IMG/VR virus record: IMGVR_UViG_3300044712_000810
Span: 62,001 to 126,000 of that record
Length of the DNA: 64,000 nucleotides
Strand: one strand, 5' to 3'
Shown: piece after piece, positions 1 through 64,000 of the stretch
Layout of the letters: every line of letters begins with the position of its first letter
Numbering within the stretch: the first letter of the stretch is position 1
The notes under the pieces: generated by a model
Seen by the model: the letters and a program-made list of their open reading frames with translations, nothing else
What the model was told of the DNA's origin: nothing
Databases searched by the model: none
Program-made: the position numbers and the translations under genes

Positions 1-1536
1 CAGTTTAAATCTATCAATATCAGATAAATTAATAACTGAACCCCAACTTGTTCTCATAAAGATTTTATGAGTATCTCTACCGACTAATCCTAATGCTAAT
101 TGATCCGAAATAATATGTTTAATTATACAACGTACATATGATAATAATTGCGCATTATCAGAATATTTGGAAGTCATTTTAAATAAATAATCTATACCCA
201 TATCAACAAAATCAAATCTGAATAATGTAAAGATGAAACTGTAAGGATCATCAATCATTACGTCATTAAATTTATCGTCAACAATTATGGATGATGTTGA
301 CTTTGTTACAAGTTCGACGTGATATGGTTTTAAATTATAAATGATTTTATAAGTAACTGTATCTTCCACATGTAATGTTAATTTAGGTAAGAAATCCATA
401 AAATAAGAAAAATACTTTTTAAAGTGAATATCAGTTGTTGTATGTTCATACAACATTAATGAATTATAAATATCATTCATTATTTGTCTGTAGTCTTCTT
501 TTACATTTGAACTGTTTCCAATACGTTGTTGTAAATAATAAAAGAATACAGGGTCAATTATTTCAATAATATCAAGCATATTATCCGGAGTATAATCTTT
601 ATCAGTTGAATAAAACTGATTGAAAAATATAGATATCTTTTCATTAAAGAACTTATCAAGTGCTGTTCTTGTTTTGATTTCATTGTATTCACTAATAAGT
701 CCATCTAAATCTGATACAGAATATGGATTATTATAATCTATCCAACTTAATATACGTTTAAGATCAAAATGTTCCCAACTAATATTATGATAAACAGATG
801 CCAAATAAACCCATATGTAAACTATATTTCCCAGTGTCATCGAAAAGTTTTGACCATCGCTGAAATACATAGTGAAAAGATTATCTCTATATTCTTTAAT
901 AAATGTGCATGTTATTAAATCACGCATTAAAGATACTTTGGTTGTAATATTATAATCAAGTAATAACATGTTAGTCTTACTTGGTAATATAATATTTTCA
1001 GAGTCTTTTAATTCGGACAAATGTTCCGGACTAATAAGTAATGTAGGAACTTGATTGTAAATTTGAAGATAATCAAGTGGAGTATCTTTTATATCTACTT
1101 GATCATTCTTATAAATTAAAACAGGTTTTAAAACCCATTTCGATTGATTATTATCCCAGTCCGCATATAATTCATAAATGTTCATTTGATCATCAAACGA
1201 GTTACCGACTTTATCAAGGAATTGAATAGTTCCTTTATAACGCATAAAATCAGATAACGCTTTTAGAAAAATAACTTTTGAATTGTATGTAAACTCATCT
1301 GCTAATTCTTGTGGTACACCAACCGCGACTAATAACTGATCGTAAATGTTTTCAAGTATATCACTATTTTCATATAGTGTCTTTAATTCAATAGGATCAA
1401 TATTATATGCATTATTAAAATATGTATTTTCTAAAGTTGTAAGTATGGCTTGATATAAATTTTCATCTTTAAAAGGTGTATACGTTTTCAAATAATCATT
1501 AAAATACGTTTTAAGTTGATCAATTGTGATCGCCAT
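1..1536 (-). CDS. Baseplate wedge protein, T4 gp7 / P2 gpI-like (partial; runs off left edge)
   Basis: Missing from the ORF track. Manual translation from ATG at 1536 gives MAITIDQLKTYFNDYLKTY...KALSDFMRYKGTIQFLDKVGNSF. I translated only the first part; the frame appears to continue to the window edge. The RYKGT motif is typical of gp7/gpI wedge proteins. Confidence 0.55.
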   Translation of the reverse strand, partial: MAITIDQLKTYFNDYLKTYTPFKDENLYQAILTTLENTYFNNAYNIDPIELKTLYENSDILENIYDQLLVAVGVPQELADEFTYNSKVIFLKALSDFMRYKGTIQFLDKVGNSFDDQMNIYELYADWDNNQSKWVLKPVLIYKNDQVDIKDTPLDYLQIYNQVPTLLISPEHLSELKDSENIILPSKTNMLLLDYNITTKVSLMRDLITCTFIKEYRDNLFTMYFSDGQNFSMTLGNIVYIWVYLASVYHNISWEHFDLKRILSWIDYNNPYSVSDLDGLISEYNEIKTRTALDKFFNEKISIFFNQFYSTDKDYTPDNMLDIIEIIDPVFFYYLQQRIGNSSNVKEDYRQIMNDIYNSLMLYEHTTTDIHFKKYFSYFMDFLPKLTLHVEDTVTYKIIYNLKPYHVELVTKSTSSIIVDDKFNDVMIDDPYSFIFTLFRFDFVDMGIDYLFKMTSKYSDNAQLLSYVRCIIKHIISDQLALGLVGRDTHKIFMRTSWGSVINLSDIDRFKL

Positions 1537-2497
1537 TTTTTACTATCTCCGTATAAAACTCATGTGCCAAAGTAATTAGTTTATTAATGCCATAACTATT
1601 ATTGTCGTGATGTATATTAAACTTACAAATATCGATACGTTTAGATTTCAAATTTAAACATTCATATTCATACGTCTTTAAAATATCAAATGGGATTTCA
1701 CCTATTGTTTGATATTTTAAGTTTGGAAAGTTATCTATGTATCCGTATGGACTTGGATAACTTTCAAAAATACGAACGAATTCTTTATTAAATTTACGTT
1801 TAAAAAGAATTACTAGTTCATTGACGATGATTGGCGCGAGATCTCCAACTTTATAGAAATCGTTGTATGGTTCATAAAACTCAAAGAGTTGTTTTAAGAA
1901 ATCCTCATATCTAGCATACTTTTCCATTTGCAATTTATAATCATTGTATTCTAAATATTTTTCAACGGATAAATCATATATAAAGTGTTTAAATATTTTA
2001 AGTTGTCCAGGATCTTTTAATGGTGCAACTTCGAGATCTAATTCAAACCAATCAACATTTGGATCAGAGTGTAATGCATTTGATGCTACACGCAATCCAT
2101 TAACACGATAAATCTCACCAGACTTAATCGGGTCATAAAATACAACAAGGTCATTAACGCGAGGACGCTTAAGTGTATAAATTGTTATGGATGTTGCGGC
2201 ATCCATCATCTGTCCTCTCATATCCTGTACACTCGACGCGGTATTAACAATTGGTGCAAGATAATAACTCGGAGTGTAATCGTATATGTTAAATCTAACA
2301 TCAGAATACTTATAAATGTCATATGTCGATTCGCTTTTACCGTCGTATGTACTGTTTTCACGATCAATATTATAATAGCGAACAAAACTACTAGGTCTTT
2401 TAAGATTCTTATAATAGTTAATTAGTTTTAAGTATTCTGTATGATAGTTTTTTACCAATGTTGGTTCGTGGAAAATATTAAACATGATTTCCCCCAC
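1520..2497 (-). CDS. Putative neck/head-completion protein (T4 gp14-like)
   Basis: RPRVNDLVVFYDPIKSGEIYRVNGLR resembles the gp14-type PKxGDLIYF..xxLFEI strand; structural gene context. Confidence 0.4.
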   Translation of the reverse strand: MGEIMFNIFHEPTLVKNYHTEYLKLINYYKNLKRPSSFVRYYNIDRENSTYDGKSESTYDIYKYSDVRFNIYDYTPSYYLAPIVNTASSVQDMRGQMMDAATSITIYTLKRPRVNDLVVFYDPIKSGEIYRVNGLRVASNALHSDPNVDWFELDLEVAPLKDPGQLKIFKHFIYDLSVEKYLEYNDYKLQMEKYARYEDFLKQLFEFYEPYNDFYKVGDLAPIIVNELVILFKRKFNKEFVRIFESYPSPYGYIDNFPNLKYQTIGEIPFDILKTYEYECLNLKSKRIDICKFNIHHDNNSYGINKLITLAHEFYTEIVKNGDHN

Positions 2498-2508
2498 AAA
2501 ATTTCTCG

Positions 2509-2523
2509 TTTTTTATAGAAATA
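2509..2523 (+). promoter_or_regulatory. 15-bp motif variant TTTTTTATAGAAATA
   Basis: Two mismatches; upstream of the plus-strand ORF at 2560. Confidence 0.5.
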
Positions 2524-2559
2524 GTTTAAATAAACCAAATACACGGGGGCACACATAGA

Positions 2560-2955
2560 GTGTTAAAAAATATTGCCATTTGTGAAAAAAATGAAAAATT
2601 TATATCAATAATACAAAAAAATGATCATATAAGCATATTAACATTTTTTGAAAAAATAAACGATTCATATATATGTGAAATGAAATTAAAACATAATGAA
2701 ATTTTCAAAGCACAACAAATAGTTAATGTTGTACCACACTTATGTGATTATGAAATAAAACACACACATGTATTATTCAGATTAAACATACCGGATGAAT
2801 TCTTTGAAAATTATAATAAAGGATATTTAAATATAAATGTCTATCAATATAAAGAAGACAATCAAGAATACGTTGATATAGATCCCGTTTCAATAATCGA
2901 GTATGAAAATGAAACACAGTCTATATCACTATTAAATGAATTTTGGGGCGGATAA
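2560..2955 (+). CDS. Hypothetical protein, counter-oriented
   Basis: 131-aa ORF with GTG start, upstream 15-bp motif variant (2509-2523) and downstream hairpin terminator. Confidence 0.6.
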   Translation: MLKNIAICEKNEKFISIIQKNDHISILTFFEKINDSYICEMKLKHNEIFKAQQIVNVVPHLCDYEIKHTHVLFRLNIPDEFFENYNKGYLNINVYQYKEDNQEYVDIDPVSIIEYENETQSISLLNEFWGG

Positions 2956-2971
2956 TTTCCGCCCCATTTTT
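2945..2971 (+). terminator. Rho-independent terminator
   Basis: GGGGCGGA-TAATT-TCCGCCCC followed by ATTTTT. Confidence 0.75.
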
Positions 2972-3503
2972 AGCCAATTACGGTAATATTTAATAACTTA
3001 CTTTTATTACTTATACTAATATCTATATATACAGTATACTCTGTATATGCACCCATAGAAATTGGTGTAATATCAACGCTATTTAAAACAACGTTAACAC
3101 CAAGATCCGCACTTATTACTAATAAAATCATTTGAATTTCAGCTTCAATCAACTGTTTTGATGATTCCGTATCTTTCGAATGCAAGTATTTCTTTAATAA
3201 TGTACCAATTGACGCATCGAAAGGATAATCACCTACCATTGTTTGGAAAAAATTCTTAATATACGTAATAACAGTTTCATCAACAGTCTTTAAAGCACGG
3301 AAATCACCATATTCAGAAATTTGTGGAACAATATCAAATACTAAATCGTAATTGATTTGTTTCAGTTTTTCAATATAATCCCGAATCAAATATTGGATCG
3401 GTGATGGAAGTTCATCTAACTCATACAAATTCCGATACGATTTGATAGATCTCGGGATTTGATCTAATATTTCTTTCGGTAGTTTCGAGATATCTACTTC
3501 CAT
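2970..3503 (-). CDS. Baseplate wedge subunit, gp25/GPW family
   Basis: MVGDYPFDASIGTLLKKYL matches the gp25 GExPFxPxFGxxLxxxL motif. Confidence 0.75.
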   Translation of the reverse strand: MEVDISKLPKEILDQIPRSIKSYRNLYELDELPSPIQYLIRDYIEKLKQINYDLVFDIVPQISEYGDFRALKTVDETVITYIKNFFQTMVGDYPFDASIGTLLKKYLHSKDTESSKQLIEAEIQMILLVISADLGVNVVLNSVDITPISMGAYTEYTVYIDISISNKSKLLNITVIG

Positions 3504-3504
3504 T

Positions 3505-3741
3505 TTATCCCGCCTTTTGACCTACCCGCCTTTTCTTCTCCATTTCCTTCTTTTCTTTGACCTTTGCATTATATTGCTTTAATACAACATCATTATAAAG
3601 TGGATAAGGAATATCTGCAATATTTACGAGATCAGCAGGATTGGTTTTATCAAATAAATTATGATCAGATAAAAACAATTCAGTAAAATACTTATAGGCT
3701 TTCGACGCCCTCTCCGGTATTAAAAATGCTTCTGCGAAAAA
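3505..3741 (-). CDS. Start-less 78-codon frame; probable frameshift extension of the upstream gene
   Basis: +1 frame opens just after a TAG at the TTT TTT C site. Encodes FAEAFLIPERASKAYKYFTELFLSDHNLFDKTNPADLVNIADIPYPLYNDVVLKQYNAKVKEKKEMEKKRRVGQKAG*, ending 2 nt before the gp25 ATG. Confidence 0.55.
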   Translation of the reverse strand, partial: FFAEAFLIPERASKAYKYFTELFLSDHNLFDKTNPADLVNIADIPYPLYNDVVLKQYNAKVKEKKEMEKKRRVGQKAG

Positions 3742-4600
3742 ATTCTAATTCAATATTCACCTCTCTGTCAAATTTGTGTTGACAAATTGGACATTCGATG
3801 GATGCATAAAACCGAGGATCATATTTTTTGAATCTTTCGGTGTACTTATTAAAATAAGTTTCAGAAACAGTTTTTGGAATGTATGAATCAAAAGCAATAG
3901 CAATTTCTTGCATACTTTCAGTTCTTACAAATTGATCACTACCTTTTGGTTTTAATACGATAGCACGAGTAAGAAGAGTCATTTGTTCATGAAGAGCAAA
4001 TAATGATCCACCCTGCTCCAGATTCTTTTGTAGCATATCGGTACTAAGCATTGATAGTACACGGTTATTATCTTTGATTGTTGGAATTCTAGTATCAAAT
4101 GAATATACATATTTATCATAATCAATATCAATCTGGAATGAATACTTTGTAAAGGGAACGGTTTCACCATTCTCATCAACTTCATCCCACATTGTAAGAG
4201 TATCATCATGAAGTAAATCTTCAGCTATGATTTCTTTTTCAAATTCTTGACGACATTCAGGATTTTCACAAATAATTTTGCGTTTTCCAAGTGTTTCATA
4301 TGTATTTCTATAGATGCCCCAAATTAAACAGATTTTATCGATGTTTGAAACTTCACTAATAAATCTATCAAAATTTGGTTTTTCATCTTTATCTTCATTA
4401 TTAAAGACCATATGCTTATGAAGCAATTTAATCATTTCTCTATCATAACCATGAGGATTAGTAATAGATGTTCTAAGTGCAAGATCGTCACCAACAACTA
4501 ATGGTGTAACCGTAGCTGCTTTACGAGCAATCGGTAATGGTACTTGCAGTTTTTTAATTTCCATAATATTTTTAGCTGTTTCTAAAAACTGTGAAAGCAT
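3692..4600 (-). CDS. Baseplate hub assembly protein / tail assembly chaperone (T4 gp26/gp51-like)
   Basis: VTPLVVGDDLAL, DKICLIWGIYRNTY, Cys pairs CENPEC and CPIC, and a C-terminal ELEFF motif. Confidence 0.65.
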   Translation of the reverse strand: MLSQFLETAKNIMEIKKLQVPLPIARKAATVTPLVVGDDLALRTSITNPHGYDREMIKLLHKHMVFNNEDKDEKPNFDRFISEVSNIDKICLIWGIYRNTYETLGKRKIICENPECRQEFEKEIIAEDLLHDDTLTMWDEVDENGETVPFTKYSFQIDIDYDKYVYSFDTRIPTIKDNNRVLSMLSTDMLQKNLEQGGSLFALHEQMTLLTRAIVLKPKGSDQFVRTESMQEIAIAFDSYIPKTVSETYFNKYTERFKKYDPRFYASIECPICQHKFDREVNIELEFFRRSIFNTGEGVESL

Positions 4601-4613
4601 TGTCCCTCCAAAC

Positions 4614-4907
4614 TTACATATTAGGCATGTTAATTGAATAATTAATCTTATTCATTGCGTGTTTAAAATTTTGCATTGATTTAATAGATTTTAATATCTC
4701 TAAAATTTGTATTGCTGGAATCTTTGCTACACTAATATATGTAGGTGGATCATTTGCTACGCGGACGAATCCACGTGCATATAAAAGATTATCAATGTCT
4801 GTAAGTAACATCCCAAAGACCTTACGGTCATGACCTTTTTTTGGTTCAAAAATTACTGTGGATGCCATATATTTTCCAACTTTAATAGGGAATGATATAT
4901 TGAACAC
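4614..4907 (-). CDS. Hypothetical protein
   Basis: 97-aa ORF co-oriented with neighbours. Confidence 0.6.
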   Translation of the reverse strand: MFNISFPIKVGKYMASTVIFEPKKGHDRKVFGMLLTDIDNLLYARGFVRVANDPPTYISVAKIPAIQILEILKSIKSMQNFKHAMNKINYSINMPNM

Positions 4908-4918
4908 ATAAAATCACG

Positions 4919-4944
4919 CCCAGGGGGCATTTCTACCCCCTGGG
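4919..4944 (-). terminator. Terminator hairpin after major capsid gene
   Basis: CCCAGGGGG-TAGAAATG-CCCCCTGGG on minus strand; U-tract weak. Confidence 0.6.
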
Positions 4945-4959
4945 CTTAGATCAACTTAA

Positions 4960-6510
4960 TTAGCCGATGTAGTTTTCCATACCGTCGACTTTAATGAGTC
5001 CAAGACCTTCGGTACGAGCAACTTCGATCATTGTACGGGAACGAACGAAGTGTCTCATGTTACCATCGGTGATTTCTTGTACGATGTACAGTGGTTGATA
5101 GATAAGATCGATAATTGTGGCTTTCTCAAGAGCATTTTGTGGTGCTTTTGTTGAAAGATACATTTTACCATCATCAACTGCTGGACATTCAAGAACACGC
5201 ATTTGAGCGAATTGTGCGTTAGCACCAGACCAACCGATTTGACCCTTGTTATCAGGCATATTAACCATCATATCCTGAAGTGACTTCAGAAGAGCGGCTG
5301 TACGAAGACCTGTAACAATGTATTGTGGGTACATACGGAAGTTACGGTAAATGATACCGTTAAGAGTAGCAATACGTGGGATAATTGTACGAATGATATC
5401 AAGAACGTTAGCTGGAGCAAAATCACCAGTTCCGCCGCCACGATTGTAGTTACGGAGATCTACGTTTTGAATAGCATTGTTATTAGCCATATCGCCTTCA
5501 GCGGCTTCAAGGAAGTACTTAAGGTCGAAGTCTTTGTTTAAAAGAACCTGACGTTTAATAGCTTCTGAAAGTGTACGAGCAAGGTCAATCTTAAAGATTG
5601 ATTTGTAGTCTTGAATATCTTCTTGTGTAAGTTCAATTAAGAAGTCTTCGTTTGGATCGATTGTTACGTCGGTCATTTCAGTTGTAATCTTAACTTTTGT
5701 ACGACCCTTCATTGATGTTACTGGAGTAAAGCGACATTGGAATGTCATGCTTGAAAGAGTAACAGTGTTGGTTGTACCAGTTGTATCAAGAATTACAGAG
5801 TAAACAACTTCGCCTGAATCCCAGTTTACGTTACCATGCAGTGAACCTGTGACTACGCCACCGTCTGTTGCTTGATAAGTAAATGTGCCTTTAAGACCTG
5901 CACGGTTGTCAGGACGGATTGTTACTGGAATAACTTTAGCAGCACCATTGTCAACAAGGTTTGCCTTGTTAACCATGAAGTAACGACGATTCATTTTGAA
6001 CTTAGCAGCATCAGCACCAAGAGCTGCTGTAAGCAGATTCTCTGGGTTGTTTGGTGCTACGTTGTGCTCGAAGAAGTCAGCACGAACAAGGCTACGAGCT
6101 GTAGGAATAATTTGCTCAGAAACTGTTCCGTCGTAGTTTGTTGTTTTGGCTTTAATACGAACACGTGGGATAGATACAACAGGTGAATCTGTTGGGTATA
6201 CGTTGCAAAGTTCTGAGATGATTGGTTCAGCATAAATGTCTACGAGAATTGGGAAGCTAAGAACGGTCCAACCAAAGCCGAAGCTAGATGCTGGTACGTT
6301 TGCGGCTTCTGTAAGAAGATATTCACGTTGACGATCGGCAATAGCCATAACAACGGCACGACGACCTGCATCAAGACCCTCTGTTAAAGAATCCATGTAT
6401 GCGCGATACATACCGTTGTCAGTGATCATTTTAAGAGCACCGGTAGGACTATTGATGTCATCTGCATGTTCGCGGATAAATAATTCATAGTTTTCGAACA
6501 AAGTCTTCAT
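4960..6510 (-). CDS. Major capsid protein (T4 gp23-like)
   Basis: IISELCNVYPTDSP, DLARTLSEAIKRQVL, YQPLYIVQEIT...RSRT match gp23 blocks; LTE-A site at residue 68; highly biased codons; follows protease and portal genes. Confidence 0.85.
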   Translation of the reverse strand: MKTLFENYELFIREHADDINSPTGALKMITDNGMYRAYMDSLTEGLDAGRRAVVMAIADRQREYLLTEAANVPASSFGFGWTVLSFPILVDIYAEPIISELCNVYPTDSPVVSIPRVRIKAKTTNYDGTVSEQIIPTARSLVRADFFEHNVAPNNPENLLTAALGADAAKFKMNRRYFMVNKANLVDNGAAKVIPVTIRPDNRAGLKGTFTYQATDGGVVTGSLHGNVNWDSGEVVYSVILDTTGTTNTVTLSSMTFQCRFTPVTSMKGRTKVKITTEMTDVTIDPNEDFLIELTQEDIQDYKSIFKIDLARTLSEAIKRQVLLNKDFDLKYFLEAAEGDMANNNAIQNVDLRNYNRGGGTGDFAPANVLDIIRTIIPRIATLNGIIYRNFRMYPQYIVTGLRTAALLKSLQDMMVNMPDNKGQIGWSGANAQFAQMRVLECPAVDDGKMYLSTKAPQNALEKATIIDLIYQPLYIVQEITDGNMRHFVRSRTMIEVARTEGLGLIKVDGMENYIG

Positions 6511-6546
6511 ATCTTTCCTCCGAAATAATTATAAGTATTTTTTTTA

Positions 6547-7314
6547 TTAAAATTTAAAGACTAATCTTCTACCGATGACTTCAAGGAACTGTTCATTGAT
6601 AATATCATCGATAAATTTAACAACACAAGAATCACCATCACAAATGCGAAGATGATCATTTTCAATAATTGACATTACATCGGCGTTTTCACAAATCAAA
6701 GTCTTTGGATTCTCAGGAATAAAATCCCCTGCACTTTCTGGAAGGAAAGTAACAACACGAGCATTTTGATGTGATGGATTTGTAACAATGTCATAAGTAA
6801 TAGGCATGATTGGTTCAGTTACAACCAATGTACCATCTTGAAGTGGTTCAACTCCACCTAATGCGCGTAATGAGAAACCAATATTAATCTTGTCTTTCGT
6901 AATAAGATTTGCAAGATCAGGTCCTTTAAATCCAGAAAGAGTTTCGATTTCACCAATAATTTGGCCATTTTTCAACTCTAATTTTCTTAAAACAGCGGCG
7001 CAATTATTTAACTCAACAATTGCAGCTCTTTTCTTAAGAGTATCTGGATCTGAAGAAACAAACATTGGATGGTCTATCTCAAGAAGACATGATCTATTGT
7101 TAACTCTTGGAGCAAGTCTATTAACAATAGATTCACAAATTGCTTGTGAATAACGACGCTTATTAGCATTAAGAACATCTTGCTCTTGAAGAAGAGCTGA
7201 GAATGCTAATTTTGGTTTGCCACCAACTGTAGTTTCTTCAATAATCTTAATCTGATCGTATGGCACTACCGATGTCTGTTCAAAAATCAGATTGTACTTT
7301 CCGTTTGCTGGCAT
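6547..7314 (-). CDS. Prohead core protease (T4 gp21-like)
   Basis: NANKRRYS, LLEIDHP, IGFSLRALG, ITYDIVTNPSHQNA motifs. Confidence 0.9.
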   Translation of the reverse strand: MPANGKYNLIFEQTSVVPYDQIKIIEETTVGGKPKLAFSALLQEQDVLNANKRRYSQAICESIVNRLAPRVNNRSCLLEIDHPMFVSSDPDTLKKRAAIVELNNCAAVLRKLELKNGQIIGEIETLSGFKGPDLANLITKDKINIGFSLRALGGVEPLQDGTLVVTEPIMPITYDIVTNPSHQNARVVTFLPESAGDFIPENPKTLICENADVMSIIENDHLRICDGDSCVVKFIDDIINEQFLEVIGRRLVFKF

Positions 7315-7648
7315 TTTGTTGCGCCCTCTCTATTTCTGCATTTAATGTATTTATAAGATTATTACTTAACGATACAAGTGTCTCATATGAAAGAACATCG
7401 ATAAATTTAAGGACTGTTTCCAGTGCCTCATTTCTCATATTATATTGTTTCATTTTGACATTAAAATCACTCAATTTCTGAGCTAAATAATATTTCTTTA
7501 ATGATGTATATTCAACAGGTTCTTCTGGTTGAACTTCTTGTTGCATATCTTGCTGATCTATTGGTTGCCCATTTTGATCAAGCTGTGGAGGTTGTTGGAC
7601 CTGTTGAACTTGTTGTGGATATAACGGAACTTGTTCAACTAGGAACAT
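7280..7648 (-). CDS. Hypothetical Gln/Pro-rich protein (possible prohead core component)
   Basis: Likely start ATG at 7648 after GGAGGA; lies between portal and protease. Confidence 0.6.
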   Translation of the reverse strand: MFLVEQVPLYPQQVQQVQQPPQLDQNGQPIDQQDMQQEVQPEEPVEYTSLKKYYLAQKLSDFNVKMKQYNMRNEALETVLKFIDVLSYETLVSLSNNLINTLNAEIERAQQNASKRKVQSDF

Positions 7649-7649
7649 G

Positions 7650-9737
7650 TTATCCTCCCATATCTCCACCAAGCTGACCAGTTGCAGCAAGTGCATCTGC
7701 TTGAGCTTTTTGTTGTGCTTTCATCATAATTTCATTTTTAACTGCAAGTTCAGTAGAGTATTCCTTAGACTTCTGAATAAACTTATCCCAATCAACGTGA
7801 GGAACGTATGATTTAAGGAAGAAGTAAGGATCAACTTGCATTTGCATTCCTGTGAATACGCCTGCAATGTTACCGACAGAACTCATTGTCATTTCAATTA
7901 ATTGAAGAATCAGAACAACAGGTGGAATTAACGTAAACTTAGCATAGTCAGATGGTTTAAAACCAATTTCTAACATTTCAGCAACAGTGTCTATAACTTC
8001 ATTAAAACCTTTAGTAACTGTTTCTTGAATATCTGTAATCTCCGTCGAGAATGAAACGTTAGCATGGACTAATTGCTCACGTAATTCAACAGTATCCATG
8101 TATCCGAGATATGGTGCAGGAATACCAGATAAAGATATAATTTCACGTCTAGCATCTTCTAAGTCAGCAACTTTAATTGATGCATCGCCCATTGGTTGTA
8201 TTTCTACATCAACTGGACGTTTACCATCTTTTACAATAGCAAACATGTCTTTAAAGTCTGAAAGAATCTTAGGGATTGCTTTAAATGAAGCTAAATCTTC
8301 AAGTGTCACACGAGTATTATACAATTCACGTTTAAGTTGTTGTATATATTTTGTATGCATCTGTGTAGATCCTACGTCAATTGACCATTTACGGATAACA
8401 CTTGCGCGAGATAATTTAGTAATTGTATTTGCAAGCTGTGCTAATGTATATAACTTCGACGGAAACACTAATGGATCAACGACTGATTCGCCATATGGAG
8501 CAAATTCTGCAGAAGCCATTGAAAATGGAACCATGCGGTTAGATGGAATAAAGCGCACTTTCAATTGTTGATATTGCGCTTTGCGGTTCATTCCCTGTTC
8601 AATAAGCATACGCTTAATGAATCGGTATGTATCTTCACCTAATGATTTCAATGCAGCTTCTGGATTTTGCATTTTAGATTTCTTACTGCTTATAGCTTTC
8701 TTTAGAACGTAGTAGATCAGTCTGTTGACGACTTTTTCTTGTGTCAAACCTTGCGGGTTTGCCATGTTTGTAATTCGTCCAATAATAAGTGATAAGTTTT
8801 GTGTCATGTTTGTTGTATTGAATTCTTGTTGTTTTTGAATCTCAAGATATCCAATACGCGATCCATATTCTGTCTCAAGAACTAATATGTTATGAGGTTT
8901 ATGAATTTTTAAAAGGACATTATCAAAAGGATTATCTGTTTGTTCATCTTTCGATGGACCAGAATCCTCTTCAACTATTAAACAGTTTGCACATTCCTGT
9001 AATAAACTATCAATCTCGTAAATATTAGATCTGGCAAAATTTAGATTATTTGTTCTTGTCTCTAAATCTTTTACTCTAGCTTCAGTAATAATACTTCCGC
9101 GTAAAGCCGGTTCTAACATTTCACGAATTTCACCATTATACTTTAATGGTGGTGTATCTTGTTCATTGAGAACGTTAAGTGCTGCAAGCGTTTTTGACGC
9201 TTCGAACTTTTTAGATTCTGCTTCAACATCAACCGTTTCAATAAATACATCACCATATAATAGTTGCGAATGCAATACGATGTTTTTTAATTTCTCAATC
9301 AAATTAAAGTTTTTAATAACATCGTCAATGAATTGTTTTGCTTTTTCAATCTTCTCTTTATCTTCTTCTGTATCCTTTACAACCTTTGAATCTTCAACAT
9401 CCTTAATCATGTAACATTTTCCAGTTACCGGATTCTTTTGTAGAATGTTTGGTTTATAAACCTTGAAAATACGTTTGATCATTGGAACAGCACGATAAAG
9501 TTCTTCATAAGTCGCATATCGCATCAGTCTATCACGAGGAATTGTAGCTTCTTCTAGTATTTTATTAATTTCATCATCTTTTGTGTTTTCAGTGAACAAA
9601 TTAAGAAACTTTCCAGTCTCTTCTTCACTTTCAGTTTTACTATTTATACTAGGGATTGTTTGTAAAATCTTATCTATGTTTTGTTCTAAGTCTGATAGGT
9701 TTTTATCCGCAAAGACCGAACCACCAAATAATGGCAT
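7650..9737 (-). CDS. Portal protein (T4 gp20-like)
   Basis: PYGESVVDPL...TKLSRASVIRKWSIDVGS matches gp20 YRxxRAPERRIFYIDVG; RREIISLSGIPAPYL. Confidence 0.85.
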   Translation of the reverse strand: MPLFGGSVFADKNLSDLEQNIDKILQTIPSINSKTESEEETGKFLNLFTENTKDDEINKILEEATIPRDRLMRYATYEELYRAVPMIKRIFKVYKPNILQKNPVTGKCYMIKDVEDSKVVKDTEEDKEKIEKAKQFIDDVIKNFNLIEKLKNIVLHSQLLYGDVFIETVDVEAESKKFEASKTLAALNVLNEQDTPPLKYNGEIREMLEPALRGSIITEARVKDLETRTNNLNFARSNIYEIDSLLQECANCLIVEEDSGPSKDEQTDNPFDNVLLKIHKPHNILVLETEYGSRIGYLEIQKQQEFNTTNMTQNLSLIIGRITNMANPQGLTQEKVVNRLIYYVLKKAISSKKSKMQNPEAALKSLGEDTYRFIKRMLIEQGMNRKAQYQQLKVRFIPSNRMVPFSMASAEFAPYGESVVDPLVFPSKLYTLAQLANTITKLSRASVIRKWSIDVGSTQMHTKYIQQLKRELYNTRVTLEDLASFKAIPKILSDFKDMFAIVKDGKRPVDVEIQPMGDASIKVADLEDARREIISLSGIPAPYLGYMDTVELREQLVHANVSFSTEITDIQETVTKGFNEVIDTVAEMLEIGFKPSDYAKFTLIPPVVLILQLIEMTMSSVGNIAGVFTGMQMQVDPYFFLKSYVPHVDWDKFIQKSKEYSTELAVKNEIMMKAQQKAQADALAATGQLGGDMGG

Positions 9738-9739
9738 GG

Positions 9740-10123
9740 TTAAATACTCCTAAGATTGGAAATTATAATATATAAAAGAGCTTCTCGTGAATAGTAGTTT
9801 GCTAGATTTTCTAATACTTGTGGCGACATATGTTTCATTATTTCAATAGTCGCAGCATTTATCATTTTATCACGTTCTTCATTATAAACATGTGAAGAAT
9901 TCATTTTTGACTCAGGATTAAGATCGTAATTCTTTTTAATAGATTCAATCTTAGGTATCAATATAATTTCTTTATAATTATGCATTACATCTTCAAGAAC
10001 TTTTAATGATATCATGTATTGATCTTTATCCATCACTACTTTCGGTTTCCTGGACATAAATGAATAAATACTTAATAATATAATGATAATTGCTAGTTCA
10101 ACACATACAAAAACTTCGATCAT
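9740..10123 (-). CDS. Hypothetical protein with N-terminal transmembrane helix
   Basis: VFVCVELAIIIILLSIYSF hydrophobic stretch. Confidence 0.65.
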   Translation of the reverse strand: MIEVFVCVELAIIIILLSIYSFMSRKPKVVMDKDQYMISLKVLEDVMHNYKEIILIPKIESIKKNYDLNPESKMNSSHVYNEERDKMINAATIEIMKHMSPQVLENLANYYSREALLYIIISNLRSI

Positions 10124-10126
10124 AAA

Positions 10127-10429
10127 TTAGCCAACAAATCCTTCCTTTTCAAGTTCATCAAGGATGGCATCAACGGCTACGTGATCAATGTTGTCGTCTG
10201 TGAGTTCTTCTTCTGTTGATTCTTCAACAACTTCGGAAGCTTCAATAGCTGGAAGATCAAATTCTTCTTCCATCAGTGCGTTAATTGTTCCATCAACTCC
10301 GCCGAATTGTTCAAACACGGCTTCCTTTCCCATTGTCTCTTCAAGATTTTCCAAGAAGAGGTTAACACCACGTTCAAAACCTGCGTCAACAGTGTTTTCA
10401 ACCAGTTGGATGAATTCTTTACGTAACAT
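10127..10429 (-). CDS. Small acidic hypothetical protein (possible scaffold/core)
   Basis: Glu/Asp-rich 100-aa ORF with GGAGGA RBS, directly upstream of the head genes. Confidence 0.65.
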   Translation of the reverse strand: MLRKEFIQLVENTVDAGFERGVNLFLENLEETMGKEAVFEQFGGVDGTINALMEEEFDLPAIEASEVVEESTEEELTDDNIDHVAVDAILDELEKEGFVG

Positions 10430-10574
10430 AGTTCATTTTCCTCCAAAATATTTTTTGTGGATGTGATATTTTCCCAAATTACAAACCGACTCCCGTACCA
10501 TTAATAGTATAGGATTTTCGGTCTTATCATATACGTCATATCGTTTTTAGTATAGAAACTAAAGGGTTTAAAAA

Positions 10575-10599
10575 TGTTCCCAGGGGTTTCCTGGGAACA
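10575..10599 (-). terminator. Rho-independent terminator after helicase
   Basis: TGTTCCCAGG-AAACC-CCTGGGAACA followed by TTTTT on minus strand. Confidence 0.8.
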
Positions 10600-10604
10600 C
10601 CCGA

Positions 10605-12404
10605 TTACACGTCAAATGACATATCATCACCAGCAAAAACATCAGTTACATCACTGAAACTCATTGCTGTAAGTGCGTCCAGTTCTTGTTCAAGCAATGC
10701 ACTCTTCTTTAAGATTGTAGGTGCATCTGCAAGATACTCACGAATATTATTATAAATCTTACAGTTGTCAGTGCAGAATAGTAGAAACTTTTGTGTGTCT
10801 TTACCAGTTTCTTTTGATTTAGTAATTTTAAGTTCAAATGGAATAAGAACTTTTCTATTAATAATGTCATCTTTAATTTTAAGTAATTCGGCACTAAGAC
10901 CATTAACTTCATCATAATCATTATGATCTAAAACGTTACGTCTAACTTGATCACTTAAGAAAGTTAAATCGTTACGCATACGACACATATAAACAAAGTC
11001 ACAATATCTGATTTTCTTATAACTGTCACCGATTTGTGAGTTATCTAATGAAATGCCAATGTTCTCACTTGTCTTAGCATTCTGTGATGCTGTGATTACA
11101 GGAATTTTAAAGTTTCTAGCAAGGTTACGTAATTCTTGAATAATAACACCTTGAGAATTATAGTCATCAAAGTTGGTATACTTAGACAATGTCGGAACTA
11201 ATGGATCAACATAGTCGATGAAAATTGCTTTAACTTTGAGTCCGTTAGTTTTAAGTAAATCAATCCAATGACCAATATCACCAGGTGAGAAGGTATTTTC
11301 ATTTTCGTGTCTTAAAATTAAATTGACTTTACCGTTTGTTACCTTTGCAACACTCGTTTGTAAAAGTCTATCAAATAAATTTTCAACAGTTGCGGCTGAA
11401 TACGCATCGTTATTCTTTGCTTGTTGGAATTCACGAGTACGGTTAAACAACTCACGACATAAGTTATAAGTATAGTCGCCAAATACTGAAATAAACTTAC
11501 GAACTAACTTATAGATATCGTCTTCTACTGTTAAATATAAAATCGCATCATCCTTATCAAACGTATCAATGTTATCACGAATAATGGTATGACAAAGATT
11601 TAAAAGTAAAGTTGATTTACCATTGTTTGATGGTGCTGTAATCATATGAATAGACGAAGATTCAAAACCACGAATACCAGTATCAAAAATCTCGAAACCA
11701 GTTTTGAAGAAACTATAATCGTCTTTTAAGTATGAAGAAATTGTTTTGGCCAAAGATCTACATGAATGTTTATCACTAATAGTAAACCAGTTACTTACAT
11801 TCTCTTTTTTATTTAAAGATTGTAATTTTGATAAATCGTTAAATTGATTAATAATATTTTCTTTATAAACTTTCATCGCTTCAAACAATGCGAGTTTACC
11901 ATCAGAAATCGACTCACACAATTCATCATTGAAAATAAGACCAGTCTTAATAGAACAAATCTCATAATATGCCTGAATTAATGATGCGATTTCATTTACA
12001 ACTTCTTTAAATTCAGTAACATTCTGAATTGGTTGTGTACATGCCAAATTTAAAAGATCTTTACTAGCAACAGATAATGTGTTTGATGCTACATACACAT
12101 TCACGTTTGAATAGTTAATAAGAGCTTTACTTTGACGAATGTTTAAAATCGTATTTGCTAAATTACAATAGTTGACAATGTTCTTTTCATTTTCAAGTTT
12201 ATACTTTCTACATACGTTGGCAAGATCCTTTAAAAATTCTTGAACATAAGAAATAAAATCCTGTTGATTATTAGTCAACACACCAAAGTTAGAAGGATAT
12301 AAACTTACTCGAATAAGATTAATAAAGAAGTCATTTGAAGCATGATACTTAATGAACGCTGTAAATAATGATTTATTCGTTTGTTTATTCGAAATCGTCA
12401 TCAT
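10605..12404 (-). CDS. Replicative DnaB-like helicase (T4 gp41-like)
   Basis: Walker A APSNNGKS, IFIDYVD, ELRNLARNFKIPVITASQ. ATG at 12404 follows a GGAGGGG RBS (track start 12422). Confidence 0.9.
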   Translation of the reverse strand: MMTISNKQTNKSLFTAFIKYHASNDFFINLIRVSLYPSNFGVLTNNQQDFISYVQEFLKDLANVCRKYKLENEKNIVNYCNLANTILNIRQSKALINYSNVNVYVASNTLSVASKDLLNLACTQPIQNVTEFKEVVNEIASLIQAYYEICSIKTGLIFNDELCESISDGKLALFEAMKVYKENIINQFNDLSKLQSLNKKENVSNWFTISDKHSCRSLAKTISSYLKDDYSFFKTGFEIFDTGIRGFESSSIHMITAPSNNGKSTLLLNLCHTIIRDNIDTFDKDDAILYLTVEDDIYKLVRKFISVFGDYTYNLCRELFNRTREFQQAKNNDAYSAATVENLFDRLLQTSVAKVTNGKVNLILRHENENTFSPGDIGHWIDLLKTNGLKVKAIFIDYVDPLVPTLSKYTNFDDYNSQGVIIQELRNLARNFKIPVITASQNAKTSENIGISLDNSQIGDSYKKIRYCDFVYMCRMRNDLTFLSDQVRRNVLDHNDYDEVNGLSAELLKIKDDIINRKVLIPFELKITKSKETGKDTQKFLLFCTDNCKIYNNIREYLADAPTILKKSALLEQELDALTAMSFSDVTDVFAGDDMSFDV

Positions 12405-12459
12405 TCGTTCCCCCTCCCACAAGGGCTAGATGTTTAAACTGTTTCATGGACACGGGTAT

Positions 12460-12474
12460 TATTTTTATATGAAA
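12460..12474 (-). promoter_or_regulatory. 15-bp motif variant TTTCATATAAAAATA upstream of helicase
   Basis: One mismatch to consensus; shares the upstream flank CTAG with the 40198 copy. Confidence 0.65.
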
Positions 12475-12480
12475 CTAGAA

Positions 12481-14205
12481 TCACGCCATGAAAACTTGCA
12501 TAATTTTATAACCGGTTTCCCTTGTCAAAGTCGAGTTCATTAAATTTTCCACAAATCTGTAAATATTCATGCTATTTGCGGATATCAAATTCGTCGCGGT
12601 AATCTCCATAGTCCTAGTCTTGAATTGCGGTGGACTTGAAGTGTCTAACACATGAGTTAACGCATCATTAATATTTGAGTATGATTGTGTTAATATTGTT
12701 TCTTCTAATAATGATTTACGCATCAACGCTTTAAAATAACAATATATAAATGGTTCATAATCAAACCAACTGAAATTAAAATTAGCATGTCCATTATCAC
12801 GTAGTACTCTAAAGATTTTTTCAAGTATGTTTTGAACATATTTTTTAAAATCTGCTGTTGCAAAAAATTCATCAAACATTTTAGAGAAATGATAAGAAAA
12901 TGCAAACTTTTGAGGTTTGTAGTGATTTATGATTGATTTAATAAAAACTATATTAATAACTTCATCTAACCATGACTTTAAATACTCATGATTCATATTT
13001 CTATCAAATGCTGTTTGGAGAATAGAAATTAACTCATAATATGGAATCATACTTTCAGATTCTGGTTTAACATAATCGTCAATATATGCTCTCATAGTTG
13101 GCAAGATAACATTTATAAACTTTTCTGGATGTTCTTTATATTGATATAAAACATCCATATAATCACGTAAATAAATCTCACTAGAAGCTTTATCATTAAA
13201 ATTATAATATGCGGTATCTTCATAATAAATCAAATCAGTCATTGGATTGTTTTCATAATTTAAATATGGAAAAAGTTGAGGATCTTGACTCAAAGGATAT
13301 TGCTTATTTGGAAATTTAGATCCGATTAAATGACATGCAATAATATTGTAAATAGATTCATCTAATATTCTAGATATCTCAAAAATAGATTTAGAACTTC
13401 TGCGAGTAATATATTTATTAAATACATTTTTTAATTCAGCAACATCATCATTAATCATTGGAGCTAATGAATCCTTAAAAGATGCTGAACTTCCACTAAA
13501 TTTATATAAACATTTAACAACTATTCTAAATAAATCGCGAGACATTGTATTTAAATTCGAATCAATAAAATTATTAAAATCATTTGATATAACATCACTC
13601 GATAATGCTTTGGTTGAATCAAGATAACGAACCATAGGAATTGCTATTTGAACTCCAGATGATGCTACAAGTTTAAAGAAGGTATGTAGAAAATATAAAT
13701 AAATGCCACTTGTAGTTTTTATATTATTAGCTTCAAATCCATATTCTGTAAATATATCTTGAAAGAAATTACGTAAATTCTTTTCATATCTAAAAGAATA
13801 AAATGACGATATATAACCAAATACTTCTTCGGTTGTATTTAATGAAGTAAATTGAAAGTTCGAGTCGTTTGTAATATGTGATATTTTTAATGGAATTCTA
13901 TCTAATTTAGTTTTAAGTACTTTAGCACCTTCAGTATTAATTTCAGGAATTAAATATGACGGTACATCCGGTGTAATTCCATAAATTTTAAGAAAATTGA
14001 ACTTTCCTTTACTATCAACTATCATCATATTGTTTTGATATTTTGGATATTCTGATAATGACTTAAAAATAGCATCATCAAAAAACTTCTCATTAACCAA
14101 CATATCATAACAACCATCAAATATAATTTTTAATGAATTTAATTTAGTGGCAAAATTAAAATGCGTTTGTAAATAACGTGAATAGTTTGCTGCTAGTACA
14201 CTCAT
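12481..14205 (-). CDS. Hypothetical protein
   Basis: 574-aa ORF; no motif recognised. Confidence 0.7.
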   Translation of the reverse strand: MSVLAANYSRYLQTHFNFATKLNSLKIIFDGCYDMLVNEKFFDDAIFKSLSEYPKYQNNMMIVDSKGKFNFLKIYGITPDVPSYLIPEINTEGAKVLKTKLDRIPLKISHITNDSNFQFTSLNTTEEVFGYISSFYSFRYEKNLRNFFQDIFTEYGFEANNIKTTSGIYLYFLHTFFKLVASSGVQIAIPMVRYLDSTKALSSDVISNDFNNFIDSNLNTMSRDLFRIVVKCLYKFSGSSASFKDSLAPMINDDVAELKNVFNKYITRRSSKSIFEISRILDESIYNIIACHLIGSKFPNKQYPLSQDPQLFPYLNYENNPMTDLIYYEDTAYYNFNDKASSEIYLRDYMDVLYQYKEHPEKFINVILPTMRAYIDDYVKPESESMIPYYELISILQTAFDRNMNHEYLKSWLDEVINIVFIKSIINHYKPQKFAFSYHFSKMFDEFFATADFKKYVQNILEKIFRVLRDNGHANFNFSWFDYEPFIYCYFKALMRKSLLEETILTQSYSNINDALTHVLDTSSPPQFKTRTMEITATNLISANSMNIYRFVENLMNSTLTRETGYKIMQVFMA

Positions 14206-14214
14206 GTATTACTC

Positions 14215-15933
14215 CTATGCTAATGGAACACTACCATCAGTTAACATTGGTGATGGCCCAATATCTTTTGATGCTACACTTGTTGAACTTGTTGATGGAG
14301 TATCCGGAACTGAATTCTCTAAAGGATTTGGTGCTGTTGGCTGTTTAGTTCCGGCAACTTCTGATGAATTTTGTGTTGTATTCGGTTTAGATTCAGATGG
14401 CTTATTATCATTACCTTCTGCTAATTTTTTCTCCACATTAAATGTATTTTTTGCTGCATCTGCAATAGCACCAGAAGCTGAATCAGCTTCAGCTCTAGGT
14501 CTATTGGCCGGCGTTATTGGATTATTAGTTGGAGATTCAATAGGTTGTAATGATGCTTCTGGTGAATCATCATATGGCATCATTGAACGAACAATATCAC
14601 CAAGAGTTGGCATAACAATAGTAACAGGCGAAGGAGGTTGTTTAGATCCTTGAACTGATACTGAGTTGTAAATATTTTTATCATATGCCATTTTATTATT
14701 ATCTGGATTAACAACAGAAAATCCATCAACTATATTTTGAAAATCAATAGAAACATCAACTGTAAGTGGTTGACGATATATATTGAAACTAGTATCTGAT
14801 CCACCACGACGAAGTGTAATTGATGTAATTGCGCCGATATTTATATGATTAAGACCATGTGCCCGAATACTTACAAATGGTGGGTTTCCATATGTTATGC
14901 CATCGGTTGTTTCTGGAGCAGCTAATAATATTAAATACATTAATGGTCTAATAATTGCTTGTTGAATAGCATCAGGATGACCATATGGTGAAAATAATTT
15001 TAAGTTAACACTTATGTTTGGTGAATATGCAGATGAACTCCAAACTTTAGGAAAACTTATTTGGGTTCCATTAATAGCCATATTACCAATAATTTTTGTA
15101 GCATGTTCTGCTATATCACCGATTCTAGCATTTGTTCCTTCTGAAAATCCAGTAACCGGCGAAATTAAACCAGCACCAGCTCTTGCACCTTGTCCTACTT
15201 TTGTAGATGCATAATTAACAGCATCCACACCAAGTTGTTGGCCTTGTTGACCAAACGATTTAAGAATATCACGAATACTACGCGATCCTTGTAACATTCT
15301 ATTAATTGCACCTTCAACTAAGTTAGTCTCATACGAGTTAACAATGTTATCAGATGCAGTAGTTTCATCAGTTGCAAATAATTTAAGACCATAATAATCT
15401 GATTTAGGCAATCCATAATGCGCACATTTCTTTTTAAAATTATCAATAGCAACTTTATATTGAATCTTTGGTAAAAAACCTTCAACACCAGCACCTGCTA
15501 ATTTTCCAGAATTAGCCATATCAAATATATCAAAAGTAAATGCACAAGGAATCATATCAATAACAGTCATCTTCTTTGTATAATAATCCGATAACCAATT
15601 ATTAGGATCTACTTGCGGACGATATCTCATTGGCATACCAATACGTACTAATCCACCACCATAACTATTAGAAGCAGAATCACGAGTACTTACAGAGTTT
15701 ATAACTTTAGATCCTGCATTAGTATTCATCGCAACTTGTTGTCCTGGACTACCGGATACAAGTGAACTTTGTCCTGTATTTTCAGCAACTTGTTTAATGT
15801 TATTATCATTATTATAATTTAATTGTTGATTTGATTGTTTTAAAGATCTTAAATCATTTGTATATTGTCGTTTTTCTGTTGATGATAATTCATTAAGTGA
15901 AGTTCCACCTTTGACTTCATCAAATGGTGCCAT
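14215..15933 (-). CDS. Baseplate/tail-tube junction protein (gp48/gp54-like)
   Basis: PKVWSSSAYSPNISVNLKL, PPFVSIR..IGAITSITL, PLTVDVSIDF resemble tube-initiator folds; follows the tape measure gene. Confidence 0.5.
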   Translation of the reverse strand: MAPFDEVKGGTSLNELSSTEKRQYTNDLRSLKQSNQQLNYNNDNNIKQVAENTGQSSLVSGSPGQQVAMNTNAGSKVINSVSTRDSASNSYGGGLVRIGMPMRYRPQVDPNNWLSDYYTKKMTVIDMIPCAFTFDIFDMANSGKLAGAGVEGFLPKIQYKVAIDNFKKKCAHYGLPKSDYYGLKLFATDETTASDNIVNSYETNLVEGAINRMLQGSRSIRDILKSFGQQGQQLGVDAVNYASTKVGQGARAGAGLISPVTGFSEGTNARIGDIAEHATKIIGNMAINGTQISFPKVWSSSAYSPNISVNLKLFSPYGHPDAIQQAIIRPLMYLILLAAPETTDGITYGNPPFVSIRAHGLNHINIGAITSITLRRGGSDTSFNIYRQPLTVDVSIDFQNIVDGFSVVNPDNNKMAYDKNIYNSVSVQGSKQPPSPVTIVMPTLGDIVRSMMPYDDSPEASLQPIESPTNNPITPANRPRAEADSASGAIADAAKNTFNVEKKLAEGNDNKPSESKPNTTQNSSEVAGTKQPTAPNPLENSVPDTPSTSSTSVASKDIGPSPMLTDGSVPLA

Positions 15934-15947
15934 ATTATACTCCTAAA

Positions 15948-15969
15948 AGAGGGGGATTTCTCCCCCTCT
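15948..15969 (-). terminator. Terminator after tape measure gene
   Basis: AGAGGGGGA-GAAA-TCCCCCTCT then TTTT. Confidence 0.75.
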
Positions 15970-15973
15970 ATCT

Positions 15974-18900
15974 TTATACTAAACTGTGTATTGCATAATT
16001 AGTAGAATCATTTCTAAAACTATTTGAATTTGCTGAGAATAATTTATCAACAATATCTGTAATACTACCAGCGCCACTGTCTTTAATTGATTGTTGTTTA
16101 CTACTTCCAGTCTTATTCGCCGCAGCACCAGCTGCAACAACTTGTGTCATTGAAGACATCATGCCTTGCATACCAGAAGCCATCGACGACATTAACTGTC
16201 CAAGATTACCCATTTGTATTTTATTATTTGAAGTGTCAGCAATAATTGTATTTGGATCGAATCTAACTCTTGCATTCATTGATGACTGTGGATCAACTGG
16301 AATATTTCGCATATTTGTATTAATATCACTAATCATAGCATTGCGATATACTGCTGCGCGTTGTGCTGCTTCTTGTGCTTTTTGTAATACTTCAGATTTT
16401 AGATTGGCAAATGCATCACCAACTTTTTCTGGAGAATCTGACATATTATCAGCCATTTCTTGTTGTGCTGTAGTTGGTGTATTTTGTGCGACTGCACTTG
16501 AAGCGTTCATTGGTTTTAAATATTGTGCATATGCTGTACCTGGTTTTGTTCCTGATTCTCCCGCAGATTGGAACTGCTTTATACCTGCGAAATCAATACC
16601 AACAGGTTGAATATGCCACGGTTCATGTTTCATTGGTCTATATAAGCCATACTTTGCAAATAATCCGGCTTTATCCATTGCATCAGCAGCTTTAGGATCA
16701 ATATCCATTGCTAAACCAAAACCATGCATTGATGTACCAGGTGTGGCCGCGAGATTTGGTTTTTCTTGTTTTAATCTTTGTTGGACAGCTAAACTTCTCC
16801 ACCCATCTGTTACTTTAACTTGTTGACCAAATTCCTGTTGTGCTGCATTAAATCTTGCTAAGAAATCAGGGTTAACACCACCAAGGGCAGAACCACCAAT
16901 ACCAGCAACGTTTGCAGTATTACCAGATAAATTATTCATTGCGGCTGATGCTAATTGAGATCCACCTGCCATCTTATCACTTGCCCAACTAACTAATTGA
17001 TCTGCATTTTTACCAGCAAATATCTCTTTATTTGAACCAGCAGCTTTTGGTAAAATATCTGCTGCCAATTGACCAGTACCTTGTGCGGCGAGCATTTTCT
17101 TAGCACCTTCAGCACCAAGAAAGTGTGCGAGATATAATTTACCAGGATCCATCGATCCTATGGCTTTTGAGTTATCAAGCGTAAGTGCAGCAGCCATATA
17201 TGCTTGAGCACGAGGATCAAGAATATCTCCATCTTTTACATTATATTTAGATCCATATTTTTGTACTACACCTTTCCATGTTTCTTCTGTAAACTGGAAT
17301 AAACCTGTAGCAGAAGATGTTTTTGCTTTCGCTTTTGGATCTAAACCGCTTTCTTTTGTCGCAACAGATAATAAGTATTCAAATGGAACACCAGTTTCAT
17401 CACTAGCTTGTTTAATTGCAAGTAAAACATCTTGTGGTGCACTTGAAGCTCTACCAACATCTGTTTCATTTTGCTTAGTTTGTCTTTGTTGCATCTTATT
17501 TGCATTTGCTAAAGTGTCACTAGCAAATGCTGTATTCATATATCCAGCTTTATCGAATGTATTTGCTGCAATATTTTGTCTAGCAGTTTGCACTCGTTGT
17601 GCACGATCAGATTTAATTTGATCTTTGTATCCAGCCGTATCAAATTTATCACCAGCAGATTTGATTTCACTCTTTTCAGATCCGCCAACCATCCATTTCA
17701 AACTATCTGGAATTTGATCAAGTATCCAATTTCTTAATCTTGCACCCATATTACTAAAATCGAAACTCATAAAGAGATCAACTATACTACCAATTAATCC
17801 ACCAGCCAATGGAGATAAAAATGGTATTCCATTTTTTGCACCTGCATTAGAAAGTTTCAATGCATATTCTCCATCGAATAAATCAACAATAGGATCTTGC
17901 CATTCTTCAGTTTTAGCTTTAATTATCGTTGCCCAATTTGGCAAATCTGTAAATAACCATGCAATTCCATCAATGAGACTACCAATAGTTCCACCAACAA
18001 GAGGACCAAGGACTGGAATGGCATTAAAACCATGCGCCATCTTTGTTCCCCATTCACCAGGGAATATATCTACTATATTTTTAAGTGACCATGTTTTTAA
18101 TTGGTCATATGTGTCTTCAATTTTGTTTGCGCCAAAATAACCAATTAAACCACCAATAGCACCACCAACTAATAAACCGGCGATGTTACCGATGCCTGGT
18201 ACAACAGATCCTATTGCCCAACCCATTAATGCATATTTACCAAAACCTTTTAATCCAGACATTAATCCACCTTCATCGTTTCCGAGAAAGAATTTCTTTA
18301 ATGCTCCAGATATACCATCTTCTTTATATCCTGATATTAAATCATATATACCAGCAACAGCTCCACCAATAAGAATTCCACCAATACCAGCCATAAGACC
18401 AGCAGATCCTGCTGCAGATCCAAACATGGCACCAAGAGTAGGACCAAGGGCAGATGATAATGCTCCACCAATCTTAGATGTAATACCAGAAAATAATTCA
18501 CCAATTTTACCAATACCAGAAAATAAGAAATCAAGTATACCACCATCTTTACCAGTGCCAATTTTTGGTGTACGTTTTAAAATTTCTGCAATATTTTTAG
18601 ATATAGTTGGTAATTCTTTAGTATTTGCATCAATATCTTGTTGTGTTTTTTCTTGTTCTTTTTCTTTTTGACTTTGGCGAGTTTCACTTAATTCTTTAAT
18701 TGTTGAATGGACCTTATCATTTGGAACTACAGTTCCAGGTGTTTTTGGTACTATTACTTCCGGACCTTTTTCACCTACAAGATATGCTCGATCTGTTTTA
18801 ACAGGACCACCCTTTGCTGCTGCTTGTCCTGATCTATTTCTAAAAATATCATAAACATTATTAATACCTGTAACAACTTCTTGTACTCCAGAAGCTGTTA

Positions 18901-21403
18901 ATTCTGTAGATTCGGCAACCGTTGGATTTCTAGACTGCGGATTTGGTCCACGTTCAAGATTTTGTTTTGTCTCTTTTATCCAATATGCGACACTTTGAGT
19001 GTCAGCATATAATGCATCTAAAATTTGTTCTAATAATTGAATATCAGGACCACCAGAAATACCACTTGTTTGTATACGATGAAAATCAGTATTCTCATCG
19101 TATAATGATCCTCTTGGTGTATTATTAATCATACTAAAATTACCAAGTTGATCTTCTAAATTGCTAGACACATTATTTCTATATTTATCTAAAACTTTTT
19201 GTTTTTTCTTACCAGCAAATCCTTGAAGTAAATCACCAGCCTGTCCACCAAGTTCTGAACCTTTAATAATACCAGATGCCGCTAATAATGCAGCAATTAT
19301 ACCACCAACGGGTCCACCTAATGCTAGTCCAGCGCCAACTAATGCACCGCCACCAACACCACCAGTAAGACCACCAAATAATTGCCCGTATTCTTTAATA
19401 TTAACAGATTTAGACAATTTACCAAACATGGATTTATCATATTGCGATTCAATAAATTTTGATTTAATATCATCTAATTCTTGTTGTTTTTCATCTGTAT
19501 TTTTGAATCCACCACTTTCAAAATCCCATGCTCGATCATCTTTATAAAATTGGCGTCTATCAACTTTACCAGTACCAGCCAATTTCGATATATCTTCTTG
19601 AATCGCTTCTAAGAATTCTAATTGATGTTCTAATAATTCATTTGATTTCTTAACATAATTAGGCCATTCATTACCGGCAAACATATAGAATTTTTCTTGA
19701 TCGTTGCGTTCATACTGTTTCTTAAACTTATCAAATTCTTCAGTATCAGTATGACCCATTCCAAAACCAAGAAAATTCTTAACACCGTGATATGCGCCTT
19801 TTACTTTTCTTCCAGCACCTGTAATAGCATCACCTAAGTGAACTAATGCAGCAAGTCCTGGAACTTGAAGTGCCATATCATGAAAAAACCCACCAGGTGT
19901 TTTTGGTTTACTTTTTGATATCCATAAATTAGATGCTGCGCCAGAATGTACTCTTGCGTTTGTTGATTCTTTTGCTGTAATTTGTGTTGTACCAAAAATA
20001 CCTTGTAAATACATTATTACTTTTTCTTCCCATGATTGGCCGATTCGCCCAAGATCTGATGGCTTCATTGTAAGTAATCTGTATTCACCAAGAGTTAATC
20101 CAAGTAATGCTGAGTTTGTTTCTTCATCTTTCGAGAATGATTTAGAACCACCATATGCAAGTTTTAAATCATCCAACATGCCTTTAGGTGTTTGGCCAGT
20201 AGCAATAAAATTGAATAATTGACCAAATATATCATATTTTGCTAATGTTTTAGAAATACCATATTCAAATTTATCAAGACCACGTGAAAAGATTCCTTGT
20301 TGTCCAGGACCATCTAATCTTTTATCAAGAGTTGATGTTGATCCTTCGACTTGTTTTTCTTTCTCTTCGCGTACATATTCCATTTCAGAATAAATTGCAG
20401 GAAGAACACTAAGATAATCAATTTGAATCTTCATCATCTGTAATTTTAAATATTCTACAGAATTAAGACCCGGTTGACGTTGTGCAGCCATTTGTGATAT
20501 ATATGTAGTTAAGTTTCTTCCAGGTGAATGTTCATCAATAATTTTGTCAGATGATTTTCTTTGTGCTGTAATCTTTGAAAGTCTTGCAGATTTTGCCATT
20601 GATAAAGCTATCTGTGTTCCAATCAATGCTACCATCGGTCCAATAGTACCGGCACCAGCAATGGCAGATCCAACACCTTTCATACCCATCATGTTTGCTG
20701 CACCTGCAGCACCAGTAGCCATGCCTTTGTACATCATCATAGATGGGTTTACTGCGGAAAAAGCAGAACCAAGTGGAGCACCAGCCATCATACTTGCTGC
20801 GATTGGTAAACCATGAGTTATTTTACTTACTCTCATAGTATTATCAATAACGCGTGAAGCTTTTCCAACTCCACCTAAATGTTCTGAATATTGTCTCTCT
20901 TTAGCCATGCGTTTCATTTGGTTTACGTTACGAATACCGCGCATAGAACCATAAAGAGCACCAATACCAGGTGTAATAAAATCCATTGCATCAAGACCAG
21001 GTTTAGATGCAGCTTTAGCTGAAGAAAGTGCTGTGTCTAATTGTGCTTTAATTTGATCATTTGCAACATCTTTTGCAGCATCTTTAGTTCCTGGCTTTGT
21101 AATAGATCCACCAATAAATTTACGAACACTGGCAACATGTTTAGCAGCAGTATCTGGAGATAATCCAATTCCACGAAGAGCTTTGGCTAAACCAACATCG
21201 CTGATTTGTCCGCGAATATACATACTAGTTAAAGTTTCAGCAGTAACTAAAGGTAAATTTTGTGAAGCTTTATATGTATTAGAATTTTTAAACTGTTGAT
21301 GTTGATATGCAAAATAATCATTTGGTCCGCCACCTGATACTGACGGATTGCGCATTGCTTCTTGCGCTCTCATTTGTGCTTCTAAAAGTTTTGGATTCAT
21401 CAT
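15974..21403 (-). CDS. Tape measure protein with lytic transglycosylase and M15 (VanY-like) peptidase domains
   Basis: 1809 aa, Gly/Ala-rich; GGPV..AYLVGEKGPEVIVP motif; SLT motif ATKESGLDP..SSATGLFQF; M15 motif TDGWRS..PGTSMHGFGLAMDI..EPWH. Confidence 0.85.
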   Translation of the reverse strand: MMNPKLLEAQMRAQEAMRNPSVSGGGPNDYFAYQHQQFKNSNTYKASQNLPLVTAETLTSMYIRGQISDVGLAKALRGIGLSPDTAAKHVASVRKFIGGSITKPGTKDAAKDVANDQIKAQLDTALSSAKAASKPGLDAMDFITPGIGALYGSMRGIRNVNQMKRMAKERQYSEHLGGVGKASRVIDNTMRVSKITHGLPIAASMMAGAPLGSAFSAVNPSMMMYKGMATGAAGAANMMGMKGVGSAIAGAGTIGPMVALIGTQIALSMAKSARLSKITAQRKSSDKIIDEHSPGRNLTTYISQMAAQRQPGLNSVEYLKLQMMKIQIDYLSVLPAIYSEMEYVREEKEKQVEGSTSTLDKRLDGPGQQGIFSRGLDKFEYGISKTLAKYDIFGQLFNFIATGQTPKGMLDDLKLAYGGSKSFSKDEETNSALLGLTLGEYRLLTMKPSDLGRIGQSWEEKVIMYLQGIFGTTQITAKESTNARVHSGAASNLWISKSKPKTPGGFFHDMALQVPGLAALVHLGDAITGAGRKVKGAYHGVKNFLGFGMGHTDTEEFDKFKKQYERNDQEKFYMFAGNEWPNYVKKSNELLEHQLEFLEAIQEDISKLAGTGKVDRRQFYKDDRAWDFESGGFKNTDEKQQELDDIKSKFIESQYDKSMFGKLSKSVNIKEYGQLFGGLTGGVGGGALVGAGLALGGPVGGIIAALLAASGIIKGSELGGQAGDLLQGFAGKKKQKVLDKYRNNVSSNLEDQLGNFSMINNTPRGSLYDENTDFHRIQTSGISGGPDIQLLEQILDALYADTQSVAYWIKETKQNLERGPNPQSRNPTVAESTELTASGVQEVVTGINNVYDIFRNRSGQAAAKGGPVKTDRAYLVGEKGPEVIVPKTPGTVVPNDKVHSTIKELSETRQSQKEKEQEKTQQDIDANTKELPTISKNIAEILKRTPKIGTGKDGGILDFLFSGIGKIGELFSGITSKIGGALSSALGPTLGAMFGSAAGSAGLMAGIGGILIGGAVAGIYDLISGYKEDGISGALKKFFLGNDEGGLMSGLKGFGKYALMGWAIGSVVPGIGNIAGLLVGGAIGGLIGYFGANKIEDTYDQLKTWSLKNIVDIFPGEWGTKMAHGFNAIPVLGPLVGGTIGSLIDGIAWLFTDLPNWATIIKAKTEEWQDPIVDLFDGEYALKLSNAGAKNGIPFLSPLAGGLIGSIVDLFMSFDFSNMGARLRNWILDQIPDSLKWMVGGSEKSEIKSAGDKFDTAGYKDQIKSDRAQRVQTARQNIAANTFDKAGYMNTAFASDTLANANKMQQRQTKQNETDVGRASSAPQDVLLAIKQASDETGVPFEYLLSVATKESGLDPKAKAKTSSATGLFQFTEETWKGVVQKYGSKYNVKDGDILDPRAQAYMAAALTLDNSKAIGSMDPGKLYLAHFLGAEGAKKMLAAQGTGQLAADILPKAAGSNKEIFAGKNADQLVSWASDKMAGGSQLASAAMNNLSGNTANVAGIGGSALGGVNPDFLARFNAAQQEFGQQVKVTDGWRSLAVQQRLKQEKPNLAATPGTSMHGFGLAMDIDPKAADAMDKAGLFAKYGLYRPMKHEPWHIQPVGIDFAGIKQFQSAGESGTKPGTAYAQYLKPMNASSAVAQNTPTTAQQEMADNMSDSPEKVGDAFANLKSEVLQKAQEAAQRAAVYRNAMISDINTNMRNIPVDPQSSMNARVRFDPNTIIADTSNNKIQMGNLGQLMSSMASGMQGMMSSMTQVVAAGAAANKTGSSKQQSIKDSGAGSITDIVDKLFSANSNSFRNDSTNYAIHSLV

Positions 21404-21439
21404 TGACTCCAGTCTCTAAAATAATTTAATATTCATTTT

Positions 21440-21454
21440 TTTCATATAGAAATA
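21440..21454 (+). promoter_or_regulatory. Conserved 15-bp motif TTTCATATAGAAATA
   Basis: Exact copy; also exact at 45893-45907 (+) and 40198-40212 (-). Confidence 0.7.
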
Positions 21455-21530
21455 TATAATTAGTAAGTAAGGATTTACATGAATTAGCAACTTAACCCTG
21501 CGATCAAGCAGGTCAAGGAGGCAAAACACC

Positions 21531-21995
21531 ATGGCCAAGAACGAAAACAAGAACGTTGAAGGACAGGAAAATCCCACCAACGCCCAGAAAATGGGCGCAA
21601 TGGTCGGAAGCTTCTGGACCAAGGTCAAGTCGTTCGACTACAAGAACATGTCGAACTACCAGTTCATGTGCGTCGGATTCCTCATCGGAATCTTGATGGT
21701 CGGCGGTCTGTTGACCTACAAGGTCTACACCGATCCCGAAAACTTCAGGCAGGACGCCGTAAAGGCGGCCAAGACCGGAACTGTGGAAATCACGGTATCT
21801 GGCAAGTCTCTGGACGTGGTCTACACCACTTCCAAGACGACTGAAAGCTGGAACAATCTGTCGACCGAACAGGCCGTAAAGGTCATTCGTGGCCTCAATC
21901 CGGCCAACGTGAAGATCAACGCCAAGGAATGGCCGTTGATCGGAACCACGGATTCGACAAAGCTGACGATCCAACAGATTCGCCAGCAACTGTAA
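21531..21995 (+). CDS. Single-pass membrane protein, counter-oriented, GC-richer codons
   Basis: AGGAGG RBS, TM helix FMCVGFLIGILMVGGLLTY, own upstream motif and terminator. Confidence 0.75.
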   Translation: MAKNENKNVEGQENPTNAQKMGAMVGSFWTKVKSFDYKNMSNYQFMCVGFLIGILMVGGLLTYKVYTDPENFRQDAVKAAKTGTVEITVSGKSLDVVYTTSKTTESWNNLSTEQAVKVIRGLNPANVKINAKEWPLIGTTDSTKLTIQQIRQQL

Positions 21996-21997
21996 CA

Positions 21998-22047
21998 GCG
22001 CCTGCGCAACCCAAGAAGGGGTGCGCAAGCGCCCTTTCTTTTTTTAT
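21998..22047 (+). terminator. Rho-independent terminator
   Basis: GCGC..TGCGCA.CCC-AAGAA-GGG.TGCGCA.GCGC followed by a T-rich tract. Confidence 0.7.
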
Positions 22048-23925
22048 TTATCCACCAAAGAAAGGCATAAATGGTAAAACATCTGGATCATTACCATAAT
22101 TATTTTCACCAATATCATACATATCACGTTCGCCAGTTGTTATAAATAGATCTGGATTAAGCGATGCATTGCGAGGATTATATGTTCCTTTCTTAGGATC
22201 TGAAAGACCTATAAGCTCACGCATATTGGTTGAAAAGTTATTTGTAATTTCCCTATTTGATAAATTAAGCATTGGCATAATTTCCAAAGCTTTTCTTTTT
22301 CTTGTATATGCACAGAAACAGGCAGCCATAAATAAGTCACTAAAACTATTTGATCTGATTGTTCCTGCAGATGAACGTTCAATTGATGACATTTGGTTTA
22401 TTAATTCTTGCGATTTAATACACTTTGGATTTCCATCAATCGCTTCTTTTAAACAACCAATCATCATATCTTTTGAAATACCAGTAGTCATAATACCTGG
22501 TTCTTTATCATTATCTGAATACATAAATGGAGAATAATCAAATTCTCTAACATGATATAATAAGTGTTCAATTGGTGCAAGACCAATAGTGTTCTTTTCA
22601 ATTGCTAATATAATTCTTGGACCGACTTGACGATATAACCATTGAAATACTTCATGGATAATATCACCATATTTAGCAAAACTTCCAAGGCGAACTCCGA
22701 TTTCAGCAATCTGATTAAAGTCTTTAAAGCTAAATATTTGAATAGCGTTAAATGCACCTTTAATCGATCTAGCTGTATCTACACCAATTAAATAATAATC
22801 TAATGGATCAATATATTCAGAAAATACTTTCATTGTTGATCCATATTTAAATGGAACATTCTGAACTGAATTAACAGCTTCAAGTTTTGATAATTGATCG
22901 TCGTCGAAAATACAGTTAGATGTACCAACGAATATTAAGTCAAGTTCTTGGTTAATCTTACGTTGGTCTGAAAGTTCCTGACATTGTTCTTTATACCATT
23001 TTTCAGTTTTACGAGGATCTTCACTCCAATGATATTGAACTTTAATAAAACTGTTCTTACTTTCATCATGTGCAATTTCATCAATATCAACATCGGATCT
23101 CCAATCTTCATGTAAAGGATCATCTGGATCAGCAATAAACATATCTTCGGAATCTACAGCTTTTGACCAACGATCATAAAACCATTCACCGTTACCCGCG
23201 ATACCGTTTGGAGTACTTGTAACAAATTGAAAATATGGATAATTGTTTGATATTGCTTGGTCTTTAGCAGTTGCTAATGTTTGTTGTGCAGAACCGAAAA
23301 TTTCTCTCATGTGAGGTATGAATGCTGCTTCGTCGATATATAAACATGAACTTGTAAGTGAACGAGCAATAGTTGATGGGTGTGCGGTTGATGAAGGATA
23401 GAAAGAGTCAAGACGTGAACCATTACGAAGTTCAAGATATGTTAATCTTTCACTCTTTGTATTTTGTACACAAGTCCATCTTAACCAATCTGGCAAATTA
23501 TTAATAACAAACTTAACCATTGCTAAGTTTTTAATGGCAGGACCTTTTCTAAAGTTAAGAATAAGAGGTTTATTATATGGAAAGAAAATAGTGGACCATG
23601 CAAGAATACACGCAGCAATAGTGGACTTACCTAACTGACGTGAAGCCATGAATACACATTTATGATATCTATTTAATACGCGCACTACGCGTCTTAATTT
23701 CGGTCTTAACATTTCTTCTGAATATTGACGCATACCACCAGTTTCTTCTATATATACATAGTTTTGAATAAAATAAAGTGGATTACGTCTGCATTGAAGC
23801 CACTCAAGGGCATAATGATCATTAATTTTTATATTAGTATCTTTTGATAACATATCCAAACATTTTAAATCTGTTGTTGATAAATCATCATCTTCAATAC
23901 TTAAATCTATACTTTCACGAAGCAT
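22048..23925 (-). CDS. Terminase large subunit (T4 gp17-like)
   Basis: ASRQLGKST, LYIDEAAF, TSTPNG, nuclease IGVDTA and DLFMA motifs. Confidence 0.92.
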   Translation of the reverse strand: MLRESIDLSIEDDDLSTTDLKCLDMLSKDTNIKINDHYALEWLQCRRNPLYFIQNYVYIEETGGMRQYSEEMLRPKLRRVVRVLNRYHKCVFMASRQLGKSTIAACILAWSTIFFPYNKPLILNFRKGPAIKNLAMVKFVINNLPDWLRWTCVQNTKSERLTYLELRNGSRLDSFYPSSTAHPSTIARSLTSSCLYIDEAAFIPHMREIFGSAQQTLATAKDQAISNNYPYFQFVTSTPNGIAGNGEWFYDRWSKAVDSEDMFIADPDDPLHEDWRSDVDIDEIAHDESKNSFIKVQYHWSEDPRKTEKWYKEQCQELSDQRKINQELDLIFVGTSNCIFDDDQLSKLEAVNSVQNVPFKYGSTMKVFSEYIDPLDYYLIGVDTARSIKGAFNAIQIFSFKDFNQIAEIGVRLGSFAKYGDIIHEVFQWLYRQVGPRIILAIEKNTIGLAPIEHLLYHVREFDYSPFMYSDNDKEPGIMTTGISKDMMIGCLKEAIDGNPKCIKSQELINQMSSIERSSAGTIRSNSFSDLFMAACFCAYTRKRKALEIMPMLNLSNREITNNFSTNMRELIGLSDPKKGTYNPRNASLNPDLFITTGERDMYDIGENNYGNDPDVLPFMPFFGG

Positions 23926-23951
23926 TCAAAAAACTCCTTAATAAAAATTAT

Positions 23952-23969
23952 AGGGGCCTTTCGGCCCCT
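23952..23969 (-). terminator. Terminator hairpin
   Basis: AGGGGCC-GAAA-GGCCCCT. Confidence 0.7.
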
Positions 23970-23980
23970 TTGTAGATAAT

Positions 23981-24481
23981 TTATGGAGTGCCTTTTCCTT
24001 TACCTTTACCCTTTCCACCACCTTTCTTTCCACCAGGTGGTGGAGGCGTTGGAGCAGGACGTTGTGGCTTTGGCGATGCTAATGGACCCATAACTCTTGA
24101 TGCGTCACTAATTGTTGCTCTTTTTGTTTTTAAATTATGACGCATTGCATGTACTAAACCAACTCGTTTTTCACGAGCATCAGTATAATCAGCGCGAGCT
24201 TTTAATTTATCAGATTCAGATGCAGTTGGACTATTAATTGTATCTTGATGTTGTTTCATTGCATCTTTTAAACTCTTATGTTGTTGTTTCATTGCTGTAT
24301 GTTTTTCTTCCGCACTTCTTGCACCGCTTAAAACAAATTTACCAACTGCGCGTCTTGCTGTTGGAACTTTACTTTTAAGATGTGAAATACCCATAGCAGC
24401 ACCAACACCAGCAGCAAGTTTTGTATATGGACTTAAACTATCTTCATCTGTTTCATTTAAAATTAAATCTATAATTCCCAT
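23981..24481 (-). CDS. Basic hypothetical protein with Pro/Gly/Lys tail
   Basis: ILNE near N-terminus, AAGVGAAMG helix, C-terminal PAPTPPPPGGKKGGGKGKGKG. Confidence 0.7.
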   Translation of the reverse strand: MGIIDLILNETDEDSLSPYTKLAAGVGAAMGISHLKSKVPTARRAVGKFVLSGARSAEEKHTAMKQQHKSLKDAMKQHQDTINSPTASESDKLKARADYTDAREKRVGLVHAMRHNLKTKRATISDASRVMGPLASPKPQRPAPTPPPPGGKKGGGKGKGKGKGTP

Positions 24482-24489
24482 ATATACTC

Positions 24490-24975
24490 CTACATGTGGA
24501 ATACTGGAAGTGATTTAGAATTTGTTAAATTCTCTTCTGCTGTCCATTTATTTAATATCTCATTGACTTTACTAAATAAATAACCAATGGATACACCACC
24601 AAGTGCTGCACCTAAAAGTGCCAATGCAGCAACTAGAATACCTCCACCAGTAAGAGTTCCAACTGCCATACCAGCACCGGCACCAACAACCATGCCTGTT
24701 GGGACTCCATGAAGCCAACCATTTCTACGACCAACAGCTTTTGCTGCTTCTAAGTATGCTTTTACTTTTGGATCTTCAAATAAACTATTAAACGCTTTAT
24801 CTTCTTCTTTTGATAAATCACTAGTTAATTTCTTTTTACTCAAATCAATAAAACGTTGAACAGCAGAATCCTTAATCATATCCTTTAAACCTGAATCGAT
24901 TTCTTTTGGATGTGATGTTTCATGTAATGAATAAATCAATCCAGATTGTATAGCTTTATATAATTGTTCCATCAC
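24490..24975 (-). CDS. Glycine-zipper membrane protein
   Basis: GMVVGAGAGMAVGTLTGGGILVAALALLGAALGG. Confidence 0.7.
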   Translation of the reverse strand: MMEQLYKAIQSGLIYSLHETSHPKEIDSGLKDMIKDSAVQRFIDLSKKKLTSDLSKEEDKAFNSLFEDPKVKAYLEAAKAVGRRNGWLHGVPTGMVVGAGAGMAVGTLTGGGILVAALALLGAALGGVSIGYLFSKVNEILNKWTAEENLTNSKSLPVFHM

Positions 24976-24983
24976 AACTCCCT

Positions 24984-27965
24984 TTAAAATTCGATACGAA
25001 GATCAATATTATCCACATCCCAATTAAAGAAATGTGGTGTATACTTAACAAGACGCAATTTATATGGACGTAACGATTCCATTAAATCAATTTCTTCTAA
25101 TAATTCAATTCCGGAAGTTATAACATTCTGATGAATAGAACTATCACGAACTGTTACTTTAACAGAAAGTATATAAGAACCAATACTATGAATAATATCT
25201 TCAATCTGCGAATTGTAATATTTAAGATTATATCCAGTTGAAGTAAATTGTAAGTAAGACGATACATCAGTTAGTATTTGTTCTCTAACATCACTAAGAT
25301 TAATATTATTCTTAGTAACATATGTTTGATCTGCCAACACTTCGATTTGCATCTTAAGTGGGAAAATCATATTATATGTATTATATTTTTGTCTAGTAAC
25401 AAGTTCAAGATATTCAGTATCAACAGCATGTGTATTCATAAATCTGAATTGAACGTTATCAGTTTGCATACGATTTTCTCTAAATGAAAATCCTACAACA
25501 AAGTCATATAGTTTTTGTAAATAATATTGCTGTTCATAATCAAATGTTGCAGATTCGATGGATGGAATGGTAAGAATCCATTTACCATCCGCTTGAACAA
25601 ATGACAATAAACGAAGTTGATCTGATATAGATTTCACTTGTAAAATCTTATCAGTAAGGACTTCAAACTTATCTTTATTATCTTTTGTTGCTTTGATTCT
25701 TGCCTGTATTGGAATTTCAAAACGTCCAGTATCTAATGTATATTCATATTTGAATGTATTATCATCAACTGGAGTCATAACAATATCATAAAGACTAAGA
25801 TCTTCAATTGTTATCGTAAATGTCAAATCACTAATAAGTTGATATGATTTTAAATAAATTGTAGTTTTTTTATTTTCAAAATCGTAATCAAGATTTAGAT
25901 ATAATGATGGTGGAGTATAATATTGTTCTTTAAGAGTAAACGTATTAAAGTTTACCAACATGAACTTAAATACAACATATGCATCATACCATGTCATAAG
26001 ATCATTATATTTATATAAGAATGGACTAATAAATTCTTTTGAATTGATTAAATTAACTTTAAGATAATTTTCATCATAAACACTTGGTGCTAAATCTGCA
26101 AGTGTTCTAACATATAAAGTATTATATCCAATATTATCATTATCGCCATATGCCCATTGACTTTGTTGTAAAGAACCAATGTCACCTTCAAATATTTCAA
26201 GTCCCGCTTCTAAAACGTGTGACGGTTTAATCAATTGTGGATTACCACCTTGATTTAATTGTAAATAGAATTCACCTGTTCCATTAGCAGATGGCATCCA
26301 ACGATAATCGGATGTTACTAAACTAAATACATTATCCAAGTCATATCTAAATCTTGGCCACCAAATTTCATTGTTAACAACACCAGTTCCGGGAATACCA
26401 GTCTTTGCATTAGTATCAGAACCATTATCAGTGAAGAAAGTATCGTATGTTTCCCAGTATAATGTTTGTGAATTTTGTGTTCGGCCGAAGATCTTATAAC
26501 ATTCAGCGCCAGTATGTTTTGGCCATGATAATTTAATGACACTATTAGGATCAGTAACAGTTACAGCAACTTCTGATGATGAAGTTGTTGTGGAAAAACG
26601 ATTACATGCTACGATCTTATAATAATAAGTTCCAGGCGCTAATGTTGAAGTACCAGTTTTAATCGTTGCAACTGGAGCGACTGGAGGAATATTAACGTCT
26701 ATAACTTTTACTGACTTGTTAATACTTGGAATGACTTGTTGATATCTATTTCTAAAAGTTCTACATAAATGAAACGTATTGTCCATTACATGTGATTTCT
26801 TAAATAAAAATTTAAAGTCATTTAAGTATTGTTCAGTAATATTATAAAAATCACGTTGATTAATCATATTATCACGAGTTTGAATAAACTTAACAATTTC
26901 TTGTCTAAGATTTTCTCCCTCGTTTGGAATTGTTCCATTTTCACTATATTGAAAGTCTACCAATACATACTTTGGATCAAAATATGTTTCAGTAGATGCT
27001 GTTAAATTACCATTAATATATGAGTAATTAACAGAATATACATGACTCATCATTGTTGATTGATATGACAATGTATTAGAATCACGTGTAACAGTCTTTG
27101 TATTCTTATTAAGATTTCCTTTTTCGCCATATGTGTATTTAGCATTTATTTTAACTGTGGCATTAGTTACCCATTCACCACGAACACCAGAACCAAATTC
27201 TAATTCAAATTTAGTATCTGATATTTTTCTAAAAAATACAACCTTTGAAAATGGTTGTTCAAAATACTTAACACGACGAAGTGCATACTGTTGAAAATCA
27301 GTATCCGTTGGTTTCTTAATAAAAACTTCAAGATCTGTAATATATGGTTGTTTAATTTCGAATTGAGTAGTTGTAAATGATCCAAATGGATATGAATCCA
27401 ACTCAGGTATTGTAACTTCCTCAATTGAATATTGATAAACACCATACATAGGAACAACAATTCTAGATGATGATGATGGAACGTCAATAATCTTTCCATC
27501 ATTTGTAAAAACAATACATTTAAATTGATTATTTTCTTCAATGAATTTATATCTAGCAGTTGATGTGAATGTATAACCATCAACATCAAACTGAACTAAA
27601 CTAGTGTCAGTTCCGAAATATACTTCACGCTTAACAACATTATCAGGTTTCTTTGGTAAATCGGCAAAGTCAAAAATAAAGTTACCAACAGCAATTGATG
27701 GTGTACAAAATCCAGGAATATATCCATATGTTCCAGCATGTACAAATAAGTTTTTATCTTCTTGTGCTGTTGCTACAAAAGACTCTTTAAACAAAGAATC
27801 ATAATATTGTTTTGTATCAAAATTTGTATGACCAAGAATATTTAAAAAATATCCAAGAAAACCAAATTTGTTTGCTTGGATATCATAAACATTAAGATCT
27901 TGTTGAAGTTGATTGAAATAATATGAAATATATTCGTCTGGCGTAGTTAATTTGAGATCTGCCAT
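24984..27965 (-). CDS. Baseplate wedge protein (T4 gp6-like) with inserted FN3-like domain
   Basis: N-terminal FLGYFLNILG..ESFVATAQ..GYIP; FELEFGSGVRG; GTYYYKIVACN..IKLSW..CYKIFGR FN3-like block. Confidence 0.75.
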   Translation of the reverse strand: MADLKLTTPDEYISYYFNQLQQDLNVYDIQANKFGFLGYFLNILGHTNFDTKQYYDSLFKESFVATAQEDKNLFVHAGTYGYIPGFCTPSIAVGNFIFDFADLPKKPDNVVKREVYFGTDTSLVQFDVDGYTFTSTARYKFIEENNQFKCIVFTNDGKIIDVPSSSSRIVVPMYGVYQYSIEEVTIPELDSYPFGSFTTTQFEIKQPYITDLEVFIKKPTDTDFQQYALRRVKYFEQPFSKVVFFRKISDTKFELEFGSGVRGEWVTNATVKINAKYTYGEKGNLNKNTKTVTRDSNTLSYQSTMMSHVYSVNYSYINGNLTASTETYFDPKYVLVDFQYSENGTIPNEGENLRQEIVKFIQTRDNMINQRDFYNITEQYLNDFKFLFKKSHVMDNTFHLCRTFRNRYQQVIPSINKSVKVIDVNIPPVAPVATIKTGTSTLAPGTYYYKIVACNRFSTTTSSSEVAVTVTDPNSVIKLSWPKHTGAECYKIFGRTQNSQTLYWETYDTFFTDNGSDTNAKTGIPGTGVVNNEIWWPRFRYDLDNVFSLVTSDYRWMPSANGTGEFYLQLNQGGNPQLIKPSHVLEAGLEIFEGDIGSLQQSQWAYGDNDNIGYNTLYVRTLADLAPSVYDENYLKVNLINSKEFISPFLYKYNDLMTWYDAYVVFKFMLVNFNTFTLKEQYYTPPSLYLNLDYDFENKKTTIYLKSYQLISDLTFTITIEDLSLYDIVMTPVDDNTFKYEYTLDTGRFEIPIQARIKATKDNKDKFEVLTDKILQVKSISDQLRLLSFVQADGKWILTIPSIESATFDYEQQYYLQKLYDFVVGFSFRENRMQTDNVQFRFMNTHAVDTEYLELVTRQKYNTYNMIFPLKMQIEVLADQTYVTKNNINLSDVREQILTDVSSYLQFTSTGYNLKYYNSQIEDIIHSIGSYILSVKVTVRDSSIHQNVITSGIELLEEIDLMESLRPYKLRLVKYTPHFFNWDVDNIDLRIEF

Positions 27966-27995
27966 ATTTTATCACCTTTAAAACACGTTCCTATT

Positions 27996-29249
27996 TTAAG
28001 CATAGTTATCAGAAACTCTTTCAGAACCAGCCAACTGTGTTGATTTATTCGGGTCTTTCCATGTACTTGTTGCATATGGTTTTTGTTGTGCGTCTGAAAT
28101 TCCTTGTGTCAATTCGATACTACTTCTAGTATCACCAAATGCAGAAAGAACATTAGTAAGTTCTTCAAATATCCACATATTTCTACCAGTTTTAATAGTA
28201 GCTTCTCTAAATCCAGCACATGAATATGTAATAGGTAAAGTTGTAATCTCACTTTGTCCTCTGGTTCCAATTAACTCTTTCGATGGCATAGTAGTTGGAA
28301 ATATACCAATACATTTACATGCATAAGTAATTTTACTTTGATTCGGTAAATACTTAACTATATATGCAGCACCCATATAATCAAACATCATTGATTGTTC
28401 ATACTGTGTTTGTTGTAAATCCATATACTCCGAAGACGGCTTAACATAACCATCTAATACATCACGCATATATTCAGTCCAAATCAAATGATAAGTATAA
28501 ACATCAAGATTATAATTATCAATACATGTCAATGATAAACTATCAGAATGGTTAACTTCCGTTGGATATGGTGAATTCGCAACACGGTTAGCATGGTTTG
28601 CTGTATTAACTGTACTGGCCGGAGGTGTAAAATCTATAGCTGAAAATGTTAAAAATCGTGAGATGTCGGCCAAGTTATTAGATTGTCCAGAACCGATAGC
28701 AAAATTATATGAGTCGGCTCTTAAATTAACAGAATTTCTTCCACGTCTTCCATCAATACTATCTTTTAATGTTGACGAATCAACATTTCGATATCCACTT
28801 AAATCTGGCGGAACAAGAAAAACAAAAGTAAATCCGTTTATATCCGGATCATATACACGAAACATTTGGTTCATAAAATACTTTAAGACAGGATTATCTT
28901 GAAGATATTCTTCAACCATTTCCGAATATGAAAAACGAAAATTACCATCTTTTCCACTAGAAGCTACAGTTGGTGTAGGTCTACCTGGTGTAAATGTACC
29001 TAAACCACCACGATTTACTCCAAAAATACTCTGGACTTGATTGTAACCTCCAAGTCCAGAGTATCCACCAGAACCAAAAGAAGGTCCTGGATTTAGAATT
29101 CCACCAGTGGCTTTATTTATAGCGGATGCACCGATATTTAAACCGGTATTTACTGCGGTATTGATAGCAACGTTTCCAATTGTAGATAATAGATCTTTGA
29201 TAATTGCAGAAGATGATCTAGGAGAACCACTAATATATTCGTCGGCCAT
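27996..29249 (-). CDS. Tail tube-like protein (gp19/gp54 fold)
   Basis: DFTPPAST..LSLTCIDNYNLDVY..W..; CIGIFPTTMP..ITTLPITYS. Confidence 0.5.
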   Translation of the reverse strand: MADEYISGSPRSSSAIIKDLLSTIGNVAINTAVNTGLNIGASAINKATGGILNPGPSFGSGGYSGLGGYNQVQSIFGVNRGGLGTFTPGRPTPTVASSGKDGNFRFSYSEMVEEYLQDNPVLKYFMNQMFRVYDPDINGFTFVFLVPPDLSGYRNVDSSTLKDSIDGRRGRNSVNLRADSYNFAIGSGQSNNLADISRFLTFSAIDFTPPASTVNTANHANRVANSPYPTEVNHSDSLSLTCIDNYNLDVYTYHLIWTEYMRDVLDGYVKPSSEYMDLQQTQYEQSMMFDYMGAAYIVKYLPNQSKITYACKCIGIFPTTMPSKELIGTRGQSEITTLPITYSCAGFREATIKTGRNMWIFEELTNVLSAFGDTRSSIELTQGISDAQQKPYATSTWKDPNKSTQLAGSERVSDNYA

Positions 29250-29264
29250 ATTAAAACTCCGCTA

Positions 29265-30551
29265 TTAAAATGATTGACCTTTGCAAATATTCTTTCTAAG
29301 GTTATGATGTAAACCATAAATAATTACGTTACGAATTTGTATTTTATTTACATTACTATAATTATTAAAATTTACTCCAATTTTTGATTGGAATATATCT
29401 TCAAGTAATGAATTTAACAATGATTGAATTTTATTAGTTTCTTCATTATTTTTACTACTAATTACATTTTTCTTAAGATTTAAGAAATAATCTGATTTAC
29501 AAATGTCAGTTTTATCATTAACGTTTGTTCTGGATAAAACTAATGTTAAAAGGTCATGAACAGTATCATAATATTTATGACTATGCATAGATATTAAAAT
29601 CTTTTCAATTACTTTCATCGACACTTTAGTTGTTGAGTTGATTGTAGAGATTAATGCCGGTGGATATTGTGGGTTACTATTCATTGTAATATAGTCTGTA
29701 ACTGTAGTCGCAATTTCATCACGATTACTAATTGTACTATATTCTTCAAATCCAGCTTCATTATCCTCATCACCTTTAACAATTTGAGTTGACATTTGCA
29801 TACCTTGTTCTCTTGCTTTCATGTACATTGGAAGCAAGCCACCAAGCGCTTCACTTTTACCAGTCTCAACATTTGTTCTCATATTGAAAACGAATATTTG
29901 ACGGATACGTGAGTGTGCTTGTTCGAATAAACGTTTCATCATTCGTGGACTTTTAAGAATTTCTGGAGCATATTTTTCTAAAATAGATGGAGCAAAATAA
30001 TCTTTAAGTAATGTTACCGGTGTTTCAAACTTACTAACTTTATGTTTATTGTTTGTCATATGCGTAACAACATATTTCATAACACGCTTATCACAGAATT
30101 TTAAATAACGATGTTTACGTCCATTCCAAAGCTTCATCATCATTAACATGAACGCATTTTTTGTAAAGTTATCTTTCTTATTTACTAAACCCCAGTAAAT
30201 AAGTATTGATAACATTTGATAATATGGATCACTAAACATTTTAGCATTCGATGGATGACCCCATTCTTCAGTAAATGCTTGTGATGATACTTTTTGGTCT
30301 AAATTTAATCTTGTATAAAATTTTAAAACGACCGTTTCGGGAACTGTGAATTTAAAGCAGAAACCTTCATCACTAGACATCATTTGAGTATATGCTTGCG
30401 CAATAACTTTTGACATCTCTGAATAGATTTCAGCTTCTGCTCCTTTCTTCATTTCCCCATCGATCATATGATATAATCCAACGACACCAGACGGCTTTGT
30501 TTCCTGACTTTCTTTTTCTGTCAAATATATTTGTTTTAGTAAAGTAGACAC
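29265..30551 (-). CDS. Hypothetical protein
   Basis: 428-aa ORF (GTG start, GGAG RBS). Confidence 0.7.
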   Translation of the reverse strand: MSTLLKQIYLTEKESQETKPSGVVGLYHMIDGEMKKGAEAEIYSEMSKVIAQAYTQMMSSDEGFCFKFTVPETVVLKFYTRLNLDQKVSSQAFTEEWGHPSNAKMFSDPYYQMLSILIYWGLVNKKDNFTKNAFMLMMMKLWNGRKHRYLKFCDKRVMKYVVTHMTNNKHKVSKFETPVTLLKDYFAPSILEKYAPEILKSPRMMKRLFEQAHSRIRQIFVFNMRTNVETGKSEALGGLLPMYMKAREQGMQMSTQIVKGDEDNEAGFEEYSTISNRDEIATTVTDYITMNSNPQYPPALISTINSTTKVSMKVIEKILISMHSHKYYDTVHDLLTLVLSRTNVNDKTDICKSDYFLNLKKNVISSKNNEETNKIQSLLNSLLEDIFQSKIGVNFNNYSNVNKIQIRNVIIYGLHHNLRKNICKGQSF

Positions 30552-30578
30552 GTGAACCCTCCGAAGTTTATATTATGA

Positions 30579-31376
30579 TTAAACTATAGAGGCGACAATC
30601 TTACTGAGGTTGTGAATTTTTGTTTCAAATGACTCAATGAGATTAAGAAGTTCGCCTTGATCAAATACTAGACCGTAATCATCACTTTCACTAAGATGCT
30701 TTACTCTTGTCCATGTAGTAAATGGAAATGCTATTTTTGTAAGAAGCGTTTCAATAACTACACATTTAACTGCGGACTCAATTGCTTTTTCTGGCTGTAC
30801 ACCTTCTTGAATCAGTTGTTTTGTTAACGATCTAGATTCTTCTAAATACTTTGATTGTCTTTTTTCTGGCGAAAGATTATAAAAGTTCTTATCAATATGT
30901 TCAAATATTTTCTTAGATAATTTTTCATTTGCATCTTTAATTGATTCTTCTAAAATGTCAGATGTAATTCCTGATCCATAAATCTCAGGACGAACATTAA
31001 CAAACTCATAGATTTGTCTGACAGTTCTGAACATATCTACTAACAATGCTTGTGTACCTTCAATATGAATATCGTCAAGTTTTCTTAACATGTTTTGATA
31101 ATACATCATATCGACTCGCGCTTTACTTTCATAAGCAAGTTGATCATATTCTTCATATAATTCTTTACCCATGTCTGCGCGCTTCAAACCTTCATACAAC
31201 ATGTTTGTTGTGGGCTGTTTTGTTTCTTTTTGTTCTGTAATTGTTTTAAGAGCCTCTTTGGAAGCTTTCATAAACTCAAGTGCACTACTATCAAGAATAC
31301 TGCCTTCATTAAGATTGGTGGCTATATTATTCTTATCGAATAATGCAAATCCTTGTGGTTTTGTATGAAAAAACAT
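30579..31376 (-). CDS. Hypothetical protein
   Basis: 265-aa helical ORF with GAGG/GGAG RBS. Confidence 0.7.
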   Translation of the reverse strand: MFFHTKPQGFALFDKNNIATNLNEGSILDSSALEFMKASKEALKTITEQKETKQPTTNMLYEGLKRADMGKELYEEYDQLAYESKARVDMMYYQNMLRKLDDIHIEGTQALLVDMFRTVRQIYEFVNVRPEIYGSGITSDILEESIKDANEKLSKKIFEHIDKNFYNLSPEKRQSKYLEESRSLTKQLIQEGVQPEKAIESAVKCVVIETLLTKIAFPFTTWTRVKHLSESDDYGLVFDQGELLNLIESFETKIHNLSKIVASIV

Positions 31377-31387
31377 ATCTTATCTCC

Positions 31388-33481
31388 TTAATAATAATTT
31401 TGATTTTGATTCATTGGTTTATTTAAATGCGATTGAATAAATGTTTCTAATGTCGTAATACTTGTGGCGTTTATCGCAGTCATGAATTGGAATTTATAAT
31501 ATAATTTTCCTTTCTGTTCATCAATAACGATTATGTTTGGTACGCCAAGTCGCAAATTAATAAATTTGACTATATTTTTCACATAGTTTTCAGTAAGCGT
31601 AGTCATGTTTCTAACATCTGTATCATTCTTTACTAAATCTTGCCATGATTTAGCTAATACTACAGAATACAACGCGCTTACAACTTGTAATGGTAAAATT
31701 AAAGTATAGTTTGGAAGACTTAATACATCATTCTTTGTTGCATCTAATTCTACATCCAAAATTTTTACATATTCACAAAGTGCTACTTGTAATGAATATA
31801 AAAATAAAAAATAAAATGGCTGAATTATTATTCGTTTCAATTGTTTAATTAATGTATTTACAACTTGATCCGGATGAACACCAATATAATCGGTTGCTGC
31901 TGAACCATATAAACGTATTTCTTTAATATATGGATCAAAGAAAGAATCAATCGCGCCATAAATTTCTTGTTGAATGTTTTGAAGAATTGGTCCAGAATCA
32001 GTAATAAGTTCACTAATTTGACGTTCAATAGCTTTATTATGCGATGCACATGTTGATGCTATTTCTTCCATTTTAGATACAAATGATGAAAACTGTCTAT
32101 GATCATATGATGCGGATGCAATATTATTTGAGGAGTCTGATAATTCTGTAAACATTTTCTTAACTAATGATTGAGACTCTTCACCCAATGAATTACAAAG
32201 GTAAGTTACAGTTTTAACTTTATCAGAAGCTATTTCTGGACCTGAATCGGCTAAACTTGTTTCAATTTTTTCCATTAACTGATCTGCAATAATTGCTTGA
32301 ATCCTTGAATTCAATCGAGTATCAATTACATTTTCTTTAATAACAATATAATCAATATCATTTGATTTCGGATGAATAACATTCGCAGATGATCTTAAAA
32401 TTAAAGTACCAGTATTAGAAACTAACTTCATAAAATTTTGATGCATACCGAGGAAAATATTTTTTGTGTTTGGTGATAGTGTTCTTATTGTTGAAGATAT
32501 TTGTCCAGGTGAAACATCTAAACCGGTTTGTGATTTAATTAAATCTGGATTTAGCATAAATTTAAAAAATAATTTAGCTTGATCTAAATCTTGTTTAACT
32601 AATGTTAACATTCCAAAGATTTTATCAGATTCGAACTTATCTTTTAATTTCATTAATTGAGCATCTGGTTCTGCATATTGTGTATTAGGAATAGACAATT
32701 TTGGTTTAAATTTCATAACCGAAGATTCAAATTTCTTATATAATGCAGACATTGCTGGATGAGACTTTAACCATTCATCCATTGTTTCTTTAAATGATTT
32801 ATTAGGTTTAATAATATTATTTACTAATTTATACCACTCTGCTTGCGGCATACTTTTTAATTTTTCAATTATCTTATTTATATTTGCTTCACTATCTAAT
32901 TTTATATTAAGACCAATAGCAGCAATAAGAATATATGTTAATGATAATGTATCAATGTCAAATGTTTTTGTTCCGACAATAACAGGAATATCAATTAAGT
33001 TATCCATTGTAATTAATTCAACAAATGGCATTAATGCACTTAATCTAGGGTCAACATTTACTAATTGTTGAATAACTGCTGTACGTTCATGAATTCTACG
33101 TTGAATTTCATTTTTTGCACCAAAATCAGAAATATAATTTGGTGCAGGAATTCTATTAGCTTGAACTCTATCTTCAGCATACATTCCTGTTAATTTAGCC
33201 ATACCAATAACTGTTGCGACTTCAACTTCTTGGCCTTGTTCGTCAATAATAGGTTTGACTTGAGCACCAAGAGACATTAAGTTTAAACTATTACTAATAA
33301 AAATCTCTTTTAAAAATGTTATTGTTTGAAATTGACGGACAAACGTTTTATACTTACCTAATTTATCCGCAAACAACATCGGATAAACAAACACCATTTT
33401 TAAATGCTGATCTAACAGTTTACCCGGTTGGCGAAGACCAACTGTTGCTTTAGAATATTGCTTTAAACCTGTAATATTCAT
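31388..33481 (-). CDS. Hypothetical (probable virion) protein
   Basis: 697-aa ORF in the structural region. Confidence 0.65.
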   Translation of the reverse strand: MNITGLKQYSKATVGLRQPGKLLDQHLKMVFVYPMLFADKLGKYKTFVRQFQTITFLKEIFISNSLNLMSLGAQVKPIIDEQGQEVEVATVIGMAKLTGMYAEDRVQANRIPAPNYISDFGAKNEIQRRIHERTAVIQQLVNVDPRLSALMPFVELITMDNLIDIPVIVGTKTFDIDTLSLTYILIAAIGLNIKLDSEANINKIIEKLKSMPQAEWYKLVNNIIKPNKSFKETMDEWLKSHPAMSALYKKFESSVMKFKPKLSIPNTQYAEPDAQLMKLKDKFESDKIFGMLTLVKQDLDQAKLFFKFMLNPDLIKSQTGLDVSPGQISSTIRTLSPNTKNIFLGMHQNFMKLVSNTGTLILRSSANVIHPKSNDIDYIVIKENVIDTRLNSRIQAIIADQLMEKIETSLADSGPEIASDKVKTVTYLCNSLGEESQSLVKKMFTELSDSSNNIASASYDHRQFSSFVSKMEEIASTCASHNKAIERQISELITDSGPILQNIQQEIYGAIDSFFDPYIKEIRLYGSAATDYIGVHPDQVVNTLIKQLKRIIIQPFYFLFLYSLQVALCEYVKILDVELDATKNDVLSLPNYTLILPLQVVSALYSVVLAKSWQDLVKNDTDVRNMTTLTENYVKNIVKFINLRLGVPNIIVIDEQKGKLYYKFQFMTAINATSITTLETFIQSHLNKPMNQNQNYY

Positions 33482-33492
33482 GTGAGTCCTCT

Positions 33493-34350
33493 TTATTTAC
33501 ACTTTAAACTACTAAATATAATTGTAAGTTCTTTGTCATCTATTTTATATATATCTTTATACTTAGTAAAAATATTATTCATAAGAGCACAAATTCTAGT
33601 CTTATCTTCAGGATGTTGTCTTGTAAAAACTAAATTAGCCATGGATGCAATCATTTTATATAGTAAACTTTCATTATGTTTCTTTTTACTTGCTTCAATT
33701 TCTAAATGAAATTTGAATAATACTTTTGCTAATTCGTCTCCATAACCATATTTCACTGCATAGTTATCAGCTTTATACTCGCCTGCATGTTCAAAAAATG
33801 TAAGCGTTCGACTAACAATCATTAAAGAACCGATCAAAAAAATTGCGCCTGGTAAATGAAACCAGTCTAAAACAAAATTGGAGGCCGCCCGAACTTTGTC
33901 GGACAGCCACCAGATATAATGTGCATAATTACCTGAATGTGCATACGCATGACCTAATTCATGTAATAGAATTGCGGTCATTTGACGCGATGAACATTTA
34001 TCAATTATTTTCTTACCGAAACAAATATATACAGAATCGATGTACTTAGATAAGTCGGCATCTGCTACTTGTAAATTTGCTTCAGGTTCTTTTTTCTGTT
34101 TTATTAATTTACCCATATCAAGAACAAATGTATTCTTATATATAGGTATAATCCATGAATCTGCTGTTGATTTTTTAACAAATACAACAACTTTTTCAAT
34201 ACCTGTAAATTCTTTAATATGTTGTACTAATTTATTTTTAGCATCAACGTCGCCAATATTAATTTTTAATTTATCGAAATCACCATCTATTTGTCTTAAA
34301 ATAGATGATCTTTCTTGTGCTACTTCTAATAAAATTTTATCATCATACAT
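33493..34350 (-). CDS. Zinc metallopeptidase, M48-like
   Basis: ILLHELGHAY (HExxH), EYKADNYA, RQHP..TRI. Likely start ATG 34350 after GGAG (track start 34458). Confidence 0.75.
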   Translation of the reverse strand: MYDDKILLEVAQERSSILRQIDGDFDKLKINIGDVDAKNKLVQHIKEFTGIEKVVVFVKKSTADSWIIPIYKNTFVLDMGKLIKQKKEPEANLQVADADLSKYIDSVYICFGKKIIDKCSSRQMTAILLHELGHAYAHSGNYAHYIWWLSDKVRAASNFVLDWFHLPGAIFLIGSLMIVSRTLTFFEHAGEYKADNYAVKYGYGDELAKVLFKFHLEIEASKKKHNESLLYKMIASMANLVFTRQHPEDKTRICALMNNIFTKYKDIYKIDDKELTIIFSSLKCK

Positions 34351-34363
34351 GATTATCTCCAAT

Positions 34364-35329
34364 TTATTTAACTGGACAATTCGAAGAATATAAACAAAAG
34401 AAACATGCTTTTTTATTAATAAAAGGATCTTGAGGAGATGGTATTTTATTATTATCAATATACCAATTGATACACTTTAACTTCTGGTCAATGAAATCCA
34501 TATATGGTTTCGGATCAAAAGTAGATAAGTCAAGTGTAAGACTTTTAATAAAGTAAAATGGATCTGACTTTGATGACAATGCCTTTTTAATAGTGGTTAC
34601 GGCCGCTAAAGCTTCACCAATATTTTCAACATCAGCAGCAATAATATCGTGTGCGATATATAAAAATTGAATTTTCTTAATATCGTATTTTTTATATTTT
34701 GGTTTTGGTGAACGCGTAACAATTTCAGGATTACGAATTTCATCAATATAATTTTCTAAAATGTATTTATAAACCATCGTTTGATAAAAGTCTGGAGTTC
34801 TAGGCTTTTGACTTCTTATAATGGATTCATAATCTTTATATGTACATGTTTTAATTTCAACCAACACGTCAGTACCAATTAAACAGTCAATACGACCACT
34901 GAAACGAACACTTGGAACTTTCATTGATACTTCTGTTTCTGTAAATTGATCTGTATTACATTGAATAAAATCATGAACAGCAGAACCGATTGTATTTCTC
35001 ATAAATATTGGAAGCCATTTATCTGCATAATTCTCAACAGGCACATTTAAAATTTTATTAACAATACTTAGGATGCAACCGTGGGCAACATCGTGACCAC
35101 TTATATTCGATGCAACTTCCATATACGCTTTGTTTTTGGCCTGAGATTTATGATATAATTCTCTTGAAAAATCTTTAATATCAAATAATGCACCACTTGG
35201 AAGATCATCAGATTCTTCCATCACCATCTGTTGTGATTGTTCCGGTGTTGCTGTATTTACAGATTTTTGTGTTGTGATGTTTTCATTTGTATTTTCAATA
35301 ATATCTAAAATTCCATTAAATTCACTCAA
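34364..35329 (-). CDS. Cas4-like PD-(D/E)XK exonuclease
   Basis: GC..GSAVH, GRID..LVEIKT, QTMVY, C-terminal CFFC-x5-C cysteine cluster. Confidence 0.75.
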   Translation of the reverse strand: MSEFNGILDIIENTNENITTQKSVNTATPEQSQQMVMEESDDLPSGALFDIKDFSRELYHKSQAKNKAYMEVASNISGHDVAHGCILSIVNKILNVPVENYADKWLPIFMRNTIGSAVHDFIQCNTDQFTETEVSMKVPSVRFSGRIDCLIGTDVLVEIKTCTYKDYESIIRSQKPRTPDFYQTMVYKYILENYIDEIRNPEIVTRSPKPKYKKYDIKKIQFLYIAHDIIAADVENIGEALAAVTTIKKALSSKSDPFYFIKSLTLDLSTFDPKPYMDFIDQKLKCINWYIDNNKIPSPQDPFINKKACFFCLYSSNCPVK

Positions 35330-35399
35330 AACGCGCCTCCAAAATCCGTTATGTATTTACTAAACTTATTTTTTTATAAAAGTAGAATTTTTTTGAAAT

Positions 35400-35425
35400 G
35401 GGGGAGGAAAATTCATTCCTCCCCC
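35400..35425 (-). terminator. Terminator-like hairpin
   Basis: GGGGGAGGAA / TTCCTCCCCC 10-bp stem. Confidence 0.6.
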
Positions 35426-35434
35426 TGTAAAACA

Positions 35435-35689
35435 TTATTTATGCTTTGGTGCAGCCTTTGGTGCCATTCCTGCTTGACCCATGGCAATCTTACGAGCAGC
35501 CATAAGTGCTTTAGAACTATACTTTTTCATAATAGCCATTTTAACAGTTAAGTATGCGCGACGAAGTTTTTGATATTTTGCGAGAAGTGGATCATTACTG
35601 CGAGCAGCAAGTTTAAGAGCAAGACCACCAACAAGTGCATTCAATTTAGCAGCGCGTGTACGCTTGTGCATAGTATCTCTAAGAGCCAT
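35435..35689 (-). CDS. Small basic hypothetical protein
   Basis: 84 aa, Lys/Arg/Ala-rich, GGAGG RBS. Confidence 0.7.
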   Translation of the reverse strand: MALRDTMHKRTRAAKLNALVGGLALKLAARSNDPLLAKYQKLRRAYLTVKMAIMKKYSSKALMAARKIAMGQAGMAPKAAPKHK

Positions 35690-35709
35690 TTTAAAAATCC
35701 TCCATTTAA

Positions 35710-36633
35710 TTATCTATATTTATTAAAATCTTTACTGCCTTCGATTTCTTTTTTAGATTGATAAAGTTTTGATCGAAGAGTATTTATCCATTTTGTTTTT
35801 TCCGCTTCTTGTTCATCTTTATAGATGAAACTTAAAACTCTTTCAAAATTTTTAAAAGCTTCATGTGCTTGATCATACATTGGTTTACAATGAGCACTAA
35901 TATTAGTTTTTGAAATAACTTTCATTATTTCATCTGGATCAAATGATCCAATATTATTATCACCACCTGTAGTTTTCATACAAATGAAATAACTTTTCAT
36001 ATATAATGCAATAACATCAACCAATGATGAAAGATAACATTCAGATAAACAAGTACCTTGTTTAAGTCCTTCTGTTGTAGTTAACATACCCTTAAACAAT
36101 GGCTTCTTTTCACTAACAGCAAAATAACTTGTCATTGATAAGTTTTCGGCAGTTATACCACATCTGACGTAACATTGTTTTGAATTTTGTTGAATTATAG
36201 CATATCTAAATTTAAAATAACGACCTTGTTTAGATACTGCTTTTCCAAAAGATTCAAAGAAATGTCCGACTTTAGATAACGTGCCAAATAAAACTTTAGG
36301 TATATCCTTATATGTAAAATAAGCAATAATCATTAAGATTCCATATCCAATACTTTCAAGTCCAAACTCAGTTAATACTTCTTCAGTATTTTCTTGAGTT
36401 GGTCTAATTTCTTCAAAAACAGAATCTAAATATGTTTTAAATATTTGTTGTTGTGTGACCTTACTACGATCATACAACATATCATATAATTCAATATCGT
36501 TTTCACGTAGATCCACGACTAATTCATACAAGTGTGTCGCAATACTATCCGAATCACAGGTTGGATCAATTTCTTTTAATTTATTATCCAATATGTAGGC
36601 TTCGGATATCTCTTTAAGAAATCTGACATCCAT
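35710..36633 (-). CDS. Hypothetical protein
   Basis: 307 aa, several spaced Cys, one hydrophobic segment. Confidence 0.65.
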   Translation of the reverse strand: MDVRFLKEISEAYILDNKLKEIDPTCDSDSIATHLYELVVDLRENDIELYDMLYDRSKVTQQQIFKTYLDSVFEEIRPTQENTEEVLTEFGLESIGYGILMIIAYFTYKDIPKVLFGTLSKVGHFFESFGKAVSKQGRYFKFRYAIIQQNSKQCYVRCGITAENLSMTSYFAVSEKKPLFKGMLTTTEGLKQGTCLSECYLSSLVDVIALYMKSYFICMKTTGGDNNIGSFDPDEIMKVISKTNISAHCKPMYDQAHEAFKNFERVLSFIYKDEQEAEKTKWINTLRSKLYQSKKEIEGSKDFNKYR

Positions 36634-36651
36634 CTTAATCTCCTACGTTAC

Positions 36652-37986
36652 TTATTCAAAAGGATTTTCATTACTTTCAACAGTATCTGTATCATTGTCT
36701 ATATCAACGAATGAATCAGATGTATCTGCACCATCAGTACAGTCGCACTGACTTACATTTACAGTTTCTGCGCTAAACCAACCTTCTTTGATTCGTTTAT
36801 GTACCGAAATATTAACGGCATAATCAAACCATTGACGGAAAGTCTCACTTGTTTCATAAAGATGTTTTGCATCTTTCCTATAAAATGAATCAGAAGTAAA
36901 TGCGATTTCACCCGTTTGAACATTTGGAACTTCAAGATAATATCTTGAACCGTTCTTTTTAACGAGAAGCGGATAAGTAGTTTTACCAAAAAGTTTTTCT
37001 TCGGTATAAGTTGCTTCTGAAAGGAATATAAATTCGCTCCAAAACTTATCAATTCCTGTCTTTTTATCAAAGACACAACGAACTGTAAATTTTGAAGGCG
37101 CATGTTTATTCTTTTCTGTATAGATATCAAGATACCAACCATCAATTCCAAGTCCATCAATAGGAGCAATTGCTTTCTTTTTACTCAAGAATAGCCATTG
37201 CGCAAGTCTATGATTTAATGCCGCAATTGAACTTGCCGCTTTAAAATCTTTAAAGGCACCAACAGATTTTTCTTTCTGTACATATGGTCCTTCAATAGAT
37301 ATATTTGCACGGACTTGATCGATTGCGAGGAATGTAATTCTTTTATGGGCAAGTAATGGTGCATATTTTTCTAGACAGAATGTTAACTGTCTAGCCTTAG
37401 TACCAACAAGTTTCTGTGCTTCTTCGGCTTCTTCAACTTTGCTACTAGGGGTTGCAGCAATACTATCCCAAATAATCATGACATAGAATTGTGTTCCTGT
37501 CTTCTGTTCAAATGCATCTTTAATTTGTGCTAAACGTTCAATAAGTTTAAACACGTTAGGTACATCGAATATAATAGGTTCATATTTAAATCTATTAGCA
37601 TCAAGTCCAAATGATTCAATGCGTGATATTTGGAATTCTTTACTCTCACTTGAATTACCAGAACCTTCAATATCAATATAAACAACAACGCCGTTTTGAT
37701 ATTGATTCAAAAATGCTTTACTAAATTGAAAAGCAAATGTTGATTTGCCTGTTTCTGGTGTGCTGGAAATCATAACTGGTGCCGATGAAATAATACCACC
37801 ACCAAGAATTGCATCCAAATGGCGAATTCCAGTTGGAGTTAAAATTGGTGAAGGAGCAATATAGTCACCATATTCTTGCGAAATAATCGCTTGAAATGCC
37901 TGACCTAATTTCTCGGCATGTTCTGTAGTTCCAGTATCAAATGTAGATGATTTAATAGTATCATTCGATGTTTTTTTGCGAGCCAT
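36652..37986 (-). CDS. uvsX: RecA/UvsX-like recombinase
   Basis: PTGIRHLDAILGGG, Walker A STPETGKS, IIWDSIAATP, AIDQVR, YTEKNK. Confidence 0.85.
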   Translation of the reverse strand: MARKKTSNDTIKSSTFDTGTTEHAEKLGQAFQAIISQEYGDYIAPSPILTPTGIRHLDAILGGGIISSAPVMISSTPETGKSTFAFQFSKAFLNQYQNGVVVYIDIEGSGNSSESKEFQISRIESFGLDANRFKYEPIIFDVPNVFKLIERLAQIKDAFEQKTGTQFYVMIIWDSIAATPSSKVEEAEEAQKLVGTKARQLTFCLEKYAPLLAHKRITFLAIDQVRANISIEGPYVQKEKSVGAFKDFKAASSIAALNHRLAQWLFLSKKKAIAPIDGLGIDGWYLDIYTEKNKHAPSKFTVRCVFDKKTGIDKFWSEFIFLSEATYTEEKLFGKTTYPLLVKKNGSRYYLEVPNVQTGEIAFTSDSFYRKDAKHLYETSETFRQWFDYAVNISVHKRIKEGWFSAETVNVSQCDCTDGADTSDSFVDIDNDTDTVESNENPFE

Positions 37987-38035
37987 AAAAGAAAAAACTC
38001 CTTAATGTCTACCTGACAGATTAATTAGAACACAA

Positions 38036-38389
38036 TCAGTCATCGTTATCGTTTTCTGATTCTTTTGACTCTTCTTCAGAGCCTTCACCACAAAGTTCAT
38101 CAAGAACTTCTTCAATTTCTTCTTCTGACATTGGTTCAAATTCAACTTCCCGAGGATCTTCATCTAACTCATGTTCTTCGGGTTCACCATGTGGCATTGA
38201 GTCGTCATCACCATCGCCATCAGGATCAACTGCACCTGAATCGATATCTGACATTACTTCATCGATTTCATCATCAGACATTGGTTCAAAGTTTTCTTCT
38301 GATGGGTCTTCATCTAATGGATGTTCTTTAGTAACATCATCTGCTTTGACCATAGTGATTCTTAACATTGCTTCATTAAGCTCATCCAT
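38036..38389 (-). CDS. Highly acidic protein with internal duplication
   Basis: EHPLDEDPSEENFEPMSDDEIDEV / EHELDEDPREVEFEPMSEEEIEEV. Confidence 0.7.
   Translation of the reverse strand: MDELNEAMLRITMVKADDVTKEHPLDEDPSEENFEPMSDDEIDEVMSDIDSGAVDPDGDGDDDSMPHGEPEEHELDEDPREVEFEPMSEEEIEEVLDELCGEGSEEESKESENDNDD
38100..38340. repeat. Imperfect direct repeat inside the acidic protein gene
   Basis: GACATTGGTTCAAA..TCTTCATCTAA..ATGTTC occurs twice about 150 bp apart. Confidence 0.7.
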
Positions 38390-38399
38390 GAAAAATCTC

Positions 38400-38900
38400 C
38401 TATAAATCGTATTTCTTCGATTTCTTTATGGATGGTGTATCAAGTGCTTCATTAGCCGCTGTAGGATTTTCTTTAAGTCTTTCCATAAGCGATCTAAAGA
38501 TGCCTGCAAGTTCATCAGAACCAGCTTTGCGTTGATCATCCATCTTTGGAATATCAAGATAAACAAGTTTATTTTTCTTAAACTTCGTATCTGTTATTAA
38601 ACTAAGATATCTAATCTTAGTATCTTCAAACTCTCTATATGTACTATATAATCGAGTAAGACGATCAATATTATATGAAATAGCAGTATAATATTTTGAT
38701 TTTGTTGCTGCATCACTTGCCGTTTGAATTGCTTGTTCTAAATTATTATTTGCATTTTCCAATGTAAGAATAATATTAATCAATTCTGCTTGACGCAAAT
38801 CAACCATCGATAAATGTTTATTTGAAATATCTATATCGGCTTCGAATTCTTTTGATACTTGAGCCGGTATATCATTAGGATTTATTACAGCCACAAACAA
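38400..38900 (-). CDS. Hypothetical coiled-coil protein
   Basis: 166-aa ORF. Confidence 0.65.
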   Translation of the reverse strand: MFVAVINPNDIPAQVSKEFEADIDISNKHLSMVDLRQAELINIILTLENANNNLEQAIQTASDAATKSKYYTAISYNIDRLTRLYSTYREFEDTKIRYLSLITDTKFKKNKLVYLDIPKMDDQRKAGSDELAGIFRSLMERLKENPTAANEALDTPSIKKSKKYDL

Positions 38901-40152
38901 CCTCCGGCGTTAGACACAATCTAACAAACTTTTTAATTTGTTGTATAAAACTAATTTGGTTTATCTTCACTGAAGTTAGAGTTAGTAAATTAATATATTC
39001 ACCACTCAAAATGTTCTTCGTAAAGTTATCTGCAATTTTATCTAAAATTTCATGCATATAACTATCACTAAAGAAGTTTCTAAAAGGATAGCATAATTCT
39101 TCAAGCACTGCATTTCTAACCATTTCTGGTTTAATTAACATTTCGTTATATGCTTTTGTTTTAGGGGAAGCAATATGAACACATTTCAAAAGTTTATAAA
39201 TTGATGGTAATTTCTTAATCTCTTCAATTATTGTATCTTCTGAAATATCTTCATTATAGAATTTAACTAATTTATATTCATCATCATTAAGAGTAAATGA
39301 ATCTTTCTTACGACTAAAATAAACACTTTGTAATTCGTTAGGAATAATAACATTTCTGAAAATGTTAAAATTGTAACTTATCTGACTCAGTGTTGGCGAA
39401 TCAGAATATAATTTTTCAACTTGAAGGGCATAACTAACGTCTTTATAAATACTAAGACGGGTTGGACTATTTGAAAATCCATCCATAGAATCTTCAATGT
39501 CAAATAAGGAAACAACACAAGAAGAATACTTCTGATTTCCTTTGAAAAAGAAATTAAAATAATATTTAAATGCGTTTCTATAAAACGCATTAACATTATC
39601 AACATTCAACGGATTGTATTTCTTCAAACCATCAGATAAAAACTTGTATAGAATGTCACTTTTAATAACATCTTCATCAACATCCAAACAACTAGTATGT
39701 ACTTTGACTAAATCGGCCGAAGATTTCTTAAACTGTTGATACACTAATCGTATATTTGATTGTAAGAAATTTTTAGCATTGGGACAAAGTCTCATAAGTA
39801 AATAAATAATATTAGGATATAGTACTTTTTGCTTATACTTTAAATTAGATAAGTTAAGTGTACTATGATTAAAATCTTCAAGACCTTTTACTGTTTGGTG
39901 TAACAAATAAAGTTCTCGAACTATTGATGATTTACCAAGAATATTAGCAGCATGACATTTTTCAAATTTATCTATGTATGATTTAAGTGAAGTAACAGAT
40001 GCTGTAAGAGATGAGTTTTTACTTGTTTTTGATCTAGCAATCCGTTGGAGTTCGTCACCAAGATACGTTTGGATCAGTTTTTGTGTTATTTGACAACTAA
40101 GAGAATCCATATCCTGGTGTGCTAATTGAATGTTTGCTGGATCAAGTAGCAC
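38875..40152 (-). CDS. Hypothetical protein; weak resemblance to gp55-like late sigma factor
   Basis: DGLKKYNPLNVDNVNAFY..AF resembles the sigma region 2.3 segment of gp55; preceded by an exact 15-bp motif. Confidence 0.35.
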   Translation of the reverse strand: MLLDPANIQLAHQDMDSLSCQITQKLIQTYLGDELQRIARSKTSKNSSLTASVTSLKSYIDKFEKCHAANILGKSSIVRELYLLHQTVKGLEDFNHSTLNLSNLKYKQKVLYPNIIYLLMRLCPNAKNFLQSNIRLVYQQFKKSSADLVKVHTSCLDVDEDVIKSDILYKFLSDGLKKYNPLNVDNVNAFYRNAFKYYFNFFFKGNQKYSSCVVSLFDIEDSMDGFSNSPTRLSIYKDVSYALQVEKLYSDSPTLSQISYNFNIFRNVIIPNELQSVYFSRKKDSFTLNDDEYKLVKFYNEDISEDTIIEEIKKLPSIYKLLKCVHIASPKTKAYNEMLIKPEMVRNAVLEELCYPFRNFFSDSYMHEILDKIADNFTKNILSGEYINLLTLTSVKINQISFIQQIKKFVRLCLTPEVVCGCNKS

Positions 40153-40197
40153 AGGTGTCTCCTATTGGTTAAAATTTTACTTCCATCCCAATTGCAC

Positions 40198-40212
40198 TAT
40201 TTCTATATGAAA
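40198..40212 (-). promoter_or_regulatory. Conserved 15-bp motif TTTCATATAGAAATA
   Basis: Exact copy on minus strand, about 45 bp upstream of the 40152 start. Confidence 0.7.
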
Positions 40213-40223
40213 CTAGAGAAAAT

Positions 40224-40850
40224 TTACTTTCTGTTAAATCTTACTAATAAATCCTTATTAAATTTTTTACCCATATTGAAAAAATACGTCCTTTGAAATA
40301 CTCCAGATGGAATTTTAAAATATCGTATGAATGGCGAAATACAATATTTACCAATGGCTTCGTATGTTCTCTTGGTATAAATATCCAAGTTACTGTCACC
40401 AACAATGACAATATGTATACACTCGGACACATCAACAATATTTTCGTAAAGAAATTTATTAACTTCAGCATCTTGTTCGATTACATTTCTATTTTTTAAT
40501 TCAACATTGGTTAATGGAAATTTCATATCAATAGGTCTCGTATTAAATACATAATATCTATCTTCAACTAATTCTACCGTGAAATGCCAAGGAAGCATAT
40601 TATGTTCAAACTGACCATATAACTCACGATATCGTTGATTAATTTCATGCAAATCTATTCTATGAGTATCTATTCTAGGCTTTGGTCTAATTGGAAACGC
40701 GAAATGATTATAGGAGTCCGATATAATTAAGCCTTTTGGTTTAGTATCTATTTTATTAATAACGCTAGAATCATCTTTACTTATACTAATTCGTTGCTGT
40801 CCAGCTTCATCAGCAAAGAAATTGTTAATATCTTCATACATTACAAGCAT
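40224..40850 (-). CDS. Amidase_2 (T7 lysozyme-like) fold protein, probably catalytically degenerate
   Basis: PWHFTV..YVFNTRP..CIHIVIVGD..TKRTYEAI parallels GYHFVI..GRP..SIGICLVG..TxAQ; first Zn-ligand His replaced (IISDS). ATG 40850 follows GGAG. Confidence 0.5.
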   Translation of the reverse strand: MLVMYEDINNFFADEAGQQRISISKDDSSVINKIDTKPKGLIISDSYNHFAFPIRPKPRIDTHRIDLHEINQRYRELYGQFEHNMLPWHFTVELVEDRYYVFNTRPIDMKFPLTNVELKNRNVIEQDAEVNKFLYENIVDVSECIHIVIVGDSNLDIYTKRTYEAIGKYCISPFIRYFKIPSGVFQRTYFFNMGKKFNKDLLVRFNRK

Positions 40851-40964
40851 GTTCGGCTCCAATAAAAAGTTGGAAGGTCAAATTACAGAAATCCAATAAA
40901 CAATTATATTATAAGGCAAACTTAAACTGTGGGCATTCCACAAAATCTTTGACCTTCCCACAAA

Positions 40965-41141
40965 CTATTTTTTATAACGACGTTTCATGTCTTCTTTTTT
41001 CATTTCTTTTAAATGTTCTTTTATTGCTAATGCTGTTCTGGCAGATAATCCACCGATCGCAGCACCAATAACAAAACTTTTACTATCCATATCTTCAATT
41101 GATTTTTTAATACTTTCGAATTCATTGATTATACATATCAT
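40965..41141 (-). CDS. Small protein with GxxxG helix (not in ORF track)
   Basis: MICIINEFESIKKSIEDMDSKSFVIGAAIGGLSARTALAIKEHLKEMKKEDMKRRYKK*. Confidence 0.55.
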   Translation of the reverse strand: MICIINEFESIKKSIEDMDSKSFVIGAAIGGLSARTALAIKEHLKEMKKEDMKRRYKK

Positions 41142-41142
41142 A

Positions 41143-41361
41143 TTAATGCTCTTCTATTTTATGACTATGTACATGTTTAGCTAATTTAGCTAAAGCTCTC
41201 ATATGACCATTAAGTTGTTCTTTAGACATCTTATGACCATGTAATTGAATTCTTTTATTAATTCCATTAACTAAATTTCTTGCACTATTTGGATGTAACA
41301 CACGCTCAAATATCAGACCACTATTAATGGCAGTTTCTAATAAGGTCATAATGACCTCCAT
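41143..41361 (-). CDS. Hypothetical protein
   Basis: 72-aa ORF abutting neighbours. Confidence 0.55.
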   Translation of the reverse strand: MEVIMTLLETAINSGLIFERVLHPNSARNLVNGINKRIQLHGHKMSKEQLNGHMRALAKLAKHVHSHKIEEH

Positions 41362-41978
41362 TATCGATCTTTATTATTTTGTTTTGCTATATCTTTTTTA
41401 ACTGCGTCAGGTTTTGCAAAACCACCTAATGGAGTAATTGCTGATATTGTTCTTCCCAGTTTTCCATAACCCATTTGTTTAGCGGCAGCATGTCTATCTT
41501 TTATACCTTTAGCAATATACCCAATACCAGCGCCGACTTTTGCACCAGCAATAGCACCTGCTGCAGCGCCAGCTTTCATCATCTCTGGATCACCATGCCA
41601 TGCAGCAGCTCCTAATGAACCAAGTGCAGCAGCACCAATACCTGCACCAATACCTGCATGTTTTAATGTTTGTAATGAATTAGATTTATCTAAAAGTGCA
41701 CCAACACGATGAGATGCTTTTTTAGTATCTATATCTTTATTTGGATTATCTACTGCGTCCTTACCAATATAATGACCAGCAACCATTGTCGCGGGCGCAA
41801 CAACTGGAACTAAACTTCCAATCATTTTACCCCAACCAGATCCGACATGTTTCATTTTTAATTTTTGATCGTGGTCATTTTTTTCAATTTCATTAAGTAT
41901 TAAGCCTACTGAAATTGCTTCGAATAATTTTTCCATTTTTATATCCTTTAATGTCCCATTACGGCCATGAAATTCCAA
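41361..41978 (-). CDS. Glycine-zipper protein
   Basis: AGIGAGIGAAALGSLG..AGAAAGAIAGAKVGAGIG. Confidence 0.7.
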   Translation of the reverse strand: MEFHGRNGTLKDIKMEKLFEAISVGLILNEIEKNDHDQKLKMKHVGSGWGKMIGSLVPVVAPATMVAGHYIGKDAVDNPNKDIDTKKASHRVGALLDKSNSLQTLKHAGIGAGIGAAALGSLGAAAWHGDPEMMKAGAAAGAIAGAKVGAGIGYIAKGIKDRHAAAKQMGYGKLGRTISAITPLGGFAKPDAVKKDIAKQNNKDR

Positions 41979-42682
41979 AGACCATGAATTAAAATACCTA
42001 GCTTATAACCTGTATATTTTTTATTTTCATCTTTAGGATATTTATCATAATAATATTTCTGTATAAGTGTGGTTGTCGCATGTAAACCAACAGCTAAAAG
42101 TCTAGCAACTGTTGCTGTTACAATATCCATTCCAGCACCTAATAATCTAACCATATACATAGAAAATTCAGCAACGTTAAATACAACAAAAAATGTACCT
42201 GTAAAACCACCTTGAATAGATATCATCTTTGCTGTTTCTTCAGTTAATGGTGCAACAAATATTGAACCCATAGCATAACCTAACGACGGTGGTAAGCCAA
42301 TTATCATACAAACAACAGCAAGAAAATTATGAAGAAATGTATTTATGATTAAAATAATAGAAAGTAAAACTAATGATTTTCCAATTTTATTAAATGCAAC
42401 TTCAATACTAGATTCTTGAACTGCCGCTTGAAAATTTCGTTTTAATATAATACCAATATCGGCTTTATCTTTTGATTGTTTAAATTCAACAACAGCACGT
42501 TTAGAATATTTCTTAGCAATATTCTCAAGTTTGGAAGTTTCAACATTTCCATCTTTTAACTGTTGTGTTATTTTTTTAATTTTATTATCTTTCTGTTCAA
42601 TTAATGATTCTTTAAATGAACCAATTGAAAACGATTCAAGAAAAAGTTCATTAGTATACATATTTTTGGCGACCGAATACAT
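41948..42682 (-). CDS. PrsW-family (CPBP-type) intramembrane protease
   Basis: Four family motifs in order: APLTEETAK (EExxK), FNVAE (FxxxE), LHATT (H), IHGLWN (HxxxN); several TM helices. Confidence 0.7.
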   Translation of the reverse strand: MYSVAKNMYTNELFLESFSIGSFKESLIEQKDNKIKKITQQLKDGNVETSKLENIAKKYSKRAVVEFKQSKDKADIGIILKRNFQAAVQESSIEVAFNKIGKSLVLLSIILIINTFLHNFLAVVCMIIGLPPSLGYAMGSIFVAPLTEETAKMISIQGGFTGTFFVVFNVAEFSMYMVRLLGAGMDIVTATVARLLAVGLHATTTLIQKYYYDKYPKDENKKYTGYKLGILIHGLWNFMAVMGH

Positions 42683-42697
42683 TTTTTAACTTTCTCC

Positions 42698-42714
42698 AAT
42701 TTGATATACAAATT
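42698..42714 (+). promoter_or_regulatory. Dyad AATTTG-ATATA-CAAATT, compensatory variant of the 15-bp motif
   Basis: C>G and G>C changes keep the symmetry; upstream of the plus-strand ORF at 42737. Confidence 0.5.
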
Positions 42715-42736
42715 AGTTATTAAAGGAGGTAATAAC

Positions 42737-42862
42737 ATGTTACGATCTGCAATACAAGCGGTCATTGCGTTAATCGTCATATGTACACTTATCTACATGA
42801 TAAATGAAAACCCAATCATACAATGGATAATAAATCAAATATCCAAGATTGGGCAGTTTTAA
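42737..42862 (+). CDS. 41-aa membrane peptide (not in ORF track)
   Basis: AAAGGAGG RBS; MLRSAIQAVIALIVICTLIYMINENPIIQWIINQISKIGQF*; terminator directly after. Confidence 0.7.
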   Translation: MLRSAIQAVIALIVICTLIYMINENPIIQWIINQISKIGQF

Positions 42863-42866
42863 AAAG

Positions 42867-42888
42867 AATGGGGGCTTTCGCCCCCATT
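42867..42888. terminator. Bidirectional terminator
   Basis: AATGGGGGC-TTTC-GCCCCCATT with T-tracts on both strands. Confidence 0.8.
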
Positions 42889-42894
42889 TTAATA

Positions 42895-43095
42895 TTAATC
42901 AAACTTTGTTTTACCAAATGATCCTAAGATTGCTTTTTGTGGAGGATTAAATCTTCCCATTTCAACCCCAGGAGGCATCTTCTTTTTAAGACTTGAAGGC
43001 ACACCATCAGATGATGCGCCACCAATTGGTGCTTTCGCAAAATCAGCTGATGTATCTTCGTCTAAGTAATATAATTGTTCGAAGATACTTAACAT
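42895..43095 (-). CDS. Hypothetical protein
   Basis: 66-aa ORF. Confidence 0.55.
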   Translation of the reverse strand: MLSIFEQLYYLDEDTSADFAKAPIGGASSDGVPSSLKKKMPPGVEMGRFNPPQKAILGSFGKTKFD

Positions 43096-43099
43096 AACA

Positions 43100-43384
43100 T
43101 TAGAACTTTACGTTTTCTTGGCTGATTGAATTATCAACCTTTGTGTTTGTTGCGCCTGGACTTGACTTTGCCCATGAATTTGTATTAGGAATTCCATCAG
43201 TTGTTGAAGCAACATTCAAAGATGTTTTAAGAACTTGATCAAGAGCTGATTGAACGTTTCCGTCAAGTTTACCTTTTTGACCTTTGTTTTCAGTACCCAT
43301 ATCAATTGTGGTACCTTCGGCTTCTGTAACTACTTCTTCGAATTCACCTGCAAAAATGTTTGATACACTTAACATTTCATACAC
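43100..43384 (-). CDS. Hypothetical protein
   Basis: 94-aa ORF. Confidence 0.6.
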   Translation of the reverse strand: MYEMLSVSNIFAGEFEEVVTEAEGTTIDMGTENKGQKGKLDGNVQSALDQVLKTSLNVASTTDGIPNTNSWAKSSPGATNTKVDNSISQENVKF

Positions 43385-43404
43385 TCCGTTATTTATTTTG
43401 TTTA

Positions 43405-44514
43405 TTAAAGTCTGTCAGTTGTTATTGGAAGATTTGAAAACCAAGCCTGTTCAAAAATACCATAAATGAACTTAGTCTCTGGACGTACATAATATGTTCC
43501 AGCAAGAGGACCATCAACAACAACTTTATAGTATGCTGTTACACTTGGACCTTTCGCTTCGAAAAGAATTGATTTAACAAAAGCACCGTTATTATAAACA
43601 GCACGATCAAAAACAATCTTCCATTCTTTTGTGAACTTAAATGTATTGTCAGCAAATGTCATTGGAATAATTCCAATGATATCAAGTGAATTAAATGTTT
43701 CAGGATGAACTGTTTCAATTTCTGTATTTACGAATACAAAACTTGCAGATGTTACTGCATTTGTTTTTACATAATTCATAAACCAGTCATATTCAACAAT
43801 TGGAGTAGGAGCACCAACTGCTTCTGCAACTTCAAATTCGAATGCAGCAAACATGTCAATACTTACAGCATCGCCTGATTCGGCAACTGCAGAAACTTTA
43901 ATATCTGTTTTAGAAGCAAATTCTAATGGAACATCAAAAGATAGAATTTGTGATCCAGGAGCATTAGTGAAAATACTACGAATTGTTTTAAATGAACCAC
44001 CAACTTCACGTGCTTCAAGTTTTACATTAACATTGGTTGCAGCGGCATTGTTTGCATAAACTTCAAGTTTCTTAAGTTTACCAACAAATCCATCAGGAAT
44101 TGTTACAACACCTACTTTTGATTCCGTATCACCAATGGCGATAACTGACTTAATAAGACTTGCAGTTTGTGGAACGCCAGCAGTTAAAGTGTCAGTGCTA
44201 TCAAATACATAAACAGTACCAGCACATGGCGCAGAAACTTTTACATCATTAATTCTGAAAAACTTATTAACTGTCTTAACTAATGTCTGACCGTTAAGAA
44301 TAACTTTTTCAGTGATTGGGTTAAAGAATAAACCAGTACCGACGATTTCAACGATTTGTGTTTTGTCTGTGGCCGAAGAGCTAGTTACACCTAACACAGT
44401 TTCTGTTGGAAGAAATGTGTAGGTATCAGCTGGTGAACCACTAATGTCTTTTGCTACATCGGCAATAGCTGATTTACTACCAGACACGGCAACATTAAAA
44501 AAAGTTCTTGGCAT
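43405..44514 (-). CDS. Beta-rich probable virion protein
   Basis: Thr/Val/Ala-rich; likely ATG 44514 after GGAGGA (track start 44529). Confidence 0.6.
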   Translation of the reverse strand: MPRTFFNVAVSGSKSAIADVAKDISGSPADTYTFLPTETVLGVTSSSATDKTQIVEIVGTGLFFNPITEKVILNGQTLVKTVNKFFRINDVKVSAPCAGTVYVFDSTDTLTAGVPQTASLIKSVIAIGDTESKVGVVTIPDGFVGKLKKLEVYANNAAATNVNVKLEAREVGGSFKTIRSIFTNAPGSQILSFDVPLEFASKTDIKVSAVAESGDAVSIDMFAAFEFEVAEAVGAPTPIVEYDWFMNYVKTNAVTSASFVFVNTEIETVHPETFNSLDIIGIIPMTFADNTFKFTKEWKIVFDRAVYNNGAFVKSILFEAKGPSVTAYYKVVVDGPLAGTYYVRPETKFIYGIFEQAWFSNLPITTDRL

Positions 44515-44535
44515 TATAATATCCTCCAAAGATAT

Positions 44536-45498
44536 TTACTGAATTGATGAAGTATCAAATTTGATACTTTCTACATATTTTTTCATAATTTCCTCAACGC
44601 CATTATGAATTTCCTCATTAACCAAACAGTCCTTACTAAAGATACTAAATGGATATTTGGTTGTTACGACTAAACCAATTAATTGATCTAATGGTCCAGT
44701 AAAACAATAAAAACCAGAAGTTTTTAATGTTCTTAAAAGACTTAAAATTATTTGATTTGGATTTTCAATTAATGCTCTTGTATCAATAAACATTTTTGGA
44801 ATATCTTTAATATCGTTATATCTTTCCAAATCATCCATTCTAGGTTCAAATTCTTCATATACTTCTAACATCTTAATTGTTTTAAAATGATCATGAATTA
44901 CTTTCTTAATATACGCATGTTTTTCTTTTAAGAAATGTTTATAATAAGCATACATACAAACAATATTTATAAACATTTTTTGTTTTTGATTGTATACTGT
45001 TGTTTTACCAATAGATTTCATAAACATTAAATAAATATATGTACTTAATAACTTATGTAAATCTTTATCTTGTCTTATCTTTTCTTTATTTAATATCGTT
45101 GCGGCTCTCATAAGTCCAAAATAAGACGAATATATACAATCATCTATCTTTGATGAATGACCATCGCGAATATTAATTTCAAGATCGGCAGAATCTAAAA
45201 TGATACCAACAAGTTTATCTTTGTCATATGCAACTCTAACAAAAACGCCATCATCTTTAATAGTTGAAATACCAATATAAATCTGATTTTTATTATATAA
45301 ATCAGAAACATAATGTTTTACATTATTGTTTGGTAGTTTACTTAAATAAAGATGAAAGTCTTCATTAAAATTATCATATACATGCTTATTAGTATCAGTC
45401 TTTTTAAAAATTACGATTTTAATTTCCTTCTCGCTTAACACTCGATTCATTGAACTGTCTGAAAAATATAATGGAGGAAATTTAGTTTCATCACTCAT
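44536..45498 (-). CDS. Hypothetical protein
   Basis: 320-aa ORF. Confidence 0.7.
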   Translation of the reverse strand: MSDETKFPPLYFSDSSMNRVLSEKEIKIVIFKKTDTNKHVYDNFNEDFHLYLSKLPNNNVKHYVSDLYNKNQIYIGISTIKDDGVFVRVAYDKDKLVGIILDSADLEINIRDGHSSKIDDCIYSSYFGLMRAATILNKEKIRQDKDLHKLLSTYIYLMFMKSIGKTTVYNQKQKMFINIVCMYAYYKHFLKEKHAYIKKVIHDHFKTIKMLEVYEEFEPRMDDLERYNDIKDIPKMFIDTRALIENPNQIILSLLRTLKTSGFYCFTGPLDQLIGLVVTTKYPFSIFSKDCLVNEEIHNGVEEIMKKYVESIKFDTSSIQ

Positions 45499-45512
45499 AT
45501 GAACATCTCCCT

Positions 45513-45875
45513 TTAAGTACTACTCATTGATAACACTTTATATATTATATCCTCATTAGGAGTTATAATCAATCTTTTATAAAAGTTCTCAGAAGTAAAT
45601 TCAAAGATACTATTTATATTATTAACGGTAAGTATAACAGGATAAAAATATTGTTCGCCATAAATATCCTGACAAAACTCATGTGGGCGCATAACCCACC
45701 GATCATTATCAAACAATTCATATTTACACTGTTGAATAAGCAATTGTTTGTTATTAAAAAACACATTATCAAATATCGGTTTTTTATATTCCAAAAAAAT
45801 ATTTTTTACATCATACGTTTGTCCTGAAAAAAATTGAAACAAATCGGTTGTTCTTGTTTCCATTTTAAATCTCAC
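45513..45875 (-). CDS. Baseplate wedge protein (T4 gp53-like, LysM-type)
   Basis: RPHEFCQDIYGEQYFYPVILTVNNI matches RPDxIAxxLYGDxxLYWVILxxNNI. Confidence 0.7.
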   Translation of the reverse strand: MRFKMETRTTDLFQFFSGQTYDVKNIFLEYKKPIFDNVFFNNKQLLIQQCKYELFDNDRWVMRPHEFCQDIYGEQYFYPVILTVNNINSIFEFTSENFYKRLIITPNEDIIYKVLSMSST

Positions 45876-45892
45876 AATTTAATATTTTAAAT

Positions 45893-45907
45893 TTTCATAT
45901 AGAAATA
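45893..45907 (+). promoter_or_regulatory. Conserved 15-bp motif TTTCATATAGAAATA
   Basis: Exact copy upstream of the AAA gene. Confidence 0.7.
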
Positions 45908-45968
45908 ATGTAAATGCAAGAAGTCGTACAAAACCTTTTTTTTCAACACATCAAAGGAGTTACTACAA

Positions 45969-47204
45969 ATGGCAAAGAATGAACAAACTGAAAACAGAGT
46001 CGAAATGCCATTGGCAGATCTGATTCAAAACTTTGTCGTTCCGAACTGCTATTTGCAGTGCGACAAAGACACGTCAGATAAAGGCGGCGTGGCAATTCCA
46101 TACATCGTGTCGAAGCCTGGCGCCGGTAAGACATCAGTTATCGAGGCGCTTTGCAAGAACAATGGATGGGGACTCATGTCCGTTCACTTTGCCCTCAAGC
46201 CTATCGAAGAGCTTGGTGGCATTCCGAACTTCACCAAAGTTCACATCAACGGCAAGGAAGTTTCAGGTACCGAATGGACCGTTACCGATATGGTAACGAA
46301 ACTGTGGGAGATGCACAACGAAACCAAAGAGGTTTTGGCGAAGGACGGGTCAACCGTTACCGAACCCAAGTACAAAATCATCATACTGCTGTATGACGAT
46401 GCTCACCTTTGCGGTCCCGGACACATGGCATTCTTCTACGAACCTTTCACCGAAAGAACAATTCGTGGGCACAAGTTGCCTCCGAACTGCGCACAAGCAA
46501 TGGCAGGAAACGACAGCAACAAAGCAGGCGCAAAAGCCTTCTTCTCCGCTATCACCAACCGTTGCGCTCGTCTCTATGCAAGAGCAGAATTCAAACCTTG
46601 GAAAGAAATGTTCGCTCTTCCCAAGCAGGTTCACCCGGCAGTTGTTTCTTTCCTCGGAAAGGACAACTATCAGTTCCAGTTCTTCCATGGCGAAGAAGTT
46701 CAGGATTCTCCTTGGGCATCACCCAGATCCTGGACTCGTCTCGCAAACTTCATCGAGGCGTATGAAAAGTGGAATGGTGGAAAAGCAATGCCTGCTTCCG
46801 AACTGCGCTTCTACGCTGAAGCTCACGTCGGAAAATCTGCAGGAAACGAATTTTCCAACTACTATTCCGTATTCACCAAATTCAATCTGGATCGTGATCT
46901 CGATAACTTCAAGAACTTCCAACTTCCCTCAAACGATATCGACAAATACGCATTCGCATTTGCGATCACCGCGCATTACTGCGGCAACAAGGAACTGAGA
47001 AAGGTCAAGAGCGAAAACTTCGCTCACATCCTTTTCCGTTACCTTGAAGACTGCCGTGAAGTCGGCATCGTCATGATGAAGGATATCATGTCCCTCGAAA
47101 AGATCGTCAAAGATGAAAACATCTTCGGCGCTGTCGCGAAGCATCTGGAAAAACTGAAGCCCACTTGCGTTACCGCGCTGTTGCAAGAAGTCGCTCGCCT
47201 GTAG
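45969..47204 (+). CDS. MoxR-like AAA+ ATPase
   Basis: Walker A SKPGAGKT, GGIP, Walker B LLYDD, AGN, AITNR, ASPRSW. Confidence 0.85.
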   Translation: MAKNEQTENRVEMPLADLIQNFVVPNCYLQCDKDTSDKGGVAIPYIVSKPGAGKTSVIEALCKNNGWGLMSVHFALKPIEELGGIPNFTKVHINGKEVSGTEWTVTDMVTKLWEMHNETKEVLAKDGSTVTEPKYKIIILLYDDAHLCGPGHMAFFYEPFTERTIRGHKLPPNCAQAMAGNDSNKAGAKAFFSAITNRCARLYARAEFKPWKEMFALPKQVHPAVVSFLGKDNYQFQFFHGEEVQDSPWASPRSWTRLANFIEAYEKWNGGKAMPASELRFYAEAHVGKSAGNEFSNYYSVFTKFNLDRDLDNFKNFQLPSNDIDKYAFAFAITAHYCGNKELRKVKSENFAHILFRYLEDCREVGIVMMKDIMSLEKIVKDENIFGAVAKHLEKLKPTCVTALLQEVARL

Positions 47205-47212
47205 GATAATAC

Positions 47213-48553
47213 ATGAGTGCGAATCTGGCGAAAGTCAAAAAAATAATCGAACAAGCCAGATTGAAGCTGATCCGTAAAGAATACTTATTCTTCGGTCTCT
47301 TCTGCGGCAAGTTCGTGTGGAAGCATTACGATTTCGGTGATGAAATGAAGGATATCGAAGGTTGTGTCTATCTTCCGAACGACCCAAAGAATCCTGATAA
47401 AGAAGTGATGGATAACGCAATCCATCTCAATGATAGATTCATTTCAAAAGACGATTATACATATTTGAATCTTTGCGATCTTGTACTGCATGAATCGCTA
47501 CACATCATAAACAAACACGGAATACGTCGCGGATCGAGAGATCCAAAACTTTGGAATATTGCAGGTGACCATGTCATCGACAGATTCCTCCGTGATTTGA
47601 ATATGACTAAACCATATCATAGGTGGAACGTAATTCCAGAACTCGACAAAGCACTTCCAAAGTGTTCTGCCGAGGAAGCCTATATGTGGCTTGAAAAAAA
47701 TCAAAAGAAATTCACAATATCACAAGATCCTGCATCAGGACAAATTACTATTACAGATGGGCAGGGAAATACATTCCATGTCAATCCATCGCAAGGTGGT
47801 GTGACATCTGGTAATGTTGATCCCAAAGTAAAACAAATGGTTGAAGAACTTGTTGCAGGCGCCAGAGCAATTCACGAGTCATCGAAAGATCGTGGTGTTG
47901 GTTCCGCAGCAATTTCTGCATATCTTGATGATGTTCTTAAGGTTGTGATTCCATGGCAAGAACTGCTTGAAATCGCGATCAAAACAAATATCATAATGAA
48001 ACCGGACGATTATGGTTGGGCAAACCCCAACAAACGCCTCAGATGTCATGGCCTTGTGCTTCCTGGAAGCATAATGACAGAAACAAATGAAGGCGTTGGA
48101 ACTCTCATAGTTCACGTAGACACTTCTGGATCAGTTAACGACACACAGCTTAAAGAAGCTGCTGGAATAATCTGCGAATCTATGAGATATTTCAAAACAA
48201 TTAAACTCATTACTGCCGACTGGAACATTCAACAGGAAGTTGATTTCGACAGCGACAGTATTAGTGATTTCCTTAACTTCTGTCAAAAAGAAGGATTTAA
48301 AGGTCGTGGCGGCACATCACATAAACCAACGTTTGATCGAATCAATGAAATCTGGGAAGACAACATTGATGATCTCTCGATGGTAATTTCAATAACCGAT
48401 GGATATTCTGATATTGAACAAATATATACAGTATATCCATTCATAACAAACCACGTTCCGTTGGTTTTCCTTCTCAATGGCGGATCGAGGGAACTAAATC
48501 TCAATCCTGATATTGGGAAAATAAAACAAATCGTCATGGACGATGCAAAATAA
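47213..48553 (+). CDS. Metallopeptidase-VWA protein (DUF2201-like)
   Basis: LHESLH (HExxH), WNIAGDHVID, VDTSGSV MIDAS motif, GRGGT, ITDG. Confidence 0.85.
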   Translation: MSANLAKVKKIIEQARLKLIRKEYLFFGLFCGKFVWKHYDFGDEMKDIEGCVYLPNDPKNPDKEVMDNAIHLNDRFISKDDYTYLNLCDLVLHESLHIINKHGIRRGSRDPKLWNIAGDHVIDRFLRDLNMTKPYHRWNVIPELDKALPKCSAEEAYMWLEKNQKKFTISQDPASGQITITDGQGNTFHVNPSQGGVTSGNVDPKVKQMVEELVAGARAIHESSKDRGVGSAAISAYLDDVLKVVIPWQELLEIAIKTNIIMKPDDYGWANPNKRLRCHGLVLPGSIMTETNEGVGTLIVHVDTSGSVNDTQLKEAAGIICESMRYFKTIKLITADWNIQQEVDFDSDSISDFLNFCQKEGFKGRGGTSHKPTFDRINEIWEDNIDDLSMVISITDGYSDIEQIYTVYPFITNHVPLVFLLNGGSRELNLNPDIGKIKQIVMDDAK

Positions 48554-48559
48554 CATTCA

Positions 48560-48589
48560 GGGAGGCCTTTCGGCCTCCCCATTTTTTTT
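48560..48589 (+). terminator. Rho-independent terminator
   Basis: GGGAGGCC-TTTC-GGCCTCCC then a poly-T tract. Confidence 0.85.
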
Positions 48590-48809
48590 ATTGCTTTCCA
48601 TGTGGATACTTTGTATAACCGGTTCCACTATCTGTTGAGCTTTGAATTGACGCCACTCTAGGACCAATTGGAGCCGGTCTCGAAGGAGTCGGCGGTGGAT
48701 GTATTTGTTTATCCATTGGTGATAGTGACGTAACTTTACGCTGATTAGCAGCTGATTGAATATATCCACCAGGCATTTGTCTGGTAAGTTCAAATAATAC
48801 ACTTATCAT
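48588..48809 (-). CDS. Hypothetical Pro-rich protein
   Basis: 73-aa ORF overlapping the upstream stop codon. Confidence 0.55.
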   Translation of the reverse strand: MISVLFELTRQMPGGYIQSAANQRKVTSLSPMDKQIHPPPTPSRPAPIGPRVASIQSSTDSGTGYTKYPHGKQ

Positions 48810-49111
48810 TTCGAACTCCCATTTAACGCCCTAGCGGCAATTAAAGATTGTAGATGTTCGGGATAATCATCCATAAATCTTTCTCGAACTTCTTTTTTCT
48901 GACGATCATGTTGCTTTAATCTTTCAAGTTCTTGCTCCATACTAGACGCACGATGACCATGTTCATCAGTATGTGCAGAACCCACTCCATATTTTTCATC
49001 AATCTTTTTATTTTTATGTTTATTATACAAGTGCTTTGCACTTAAAATTGCGGCGACAGCCAATCCTGCCGCCGCACCATGTTTAAGGAGATCCTCTGAT
49101 TCAAAGGGCAT
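48806..49111 (-). CDS. Small protein with N-terminal Gly/Ala hydrophobic helix
   Basis: LKHGAAAGLAVAAILSAKHLY; ATG 49111 after GGAGGG. Confidence 0.65.
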   Translation of the reverse strand: MPFESEDLLKHGAAAGLAVAAILSAKHLYNKHKNKKIDEKYGVGSAHTDEHGHRASSMEQELERLKQHDRQKKEVRERFMDDYPEHLQSLIAARALNGSSK

Positions 49112-49124
49112 GTTGCCCTCCATA

Positions 49125-49457
49125 TTAAAGATAGGTATTAATTTCGTTTTCTACAATAGCTTTTTGGTCTACGAGAAAATTTGAATTGAATGATGTTACT
49201 TCATGAATATATTGTGCTGTAGCAGCTTCAGTAAATACATTAATATTTTTGATTGTTTCAGCAATATTTTCGCCAAGGAATTCGCCAGGATTGGCAAGAA
49301 CGAAATTCTTTAATGTTTCTTTAAACTCAACAGCAGCACCCATTGTTGCTTCTACGAGTTCTTCATTTTCTGACAATACACGTACTACATCCTCGTTTTC
49401 AAAAAGAGCTTTAACTTGGCTCATATTAAATTCCTCCAAGACTTTATTTTTGTTCAA
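49125..49457 (-). CDS. Hypothetical acidic protein
   Basis: 110-aa ORF. Confidence 0.6.
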   Translation of the reverse strand: MNKNKVLEEFNMSQVKALFENEDVVRVLSENEELVEATMGAAVEFKETLKNFVLANPGEFLGENIAETIKNINVFTEAATAQYIHEVTSFNSNFLVDQKAIVENEINTYL

Positions 49458-49479
49458 TTAAACTATATTACCAAACAAC

Positions 49480-49959
49480 TTATTTTTTCAGTTTTGAAAG
49501 ACGCTTACGAAGAGCAACAGCACCAAGACCAGCAGCTAAAGCTGAACCAGCGGCATACTTTGCCCATGGATGATCTTCATCAAAATCCTTAGCAGCAGTG
49601 CCAGCATCTTCAGCAGCACGTTTTGCTTTTGTTGCAAGACTACCACGATCTGGGCCAGGAGTATCTAAATCTTCAGCCTTACGTTTAATAGCTTTACCAG
49701 CATCACGGGCTACACGACCACCTTTCTTTGCAAGTTCTTCAGCTTTTTCTTTAGCTTCACCAGCAAGTTCTTTGCCACCTTTTATTACTCTATCTACATC
49801 TTTCTTGTGATCAGAAACATCTTCCATTGGATCGCCTGAAGATGATTCATTAAGTGCCTTATTAAGTTCTTCTTTTACGCCCATATCGGTTTCCCCATTT
49901 CCTTTCTCAATGTTTTCTTGAAGAGATTCCATGATAATTTTGTTAACATCAAATGACAT
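49480..49959 (-). CDS. Protein with C-terminal hydrophobic helix and basic tail
   Basis: Ends PWAKYAAGSALAAGLGAVALRKRLSKLKK; ATG 49959 after GGAGGA. Confidence 0.7.
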   Translation of the reverse strand: MSFDVNKIIMESLQENIEKGNGETDMGVKEELNKALNESSSGDPMEDVSDHKKDVDRVIKGGKELAGEAKEKAEELAKKGGRVARDAGKAIKRKAEDLDTPGPDRGSLATKAKRAAEDAGTAAKDFDEDHPWAKYAAGSALAAGLGAVALRKRLSKLKK

Positions 49960-49991
49960 AGTATTATCCTCCACTATAATTTATTTATTAT

Positions 49992-50540
49992 TTAACCTGC
50001 TCTACGACGTGAAAGTAACCAACCTGCTCCAAGACCAGCTGCTGCTGCTAATGGTGCAGGAGAATCCTCTAATGCTTTATAACCTTTTGAGGCTATATTT
50101 TTTACACTATCATATACACCTGGATTTTCACCTGTTACAGGCGATGTTAACGGTTTAGCAATCGCACTGGGCATTCCTTGAGGAGTTGCATCACGATTAC
50201 CAATTCCTTCTGATTGTTTAATATTTCCAGGATTAGGTACTGGTTGAGTTGGTGTAGGCATTGTTTGACCTCCAGCCTTTACTTGATTGTCTGCAACTCT
50301 TTGTGCTCCTGGAATTGCAGTATTTTGTGGAACTTGATTATCTATTGATCTGACTGATCCAGGAACTGCACTTGGACGTTGCACAAAGTTTGGATCATTT
50401 TGCAAATTCGTTGGTGTTACTCCAGGATTAGGAGAACCAGTCATTGCACCACGACCACGAGCTAAATCTTGTTTTTTCAAAAAATCAAATGTTTCTTGCG
50501 CTCCAGGCGATAAAGAACCTCCACCAATTGGTCCAGCCAT
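49992..50540 (-). CDS. Pro/Gln-rich protein with C-terminal PAP-helix-RRR tail
   Basis: Ends KGYKALEDSPAPLAAAAGLGAGWLLSRRRAG. Confidence 0.7.
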   Translation of the reverse strand: MAGPIGGGSLSPGAQETFDFLKKQDLARGRGAMTGSPNPGVTPTNLQNDPNFVQRPSAVPGSVRSIDNQVPQNTAIPGAQRVADNQVKAGGQTMPTPTQPVPNPGNIKQSEGIGNRDATPQGMPSAIAKPLTSPVTGENPGVYDSVKNIASKGYKALEDSPAPLAAAAGLGAGWLLSRRRAG

Positions 50541-50542
50541 AA

Positions 50543-51118
50543 TTAGCCTCCTTGACGACGACGGCTAAGGAGATATGCGGCACCAAGTCCACCGGCAGCA
50601 GCTAATGGCGCTGGTGAATCTTCTAATGCTTTAAAACCTTTGGCAGCAATATTTTTAACATTACCATATACTGAATCATCATGTTGCACTGGTGCTGCTT
50701 GTGCCACTTGTTGTGGTGAAGCAACTGGAGCAACATCAGCCGGATGATTAACTTTTACACCACTTTGTTGAGCATGATATTCAGCTTTAGCTTTCTGTGC
50801 TACTGCTTCAGCTTCTGCTTTTTTTGCTTTTGTTAAAGCTTCTGCTTGTTCTTGTGCACTTTGTTGTTCGTGTTTTTGTAATGGTGCGTTTTTATCAGGA
50901 TTTGCTCCACGACCACGCATCATTTCTTGTTCAGCAGGTGTTGGTACTGGTTGTTGATCATTTTTCTTATTCATAGCATTATAAATACCATAACCAAGAC
51001 CACCGGCAGCACCAGCTCCAAGACCAACCATTGCAACTTTTTTTCCAGTTCCAGTTCCAGATTTAGTAGTATCAACCGCAATCTCATACATATTTTTTAA
51101 TGCATTTAAAACGCTCAT
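50543..51118 (-). CDS. Paralog with C-terminal PAP-helix-RRR tail
   Basis: Ends KGFKALEDSPAPLAAAGGLGAAYLLSRRRQGG; also has an N-terminal GLGAGAAGGLG helix. Confidence 0.7.
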   Translation of the reverse strand: MSVLNALKNMYEIAVDTTKSGTGTGKKVAMVGLGAGAAGGLGYGIYNAMNKKNDQQPVPTPAEQEMMRGRGANPDKNAPLQKHEQQSAQEQAEALTKAKKAEAEAVAQKAKAEYHAQQSGVKVNHPADVAPVASPQQVAQAAPVQHDDSVYGNVKNIAAKGFKALEDSPAPLAAAGGLGAAYLLSRRRQGG

Positions 51119-51131
51119 ATTTGCATTTCTC

Positions 51132-52412
51132 CTATGATACTGAAATATTTAACCATCCACCTTTACCCATAATTTTTGTAATTGTTGGATCATATATTTG
51201 AATTAACAGTGGATTGGTTGGAGTGGGTTTACATTTATCCCAAAATTCTGATGAAAACTTAAATGTTACTTTATTATCATCAGGATTTAAAGTTTCAATT
51301 GGGTAATTATAATTATATTCATCTTTTCCAGAAATAACATTATAAGAATAATATTTCTGAATTTTAAAATCCTTCGGATCAAAATGAACAATTAAATATA
51401 TACCAGATTGAGTTTCATGCACTTTAAATTGATCTGTTGTTGAGATCAATAAATTTCTACGAACAATGCCCATGAAGTCATTAATATCAAGTCCGAGTTT
51501 TTTAGCTTCCCCAATTATTCTTAATGCAGTTTCATCAAGTATTTTACTATCAAATACATAACCAGAGGCTTCTTGAATCTCTTGTTGTGTATATTTACGA
51601 GTACGTTTCTTAATAAATTCATCAGAAAATAAATATGGATTTATATACTTTTGGGCCGGGAAATCTAAAATAGGAGTATCGCGACCCATAGACATAGAAA
51701 CGTTAAGTGTTTCAATTGGTTTATCATCTTGTGTTGAGAATAAGAACATTGGCCACTGCATCATATATGTCATATCAAATTGACATGAATATGAACGCTG
51801 TGTTGAATCTGGACTTGATGCACTTATAGACTCTAAACGAATCATTGGAGTATATTTAAGTGAAAAACAATAATCAACTTGACCAAGAACATCATTAGGT
51901 TTAACAAATAAATTGAGGATATCATGTTCATTTGGATCAAAGTTAAAATTGCTAAGGAAAATGTTTGATACTTCAATGAATGAAGTAAAATCAAAAATGG
52001 AAATCCATTTGTTCAATGGTAAATATCTCTTTATAACATGAGACAATTCCTTAGCTTGGAATTGTGATTCACAATTTATACTTACAGTGATTGGAATATT
52101 TGCAGATTCTTCTTGTAAGAAAAGAACTCTGTTATTAGTTCGATTATACAATACCGGTAACTGATTCATATTGAACATTCGTTGTTGCAATAATGTTTCA
52201 GTTCTTTGTCCAAATGATGGTGTTTCATCATTTATAGTAACCATACATGTAGGTAAATCAAAATTAACTTTATAGTCTTTTTCTAATTGGAATGTTCTAG
52301 TACCGGTATTAAACTCATAACGTTTGATATATTTTGAATCTTGTAATATATAATTATCTAGTAATGCACTTACAGATAATCCAATATCATTGAAAAGACT
52401 ATGTATATACAT
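51132..52412 (-). CDS. Tail sheath stabiliser / tail completion protein (T4 gp15-like)
   Basis: LPTCMVTINDE, PITVSINCESQFQAKELSHVIKRYLP, RSYSCQFDMTY..WPMF. Confidence 0.5.
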   Translation of the reverse strand: MYIHSLFNDIGLSVSALLDNYILQDSKYIKRYEFNTGTRTFQLEKDYKVNFDLPTCMVTINDETPSFGQRTETLLQQRMFNMNQLPVLYNRTNNRVLFLQEESANIPITVSINCESQFQAKELSHVIKRYLPLNKWISIFDFTSFIEVSNIFLSNFNFDPNEHDILNLFVKPNDVLGQVDYCFSLKYTPMIRLESISASSPDSTQRSYSCQFDMTYMMQWPMFLFSTQDDKPIETLNVSMSMGRDTPILDFPAQKYINPYLFSDEFIKKRTRKYTQQEIQEASGYVFDSKILDETALRIIGEAKKLGLDINDFMGIVRRNLLISTTDQFKVHETQSGIYLIVHFDPKDFKIQKYYSYNVISGKDEYNYNYPIETLNPDDNKVTFKFSSEFWDKCKPTPTNPLLIQIYDPTITKIMGKGGWLNISVS

Positions 52413-52425
52413 TAATTACTCCAAC

Positions 52426-52566
52426 TTATTTAATTACCTTTTCAGTTGAATCTTCTGAAGGATTAATTGTTACTGTATTATTTTTAGTATTCTGTTTTGA
52501 TACTTTACCGCAACGTTTTGCTTCAATAATCAATGAAGCCTCTATTGCTTCTTGTAGATTTTTCAT
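52426..52566 (-). CDS. 46-aa hypothetical protein (not in ORF track)
   Basis: MKNLQEAIEASLIIEAKRCGKVSKQNTKNNTVTINPSEDSTEKVIK* fills the intergenic gap. Confidence 0.5.
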   Translation of the reverse strand: MKNLQEAIEASLIIEAKRCGKVSKQNTKNNTVTINPSEDSTEKVIK

Positions 52567-52577
52567 ATTATTTTACC

Positions 52578-53378
52578 TTATAATTGTGTAGTTTTAAGAG
52601 TACCATCATCTTCAACAGTGATTTTGAAATTGGTACCATTGGGAGAAGTTAGAATAATACCAGATTGTACTTGAGAAGGAGTATTAGAACGAACAAATAA
52701 ATCTTGATCTATTTGCCATTGTTCTGCTGTTTCTTTCCAAGTAAGTGATACATTCTGTTCTGTACCACGTTCAATTTCAATACGACAATCACTATTGGCT
52801 ACACCAGTAAGATCTTTATTTAAAGTAAATGTTGGTGAAGTTGTTCCATCAACATCTGACTTATTCGCTAATTCAGTCGCCAAACCTGTCATTGTTGGAC
52901 GATCAGTTAACGCTTGACTAAGATCTGTAATTGCATCAATTGGATGACAATTTAAATCATCACGGCCTTTCATTCCATTATGAAGACTTGAAAAGACACT
53001 AGCACCAATAAATGGTCTTGCATCAAAAATCGCATCATCATAAATAGCAGTAACACCACCATCGACATATACGATGGCAAGTGGAACATGTCCTTCTGGA
53101 ATGGCTGGAACTACAGGATTTGCAGATTCTAAACCATTAACTAAAAGAACATTAGCACGTTTGTCGATAACAACTACGACCCATTTTGCAGCAGAAGAGC
53201 TAGCAGTAATAGTAGGACTTGTACCGCCAGAATATTCAACAAAAGTTATACCATCATGCCAAAATGAACCTTCTGTTACTTTTACTTTCATAGAAGGAGT
53301 TGCGGTTGCATGAACTTTTAAATTTGCAAAGTATGCTCCTGCACGATTAAGTGAATCGCCTTTTGGTGGAAGTCCCAT
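52578..53378 (-). CDS. Virion structural / fibre-associated protein
   Basis: HPIDAITDL fibre-type motif; C-terminal ILTSPNGTNFKITVEDDGTL. Confidence 0.55.
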   Translation of the reverse strand: MGLPPKGDSLNRAGAYFANLKVHATATPSMKVKVTEGSFWHDGITFVEYSGGTSPTITASSSAAKWVVVVIDKRANVLLVNGLESANPVVPAIPEGHVPLAIVYVDGGVTAIYDDAIFDARPFIGASVFSSLHNGMKGRDDLNCHPIDAITDLSQALTDRPTMTGLATELANKSDVDGTTSPTFTLNKDLTGVANSDCRIEIERGTEQNVSLTWKETAEQWQIDQDLFVRSNTPSQVQSGIILTSPNGTNFKITVEDDGTLKTTQL

Positions 53379-53388
53379 ATTACTCCTC

Positions 53389-53736
53389 CTATTGATCTAA
53401 TTTAGCAGTTACAATTTTAATCTCAATTGGTTCACTGTTTGGATTTGTAATGAAAAATGTTTGTGGATCACCAGTATATACATATACAAATGTATTAGGC
53501 ATGGCTTGTGCACCAATTGATCCAATCTTTAATGTAAATTTCTTGGTTGAAGTAGCAATAAATGTATTTACGCCTTCAGCCATTTTAGAATCTGCTTCAT
53601 TAGCAGTTAAGAATTCTTTTCCCGAATAATATGATTTAGGTGTTGTTAAATAAACCTCATCTAAATATCTATGAACTTCATTTGTATCTGTCTCAGTTAA
53701 CTGAGCTAACAATTGAAGTTTTAATTGATCGGCCAT
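53389..53736 (-). CDS. Hypothetical protein
   Basis: 115-aa ORF. Confidence 0.6.
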   Translation of the reverse strand: MADQLKLQLLAQLTETDTNEVHRYLDEVYLTTPKSYYSGKEFLTANEADSKMAEGVNTFIATSTKKFTLKIGSIGAQAMPNTFVYVYTGDPQTFFITNPNSEPIEIKIVTAKLDQ

Positions 53737-53737
53737 A

Positions 53738-53929
53738 TTATACCTCTTCTGGTTTTTCTTCTACTTTTGATTCGTCAGTAGGAGGATTTACACGTCCTAC
53801 AGGATTCTGAAGTGAACTTACAACACTTTGAAACATTGCAATTTGTTCACCTGTAATTTGCGATTTCATAAGTTGATTATACACAAATTGAATTTGTTGT
53901 TCAGTCATTGCGATTACATAAGTTTGCAT
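53738..53929 (-). CDS. Hypothetical protein
   Basis: ATG 53929 after GGAGGG. Confidence 0.55.
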   Translation of the reverse strand: MQTYVIAMTEQQIQFVYNQLMKSQITGEQIAMFQSVVSSLQNPVGRVNPPTDESKVEEKPEEV

Positions 53930-54015
53930 TAGGTTCCCCTCCATAATGCTAAAAAATTGTTGGATATATTAATGTTACACATTTAAACACGCCCATATAT
54001 AACCAAGGGATACAA

Positions 54016-54669
54016 TTAATTCCCAGCAGTATAAATTTTACTAGTCAAGCGATAATTAGAATCATAATTATAAGTATAACTATGTATTATGGTTGTTCCA
54101 TTAAAATCATAAAAGGTTTCTTTTGAAACAAATCCATGTGAATTATATAGATATTTAATTAATCTTCCAGTTGAAAATGTAATAGTATCAACAAATCCAT
54201 TCGCATTATATGTTAATGTTGTTGATGATGTATCTGCAAAAAGTGTATCCTGTGTTATATATGTAAAACACGATGATGGATAAAATGGAAAAAGGTCAGC
54301 ACGTTGTAAGTGTTTTTCTTGATCAGATGTGTGTGTTACGATATTTGTATTTAATGTATTTAATTTATCTGGTGTTAATGGAGATCCTTTTCCCCAATAT
54401 GTAATAGAATAAGTATTTCCTGATTCAGATTCGTTAAAAAATATATCTGCATTTTTATAGTTTATAAAAAACGACCCACTTTGCGGTGGATATGAAGTCG
54501 TTTGCGATAATCCTATGATTACTGGTGATACTTTAAGTTCACCATTATCTGGCATTTCAGTTAATTTTAAACTATAAGGAGGATCAACCGGAACTATAAG
54601 TTGTTCAGTTATTTCCACTAATTGCCAGATACCATCAGGTGATTTTCTTAATGGAACTAATGGAAACAT
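54016..54669 (-). CDS. Probable virion protein with C-terminal YD/RHS-like repeats
   Basis: LTYNANGFV..YLYNSHGFV..YNYDSNYRL. Confidence 0.5.
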   Translation of the reverse strand: MFPLVPLRKSPDGIWQLVEITEQLIVPVDPPYSLKLTEMPDNGELKVSPVIIGLSQTTSYPPQSGSFFINYKNADIFFNESESGNTYSITYWGKGSPLTPDKLNTLNTNIVTHTSDQEKHLQRADLFPFYPSSCFTYITQDTLFADTSSTTLTYNANGFVDTITFSTGRLIKYLYNSHGFVSKETFYDFNGTTIIHSYTYNYDSNYRLTSKIYTAGN

Positions 54670-54680
54670 GTAAGTCTCCC

Positions 54681-55757
54681 TTAAATATTTGGATTAAATT
54701 TAAAACCTGAAGTAAGTACTTGTATACAAGCATCTACAATGTCATCATCTAACTTGATTCCTCGTTCTTCATTAATTATTGACATAGCCTTATCAATACC
54801 AAGACCAGCACGATACGGTCTATGATTTGTAACTGCTTCAACAACATCAGCAACTGAAATTATTCTAGATAAGAAATGTATTTCATCACCTTTCAGTCCT
54901 AATGGATAACCGGAACCATCTAATCTTTCATGATGTTGATGTATAATTTCATGAACCGGTATCGTATATTTAAATGGAATCTTTTCAACTATTTTAGCAC
55001 CAACTTCTGAATGTAATTTAATAAAATTCATCTCATGTTCAGTTAATTTTCCTGGACGGACTAAGATCTCTGTTGGTGTATAAAATTTGCCAATATCATG
55101 AAGTATTGAAGCTATCTCGAGGCATTCCATATCTTCATCATTTAATTTAAACAATTTCCCAATTTCAAGAGAAAGATGTTTAACTCTCATTTGATGACCA
55201 TATGTATATGGATCTTTAATTTCACCCATTTTCGAAAGTGTTTCAACAGTTGAAACTATAACATCTTTCGAATAATGATTTGTTTTTGTTAATCGCATTT
55301 CAGTATCTTCTAAAACTATAATCGCTCGTTTTAAAGCATCTATATATTTTTTTTCTTTAGATAAATCAACAATAATTCCATAAATTAAATCATTATGTAA
55401 TAACATTGAATCTTTAGCTTCAAATTCTTTACCTGTTTTAAAATTAATAAAAACAGACTCGAGTGAATAGTATTTATTCTTTTTTAATTCTTCAATTGCT
55501 GTAAGTCGAACATTTGAATCGACATATACTTTCGATGAATTAAAATCGTAATCTATCATATGATTAACATCATTATAACCAAATAACTCACAAAAAAATG
55601 AGTTAGCATATAATATATCACCATCAATTGATGTAACATAAACACCAATCTCGGCATTATCAAAAACATCGAAAAACTTTTTTGGGATGCATTTATGTTC
55701 GCAATTAACATTAAGAACATCTCGAAGTTTTTCTAACAACTGTTTTTTATTTTGCAT
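54681..55757 (-). CDS. PAS + HD-GYP cyclic dinucleotide phosphodiesterase
   Basis: PAS FDNAEIGVY..DGDILYANSFFCELFGY; KDPYTYGHQMRV, LHDIGK, HHERLDGSGYPLGL, ADVVEA. Confidence 0.9.
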   Translation of the reverse strand: MQNKKQLLEKLRDVLNVNCEHKCIPKKFFDVFDNAEIGVYVTSIDGDILYANSFFCELFGYNDVNHMIDYDFNSSKVYVDSNVRLTAIEELKKNKYYSLESVFINFKTGKEFEAKDSMLLHNDLIYGIIVDLSKEKKYIDALKRAIIVLEDTEMRLTKTNHYSKDVIVSTVETLSKMGEIKDPYTYGHQMRVKHLSLEIGKLFKLNDEDMECLEIASILHDIGKFYTPTEILVRPGKLTEHEMNFIKLHSEVGAKIVEKIPFKYTIPVHEIIHQHHERLDGSGYPLGLKGDEIHFLSRIISVADVVEAVTNHRPYRAGLGIDKAMSIINEERGIKLDDDIVDACIQVLTSGFKFNPNI

Positions 55758-55770
55758 AATAATCTCACTT

Positions 55771-55792
55771 GAGGGGAGGTTTCCCTCCCCTC
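55771..55792 (-). terminator. Terminator hairpin
   Basis: GAGGGGAGG-GAAA-CCTCCCCTC; near-identical to the 58765 hairpin. Confidence 0.7.
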
Positions 55793-55796
55793 GAAG

Positions 55797-56021
55797 TTAC
55801 GCGGGTTTAGGTATTCCTACTATTGGTTTGTATACATATTTTTCATAACCAGATGATACTTTTTTAGCAGTATCTTTTTTTAATCCTACATCTCGTAATC
55901 TTGAATATATATGAAGCGGACTTCCATAATGATTAACAGCATTATGAACATTACTTTTTACTTTTTGATAAGTATCACCTAACCATCCTTCATTAATCAT
56001 ATGGTTAGATATTGAGATCAT
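55797..56021 (-). CDS. Hypothetical protein
   Basis: 74 aa, MINE motif. Confidence 0.6.
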   Translation of the reverse strand: MISISNHMINEGWLGDTYQKVKSNVHNAVNHYGSPLHIYSRLRDVGLKKDTAKKVSSGYEKYVYKPIVGIPKPA

Positions 56022-58234
56022 TATGATTTCTCTTCAAGTGCCTCTACTCTTGCTGCAAGTTCTTGAATTGCTTTAATTATTGGAGAAATAAATTCATTAT
56101 AACGCAATCCATAGATATCATTAGCTTCATCATATACAAAACCAGCAAATGTAGATGAACATTTATTGATTAAAGTTTTTACTTCTTGTGCGATAAGACC
56201 ATAATGTTTTTGGTTGTCATTATTGTCCTTCCACTTATACGAAACAGGTCTTAATTCAAGAACAAAGTTAAGACCAAGATCTGAATTCTCGATATTTCCT
56301 TTCTTTCTTAAATCTGAAGTTTGAATTGTAGCGTTTGTTGCATAGATATCTTTCCATCTAATTCCAGGTGTACCTAAGCTATAAGTATCATCTGTTCCAG
56401 CAACAATTGCGCCTTCAACTGTTAATTTACCATTATTTGATGTTGTACCAACAAGTAAATCACCAGTATTATTAATTCTTACTTGTTCTGTGAATGTTCC
56501 GCCGGCAATACGTTTACCAAATGAAATAATAGAAGATGCATTATTATTATGTGATAATTGAAGTGAATTTGAATTTGCTTCAACTGTAATATCACCATCT
56601 GTTGCGCTTTGGAATATATTAAGTTTTCTATTATTACCATTAAGGTAGATATCACCAGTTGTATTAATAAAACCTGTTGTTCCGGCAGTTCCACCAACAC
56701 ACAATTTACCATCATTGGTAATCTTAACTTGTGTTGTGAATACGTCGGATGAGTTAATACTACCAAACAGTATTTCAGATGTTGCGGAAGTATTATGTGC
56801 AATTCTAATATCAGTTAATTCTTCATCGATAACAACGTTTCCGTTTGTTGAATCTTTTACAAAAATAACTTTATTTTCAGAACCTGTAAATAATACATTA
56901 CCATTAATGTTTAATCTTTCACTATTAGTAAAAGTATTTAAAGATAAGTTTCCAGTAGGACCTAATAACATTTCTGTTGTAAATGCTCCAGCACTATCTT
57001 TACGTCCAAACACCATACCAGCATTTGTTTTACTACTATGTGAAAGATACAATACACCACTGTTTTGATCGTCTGCAAAAATATCAATGTTACCGTTTGT
57101 TGTATCTTCTTTAATTCTAATCAATGGTAAGTTTGAAACAAGTTCAATATTACCATTAACAGTAAGATGTGACTTTTCAACTTCTGTGTTGATACTCATT
57201 TTACCACTACTAAATACACGAGCGGCCTCAACACCGTTACATGCAAAAGAAATTATACCTTTGCCTGGTGTATAAAAACCAGTATCATTGTCATTATCAC
57301 CATAGTCAAAGTATAATCTTGGCGCAGTAGCATCAATAGATGAACCAGATGTAATACCAACACGACCAGTGAATCTATCACCAGTCTTTTTAGCATAAAC
57401 AGCGGCAGCATGGAATGGACTTACTGCGCGATTTGATAAAGTTCCATCAATAACTTCTTGACGAGTACCTAAAGTAATTATACCAGCAGTAGTTTCACTT
57501 GAAAGTGGTATATTAGCAATTTTACTCCAATCAATTGATGTTACTTCATTATTTGTGTGATTGTGAGGAGGAAGCTGTTCAATTGGCATTTTACCAGTAC
57601 TATCAAGACTTGCGGTACCGTTATTCATACCAATGATTGATTTTAATGATAATGGTGAAACTGCGCGGGTATTATCTAAACCAGCCATAGTTTCAACATC
57701 TGTTGCTAACTCAACAATACCTGGAGTTGTTTGTGATGCACTTGGAATATTTTTCAGTTTAGACCAATCAATATCCACAAGAGTAGAATCACCATGAGTA
57801 TGTGAGTTATCATTAATCGCAACAGTTAATGTAGCATCGGCCATATTATTGAATATGGCAGAACCAGAAACATCACCAGTCAATGTAAGTCTTGGACTAG
57901 GAATGTTTGTTAGCATTGTAAAATCGACACTTCCCATCTCTCCACTTAAGTGTGAGTGAGGTGGAAGTTGTGCCATAGGAAGTTTTGAACTTTCGTCAAG
58001 TGATGCAATACCATTCGCAATACCACGAATACCATTTAGACTTTCACATGTAACAACCGCGTCTGTTGTTCCGGCAAAAGTTTCTTCGGTAGTCGCAAGT
58101 TTAACAATACCTGTAACAGTAGTTGTAGCACTTTTAAGGTGATCATTGTGAATAGTATCTCCGGCTTGGAATTCACTTAATGATGTAACACTTCCAGCTG
58201 TAAATACCCCTCTAAATGGTCTTTTATCAGCCAT
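56021..58234 (-). CDS. Tail fibre with C-terminal peptidase S74 intramolecular chaperone
   Basis: Fibre repeats GIVKLAT/GIVELAT/GIITLGT; TSDLRKKGNI..LRPVSYKW..YGLIAQEV..LRYNEFISPIIKAIQEL. Confidence 0.85.
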   Translation of the reverse strand: MADKRPFRGVFTAGSVTSLSEFQAGDTIHNDHLKSATTTVTGIVKLATTEETFAGTTDAVVTCESLNGIRGIANGIASLDESSKLPMAQLPPHSHLSGEMGSVDFTMLTNIPSPRLTLTGDVSGSAIFNNMADATLTVAINDNSHTHGDSTLVDIDWSKLKNIPSASQTTPGIVELATDVETMAGLDNTRAVSPLSLKSIIGMNNGTASLDSTGKMPIEQLPPHNHTNNEVTSIDWSKIANIPLSSETTAGIITLGTRQEVIDGTLSNRAVSPFHAAAVYAKKTGDRFTGRVGITSGSSIDATAPRLYFDYGDNDNDTGFYTPGKGIISFACNGVEAARVFSSGKMSINTEVEKSHLTVNGNIELVSNLPLIRIKEDTTNGNIDIFADDQNSGVLYLSHSSKTNAGMVFGRKDSAGAFTTEMLLGPTGNLSLNTFTNSERLNINGNVLFTGSENKVIFVKDSTNGNVVIDEELTDIRIAHNTSATSEILFGSINSSDVFTTQVKITNDGKLCVGGTAGTTGFINTTGDIYLNGNNRKLNIFQSATDGDITVEANSNSLQLSHNNNASSIISFGKRIAGGTFTEQVRINNTGDLLVGTTSNNGKLTVEGAIVAGTDDTYSLGTPGIRWKDIYATNATIQTSDLRKKGNIENSDLGLNFVLELRPVSYKWKDNNDNQKHYGLIAQEVKTLINKCSSTFAGFVYDEANDIYGLRYNEFISPIIKAIQELAARVEALEEKS

Positions 58235-58309
58235 ATTAATTCTCCCATATACATAATTTGTTATTTAATTACTATTATATCGTATGAGACTAATATCTCA
58301 TTTAACATT

Positions 58310-58555
58310 CTAATTTATATAACGCGTTTTTATAACATCCACACCATCAATACGTGTTTTGTTAAATTGAACATCCTTTAAAAGTCTTAATAATCGATAC
58401 TGTTCCATAATTTGAGTTCGGAGCATATCATAATCAACCATTTGTGGATCTGAATATTTCAATACATCTTGAATACGTTCAATATTTAATATTATTCGAT
58501 CCAACCATTTACCCATTCTAATAAATTTTTGTTCCGCGCGACTTGTTACTGCCAC
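58310..58555 (-). CDS. Hypothetical protein
   Basis: 81-aa ORF. Confidence 0.6.
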   Translation of the reverse strand: MAVTSRAEQKFIRMGKWLDRIILNIERIQDVLKYSDPQMVDYDMLRTQIMEQYRLLRLLKDVQFNKTRIDGVDVIKTRYIN

Positions 58556-58749
58556 GGGTCAACTCCTTGATCTTTAATTCTAGAAAGATAAATTATATTC
58601 GTTTCTGCTTGTGAAAACATAACATGTATATGTTGAAGTTTTTCACTAAACGATTTTTTGTCGGCAAAATGCTGCCGAAGATCTTGCGCATTATTTTTTA
58701 TTTTATCTAACCAATCAATAGTTGAAAGCCGAAGTTCATCATAATTCAT
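58546..58749 (-). CDS. Hypothetical protein
   Basis: 67-aa ORF overlapping the next gene. Confidence 0.55.
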   Translation of the reverse strand: MNYDELRLSTIDWLDKIKNNAQDLRQHFADKKSFSEKLQHIHVMFSQAETNIIYLSRIKDQGVDPWQ

Positions 58750-58764
58750 AAATCACCATCAAAC

Positions 58765-58784
58765 GGGGGAGGTTTCCCTCCCCC
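58765..58784 (-). terminator. Terminator hairpin after fibre gene
   Basis: GGGGGAGG-GAAA-CCTCCCCC. Confidence 0.7.
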
Positions 58785-58799
58785 TTATATTAGTTATAA

Positions 58800-60848
58800 T
58801 TAAGCAATTGTTTCGGCGCTACGTACGATAACACGAATGTTACGAGCTTCTGTAAGATCAACAACAAGTGAATTATCATTGCTAAGAGTAATACCAACAA
58901 GGTCATTCTTCCAAAGGTTATCATCGTCTTTTACGAATACTGATACTTCAACATAAGCTGTACCAAGGTTGTGAGTAATTGTGTGTGAAGTTGCTTGAGT
59001 TGTTGTTTCAGTTTTGTAAACTTGTGCGTTAACATTAGACTTAAATGTTGCAACTGCATCAGCTGTTGTTTTAAGTTGAGTATCAAGAGCTGTAATACCA
59101 CTCTTAATAGTTGTTGAAGAATCAAGATAGTTCGAACCAGACCAAGCATTGAATGTGCCATTGCTATTAAGACCAACAGCAGTTTCAACTGAGTTAACTT
59201 CTGTTTGAACGGCAGCATTATTATCAGAATTGATTTTTGCTTGACCATCAAGTGCAGTAAGAGCATTGGCGATGCTTGTTGTTGAACCAAGATAGTTTGT
59301 TCCTGATGGTGCACTATATGAACCATCAATATTTAAACCAGCAGCGAGTTCAATAGCATTAACTTCATTTTGTACTGATGTAATTGTAGCAATTGTAGCA
59401 TCAGAAACTTTTAAGCCGTTTGAACTACGTGAAAGTGTTGTTCCATCAAGTTTAACAGCTAATTGTGCTGATGTATCAGTAGATGCTGCGATACCATCAA
59501 CAGTTAAGAATAAACCACCAGTATTTAAGTTTTCGATACCAACTTCGCCAGTAGGAAGTTCTGCAATACCAGCGCCAAGAAGAACAGACATTGTGTTGCC
59601 AGATTTTGTAAGACCAACACCAGCTGTGATTTGACCAGCACCTGAGAATTGTGTCCAATCAATAGGATCTGTACCAACAACAATTGCGCCATCTGAAGTT
59701 ACAACCCAACCAGAGTCGGCGTTAACTGTACCTTCTTGTACGAATGTAAAGATACCACCCTTAACTTCACTTGAAGGAGTTCCATCAGTATCAAGTGCAC
59801 GTGTCCATGCACCAGATTTAGCAACATAAATACCGTTGTCTTTAGCAGCAGTTTGGTTTTTAACAAGAACACGGTCGTTCGCAACAAGAGTAACACCGTC
59901 TACAGAAATAAGACCTGAAAGAGCTGATAAGTTACCAGTTGTTGCTGCACGAACTGCGTCTTTTACAATAAGACCTTGTGCTGTAGCATCAACATATGCT
60001 TTTGTGGCAGCATCTTGATCATTAACTGGATCTTTAAGATTGGTAATGGCAAAACCGCCCATTCCAATATCACCAGTCATTGTACCACCAGAACGTGCAA
60101 GAGCAGCCTGAGCGATTACATCGGTTGCTTTAAGTTGTGTGTCAAGTTTGCTATCTGCATCTTTTAATGATGCTGCTGTTCCAAGATAATTTGTACCTGT
60201 TGGAGCTGTATATGAACCGTTAGCATTAAGACCAGCACCAGTTTCGATTGCGTCGAGTTCTGTTTGTTGTGCTGTTTGATTTGCAATACGAGCATCATAA
60301 TCAGCTTTTACTTGTGTATCAAGTGCAACTAATGCAGCTTTAACAGTTGTTGCTGAACCAACGTAGTTAGCACCAACTGGAGCAGACCAGTTACCAGATG
60401 AATCAAGACCAACACCAGCTTCAATATTGTCAATTTCAGTTTGAATTGCTGCAAGGCTACCAGAACCAATGTCATTAATTGCTTTTGAGTTTGCATCAAT
60501 TTGTTCAACGATTGAGTCAAGAGATACATCAAGTTTACCAGCTGAAACACTGAATACACCATTAGTACCAGCAAAACCATCATAACCAACAAGTGATGCA
60601 CCAGATGAACCTACTGTCTCTGCTGCAATTGATGTTACAAATGCATCAAATTCTTCAAATGTAGCAAACGAACGAATAACAACGTTACTACCAACAACGG
60701 TAGACATTTTAAGACGTTTACTAATTGAGTTGAACCAAACACGACCTGCAACAGATACTGATGGATCAACTGAAAGTGATTCCATCATGGCGTTCTTAAT
60801 ATAACCGCCACCAGCAATCGTCAAACCATGACTTTTTGGAAATGCCAT
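58800..60848 (-). CDS. Fibre / whisker-like virion protein
   Basis: KDPVNDQDAATKAYVD, DGVTLVANDRVLVKNQT..DNGIYV..AWTRALD domain; four GLxxxG..NY..LDxQxK repeats; strong codon bias. Confidence 0.75.
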   Translation of the reverse strand: MAFPKSHGLTIAGGGYIKNAMMESLSVDPSVSVAGRVWFNSISKRLKMSTVVGSNVVIRSFATFEEFDAFVTSIAAETVGSSGASLVGYDGFAGTNGVFSVSAGKLDVSLDSIVEQIDANSKAINDIGSGSLAAIQTEIDNIEAGVGLDSSGNWSAPVGANYVGSATTVKAALVALDTQVKADYDARIANQTAQQTELDAIETGAGLNANGSYTAPTGTNYLGTAASLKDADSKLDTQLKATDVIAQAALARSGGTMTGDIGMGGFAITNLKDPVNDQDAATKAYVDATAQGLIVKDAVRAATTGNLSALSGLISVDGVTLVANDRVLVKNQTAAKDNGIYVAKSGAWTRALDTDGTPSSEVKGGIFTFVQEGTVNADSGWVVTSDGAIVVGTDPIDWTQFSGAGQITAGVGLTKSGNTMSVLLGAGIAELPTGEVGIENLNTGGLFLTVDGIAASTDTSAQLAVKLDGTTLSRSSNGLKVSDATIATITSVQNEVNAIELAAGLNIDGSYSAPSGTNYLGSTTSIANALTALDGQAKINSDNNAAVQTEVNSVETAVGLNSNGTFNAWSGSNYLDSSTTIKSGITALDTQLKTTADAVATFKSNVNAQVYKTETTTQATSHTITHNLGTAYVEVSVFVKDDDNLWKNDLVGITLSNDNSLVVDLTEARNIRVIVRSAETIA

Positions 60849-60906
60849 AATCTTCTCCTATTATTTAATATTAACATAAATAACAACATATTACCTACAC
60901 AATATA

Positions 60907-61281
60907 TTAAAGTGGAAAAAGTTTTCTTATAGTGATTTTTACGTTTGAGGATTCAGTTAACCAAATTTCAATAACATTATTACTAATAAATTCAACGGAA
61001 ACAGTATCTTTTGCCCACCTTAATGACTCTGGATCTTGGACTAAAACGTCCACTTGTAAATCGTAAGTGCCAAGATTATGATTAACACTATGCATGACAC
61101 TTGGAATAACCGATTCATATTTAATACATTTTGTACGTTCGTACAATTCTTCAACAACTCCATCAATATAACTAGACTGGAAATGATTAAACTGATTTGT
61201 TACTTCAATATTACTGTCTCGTAAAACACTTTTCCATGTCTGCCCCGGTGTATTTGAAATTTTGATTTGAAGTTTACTCAT
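60907..61281 (-). CDS. Small virion protein similar to the C-terminus of the adjacent fibre
   Basis: VNHNLGTYDLQVDVLVQD..WAKD..NNVIEIWLTESSNVKITIR versus ITHNLGTAYVEVSVFVKD..WKND..DNSLVVDLTEARNIRVIVR. Confidence 0.7.
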   Translation of the reverse strand: MSKLQIKISNTPGQTWKSVLRDSNIEVTNQFNHFQSSYIDGVVEELYERTKCIKYESVIPSVMHSVNHNLGTYDLQVDVLVQDPESLRWAKDTVSVEFISNNVIEIWLTESSNVKITIRKLFPL

Positions 61282-61297
61282 TACGATACTCCATAAG

Positions 61298-62620
61298 TTA
61301 TTGGCCTAAATACTTTTTAGCATCTATGTCCATATTATCTAAATCAAGAACCTTAAGGGCAAAATACTCGGCACTATCTTTTCTGCCACTTTTCTGAAAT
61401 ACTCGAAAAATATTTTTAATGATAGACTTATTACCTTCACCAAATTTACCATTTATAGCTAATGCCTTTTCCAAAAAACTAGAAGAACTTTTAAATTCTC
61501 CACCTTCAGCATAAGCCATTGCAATATTATAATATAAACCTTCATCATTCTTCTTAATTGTTATTGCTTTTTCATATTCACGGATAGCATCACGCCATTT
61601 ACCCTGTTTACGATAAATTATTCCAAGTTTATTAAATACTTCAATATCGCTATCTTCATACTCATTATTTCTATATGCAATAGCTCTTGAATAATATTTA
61701 AGTGCAAGATCTGGATTCTTTTCTTCTGTCATTTCTGCAATCTTTTTAACCAAAACAACAATTTCATGAATAGCATCTTGCGCTGCTAATTTAATCGCTT
61801 CATTAAAATATGACTCAGCAACATCAACTTTACCAAGATCAAGATTTATTTTACCAATTTGCATTTTTCGTTGTGTATTTAAAGGAGATAATCGTTCTAA
61901 TTTATTTAGATATTTTAAAACTTTGTCTGTATCGTTTTTAACAGAATAAGCTTCCGCAAGCTTCTTAATCGGTTCTAAATATAATACCGATTGTCTATGC
62001 GCAAGATCATAATATTCAATAGCTTTATCCGGGTTATTTAAATGATAAAGTTCAATATCACCATATAAAATATTTCCAGTCGGTGAATTAGGTTTTTTAC
62101 TGAGTATTTGTTCGACAATTAATTGAGCGACATCATATTTTCCAAATTCCATATTAGTTTTAGCTTTATCAATAAGTTCACTCAATTCACCGTGTGGTTC
62201 TATAACATTCGATAATTTTTCAACAAGAACATCAACAGAAACTGGTTTAATTACAAAATTTTTAGCACCAAGTTCATGATAAAGTGCTAATATATTTTTA
62301 TGAGTCTCTGTAGTAACTATAATGGTTTTAACATTTTTAAAATTTGATGAAATAGTTCCCAAAATTGAAGTTACAAAACTATTTGAAAAAATCATATCAA
62401 ACACAAAAATGATATTATTACTATCACATCGTTTAAGTTTTGAATACAAGTCAAGATCATTTGATGCAAATATAATTCGATCTAAAGTTGCACCAATATA
62501 CTTAGTTACTGTAATTTTTAATAATTTGAAAAAACTACTATTTTCACCAAGATAAAATATATATCCATTATTTGAATGAAGATAATCGAAAACTGCTTTG
62601 TCGTATTTAGTGTTTTTCAT
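61298..62620 (-). CDS. Response-regulator receiver + TPR protein
   Basis: Receiver: FVFDM (Asp), VTTE, GAKNFVIKPVS; multiple TPRs including FNKLGIIYRKQGKWRDAIREYEKA and YYNIAMAY. Confidence 0.8.
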   Translation of the reverse strand: MKNTKYDKAVFDYLHSNNGYIFYLGENSSFFKLLKITVTKYIGATLDRIIFASNDLDLYSKLKRCDSNNIIFVFDMIFSNSFVTSILGTISSNFKNVKTIIVTTETHKNILALYHELGAKNFVIKPVSVDVLVEKLSNVIEPHGELSELIDKAKTNMEFGKYDVAQLIVEQILSKKPNSPTGNILYGDIELYHLNNPDKAIEYYDLAHRQSVLYLEPIKKLAEAYSVKNDTDKVLKYLNKLERLSPLNTQRKMQIGKINLDLGKVDVAESYFNEAIKLAAQDAIHEIVVLVKKIAEMTEEKNPDLALKYYSRAIAYRNNEYEDSDIEVFNKLGIIYRKQGKWRDAIREYEKAITIKKNDEGLYYNIAMAYAEGGEFKSSSSFLEKALAINGKFGEGNKSIIKNIFRVFQKSGRKDSAEYFALKVLDLDNMDIDAKKYLGQ

Positions 62621-62623
62621 CGA

Positions 62624-63088
62624 TTATCCTCCATCAGTCATTCTACGTAACTCTGTAAGTATATCTCTTACTTTGTCCGCATCTCCATCGATATCTGTAC
62701 GACGTCTTGACATTGTTTGATGAGGACTGTGAACATCACCAAGAAAAATACTTTTCTTCAACGTAGACACGTCAGCTTCTATTTCACTAACTTTGCTTAA
62801 AATGGTTTGTTGATTTGTAATAATATTATCAACTTTACCTGTTAAAAGTTTCAAATCATCTGAAACTTCTTTGACTTCGCTTTGGTTGTTTTCAACTAAA
62901 TGTTTAGTAACCTCAGTATCAACACTTATAGTTCTAACACTTGCTTCGGTTTTATCAAATGTCAATCTCCATCGAAATTTTAATTCGAATATAAGGGCAA
63001 CTAGCGGAGCCATGCAAGTAATCAGAACCCAAGAAATACCTTGCCAAAACGTCACTGAAAATATTTCTTCTTTTATTGGAAATTCCAT
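62624..63088 (-). CDS. Membrane protein with coiled coil
   Basis: TM GISWVLITCMAPLVALIF followed by a heptad-rich region. Confidence 0.65.
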   Translation of the reverse strand: MEFPIKEEIFSVTFWQGISWVLITCMAPLVALIFELKFRWRLTFDKTEASVRTISVDTEVTKHLVENNQSEVKEVSDDLKLLTGKVDNIITNQQTILSKVSEIEADVSTLKKSIFLGDVHSPHQTMSRRRTDIDGDADKVRDILTELRRMTDGG

Positions 63089-63090
63089 AT

Positions 63091-63420
63091 TTAATTACCC
63101 GCATTACAATTTTTATCAATCTCTGTTAAAATCAATTTATATGCATTTGGCACATGGTCCGATTTTCTCACATAAGTTTGAATTGCCCTTGGCGAATTCA
63201 ATGGATCAGACTTTTTAACACCGGTTAATTTCTCAAATACAATCTCATCAATACATAAATATATTTGTTCAGATTGTGCGGCTCTACTTTTTATTTGATC
63301 GTTAATATTTTTTGTAACTTGTTTACCATGTATACTATAATATAGCACACATATAAATAAACTTAAAATAGTCAATATAGATCCTATGTAACGTGTCATA
63401 TACACTCCATTAGTAAACAA
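63091..63420 (-). CDS. Single-pass membrane protein
   Basis: IGSILTILSLFICVLYYSI. Confidence 0.6.
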   Translation of the reverse strand: MFTNGVYMTRYIGSILTILSLFICVLYYSIHGKQVTKNINDQIKSRAAQSEQIYLCIDEIVFEKLTGVKKSDPLNSPRAIQTYVRKSDHVPNAYKLILTEIDKNCNAGN

Positions 63421-64000
63421 CTATATCATCAGTGAGTATAAGTTTAGAATATCCTAAATAATGAATTCTATTTAAATTCATACTTATAACACTGGTTGTA
63501 TTAAAAACTTGTGGAGTAACCGGTTTTCCATTGACTAATTTAATTAAAATATCACCAGCTTCTTCACCCATTTTTGAAAAAAATGGACCCACACAAGTTG
63601 ATAATCCAATTTTTGCAAATAGTGGATTTATACTAACTTCAAGATGTCTATTATTATGTTTTAATAATTCTTTAATAATTTCTTCTTTGCTTAATGTTTT
63701 CCCAGTCTCAAAGTTAAGTAATCTTTGTGCGGTGAGCATTATTAAACCAGATGGTTTACTTTGTAATTCATTAAGTGCTTTTTTAAATTGATGTAAAGTT
63801 TCACATTTAATAATGACTGGAGTTTCATTCATACTTTTTAAAATATTTCTATATTCATTAGCTATATATGTACTAGTTTCAGAACCATCGTCCGTTATAA
63901 TATAATATTTATCAATAACAACATTATGTTTCTTTAACATTTTAAAATAAGCAGTCATATTTGGAACTTCACATACACCGTATAAATTTTTAAGATTTAA
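63410..64000 (-). CDS. ABC substrate-binding-like sensor domain protein (partial; frame open to right edge)
   Basis: Frame open upstream of the track ATG (LNLKNLYGVCEVPNM); GEEAGDILIKLVNGKPV..VISMNLNRIHYLG resembles the ABC_sub_bind C-terminus. Confidence 0.5.
   Translation of the reverse strand, partial: LNLKNLYGVCEVPNMTAYFKMLKKHNVVIDKYYIITDDGSETSTYIANEYRNILKSMNETPVIIKCETLHQFKKALNELQSKPSGLIMLTAQRLLNFETGKTLSKEEIIKELLKHNNRHLEVSINPLFAKIGLSTCVGPFFSKMGEEAGDILIKLVNGKPVTPQVFNTTSVISMNLNRIHYLGYSKLILTDDIVVY

What the first reader, a model, noticed from the sequence alone, without database searches (positions are those of the whole stretch)
49480..51118. Tandem paralogues ending in a PEP-CTERM-like tail (SPAP-hydrophobic helix-RRR)
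Seen: two otherwise unrelated low-complexity proteins share a near-identical ~40-aa C-terminus (VKNIAxKGxKALEDSPAPLAAAxGLGAxxLLSRRR); a third ends in a similar helix plus RKR. Established: bacterial C-terminal sorting signals (PEP-CTERM, GlyGly-CTERM, MYXO-CTERM) have a motif + TM helix + Arg cluster architecture and are cleaved by dedicated membrane enzymes. Inference: a phage-encoded tail that targets variable cargo to a membrane or the virion interior. I know of no description of this in phages.
Basis: partly seen in the sequence, partly recalled or inferred. Interest (0 to 1): 0.68.

Follow-up and report, generated by a model that had tools for sequence, protein, structure and literature searches.

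The report
Phage proteins with ElaB-like membrane tails
Two neighbouring genes of a giant soil phage do share a conserved 40-residue tail, but it looks like an uncleaved membrane anchor of the bacterial YqjD/ElaB/YgaM type, reused on several variable small proteins in a whole group of related phages, rather than a cleaved PEP-CTERM-style sorting signal.

Summary
P0001 (window 50543-51118, minus strand) and P0002 (49992-50540, minus strand) share a 59%-identical 66-residue C-terminus and are otherwise unrelated. The tail codons give dS about 1.15 and dN about 0.16, so the copy is old and under purifying selection.

The PEP-CTERM reading is not supported:
- There is no N-terminal signal peptide.
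- No signature motif is present.
- The genome lacks exosortase, rhombosortase, CPBP and sortase.
- Only two or three of about 545 genes carry such a tail.

The next gene, P0003, and its relatives match the glycine-zipper anchor of bacterial DUF883 proteins (YqjD/ElaB/YgaM). The profile-profile comparison gives 95% probability, E = 2e-8. The P0001/P0002 tails match only the helix-plus-Arg part (76%).

Relatives of the upstream 426-aa gene led to seven syntenic metagenomic phage loci. Six carry the same cluster at the end of the tail operon, with two to seven small low-complexity proteins bearing this module. The seventh, most distant locus keeps only weak traces. One relative has its own gene pair with a shared tail.

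Best reading: uncleaved tail anchors that also serve as oligomerisation modules. The cluster's function is unknown, and packaged or ejected virion proteins remain a live rival. I rate it a new variant of a known kind, of moderate interest.

The parts
50543..51118 (-). P0001, 191 aa. It has an N-terminal Ala/Gly-rich segment (residues about 28-50), an Ala/Lys/Glu/Gln-rich helix (85-118), a Pro/Gln-rich linker, and the shared tail (residues 148-191, DNA 50543-50677).
   Evidence: ORF and translation. Tail similarity to P0002. A low-confidence AlphaFold2 model gives helix 148-167, a break at PAPL, and helix 172-187.
49992..50540 (-). P0002, 182 aa. It is Pro/Gln/Asn/Gly-rich with no N-terminal hydrophobic stretch. 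The shared tail is residues 142-182 (DNA 49992-50117).
   Evidence: The DUF883 profile aligns to LAAAAGLGAGWLLSRR. Its positional counterpart L114:6960-7511 ends ENPTAAAAVLGLGAGWLGNKLFRKSGQ.
49480..49974 (-). P0003, 164 aa; the true start is probably the ATG at 49959. It is a divergent YqjD/ElaB/YgaM (DUF883)-like tail-anchored protein. The anchor module is residues 126-164 (DNA 49480-49599): DFDEDHPWAKYAAGSALAAGLGAVALRKRLSKLKK.
   Evidence: NCBIfam PRK10132, E = 9.6e-4. BLASTP to E. coli YgaM, E = 6e-7. Top hit among 1,689 ORFs for two DUF883 profiles. Local-shuffle p about 0.001. Phage-module HMM, E = 2e-15. hhalign A5 vs A6, 95.3%. Gene callers start it at residue 6.
49125..49457 (-). orf110, an acidic soluble protein that probably starts at the ATG at 49424. 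It is the best-conserved member of the cluster and has no anchor.
   Evidence: 99-104-aa orthologues sit at the same place in L114, L115, L117, L119, L120 and L124.
48806..49123 (-). P0004, 105 aa. The same kind of Ala/Gly-rich segment plus Lys cluster lies near the N-terminus (GAAAGLAVAAILSAKHLYNKHKNKK), followed by a charged domain.
   Evidence: Orthologues in L114, L115, L119, L120 and L124. Third-best hit in the genome for the phage-module HMM, not significant (E = 0.69).
48588..48809 (-). orf73, the last gene of the operon: a small basic Pro-rich protein that starts MISVLFELT.
   Evidence: Orthologues of 64-79 aa in L114, L115, L117, L119, L120 and L124.
48558..48581 (.). Two-way intrinsic terminator (GGGAGGCC-TTTC-GGCCTCCC). 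It closes this minus-strand late operon and the convergent ATPase/DUF2201 pair.
51132..52412 (-). The 426-aa gene just upstream. It is a conserved marker of the phage group and was used to find the syntenic loci.
   Evidence: 80 relatives at 31-61% identity. Conserved gene order.

Best explanation
The shared tail is an uncleaved C-terminal membrane anchor of the same kind as the 'DUF883 C-terminal glycine-zipper region' of the bacterial tail-anchored proteins YqjD, ElaB and YgaM. It is not a sorting signal.

Its parts are a juxtamembrane helix (VKNIAxKGxKAL), an acidic residue followed by a helix-breaking Pro (EDSPAP), a short helix rich in Ala and Gly (GLGAG), and an Arg cluster.

The window holds the last genes of a late tail/baseplate operon. 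In a group of related, mostly metagenomic large phages, these genes encode two to seven small, low-complexity proteins that reuse this module on different N-terminal parts. P0003 is the member most clearly related to DUF883. P0001 and P0002 carry a divergent subtype.

Inferred mechanism:
- The proteins are made in the cytoplasm without a signal peptide.
- The tail then inserts into the host inner membrane after translation.
- Its glycine zipper drives homo- or hetero-oligomerisation, as shown for YqjD.
- The variable disordered or coiled parts are thereby held at the membrane.

The matched tails of adjacent pairs, seen here and independently in L124, suggest the pair works with a common partner or with each other.

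Shown here: the sequence relationships, the selection on the tail, the synteny, and the absence of sorting-system features. Inferred only: membrane insertion, topology, oligomerisation, lack of cleavage, and the biological role.
For: Link to DUF883:
- P0003 matches DUF883 by four routes, more than local composition explains (1 and 0 of 1,000 block shuffles reach its score).
- A profile of 14 phage modules against 28 bacterial DUF883 proteins gives hhalign probability 95.3%, E = 2.3e-8, over 36 columns spanning helix, EHPW, zipper and RR.
- Pfam DUF883_C weakly hits one relative (E = 0.0036).
- The bacterial DUF883 HMM hits four phage members at E <= 2e-3.
- The P0001/P0002 tails against DUF883 give 76% probability, E = 2.3e-5, over 19 columns.

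Family features named by Njenga et al. (bioRxiv 10.1101/2024.08.16.608256) are present: the helix-breaking Pro, Gly residues in the helix, and terminal Arg-Arg or Arg-Lys.

Other support:
- The tails' hydrophobicity lies at the weak end of the range of 28 real DUF883 anchors.
- There is no signal peptide.
- The tail is under purifying selection.
- The cluster is conserved in six syntenic loci.
- An HMM built only from relatives ranks P0003, P0002 and P0004 as the top three of 1,689 ORFs.
Against: - Homology of the P0001/P0002 tail to DUF883_C or to the P0003-type module is not established. The tails against the phage-module profile give 9%. P0002 scores only E = 0.076 and P0001 does not score.
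- No window protein reaches a Pfam DUF883 threshold.
- The hydrophobic core is short (16 residues) and weak (summed Hessa-scale insertion energy +4 kcal/mol).
- Long basic clusters such as RKRLSKLKK would be hard to move across a membrane in an N-in/C-out tail-anchor topology.
- In three relatives the module is internal, and in the P0004 type it is N-terminal.
- The complex test of the two tails gave no verdict.
- No experiment bears on localisation.
Confidence: 0.5

Rival explanations
1. Packaged or ejected virion proteins. The cluster encodes small internal proteins that are loaded into the particle and delivered with the DNA. A short N-terminal amphipathic motif ending in Glu would act like the T4 capsid-targeting sequence and be trimmed by the phage's T4-type prohead protease. 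The Gly-zipper plus basic module would insert into the host membrane from outside or bind DNA.
For: - The genes end a late structural operon, after tail-fibre and baseplate-like genes.
- A T4 gp21-like prohead protease is encoded at window 6547-7314.
- Most cluster proteins begin with a hydrophobic-x-x-hydrophobic-hydrophobic-(x)-Glu motif: 23 of 44 against 35 of 545 genome-wide.
- T4 internal proteins are a diverse set that share only a targeting sequence (PMC3012670).
- Weakly hydrophobic helices and long basic tails suit proteins that must stay soluble before insertion.
Against: - The N-terminal motif was defined after looking at the sequences.
- An HMM built from relatives alone recovers only two orthologues, at E about 0.03.
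- P0002 lacks the motif.
- No proteomic data exist.
- Nothing links the C-terminal tail itself to virion loading.
Confidence: 0.2
2. The tail is a cleaved C-terminal sorting signal of the PEP-CTERM, GlyGly-CTERM or MYXO-CTERM class, processed by the phage's PrsW-like membrane protease.
For: - The design is three-part: motif, helix, Arg cluster.
- NCBIfam MYXO-CTERM and GC_trans_RRR models give borderline hits (14-19 bits).
- A PrsW-like protease with plausible catalytic motifs lies at 41948-42682.
- A protease of the CPBP family is now known to be a sorting enzyme (PMC11980579).
Against: - No signal peptide.
- The hits cover only the helix plus RRR, and the whole proteins score below the cut-offs.
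- No Cys, PEP or GlyGly motif.
- No exosortase, rhomboid, CPBP or sortase.
- Only 2-3 carriers per genome.
- The module is internal or N-terminal in some relatives.
- No PrsW-like gene within 10 kb in two relatives.
Confidence: 0.06
3. Lysis or lysis-timing proteins (holin-, antiholin- or spanin-like). These would be small membrane proteins with one weakly hydrophobic helix and a highly charged end, made late to control envelope disruption.
For: - The genes sit at the end of a late operon.
- The helices are Ala/Gly/Ser-rich, like signal-anchor-release domains (my knowledge of P1 Lyz and the phage 21 pinholin).
- The C-termini are charged.
- P0004 has an N-terminal anchor followed by a charged coiled region, as i-spanins and T4 RI do (my knowledge).
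Against: - No endolysin lies in or next to the cluster in any locus.
- No lipoprotein partner was seen.
- There are no PHROG or Pfam holin or spanin hits.
- Hydrophilic N-terminal parts of 140-240 aa are not typical of holins.
Confidence: 0.1
4. Not a membrane element. The Ala/Gly zipper would be a soluble helix-packing motif, and the basic cluster would bind nucleic acid or an acidic partner such as orf110.
For: - Hydrophobicity is very weak, and some relatives have Asn inside the segment (GGVNLAKKLR).
- The position within the protein varies.
- An acidic conserved partner gene lies in the cluster.
Against: - Real DUF883 anchors with the same composition are membrane anchors in E. coli (PMC6389858).
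- The profile match to them is 95%.
Confidence: 0.08

Closest known systems
[quoted passage not shown]
   Same: - No signal peptide, and a helical N-terminal part.
- An acidic residue followed by a helix-breaking Pro, with Trp after it in P0003.
- A Gly-rich helix of about 16-19 residues, then terminal Arg-Arg or Arg-Lys.
- Profile-profile match of 95% for the P0003 type and 76% for the P0001/P0002 tails.
- Several paralogues per genome.
   Different: - The genes are phage-encoded, at the end of a structural operon.
- All window proteins score below Pfam thresholds.
- P0001 and P0002 have Ala-Pro instead of Trp, and a core three residues shorter.
- The basic clusters are much longer (up to seven charges).
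- The N-terminal parts are unrelated, Pro/Gln-rich or coiled.
- No yqjE or yqjK neighbours.
- Ribosome binding is untested.
PEP-CTERM / GlyGly-CTERM / MYXO-CTERM / LPXTG C-terminal sorting signals
   Same: A short motif, then a hydrophobic helix, then an Arg/Lys cluster at the C-terminus. The NCBIfam models give borderline hits on the helix plus RRR.
   Different: - No Sec signal peptide.
- No family signature.
- No cognate sorting enzyme.
- Very few carriers per genome.
- The module is not always C-terminal in relatives.
T4 internal proteins (IPI, IPII, IPIII) with a capsid-targeting sequence
   Same: A set of small, fast-evolving, diverse proteins sharing only a short terminal module. A T4-type prohead protease is present. 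Many members have an N-terminal motif ending in Glu.
   Different: In T4 the shared module is N-terminal and is cleaved. Here the conserved element under study is C-terminal and hydrophobic. Virion association is unknown.

Membership tests
PEP-CTERM-type C-terminal sorting signals (exosortase, rhombosortase, myxosortase, sortase substrates) | N-terminal Sec signal peptide on the substrate | tested here: not met
   24 of 26 tail-bearing proteins have acidic N-termini and no hydrophobic stretch. P0001 and L124:9150-9683 have only a weak Ala/Gly segment at residues 19-50. This was a hydropathy heuristic, not a trained predictor.
PEP-CTERM-type C-terminal sorting signals (exosortase, rhombosortase, myxosortase, sortase substrates) | Family signature motif before the helix (PEP, GlyGly, invariant Cys, LPXTG) and a model score above the cut-off | tested here: not met
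   No PEP-CTERM or GlyGly-CTERM hit. MYXO-CTERM scores 14.2 bits (cut-off 20). GC_trans_RRR scores 15.7 bits (cut-off 15.85) on whole proteins. The alignments cover only the helix plus RRR, and there is no Cys.
PEP-CTERM-type C-terminal sorting signals (exosortase, rhombosortase, myxosortase, sortase substrates) | Hydrophobic helix followed by a basic cluster at the extreme C-terminus | tested here: met
   Met in P0001, P0002 and P0003. In relatives L117:7378-8049, L120:12275-12574 and L124:10584-11054 the module is internal.
PEP-CTERM-type C-terminal sorting signals (exosortase, rhombosortase, myxosortase, sortase substrates) | A cognate sorting enzyme encoded alongside, and many substrates per genome | tested here: not met
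   No Exosortase_EpsH, Rhomboid, Rce1-like/CPBP or Sortase in the 315-kb genome. There are only 2-3 carriers among about 545 genes. The PrsW-like gene is present but unlinked. A host enzyme cannot be excluded.
DUF883 (YqjD/ElaB/YgaM) tail-anchored proteins | Score above the Pfam or NCBIfam cut-off | tested here: not met
   No Pfam DUF883 or DUF883_C hit on window proteins. P0003 scores 19.9 bits against PRK10132 (cut-off 157). The best relative scores 17.4 bits against DUF883_C (cut-off 27).
DUF883 (YqjD/ElaB/YgaM) tail-anchored proteins | Remote homology by profile-profile comparison | tested here: met
   Met for the P0003-type module: hhalign 95.3%, E = 2.3e-8, 36 columns. For the P0001/P0002 tails the result is inconclusive: 76% over 19 columns and 9% against the phage module.
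DUF883 (YqjD/ElaB/YgaM) tail-anchored proteins | Helix-breaking Pro, Gly residues in the helix, terminal Arg-Arg or Arg-Lys, no signal peptide | tested here: met
   P0003 has EDHPW...GxxxxxGxG...RKR. P0001 and P0002 have EDSPAP...GLGAx...RRR.
DUF883 (YqjD/ElaB/YgaM) tail-anchored proteins | Trp directly after the conserved Pro (YqjD, ElaB and YgaM subfamilies) | tested here: inconclusive
   Present in P0003 and L114:7527-7814. Absent from P0001 and P0002 (Ala-Pro) and from many phage paralogues.
DUF883 (YqjD/ElaB/YgaM) tail-anchored proteins | Inner-membrane localisation through the tail, and ribosome binding through the N-terminus | not testable with these tools
   This needs fractionation and ribosome co-sedimentation. 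The AlphaFold2 models are low-confidence (pLDDT about 56) and show only helix-kink-helix.
T4-type internal (packaged) proteins | N-terminal targeting sequence ending at a prohead-protease site, with the protease present | tested here: inconclusive
   The protease is present (Peptidase_S77, E = 1.8e-8). The motif is enriched in the cluster but was defined after the fact and is only weakly recovered by an independent HMM.

The most novel reading that the evidence does not exclude
A group of large environmental phages has taken the glycine-zipper tail anchor of bacterial ribosome-silencing proteins (YqjD/ElaB/YgaM) and expanded it into a modular 'address tag'. The tag is carried by two to seven fast-evolving disordered proteins per genome, with adjacent pairs keeping matched tails because they assemble together. 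These proteins would act at the host membrane, by tethering or silencing ribosomes or by forming the entry or exit apparatus. Some may be delivered from the virion.
Probability: 0.25. Interest if true: 0.7.

Novelty: new variant of a known kind. Interest (0 to 1): 0.45.

Why it matters
Tail-anchored proteins are rare in bacteria. The DUF883 anchor has only recently been tied to a function: membrane tethering and blocking of ribosomes.

A phage-borne, multi-copy version fused to variable disordered regions would be the first sign that phages use this anchor. It would also give a defined 40-residue module to test as a portable membrane or oligomerisation tag.

The result also corrects a tempting misreading. 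'Motif + helix + RRR' alone does not make a sortase-type signal. The presence or absence of an N-terminal signal peptide separates the two classes.

Tried and rejected
Searches for relatives of the tail proteins themselves:
- tblastn of P0001 and P0002 against 50,697 phage records found nothing. The same search with the 426-aa neighbour also found nothing, and blastn of the locus found nothing.
- The word-indexed search of 5.8 billion proteins found nothing for P0001 and only itself for P0003.
- IMG/VR pattern scans with P0001, the 426-aa gene and the DUF2201 gene found nothing.
- An exhaustive HMMER search of 1.84 billion representatives with the tail profile found only itself plus three spurious repeat proteins.
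- At the sequence level the exact tail therefore appears only in this phage. Related tails were found only through synteny.

Other steps that led nowhere:
- The ESM Atlas look-alike search for P0003 gave scores of 0.82 or less, which is uninformative.
- The genome-contig scan with YqjD returned only close enterobacterial orthologues. It was replaced by a phylum-wide family search.
- Laying reads showed only that identical fragments of this phage occur in a second rhizosphere study. There were no variants.
- The complex prediction for the two tails gave no verdict (score 0.02). This is not evidence either way.
- P0004 and orf110 are not relatives of E. coli YqjK or YqjE.
- PrsW co-occurrence could not be checked genome-wide in relatives because those records are not held.
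- The idea that the P0001/P0002 tail is simply a copy of the P0003 tail is rejected.

No alternative genetic code was used.
Full report
SETTING

The window is bases 62001-126000 of a 314,837-bp virus record with direct terminal repeats and 33% G+C. It came from a rhizosphere metagenome, and identical fragments occur in a second rhizosphere study. It has no close relative among cultured phages.

The finding lies at the end of a minus-strand late operon. The gene order is:
- a tail-fibre gene (56021-58234) and a baseplate-like gene (52578-53378);
- a conserved 426-aa gene (51132-52412);
- P0001, P0002, P0003, orf110, P0004 and orf73;
- a two-way terminator at 48558-48581.

A MoxR-like ATPase and a DUF2201/VWA gene converge on this operon from the other side.

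OBSERVATION

P0001 (191 aa) and P0002 (182 aa) share one segment, 39/66 identical with E = 2e-12, and nothing else. About 40 residues are nearly identical: VYxxVKNIAxKGxKALEDSPAPLAAAxGLGAxxLLSRRR.

Over the 39 tail codons, 17.75 synonymous and 12.25 non-synonymous differences give dS about 1.15 and dN about 0.16.

Within the genome the tail is confined to these two genes. Only they and P0003 show a C-terminal uncharged segment plus a basic cluster among proteins over 100 aa.

ARE THERE RELATIVES?

Direct searches with the tail proteins found none. This held in phage records, in 5.8 billion clustered proteins, in IMG/VR, and in an exhaustive HMMER pass over 1.84 billion representatives.

The way in was synteny. 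The upstream 426-aa gene has 80 relatives at 31-61% identity. I fetched seven contexts with DNA: L114, L115, L117/L118, L119, L120, L123 and L124.

Six of them keep the same order: the 426-like gene, then six to ten small genes, then the convergent DUF2201 + ATPase pair (not visible within the stretch of L115 that was fetched). An eighth contig, returned as a gene table without DNA, shows the same order.

The small genes include clear orthologues of P0003, orf110, P0004 and orf73. They also include further low-complexity proteins that end in 'acidic-x-Pro, Ala/Gly-rich helix, Arg/Lys cluster'. Examples are EHPVAAGIAAGAVGALGLRKLLR and DLPKTGALAAAVAAGLGALALRKKLK.

An HMM built only from those relatives hits P0003 at E = 2e-15. 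It ranks P0002 (E = 0.076) and P0004 (E = 0.69) next among all 1,689 ORFs of the genome.

The positional counterparts of P0001 and P0002 in the nearest relative, L114, carry weakly similar tails: VKNVSKK...VSGLAAGALIRRKR and ENPTAAAAVLGLGAGWLGNKLFRK.

In L124 the first two genes after the 426-like gene differ in their N-terminal parts: one is Pro/Gln-rich and the other has an N-terminal Gly zipper, as here. Yet they share 49 residues at 67% identity (E = 1e-19), and over the 46 codons from AEHGNA onward dS is 0.76 and dN 0.15. 'Paired genes with matched tails' is therefore a recurring design and not an accident of one genome.

The most distant locus, L123, keeps only weak traces.

WHAT THE MODULE RESEMBLES

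P0003 matches the E. coli tail-anchored proteins YqjD, ElaB and YgaM by several routes:
- NCBIfam PRK10132, E = 9.6e-4, over almost the full model.
- BLASTP to YgaM, E = 6e-7.
- It is the single top hit among 1,689 ORFs for a profile of the three E. coli paralogues (E = 1.3e-3).
- It is also the top hit for a profile of 28 DUF883 proteins drawn from 151 Pseudomonadota genomes (E = 9e-4).
- Shuffles that preserve local composition reach its score 1 and 0 times in 1,000.

With the phage family in hand, the link becomes firm:
- 14 phage modules against 28 bacterial DUF883 proteins give hhalign probability 95.3% and E = 2.3e-8. The 36 aligned columns span the juxtamembrane helix, EHPW, the zipper and the RR.
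- Four phage members hit the bacterial HMM.
- Pfam DUF883_C weakly hits one relative.

Njenga et al. name the family's conserved features: the helix-breaking Pro, Gly residues in the helix (needed for dimerisation), a Trp after the Pro, and terminal Arg-Arg or Arg-Lys.
- P0003 has all of them.
- The P0001/P0002 tails have the Pro, the Gly residues and the RRR. They lack the Trp and are three residues shorter.
- Their profile matches DUF883 at 76% over the helix plus RRR only.
- It matches the P0003-type module hardly at all (9%).

I therefore class the P0001/P0002 tail as the same kind of element. Common descent is plausible but unproven.

WHY NOT A SORTING SIGNAL?

Sortase, exosortase, rhombosortase and myxosortase substrates are exported through an N-terminal signal peptide and carry a signature motif. 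They occur in many copies beside a dedicated enzyme (PMC11980579). None of this is seen here:
- N-termini are acidic and lack a hydrophobic stretch in 24 of 26 members.
- No signature model passes, and none aligns beyond the helix plus RRR.
- The genome lacks all four enzyme families.
- Carriers are very few.
- In three relatives the module is internal, and in the P0004 type it is N-terminal.

The PrsW-like gene (41948-42682) is real, scoring 25.9 bits against a cut-off of 23.5. However, it lies about 6 kb beyond a convergent operon and has no counterpart within 10 kb in two relatives.

MECHANISM AND ITS LIMITS

I favour uncleaved tail anchoring in the host inner membrane, with zipper-driven oligomerisation. 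By analogy with YqjD, the N-terminal parts would face the cytoplasm.

Weak points:
- The helices are short and only marginally hydrophobic, although they fall within the range of real DUF883 anchors.
- The long basic clusters fit poorly with a C-out topology.
- The AlphaFold2 models are low-confidence.
- The complex test gave no verdict.

The main rival is that the cluster encodes packaged or ejected proteins:
- It closes a structural operon.
- A T4-type prohead protease is present.
- Most members begin with a short motif ending in Glu, reminiscent of the T4 capsid-targeting sequence.

That motif was spotted after the fact and is only weakly recovered independently. A lysis role and a non-membrane role are less likely but are not excluded.

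NOVELTY

No PHROG family covers these proteins or DUF883. Full-text searches found no phage-encoded DUF883 or tail-anchor family.

I rate this a new variant of a known kind: a known bacterial anchor in a new setting, multiplied and fused to variable disordered proteins. Interest is moderate, because the biological role remains open.

Noticed in passing
window 41948-42682 (-) and 41361-41978 (-): A PrsW-family membrane protease (Pfam 25.9 bits, cut-off 23.5) with EETAK and HGLWN motifs and a 95-aa soluble N-terminal part. The next gene encodes a 205-aa protein full of Gly/Ala-zipper segments. No counterpart appears at this position in relatives L125 and L126.
   Followed up: partly
window 6547-7314 (-): A T4 gp21-like prohead serine protease (Peptidase_S77, E = 1.8e-8, above the cut-off). 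A weaker second match lies at genome 19354-19689, outside the window.
   Followed up: no
N-termini of cluster genes, window 48588-51118 and loci L114-L124: Most small proteins of the cluster, with or without the tail, start with a short amphipathic motif ending in Glu (DINKIIMES, ISVLFELT, VKALFENE). A regex matches 23 of 44 against 35 of 545 genome-wide. This could be a targeting or processing signal, but it was defined after the fact and is only weakly supported by an independent HMM.
   Followed up: partly
L124:8592-9134 and L124:9150-9683: A second, independent pair of adjacent genes with unrelated N-terminal parts and a shared C-terminal stretch (67% identity over 49 aa, E = 1e-19; over the 46 codons from AEHGNA onward, dS 0.76 and dN 0.15). 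Within-genome tails resemble each other more than their counterparts in other genomes do, which suggests co-evolution or gene conversion.
   Followed up: partly
window 45969-48553 (+): A MoxR-like ATPase (PHROG 1297, E = 3e-34) plus a DUF2201 metallopeptidase/VWA protein. The pair converges on the cluster and is seen in six of the eight related loci examined, sharing one two-way terminator here.
   Followed up: partly
window 49480-49974 and 49125-49457: The longest-ORF starts are probably wrong. Orthologues and public gene calls begin P0003 at the ATG at 49959 (MSFDVNK...). orf110 probably begins at the ATG at 49424 (MSQVKALFENE...).
   Followed up: partly
window 51132-52412 (-): The 426-aa protein is widespread in metagenomic phage contigs (80 relatives). 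Many of these are longer (about 545 aa) and carry an extra fibronectin-III / Pur_ac_phosph_N-like domain. One source names a relative 'hemoglobin-like flavoprotein', which looks like a mis-annotation.
   Followed up: no
window 48800-53400: Identical 151-198-bp contig pieces of this phage occur in a second rhizosphere study, so the phage is not confined to one sample.
   Followed up: partly

What the first reader, a model, noticed from the sequence alone, without database searches (positions are those of the whole stretch)
54681..55757. Intact PAS-HD-GYP phosphodiesterase between virion genes
Seen: complete HD and GYP motifs and an N-terminal PAS domain. Established: HD-GYP enzymes hydrolyse c-di-GMP, and some hydrolyse cGAMP. 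Inference: a sensor-controlled enzyme that rewires host biofilm/motility signalling or degrades cyclic-dinucleotide immune signals (anti-CBASS). Such enzymes are uncommon phage cargo.
Basis: partly seen in the sequence, partly recalled or inferred. Interest (0 to 1): 0.65.

Follow-up and report, generated by a model that had tools for sequence, protein, structure and literature searches.

The report
Phage-encoded PAS-sensor cyclic-di-GMP phosphodiesterase
A complete 315-kb jumbo phage carries its own intact, sensor-linked HD-GYP enzyme of the type that destroys the bacterial messenger c-di-GMP; this is rare in phages but was already predicted for jumbo phages, and no experiment has yet tested one.

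Summary
Window 54681-55757 is one ORF on the minus strand (358 aa). It has an N-terminal PAS domain, a long stalk helix and a complete HD-GYP domain. Seven of the eight metal ligands of the reference enzyme PmGH are present. The eighth, the third-metal Glu, is Tyr, which predicts a two-metal site.

The guanine-reading motif is the canonical RxxR, not the RxxQ signature of cGAMP-specific enzymes. The model predicts a parallel homodimer.

The gene belongs to the phage. The genome is a complete 314,837-bp record with terminal repeats, and the gene's composition matches the phage. The only known relative keeps the gene at the same place. Its catalytic domain is 71% identical, against 50-63% for the neighbouring genes.

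Only the upstream flank is confidently a virion gene (a tail fibre).

Most likely this is an active, PAS-gated c-di-GMP phosphodiesterase, possibly also active on 3'3'-cGAMP. It lowers host cyclic-dinucleotide levels. Whether the benefit is rewiring of host behaviour or immune evasion (CBASS) cannot be decided here, because the host is unknown.

HD-GYP enzymes in jumbo phages were already noted by Iyer et al. 2021, so this is a new member of a known kind.

The parts
54681..55757 (-). Whole gene, 358 aa: PAS, stalk helix, HD-GYP phosphodiesterase. ATG start and TAA stop.
   Evidence: ORF list and translation; Pfam; AF2 model with mean pLDDT 87.3.
55689..55703 (-). N-terminal C19-x3-C23 pair just before the PAS domain. 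Both Cys are kept in the related phage protein although this segment is only 35% identical. Possible redox or metal site (speculative).
   Evidence: Alignment A1; per-segment identities; this stretch has low pLDDT.
55365..55679 (-). PAS domain, residues 27-131: five-stranded sheet with flanking helices.
   Evidence: PAS_8 E 8e-8; model secondary structure; Foldseek matches to solved PAS domains, e.g. 2gj3, 8px4, 2r78, with TM by target 0.75-0.78.
55215..55364 (-). Stalk (S-helix), residues 132-181, joining PAS to the catalytic domain. It forms the predicted parallel dimer axis.
   Evidence: Single helix 132-181 in the model; in-register contacts 142:142, 145:145, 149:149, 152:152, 156:156, 167:167 in the dimer model.
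54711..55214 (-). HD-GYP catalytic domain, residues 182-349. Key residues: H188, H220-D221, H249, H275-H276, D304, GYP 283-285, R313xxR316.
   Evidence: HD_5 E 1.7e-38; alignments to 5z7c and 4mcw; these columns are invariant in 54 homologues; Foldseek 9rbz TM by target 0.84-0.86, rmsd 2.4-3.0.
55771..55792 (-). GC-rich hairpin with a GAAA loop in the 39-nt gap upstream of the gene. An identical 18-nt core lies at 58766-58783.
   Evidence: Sequence; 2 exact copies in the window against 0 expected; 3 exact copies in the genome.
55797..56021 (-). 74-aa ORF overlapping the tail-fibre stop codon. No family match.
56021..58234 (-). Tail fibre, 737 aa, with a C-terminal S74 intramolecular chaperone domain. 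This is the upstream neighbour.
   Evidence: 25 tail PHROGs, best E 4.5e-25; Peptidase_S74 E 1.4e-12.
54016..54669 (-). Downstream neighbour, 217 aa, starting 11 nt after the enzyme's stop codon. YomF_N-like and beta-rich. Conserved next to the enzyme gene in the related phage (61.5% identity).

Best explanation
The phage encodes its own active, dimeric, cytoplasmic HD-GYP cyclic-dinucleotide phosphodiesterase, with a PAS domain that gates it through a coiled-coil stalk. The preferred substrate is most likely c-di-GMP. The two-metal site is expected to open it mainly to pGpG. 3'3'-cGAMP is a possible second substrate. The gene sits in the tail-gene block and is probably transcribed with it. 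Its product collapses the infected cell's c-di-GMP pool, which switches off c-di-GMP-dependent matrix or surface-glycan production and other c-di-GMP outputs, to the phage's benefit (release and spread of progeny, loss of receptor on infected cells). Shown here: domain architecture, intact catalytic and substrate-binding residues, fold, predicted dimer, phage ownership, conservation. Inferred: activity, substrate, timing, the signal the PAS domain reads, the physiological benefit.
For: All columns matching PmGH ligands H189, H221, D222, H250, H276, H277 and D305 are invariant in 54 homologues, the phage protein included (mapping). The motif HHExh(D/N)GxGYP is met at residues 275-285 (for the definition). 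R313xxR316 is the canonical guanine-reading Rxx(K/R) motif; in PmxA, RxxQ gives cGAMP specificity and Q518R restores c-di-GMP activity. Six of the eight c-di-GMP contacts described for DvhD have like residues here: Y184, L238, Y284, V309, R313, Y315. The position of PmGH Glu185 is Tyr184, which predicts a binuclear site. The model has pLDDT 87.3, and the best structural matches are solved HD-GYP domains. The homodimer scores ipSAE 0.50 against a best control of 0.00. That mark was reached by 20 of 30 proteins solved as pairs and 1 of 23 solved as single chains; the runs agree in at least 74% of contacts and partner pLDDT is at least 80. Phage ownership rests on a complete 314,837-bp record with terminal repeats, gene GC of 28.3% and GC3 of 14.2% within the phage's range with typical codon usage, and synteny with contig L001. 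The catalytic domain is 71% identical between the two phages, against 36% for PAS and 50-63% for neighbouring genes. The two phage proteins form a pair (support 100) on a long stem outside the bacterial sequences. There is no GGDEF, EAL or PilZ elsewhere in the phage. Tight spacing to both neighbours and absence of the genome's abundant promoter-like consensus in this block come. Phages are known to interfere with c-di-GMP signalling and to depend on c-di-GMP-controlled surface glycans (abstracts of PMC8085984 and PMC8669472).
Against: No activity was measured. The host is unknown, so it is not known whether it uses c-di-GMP at all. The RxxR signature does not exclude cGAMP: V-cGAP3 is the best sequence match in the PDB (E 6.7e-36) and also has RxxR. 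Two DvhD contact positions differ (K582 is M243, E668 is R332), and the KPG lysine of PmGH is Arg234. Expression timing is inferred from gene order only, and no late promoter could be defined. An enzyme made late has little time to rewire host behaviour. No PAS cofactor signature was found, so 'gated' is by analogy.
Confidence: 0.5

Rival explanations
1. Immune evasion: the enzyme degrades a cyclic-dinucleotide alarm signal made by a host CBASS system. The signal would be 3'3'-cGAMP from a DncV-type cyclase, or c-di-GMP from a CdnE-type cyclase that feeds a STING-TIR effector. Degrading it prevents abortive infection.
For: HD-GYP enzymes of jumbo phages were predicted to do this (PMC7824862). 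The best sequence match among solved structures is the Vibrio cGAMP phosphodiesterase V-cGAP3. The DvhD HD-GYP pocket can also take 3'3'-cGAMP. Viral HD-GYP genes were acquired many times independently (at least 3 origins forced by well-supported branches, 17 changes on the tree), as is typical of counter-defence cargo. From general knowledge, unverified here: some bacterial STING systems use c-di-GMP, and CBASS is often triggered by late structural proteins, so late expression would fit.
Against: The enzyme lacks the RxxQ signature of cGAMP-specific enzymes. The host and its defence systems are unknown. The gene is long resident and vertically kept next to structural genes, not in an accessory anti-defence island. 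A PAS sensor is unusual for known anti-CBASS proteins, which are small constitutive nucleases or sponges (general knowledge).
Confidence: 0.3
2. Non-catalytic c-di-GMP receptor: like DvhD, the HD-GYP domain only binds c-di-GMP and passes on a signal.
For: The closest solved protein with the same PAS/HD-GYP layout, DvhD (9rc0, 9rbz), is a receptor that does not hydrolyse c-di-GMP.
Against: DvhD has lost the HD dyad and the HH pair (alignment). The phage protein keeps them all, and they are invariant in its 54 nearest homologues. There is no output domain or partner.
Confidence: 0.04
3. Ring nuclease against cyclic oligoadenylates of type III CRISPR systems.
For: Suggested in general terms for jumbo-phage HD-GYPs.
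Against: Characterised HD-GYP domains hydrolyse c-di-GMP and some cGAMP, but not c-di-AMP or other cyclic nucleotides. The guanine-reading RxxR motif is present.
Confidence: 0.03
4. Artefact: a bacterial gene joined to the phage contig by mis-assembly, or a decaying passenger gene.
For: All close full-length homologues other than P0002 are bacterial.
Against: The record is complete with terminal repeats. The same gene lies at the same place in an independent contig from another sample, with neighbours 50-63% identical. Composition is phage-like. There are no stops and all catalytic residues are kept. The nearest bacterial sequences are only 32-51% identical and spread over many phyla.
Confidence: 0.02

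Closest known systems
HD-GYP enzymes of jumbo phages (Iyer et al. 2021, Viruses 13:63, PMC7824862; example QDB70412.1)
   Same: An HD-GYP phosphodiesterase carried by a jumbo phage. This genome also has the MoxR ATPase plus metallopeptidase-vWA pair and the S74 tail-fibre chaperone that the paper ascribes to its group 2 phages.
   Different: That paper gives only a prediction and describes no PAS-fused form, so far as I read it. QDB70412.1 was not compared here. This gene sits in the tail block and is conserved with it.
DvhD of Desulfovibrio vulgaris, cytoplasmic PAS/HD-GYP module (PDB 9rc0, 9rbz; PMC13090378)
   Same: The same PAS, stalk helix, HD-GYP layout and a parallel dimer through the stalk. 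It is the best Foldseek match (E 2.1e-13, TM by target 0.84). Most c-di-GMP contact residues are shared.
   Different: DvhD is a membrane protein with a periplasmic dCache domain, has lost the catalytic metal ligands and acts as a receptor. The phage protein is soluble and short and keeps the ligands.
PmGH of Persephonella marina (PDB 4mcw/4mdz), GAF-HD-GYP c-di-GMP phosphodiesterase
   Same: Seven of eight metal ligands, the GYP tyrosine and the Rxx(K/R) guanine-reading motif.
   Different: PmGH has Glu185 and a three-iron centre and goes on to GMP; here that position is Tyr184. The sensor is GAF, not PAS. The KPG lysine is Arg here.
V-cGAP3 of Vibrio cholerae (PDB 5z7c), 3'3'-cGAMP phosphodiesterase
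   Same: Best sequence match in the PDB (E 6.7e-36). Tyr at the Glu185 position and RxxR, as here.
   Different: V-cGAP3 has a tandem degenerate HD-GYP plus an active HD-GYP and no PAS. Identity in the domain is moderate, so substrate cannot be transferred.
Bacterial PAS-HD-GYP one-component proteins (many phyla)
   Same: The same architecture at 33-41% full-length identity. 6,343 hits with E <= 0.001 among the 8,000 candidates scored.
   Different: The phage pair is a separate long-branched lineage with a two-residue insertion after helix 249-258, an Arg in the KPG motif and an N-terminal CxxxC.

Membership tests
HD-GYP domain (class II c-di-GMP phosphodiesterase; Pfam HD_5/HD, ProSite PS51832) | HD dyad and the motif HHExh(D/N)GxGYP | tested here: met
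   H220-D221; the motif at residues 275-285; definition from bioRxiv 10.1101/2021.11.05.467447.
HD-GYP domain | Ligands of the two core metals (PmGH H189, H221, D222, H250, H276, H277, D305) | tested here: met
   H188, H220, D221, H249, H275, H276 and D304 align to them and are invariant in 54 homologues.
HD-GYP domain, trinuclear subclass (PmGH type) | Acidic third-metal ligand (PmGH Glu185) | tested here: not met
   Tyr184 at that column, as in V-cGAP3 and in all 54 aligned homologues. The role of Glu185 is taken from PMC12072042.
HD-GYP domain | Substrate-binding residues: GYP tyrosine, Rxx(K/R), lysine of KPG | tested here: met
   Y284 and R313xxR316 are present. The KPG lysine is Arg234, a conservative change.
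HD-GYP domain | All-alpha fold superposable on solved HD-GYP domains | tested here: met
   Foldseek: 9rbz TM by target 0.84-0.86 with rmsd 2.4-3.0; 4r8z TM 0.78-0.80. Model pLDDT is mostly 87-98 per 10-residue block in this domain, with one dip to 78 at residues 311-320.
HD-GYP domain | Metal-dependent hydrolysis of c-di-GMP | not testable with these tools
   Needs the purified protein.
cGAMP-specific HD-GYP (GAP, PmxA type) | RxxQ in place of Rxx(K/R) | tested here: not met
   R313-P-Y-R316; signature from bioRxiv 10.1101/600031.
PAS domain | PAS fold (five-stranded antiparallel sheet with helices) and a family match | tested here: met
   PAS_8 at 32.4 bits against a cut-off of 21.8; strands 38-43, 47-51, 96-105, 111-121, 124-131; Foldseek matches to solved PAS domains.
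Cofactor-binding PAS (LOV/flavin, haem) | Conserved cofactor-binding residue kept in both phage proteins | tested here: inconclusive
   By eye on alignment A1 there is no LOV-type Cys motif and no His conserved between P0001 and P0002 in the PAS helices. No dedicated test was run.
DvhD-type degenerate HD-GYP receptor | Loss of catalytic metal ligands with c-di-GMP binding retained | tested here: not met
   The ligands are retained here and lost in DvhD (alignment; PMC13090378).
RpfG family (REC-HD-GYP response regulators) | N-terminal receiver domain | tested here: not met
   No Response_reg match. Several other viral contigs do carry REC-HD-GYP.
Known anti-CBASS proteins (Acb1 nuclease, Acb2 sponge) | Homology or shared fold with those families; rescue from CBASS | not tested
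   Not compared by sequence here. The HD-GYP fold differs from the fold of those proteins by general knowledge. A functional test is needed.

The most novel reading that the evidence does not exclude
The enzyme is a virion-carried protein, made with the tail, packed and ejected with the DNA. It would strip c-di-GMP or cGAMP from the next host at the moment of entry and so pre-empt cyclic-dinucleotide immunity. Its PAS domain and the conserved N-terminal CxxxC pair (four Cys at the dimer axis) would act as a redox or metal switch that turns it on in the cytoplasm. The evidence does not exclude this: the gene lies in a conserved tail-gene block without the genome's abundant promoter motif, and late synthesis would otherwise leave little time to act. 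Nothing here shows packaging.
Probability: 0.08. Interest if true: 0.8.

Novelty: new member of a known kind. Interest (0 to 1): 0.42.

Why it matters
My literature searches found no phage HD-GYP that has been characterised biochemically. This is a clean candidate: a complete jumbo-phage genome, an intact active site, conservation in a second phage, and a sensor domain. It could show whether phages erase c-di-GMP or cGAMP to control host behaviour or to escape cyclic-nucleotide immunity, and whether a phage enzyme can be gated by a cellular cue. It would add a new enzyme fold to the known phage tools against nucleotide signalling. The idea is already in the literature as a prediction, so the value lies in making it testable, not in a new concept.

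Tried and rejected
1. Independent check of the assembly with reads. The only run that holds the stretch is the probable source, a rhizosphere metagenome. Read laying placed nothing with about half of the run read. This is uninformative, not negative.

2. More relatives of the phage, to ask whether the gene is core or accessory. Three searches found nothing: P0001 alone in viral contigs, and the conserved neighbour alignment A3 in viral contigs and in metagenome contigs. The word search with the 266-aa neighbour found only L001's protein and one protein on a 1.6-kb contig. The lineage is known from two contigs only.

3. Host or donor inference. The 80 best bacterial loci are spread over many phyla at 32-51% identity. 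The tree leaves the phage pair on a long stem outside an unresolved bush. The large terminase is at most 25% identical to any GenBank phage. The host stays unknown.

4. Late promoter. T4-type TATAAATA and a candidate ATTAAATAA are not enriched upstream of genes. The sigma-70 scan is at chance level, 59 found against 55.7 expected. Expression timing therefore rests on gene order.

5. Microcystis phage MaAM05 as a cultured-phage precedent. Rejected, because the matching gene lies beside secE, nusG, rplK, coaD and trxB, so that region looks bacterial.

6. Alternative genetic code because of a CTA-anticodon tRNA. Rejected for this region. TAG ends 86 of 499 ORFs, coding density is 92.6% under code 11, and the gene has no in-frame stop.

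7. The NCBIfam NosR-family hit (106 bits against a cut-off of 400) is not membership.

8. Two papers could not be read by PMC id. Their preprints were read instead.

Full report
**1. What is there**

The reported interval 54681-55757 is one open reading frame of 358 codons on the minus strand. The plus strand of the interval is full of stops.

- Pfam finds HD_5 at residues 174-339 (E 1.7e-38), HD at 185-308 (E 3.6e-18) and PAS_8 at 27-73 (E 8e-8). All three are above their curated cut-offs.
- NCBIfam adds HDIG and a sub-threshold PAS S-box. Its NosR-family hit (106 bits, cut-off 400) is not membership.
- An AlphaFold2 model built on 54 homologues has mean pLDDT 87.3. It shows a short N-terminal helix, a PAS fold (residues 24-131), one long helix (132-181) and an all-helical domain (182-349).
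- The best structural matches are solved HD-GYP domains: DvhD 9rbz (E 2.1e-13, TM by target 0.84-0.86), PmGH 4mcw and PA4781 4r8z. Solved PAS domains match the N-terminal part.

**2. Is the active site intact?**

Alignment to PmGH (4mcw) and V-cGAP3 (5z7c) places the following residues on seven of the eight metal ligands of PmGH: H188, H220, D221, H249, H275, H276 and D304. All seven columns are invariant in the 54 closest homologues.

- The defining motif HHExh(D/N)GxGYP is met at residues 275-285.
- The eighth PmGH ligand, Glu185, decides between a three-metal and a two-metal centre and influences whether pGpG is taken on to GMP (PMC12072042). Here it is Tyr184, as in V-cGAP3 and the whole subfamily.
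- I mapped the c-di-GMP contacts described for DvhD (PMC13090378) through the profile alignment. Six positions are matched by like residues:
  - Y523 to Y184
  - L577 to L238
  - Y621 to Y284
  - M646 to V309
  - R650 to R313
  - Y652 to Y315
- Two positions differ: K582 to M243 and E668 to R332.
- DvhD itself has lost the HD and HH ligands and is a non-hydrolysing receptor. The phage protein has not lost them.

**3. Substrate**

PmGH reads one guanine of c-di-GMP with R314 and K317, the Rxx(K/R) motif. In PmxA the fourth residue is Gln, which makes the enzyme prefer 3'3'-cGAMP, and Q518R switches it back to c-di-GMP (bioRxiv 10.1101/600031).

The phage protein has R313-P-Y-R316, the canonical form. 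This argues against a cGAMP-specific enzyme and for c-di-GMP. It does not exclude cGAMP, because the Vibrio V-cGAP enzymes carry Arg at that position. Characterised HD-GYPs do not cut c-di-AMP or other cyclic dinucleotides.

**4. Quaternary structure and the sensor**

- Two copies are predicted to form a parallel dimer through the PAS N-cap and sheet and an in-register stalk. The score is ipSAE 0.50 against a best control of 0.00. That mark was reached by 20 of 30 proteins solved as pairs and 1 of 23 solved as single chains. The runs agree in at least 74% of contacts, and partner pLDDT is at least 80.
- This is the arrangement of apo DvhD, so the pass may partly reflect likeness to solved structures.
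- I found no cofactor signature in the PAS domain. What it senses is unknown.
- A C19-x3-C23 pair just before the PAS domain is kept in the one related phage protein although that segment is only 35% identical. In a dimer this would bring four Cys near the axis. A redox or metal role is speculation.

**5. Whose gene is it?**

- The genome is an IMG/VR virus record of 314,837 bp with direct terminal repeats, estimated 100% complete. It has 33% G+C and 32 tRNA genes.
- The window holds a T4-like large terminase, a tail-tube-like protein, a tape-measure/transglycosylase protein, a UvsX-like recombinase and tail fibres. The terminase is at most 25% identical to any GenBank phage.
- The closest homologue of the enzyme, P0002 (55% identity over 99% of the length), lies on a 16.4-kb JGI metagenome contig, L001.
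- L001 is collinear with the window. After the enzyme gene come homologues of the 217-, 68-, 115-, 266- and 426-aa genes, at 50-63% identity.
- Between the two phages the catalytic domain is 71% identical, the stalk 48%, PAS 36% and the N-terminus 35%. The catalytic part is thus held more tightly than the surrounding genes.
- The gene's G+C (28.3%), third-position G+C (14.2%) and codon usage lie within the phage's own range.
- On a tree of 108 HD-GYP domains the two phage proteins pair with support 100 on a long stem (0.82 changes per site) outside a poorly resolved bacterial bush.

A mis-assembled host fragment is therefore very unlikely. The donor and the host cannot be named.

**6. Surroundings**

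- Upstream on the same strand lie a 737-aa tail fibre with an S74 chaperone domain, a 74-aa ORF that overlaps its stop codon, and a 39-nt gap filled by a GC-rich GAAA-loop hairpin.
- Downstream, 11 nt after the stop codon, starts a 217-aa YomF_N-like protein, followed by conserved unknowns. One of these has a weak baseplate match.
- In L001 the homologue of the window's 81-aa ORF (58310-58555) directly abuts the enzyme gene. The tail-fibre and 74-aa pair is therefore not at that position in the relative.
- 'Between virion genes' is thus true for one flank in this phage and is not a conserved feature.
- A promoter-like consensus (TTTTAATATT, about ten bases, CATATAGAAATA) stands before many small genes elsewhere in the genome. 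Its core ATATAGAAA occurs 83 times genome-wide. In the window the full consensus occurs only three times, none near the enzyme gene.
- I could not define a late promoter. Co-transcription with tail genes is inferred from spacing and strand only.
- The phage has no GGDEF, EAL or PilZ gene and no second HD-GYP.

**7. How common is this in phages?**

- No PHROG family matches the protein at E <= 0.001.
- tblastn finds matches in 29 of 50,697 GenBank phage records. Of these, 28 are unannotated faecal-metagenome contigs. The other is Microcystis phage MaAM05, where the gene sits beside secE, nusG and rplK and looks bacterial.
- A two-pattern scan of IMG/VR found 27 contigs, several above 150 kb. 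Architectures vary: REC-HD-GYP (L006, L008, L018, L020, L027), PAS_4-HD-GYP (L014, on a 545-kb contig) and stand-alone forms.
- On the tree these viral genes are scattered among bacterial ones (17 changes; at least 3 forced by well-supported branches), which points to repeated capture.
- Iyer et al. 2021 had already listed HD-GYP enzymes across the jumbo phage groups and predicted that they counter cyclic-nucleotide immunity.
- I found no paper that characterises a phage HD-GYP.

**8. Mechanism and verdict**

I commit to an active, dimeric, PAS-gated cyclic-dinucleotide phosphodiesterase of the two-metal class that prefers c-di-GMP. It is made by the phage, probably together with its tail genes, to empty the infected cell's c-di-GMP pool. 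My estimates:

- About 0.8 for the biochemical identity.
- About 0.5 for the whole statement, including the physiological role.
- About 0.3 for the main rival, degradation of a CBASS alarm signal (cGAMP, or c-di-GMP in STING-type systems).

The sequence cannot separate the two, because the host is unknown and the enzyme may take both substrates. Precedents for phage interest in c-di-GMP exist: phage peptides that bind a diguanylate cyclase, and a c-di-GMP-dependent glycan used as the phage N4 receptor (abstracts). The receptor-only, ring-nuclease and artefact readings are each unlikely, for the reasons given under the rival explanations.

This is a new member of a known kind. It is a solid and rare example and worth an assay, but it is not a new concept.

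Noticed in passing
window 55773-55790 and 58766-58783 (minus strand); similar hairpins upstream of the genes at 4614-4907, 14215-15933 and 22048-23925: GC-rich intercistronic hairpins with GAAA-type loops stand between genes of the structural block. Two have an identical 18-nt core. These two bracket the segment that holds the 67-aa and 81-aa ORFs, the tail fibre and the 74-aa ORF. The tail-fibre and 74-aa pair is missing at this position in the related contig L001. They could be RNA-stability or terminator elements, or marks of a swappable tail-fibre cassette.
   Followed up: partly
whole genome (G000); in the window at about 21444 (+), 40208 (-) and 45897 (+): A strong promoter-like consensus (TTTTAATATT, about ten bases, CATATAGAAATA) precedes many mostly small genes. 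Its 8-mers are 14-17 times enriched in upstream gaps, and its core ATATAGAAA occurs 83 times genome-wide. It is nearly absent from the structural block of the window.
   Followed up: partly
genome G000:C1:290747-290821, outside the window: ARAGORN calls a tRNA with anticodon CTA (amber-suppressor type) among 32 phage tRNAs. TAG still ends 86 of 499 ORFs and code 11 gives 92.6% coding density, so no recoding is evident.
   Followed up: partly
window 45969-47204 (+) and 47213-48553 (+): A two-gene island on the opposite strand: an ATPase (phrog_1297) followed by a metallopeptidase (DUF2201_N) plus vWA-like protein. It sits behind one copy of the promoter-like consensus. The ATPase gene has 48% G+C and 57% third-position G+C, against 33.5% and 23% for the genome's genes. 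Both genes are conserved in L001 (46-48% identity). The pair matches the MoxR-vWA chaperone pair that Iyer et al. describe for group 2.2 jumbo phages.
   Followed up: partly
window 55689-55703 (-), residues 19-23 of the enzyme: A CxxxC pair ahead of the PAS domain is conserved in the only related phage protein. It is not a general feature of the bacterial homologues.
   Followed up: partly
L006, L008, L018, L020, L027 (REC-HD-GYP); L014 (PAS_4-HD-GYP); L015, L024, L026, L031 (stand-alone): Other IMG/VR contigs, several of 150-545 kb, carry HD-GYP genes with receiver or PAS domains. A receiver-fused phage enzyme would need a host kinase. Whether these contigs are truly viral was not checked.
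   Followed up: partly
L113 (MW495066.1 30559-39137, Microcystis phage MaAM05): The region around its HD-GYP gene (annotated as cGAMP phosphodiesterase 3) holds secE, nusG, rplK, coaD, trxB and a tRNA. This looks like bacterial chromosome within a record filed as a phage.
   Followed up: no
window 61298-62620 (-): A 440-aa protein with strong TPR repeats (E 3e-23) and a faint receiver-domain match, inside the structural block.
   Followed up: no
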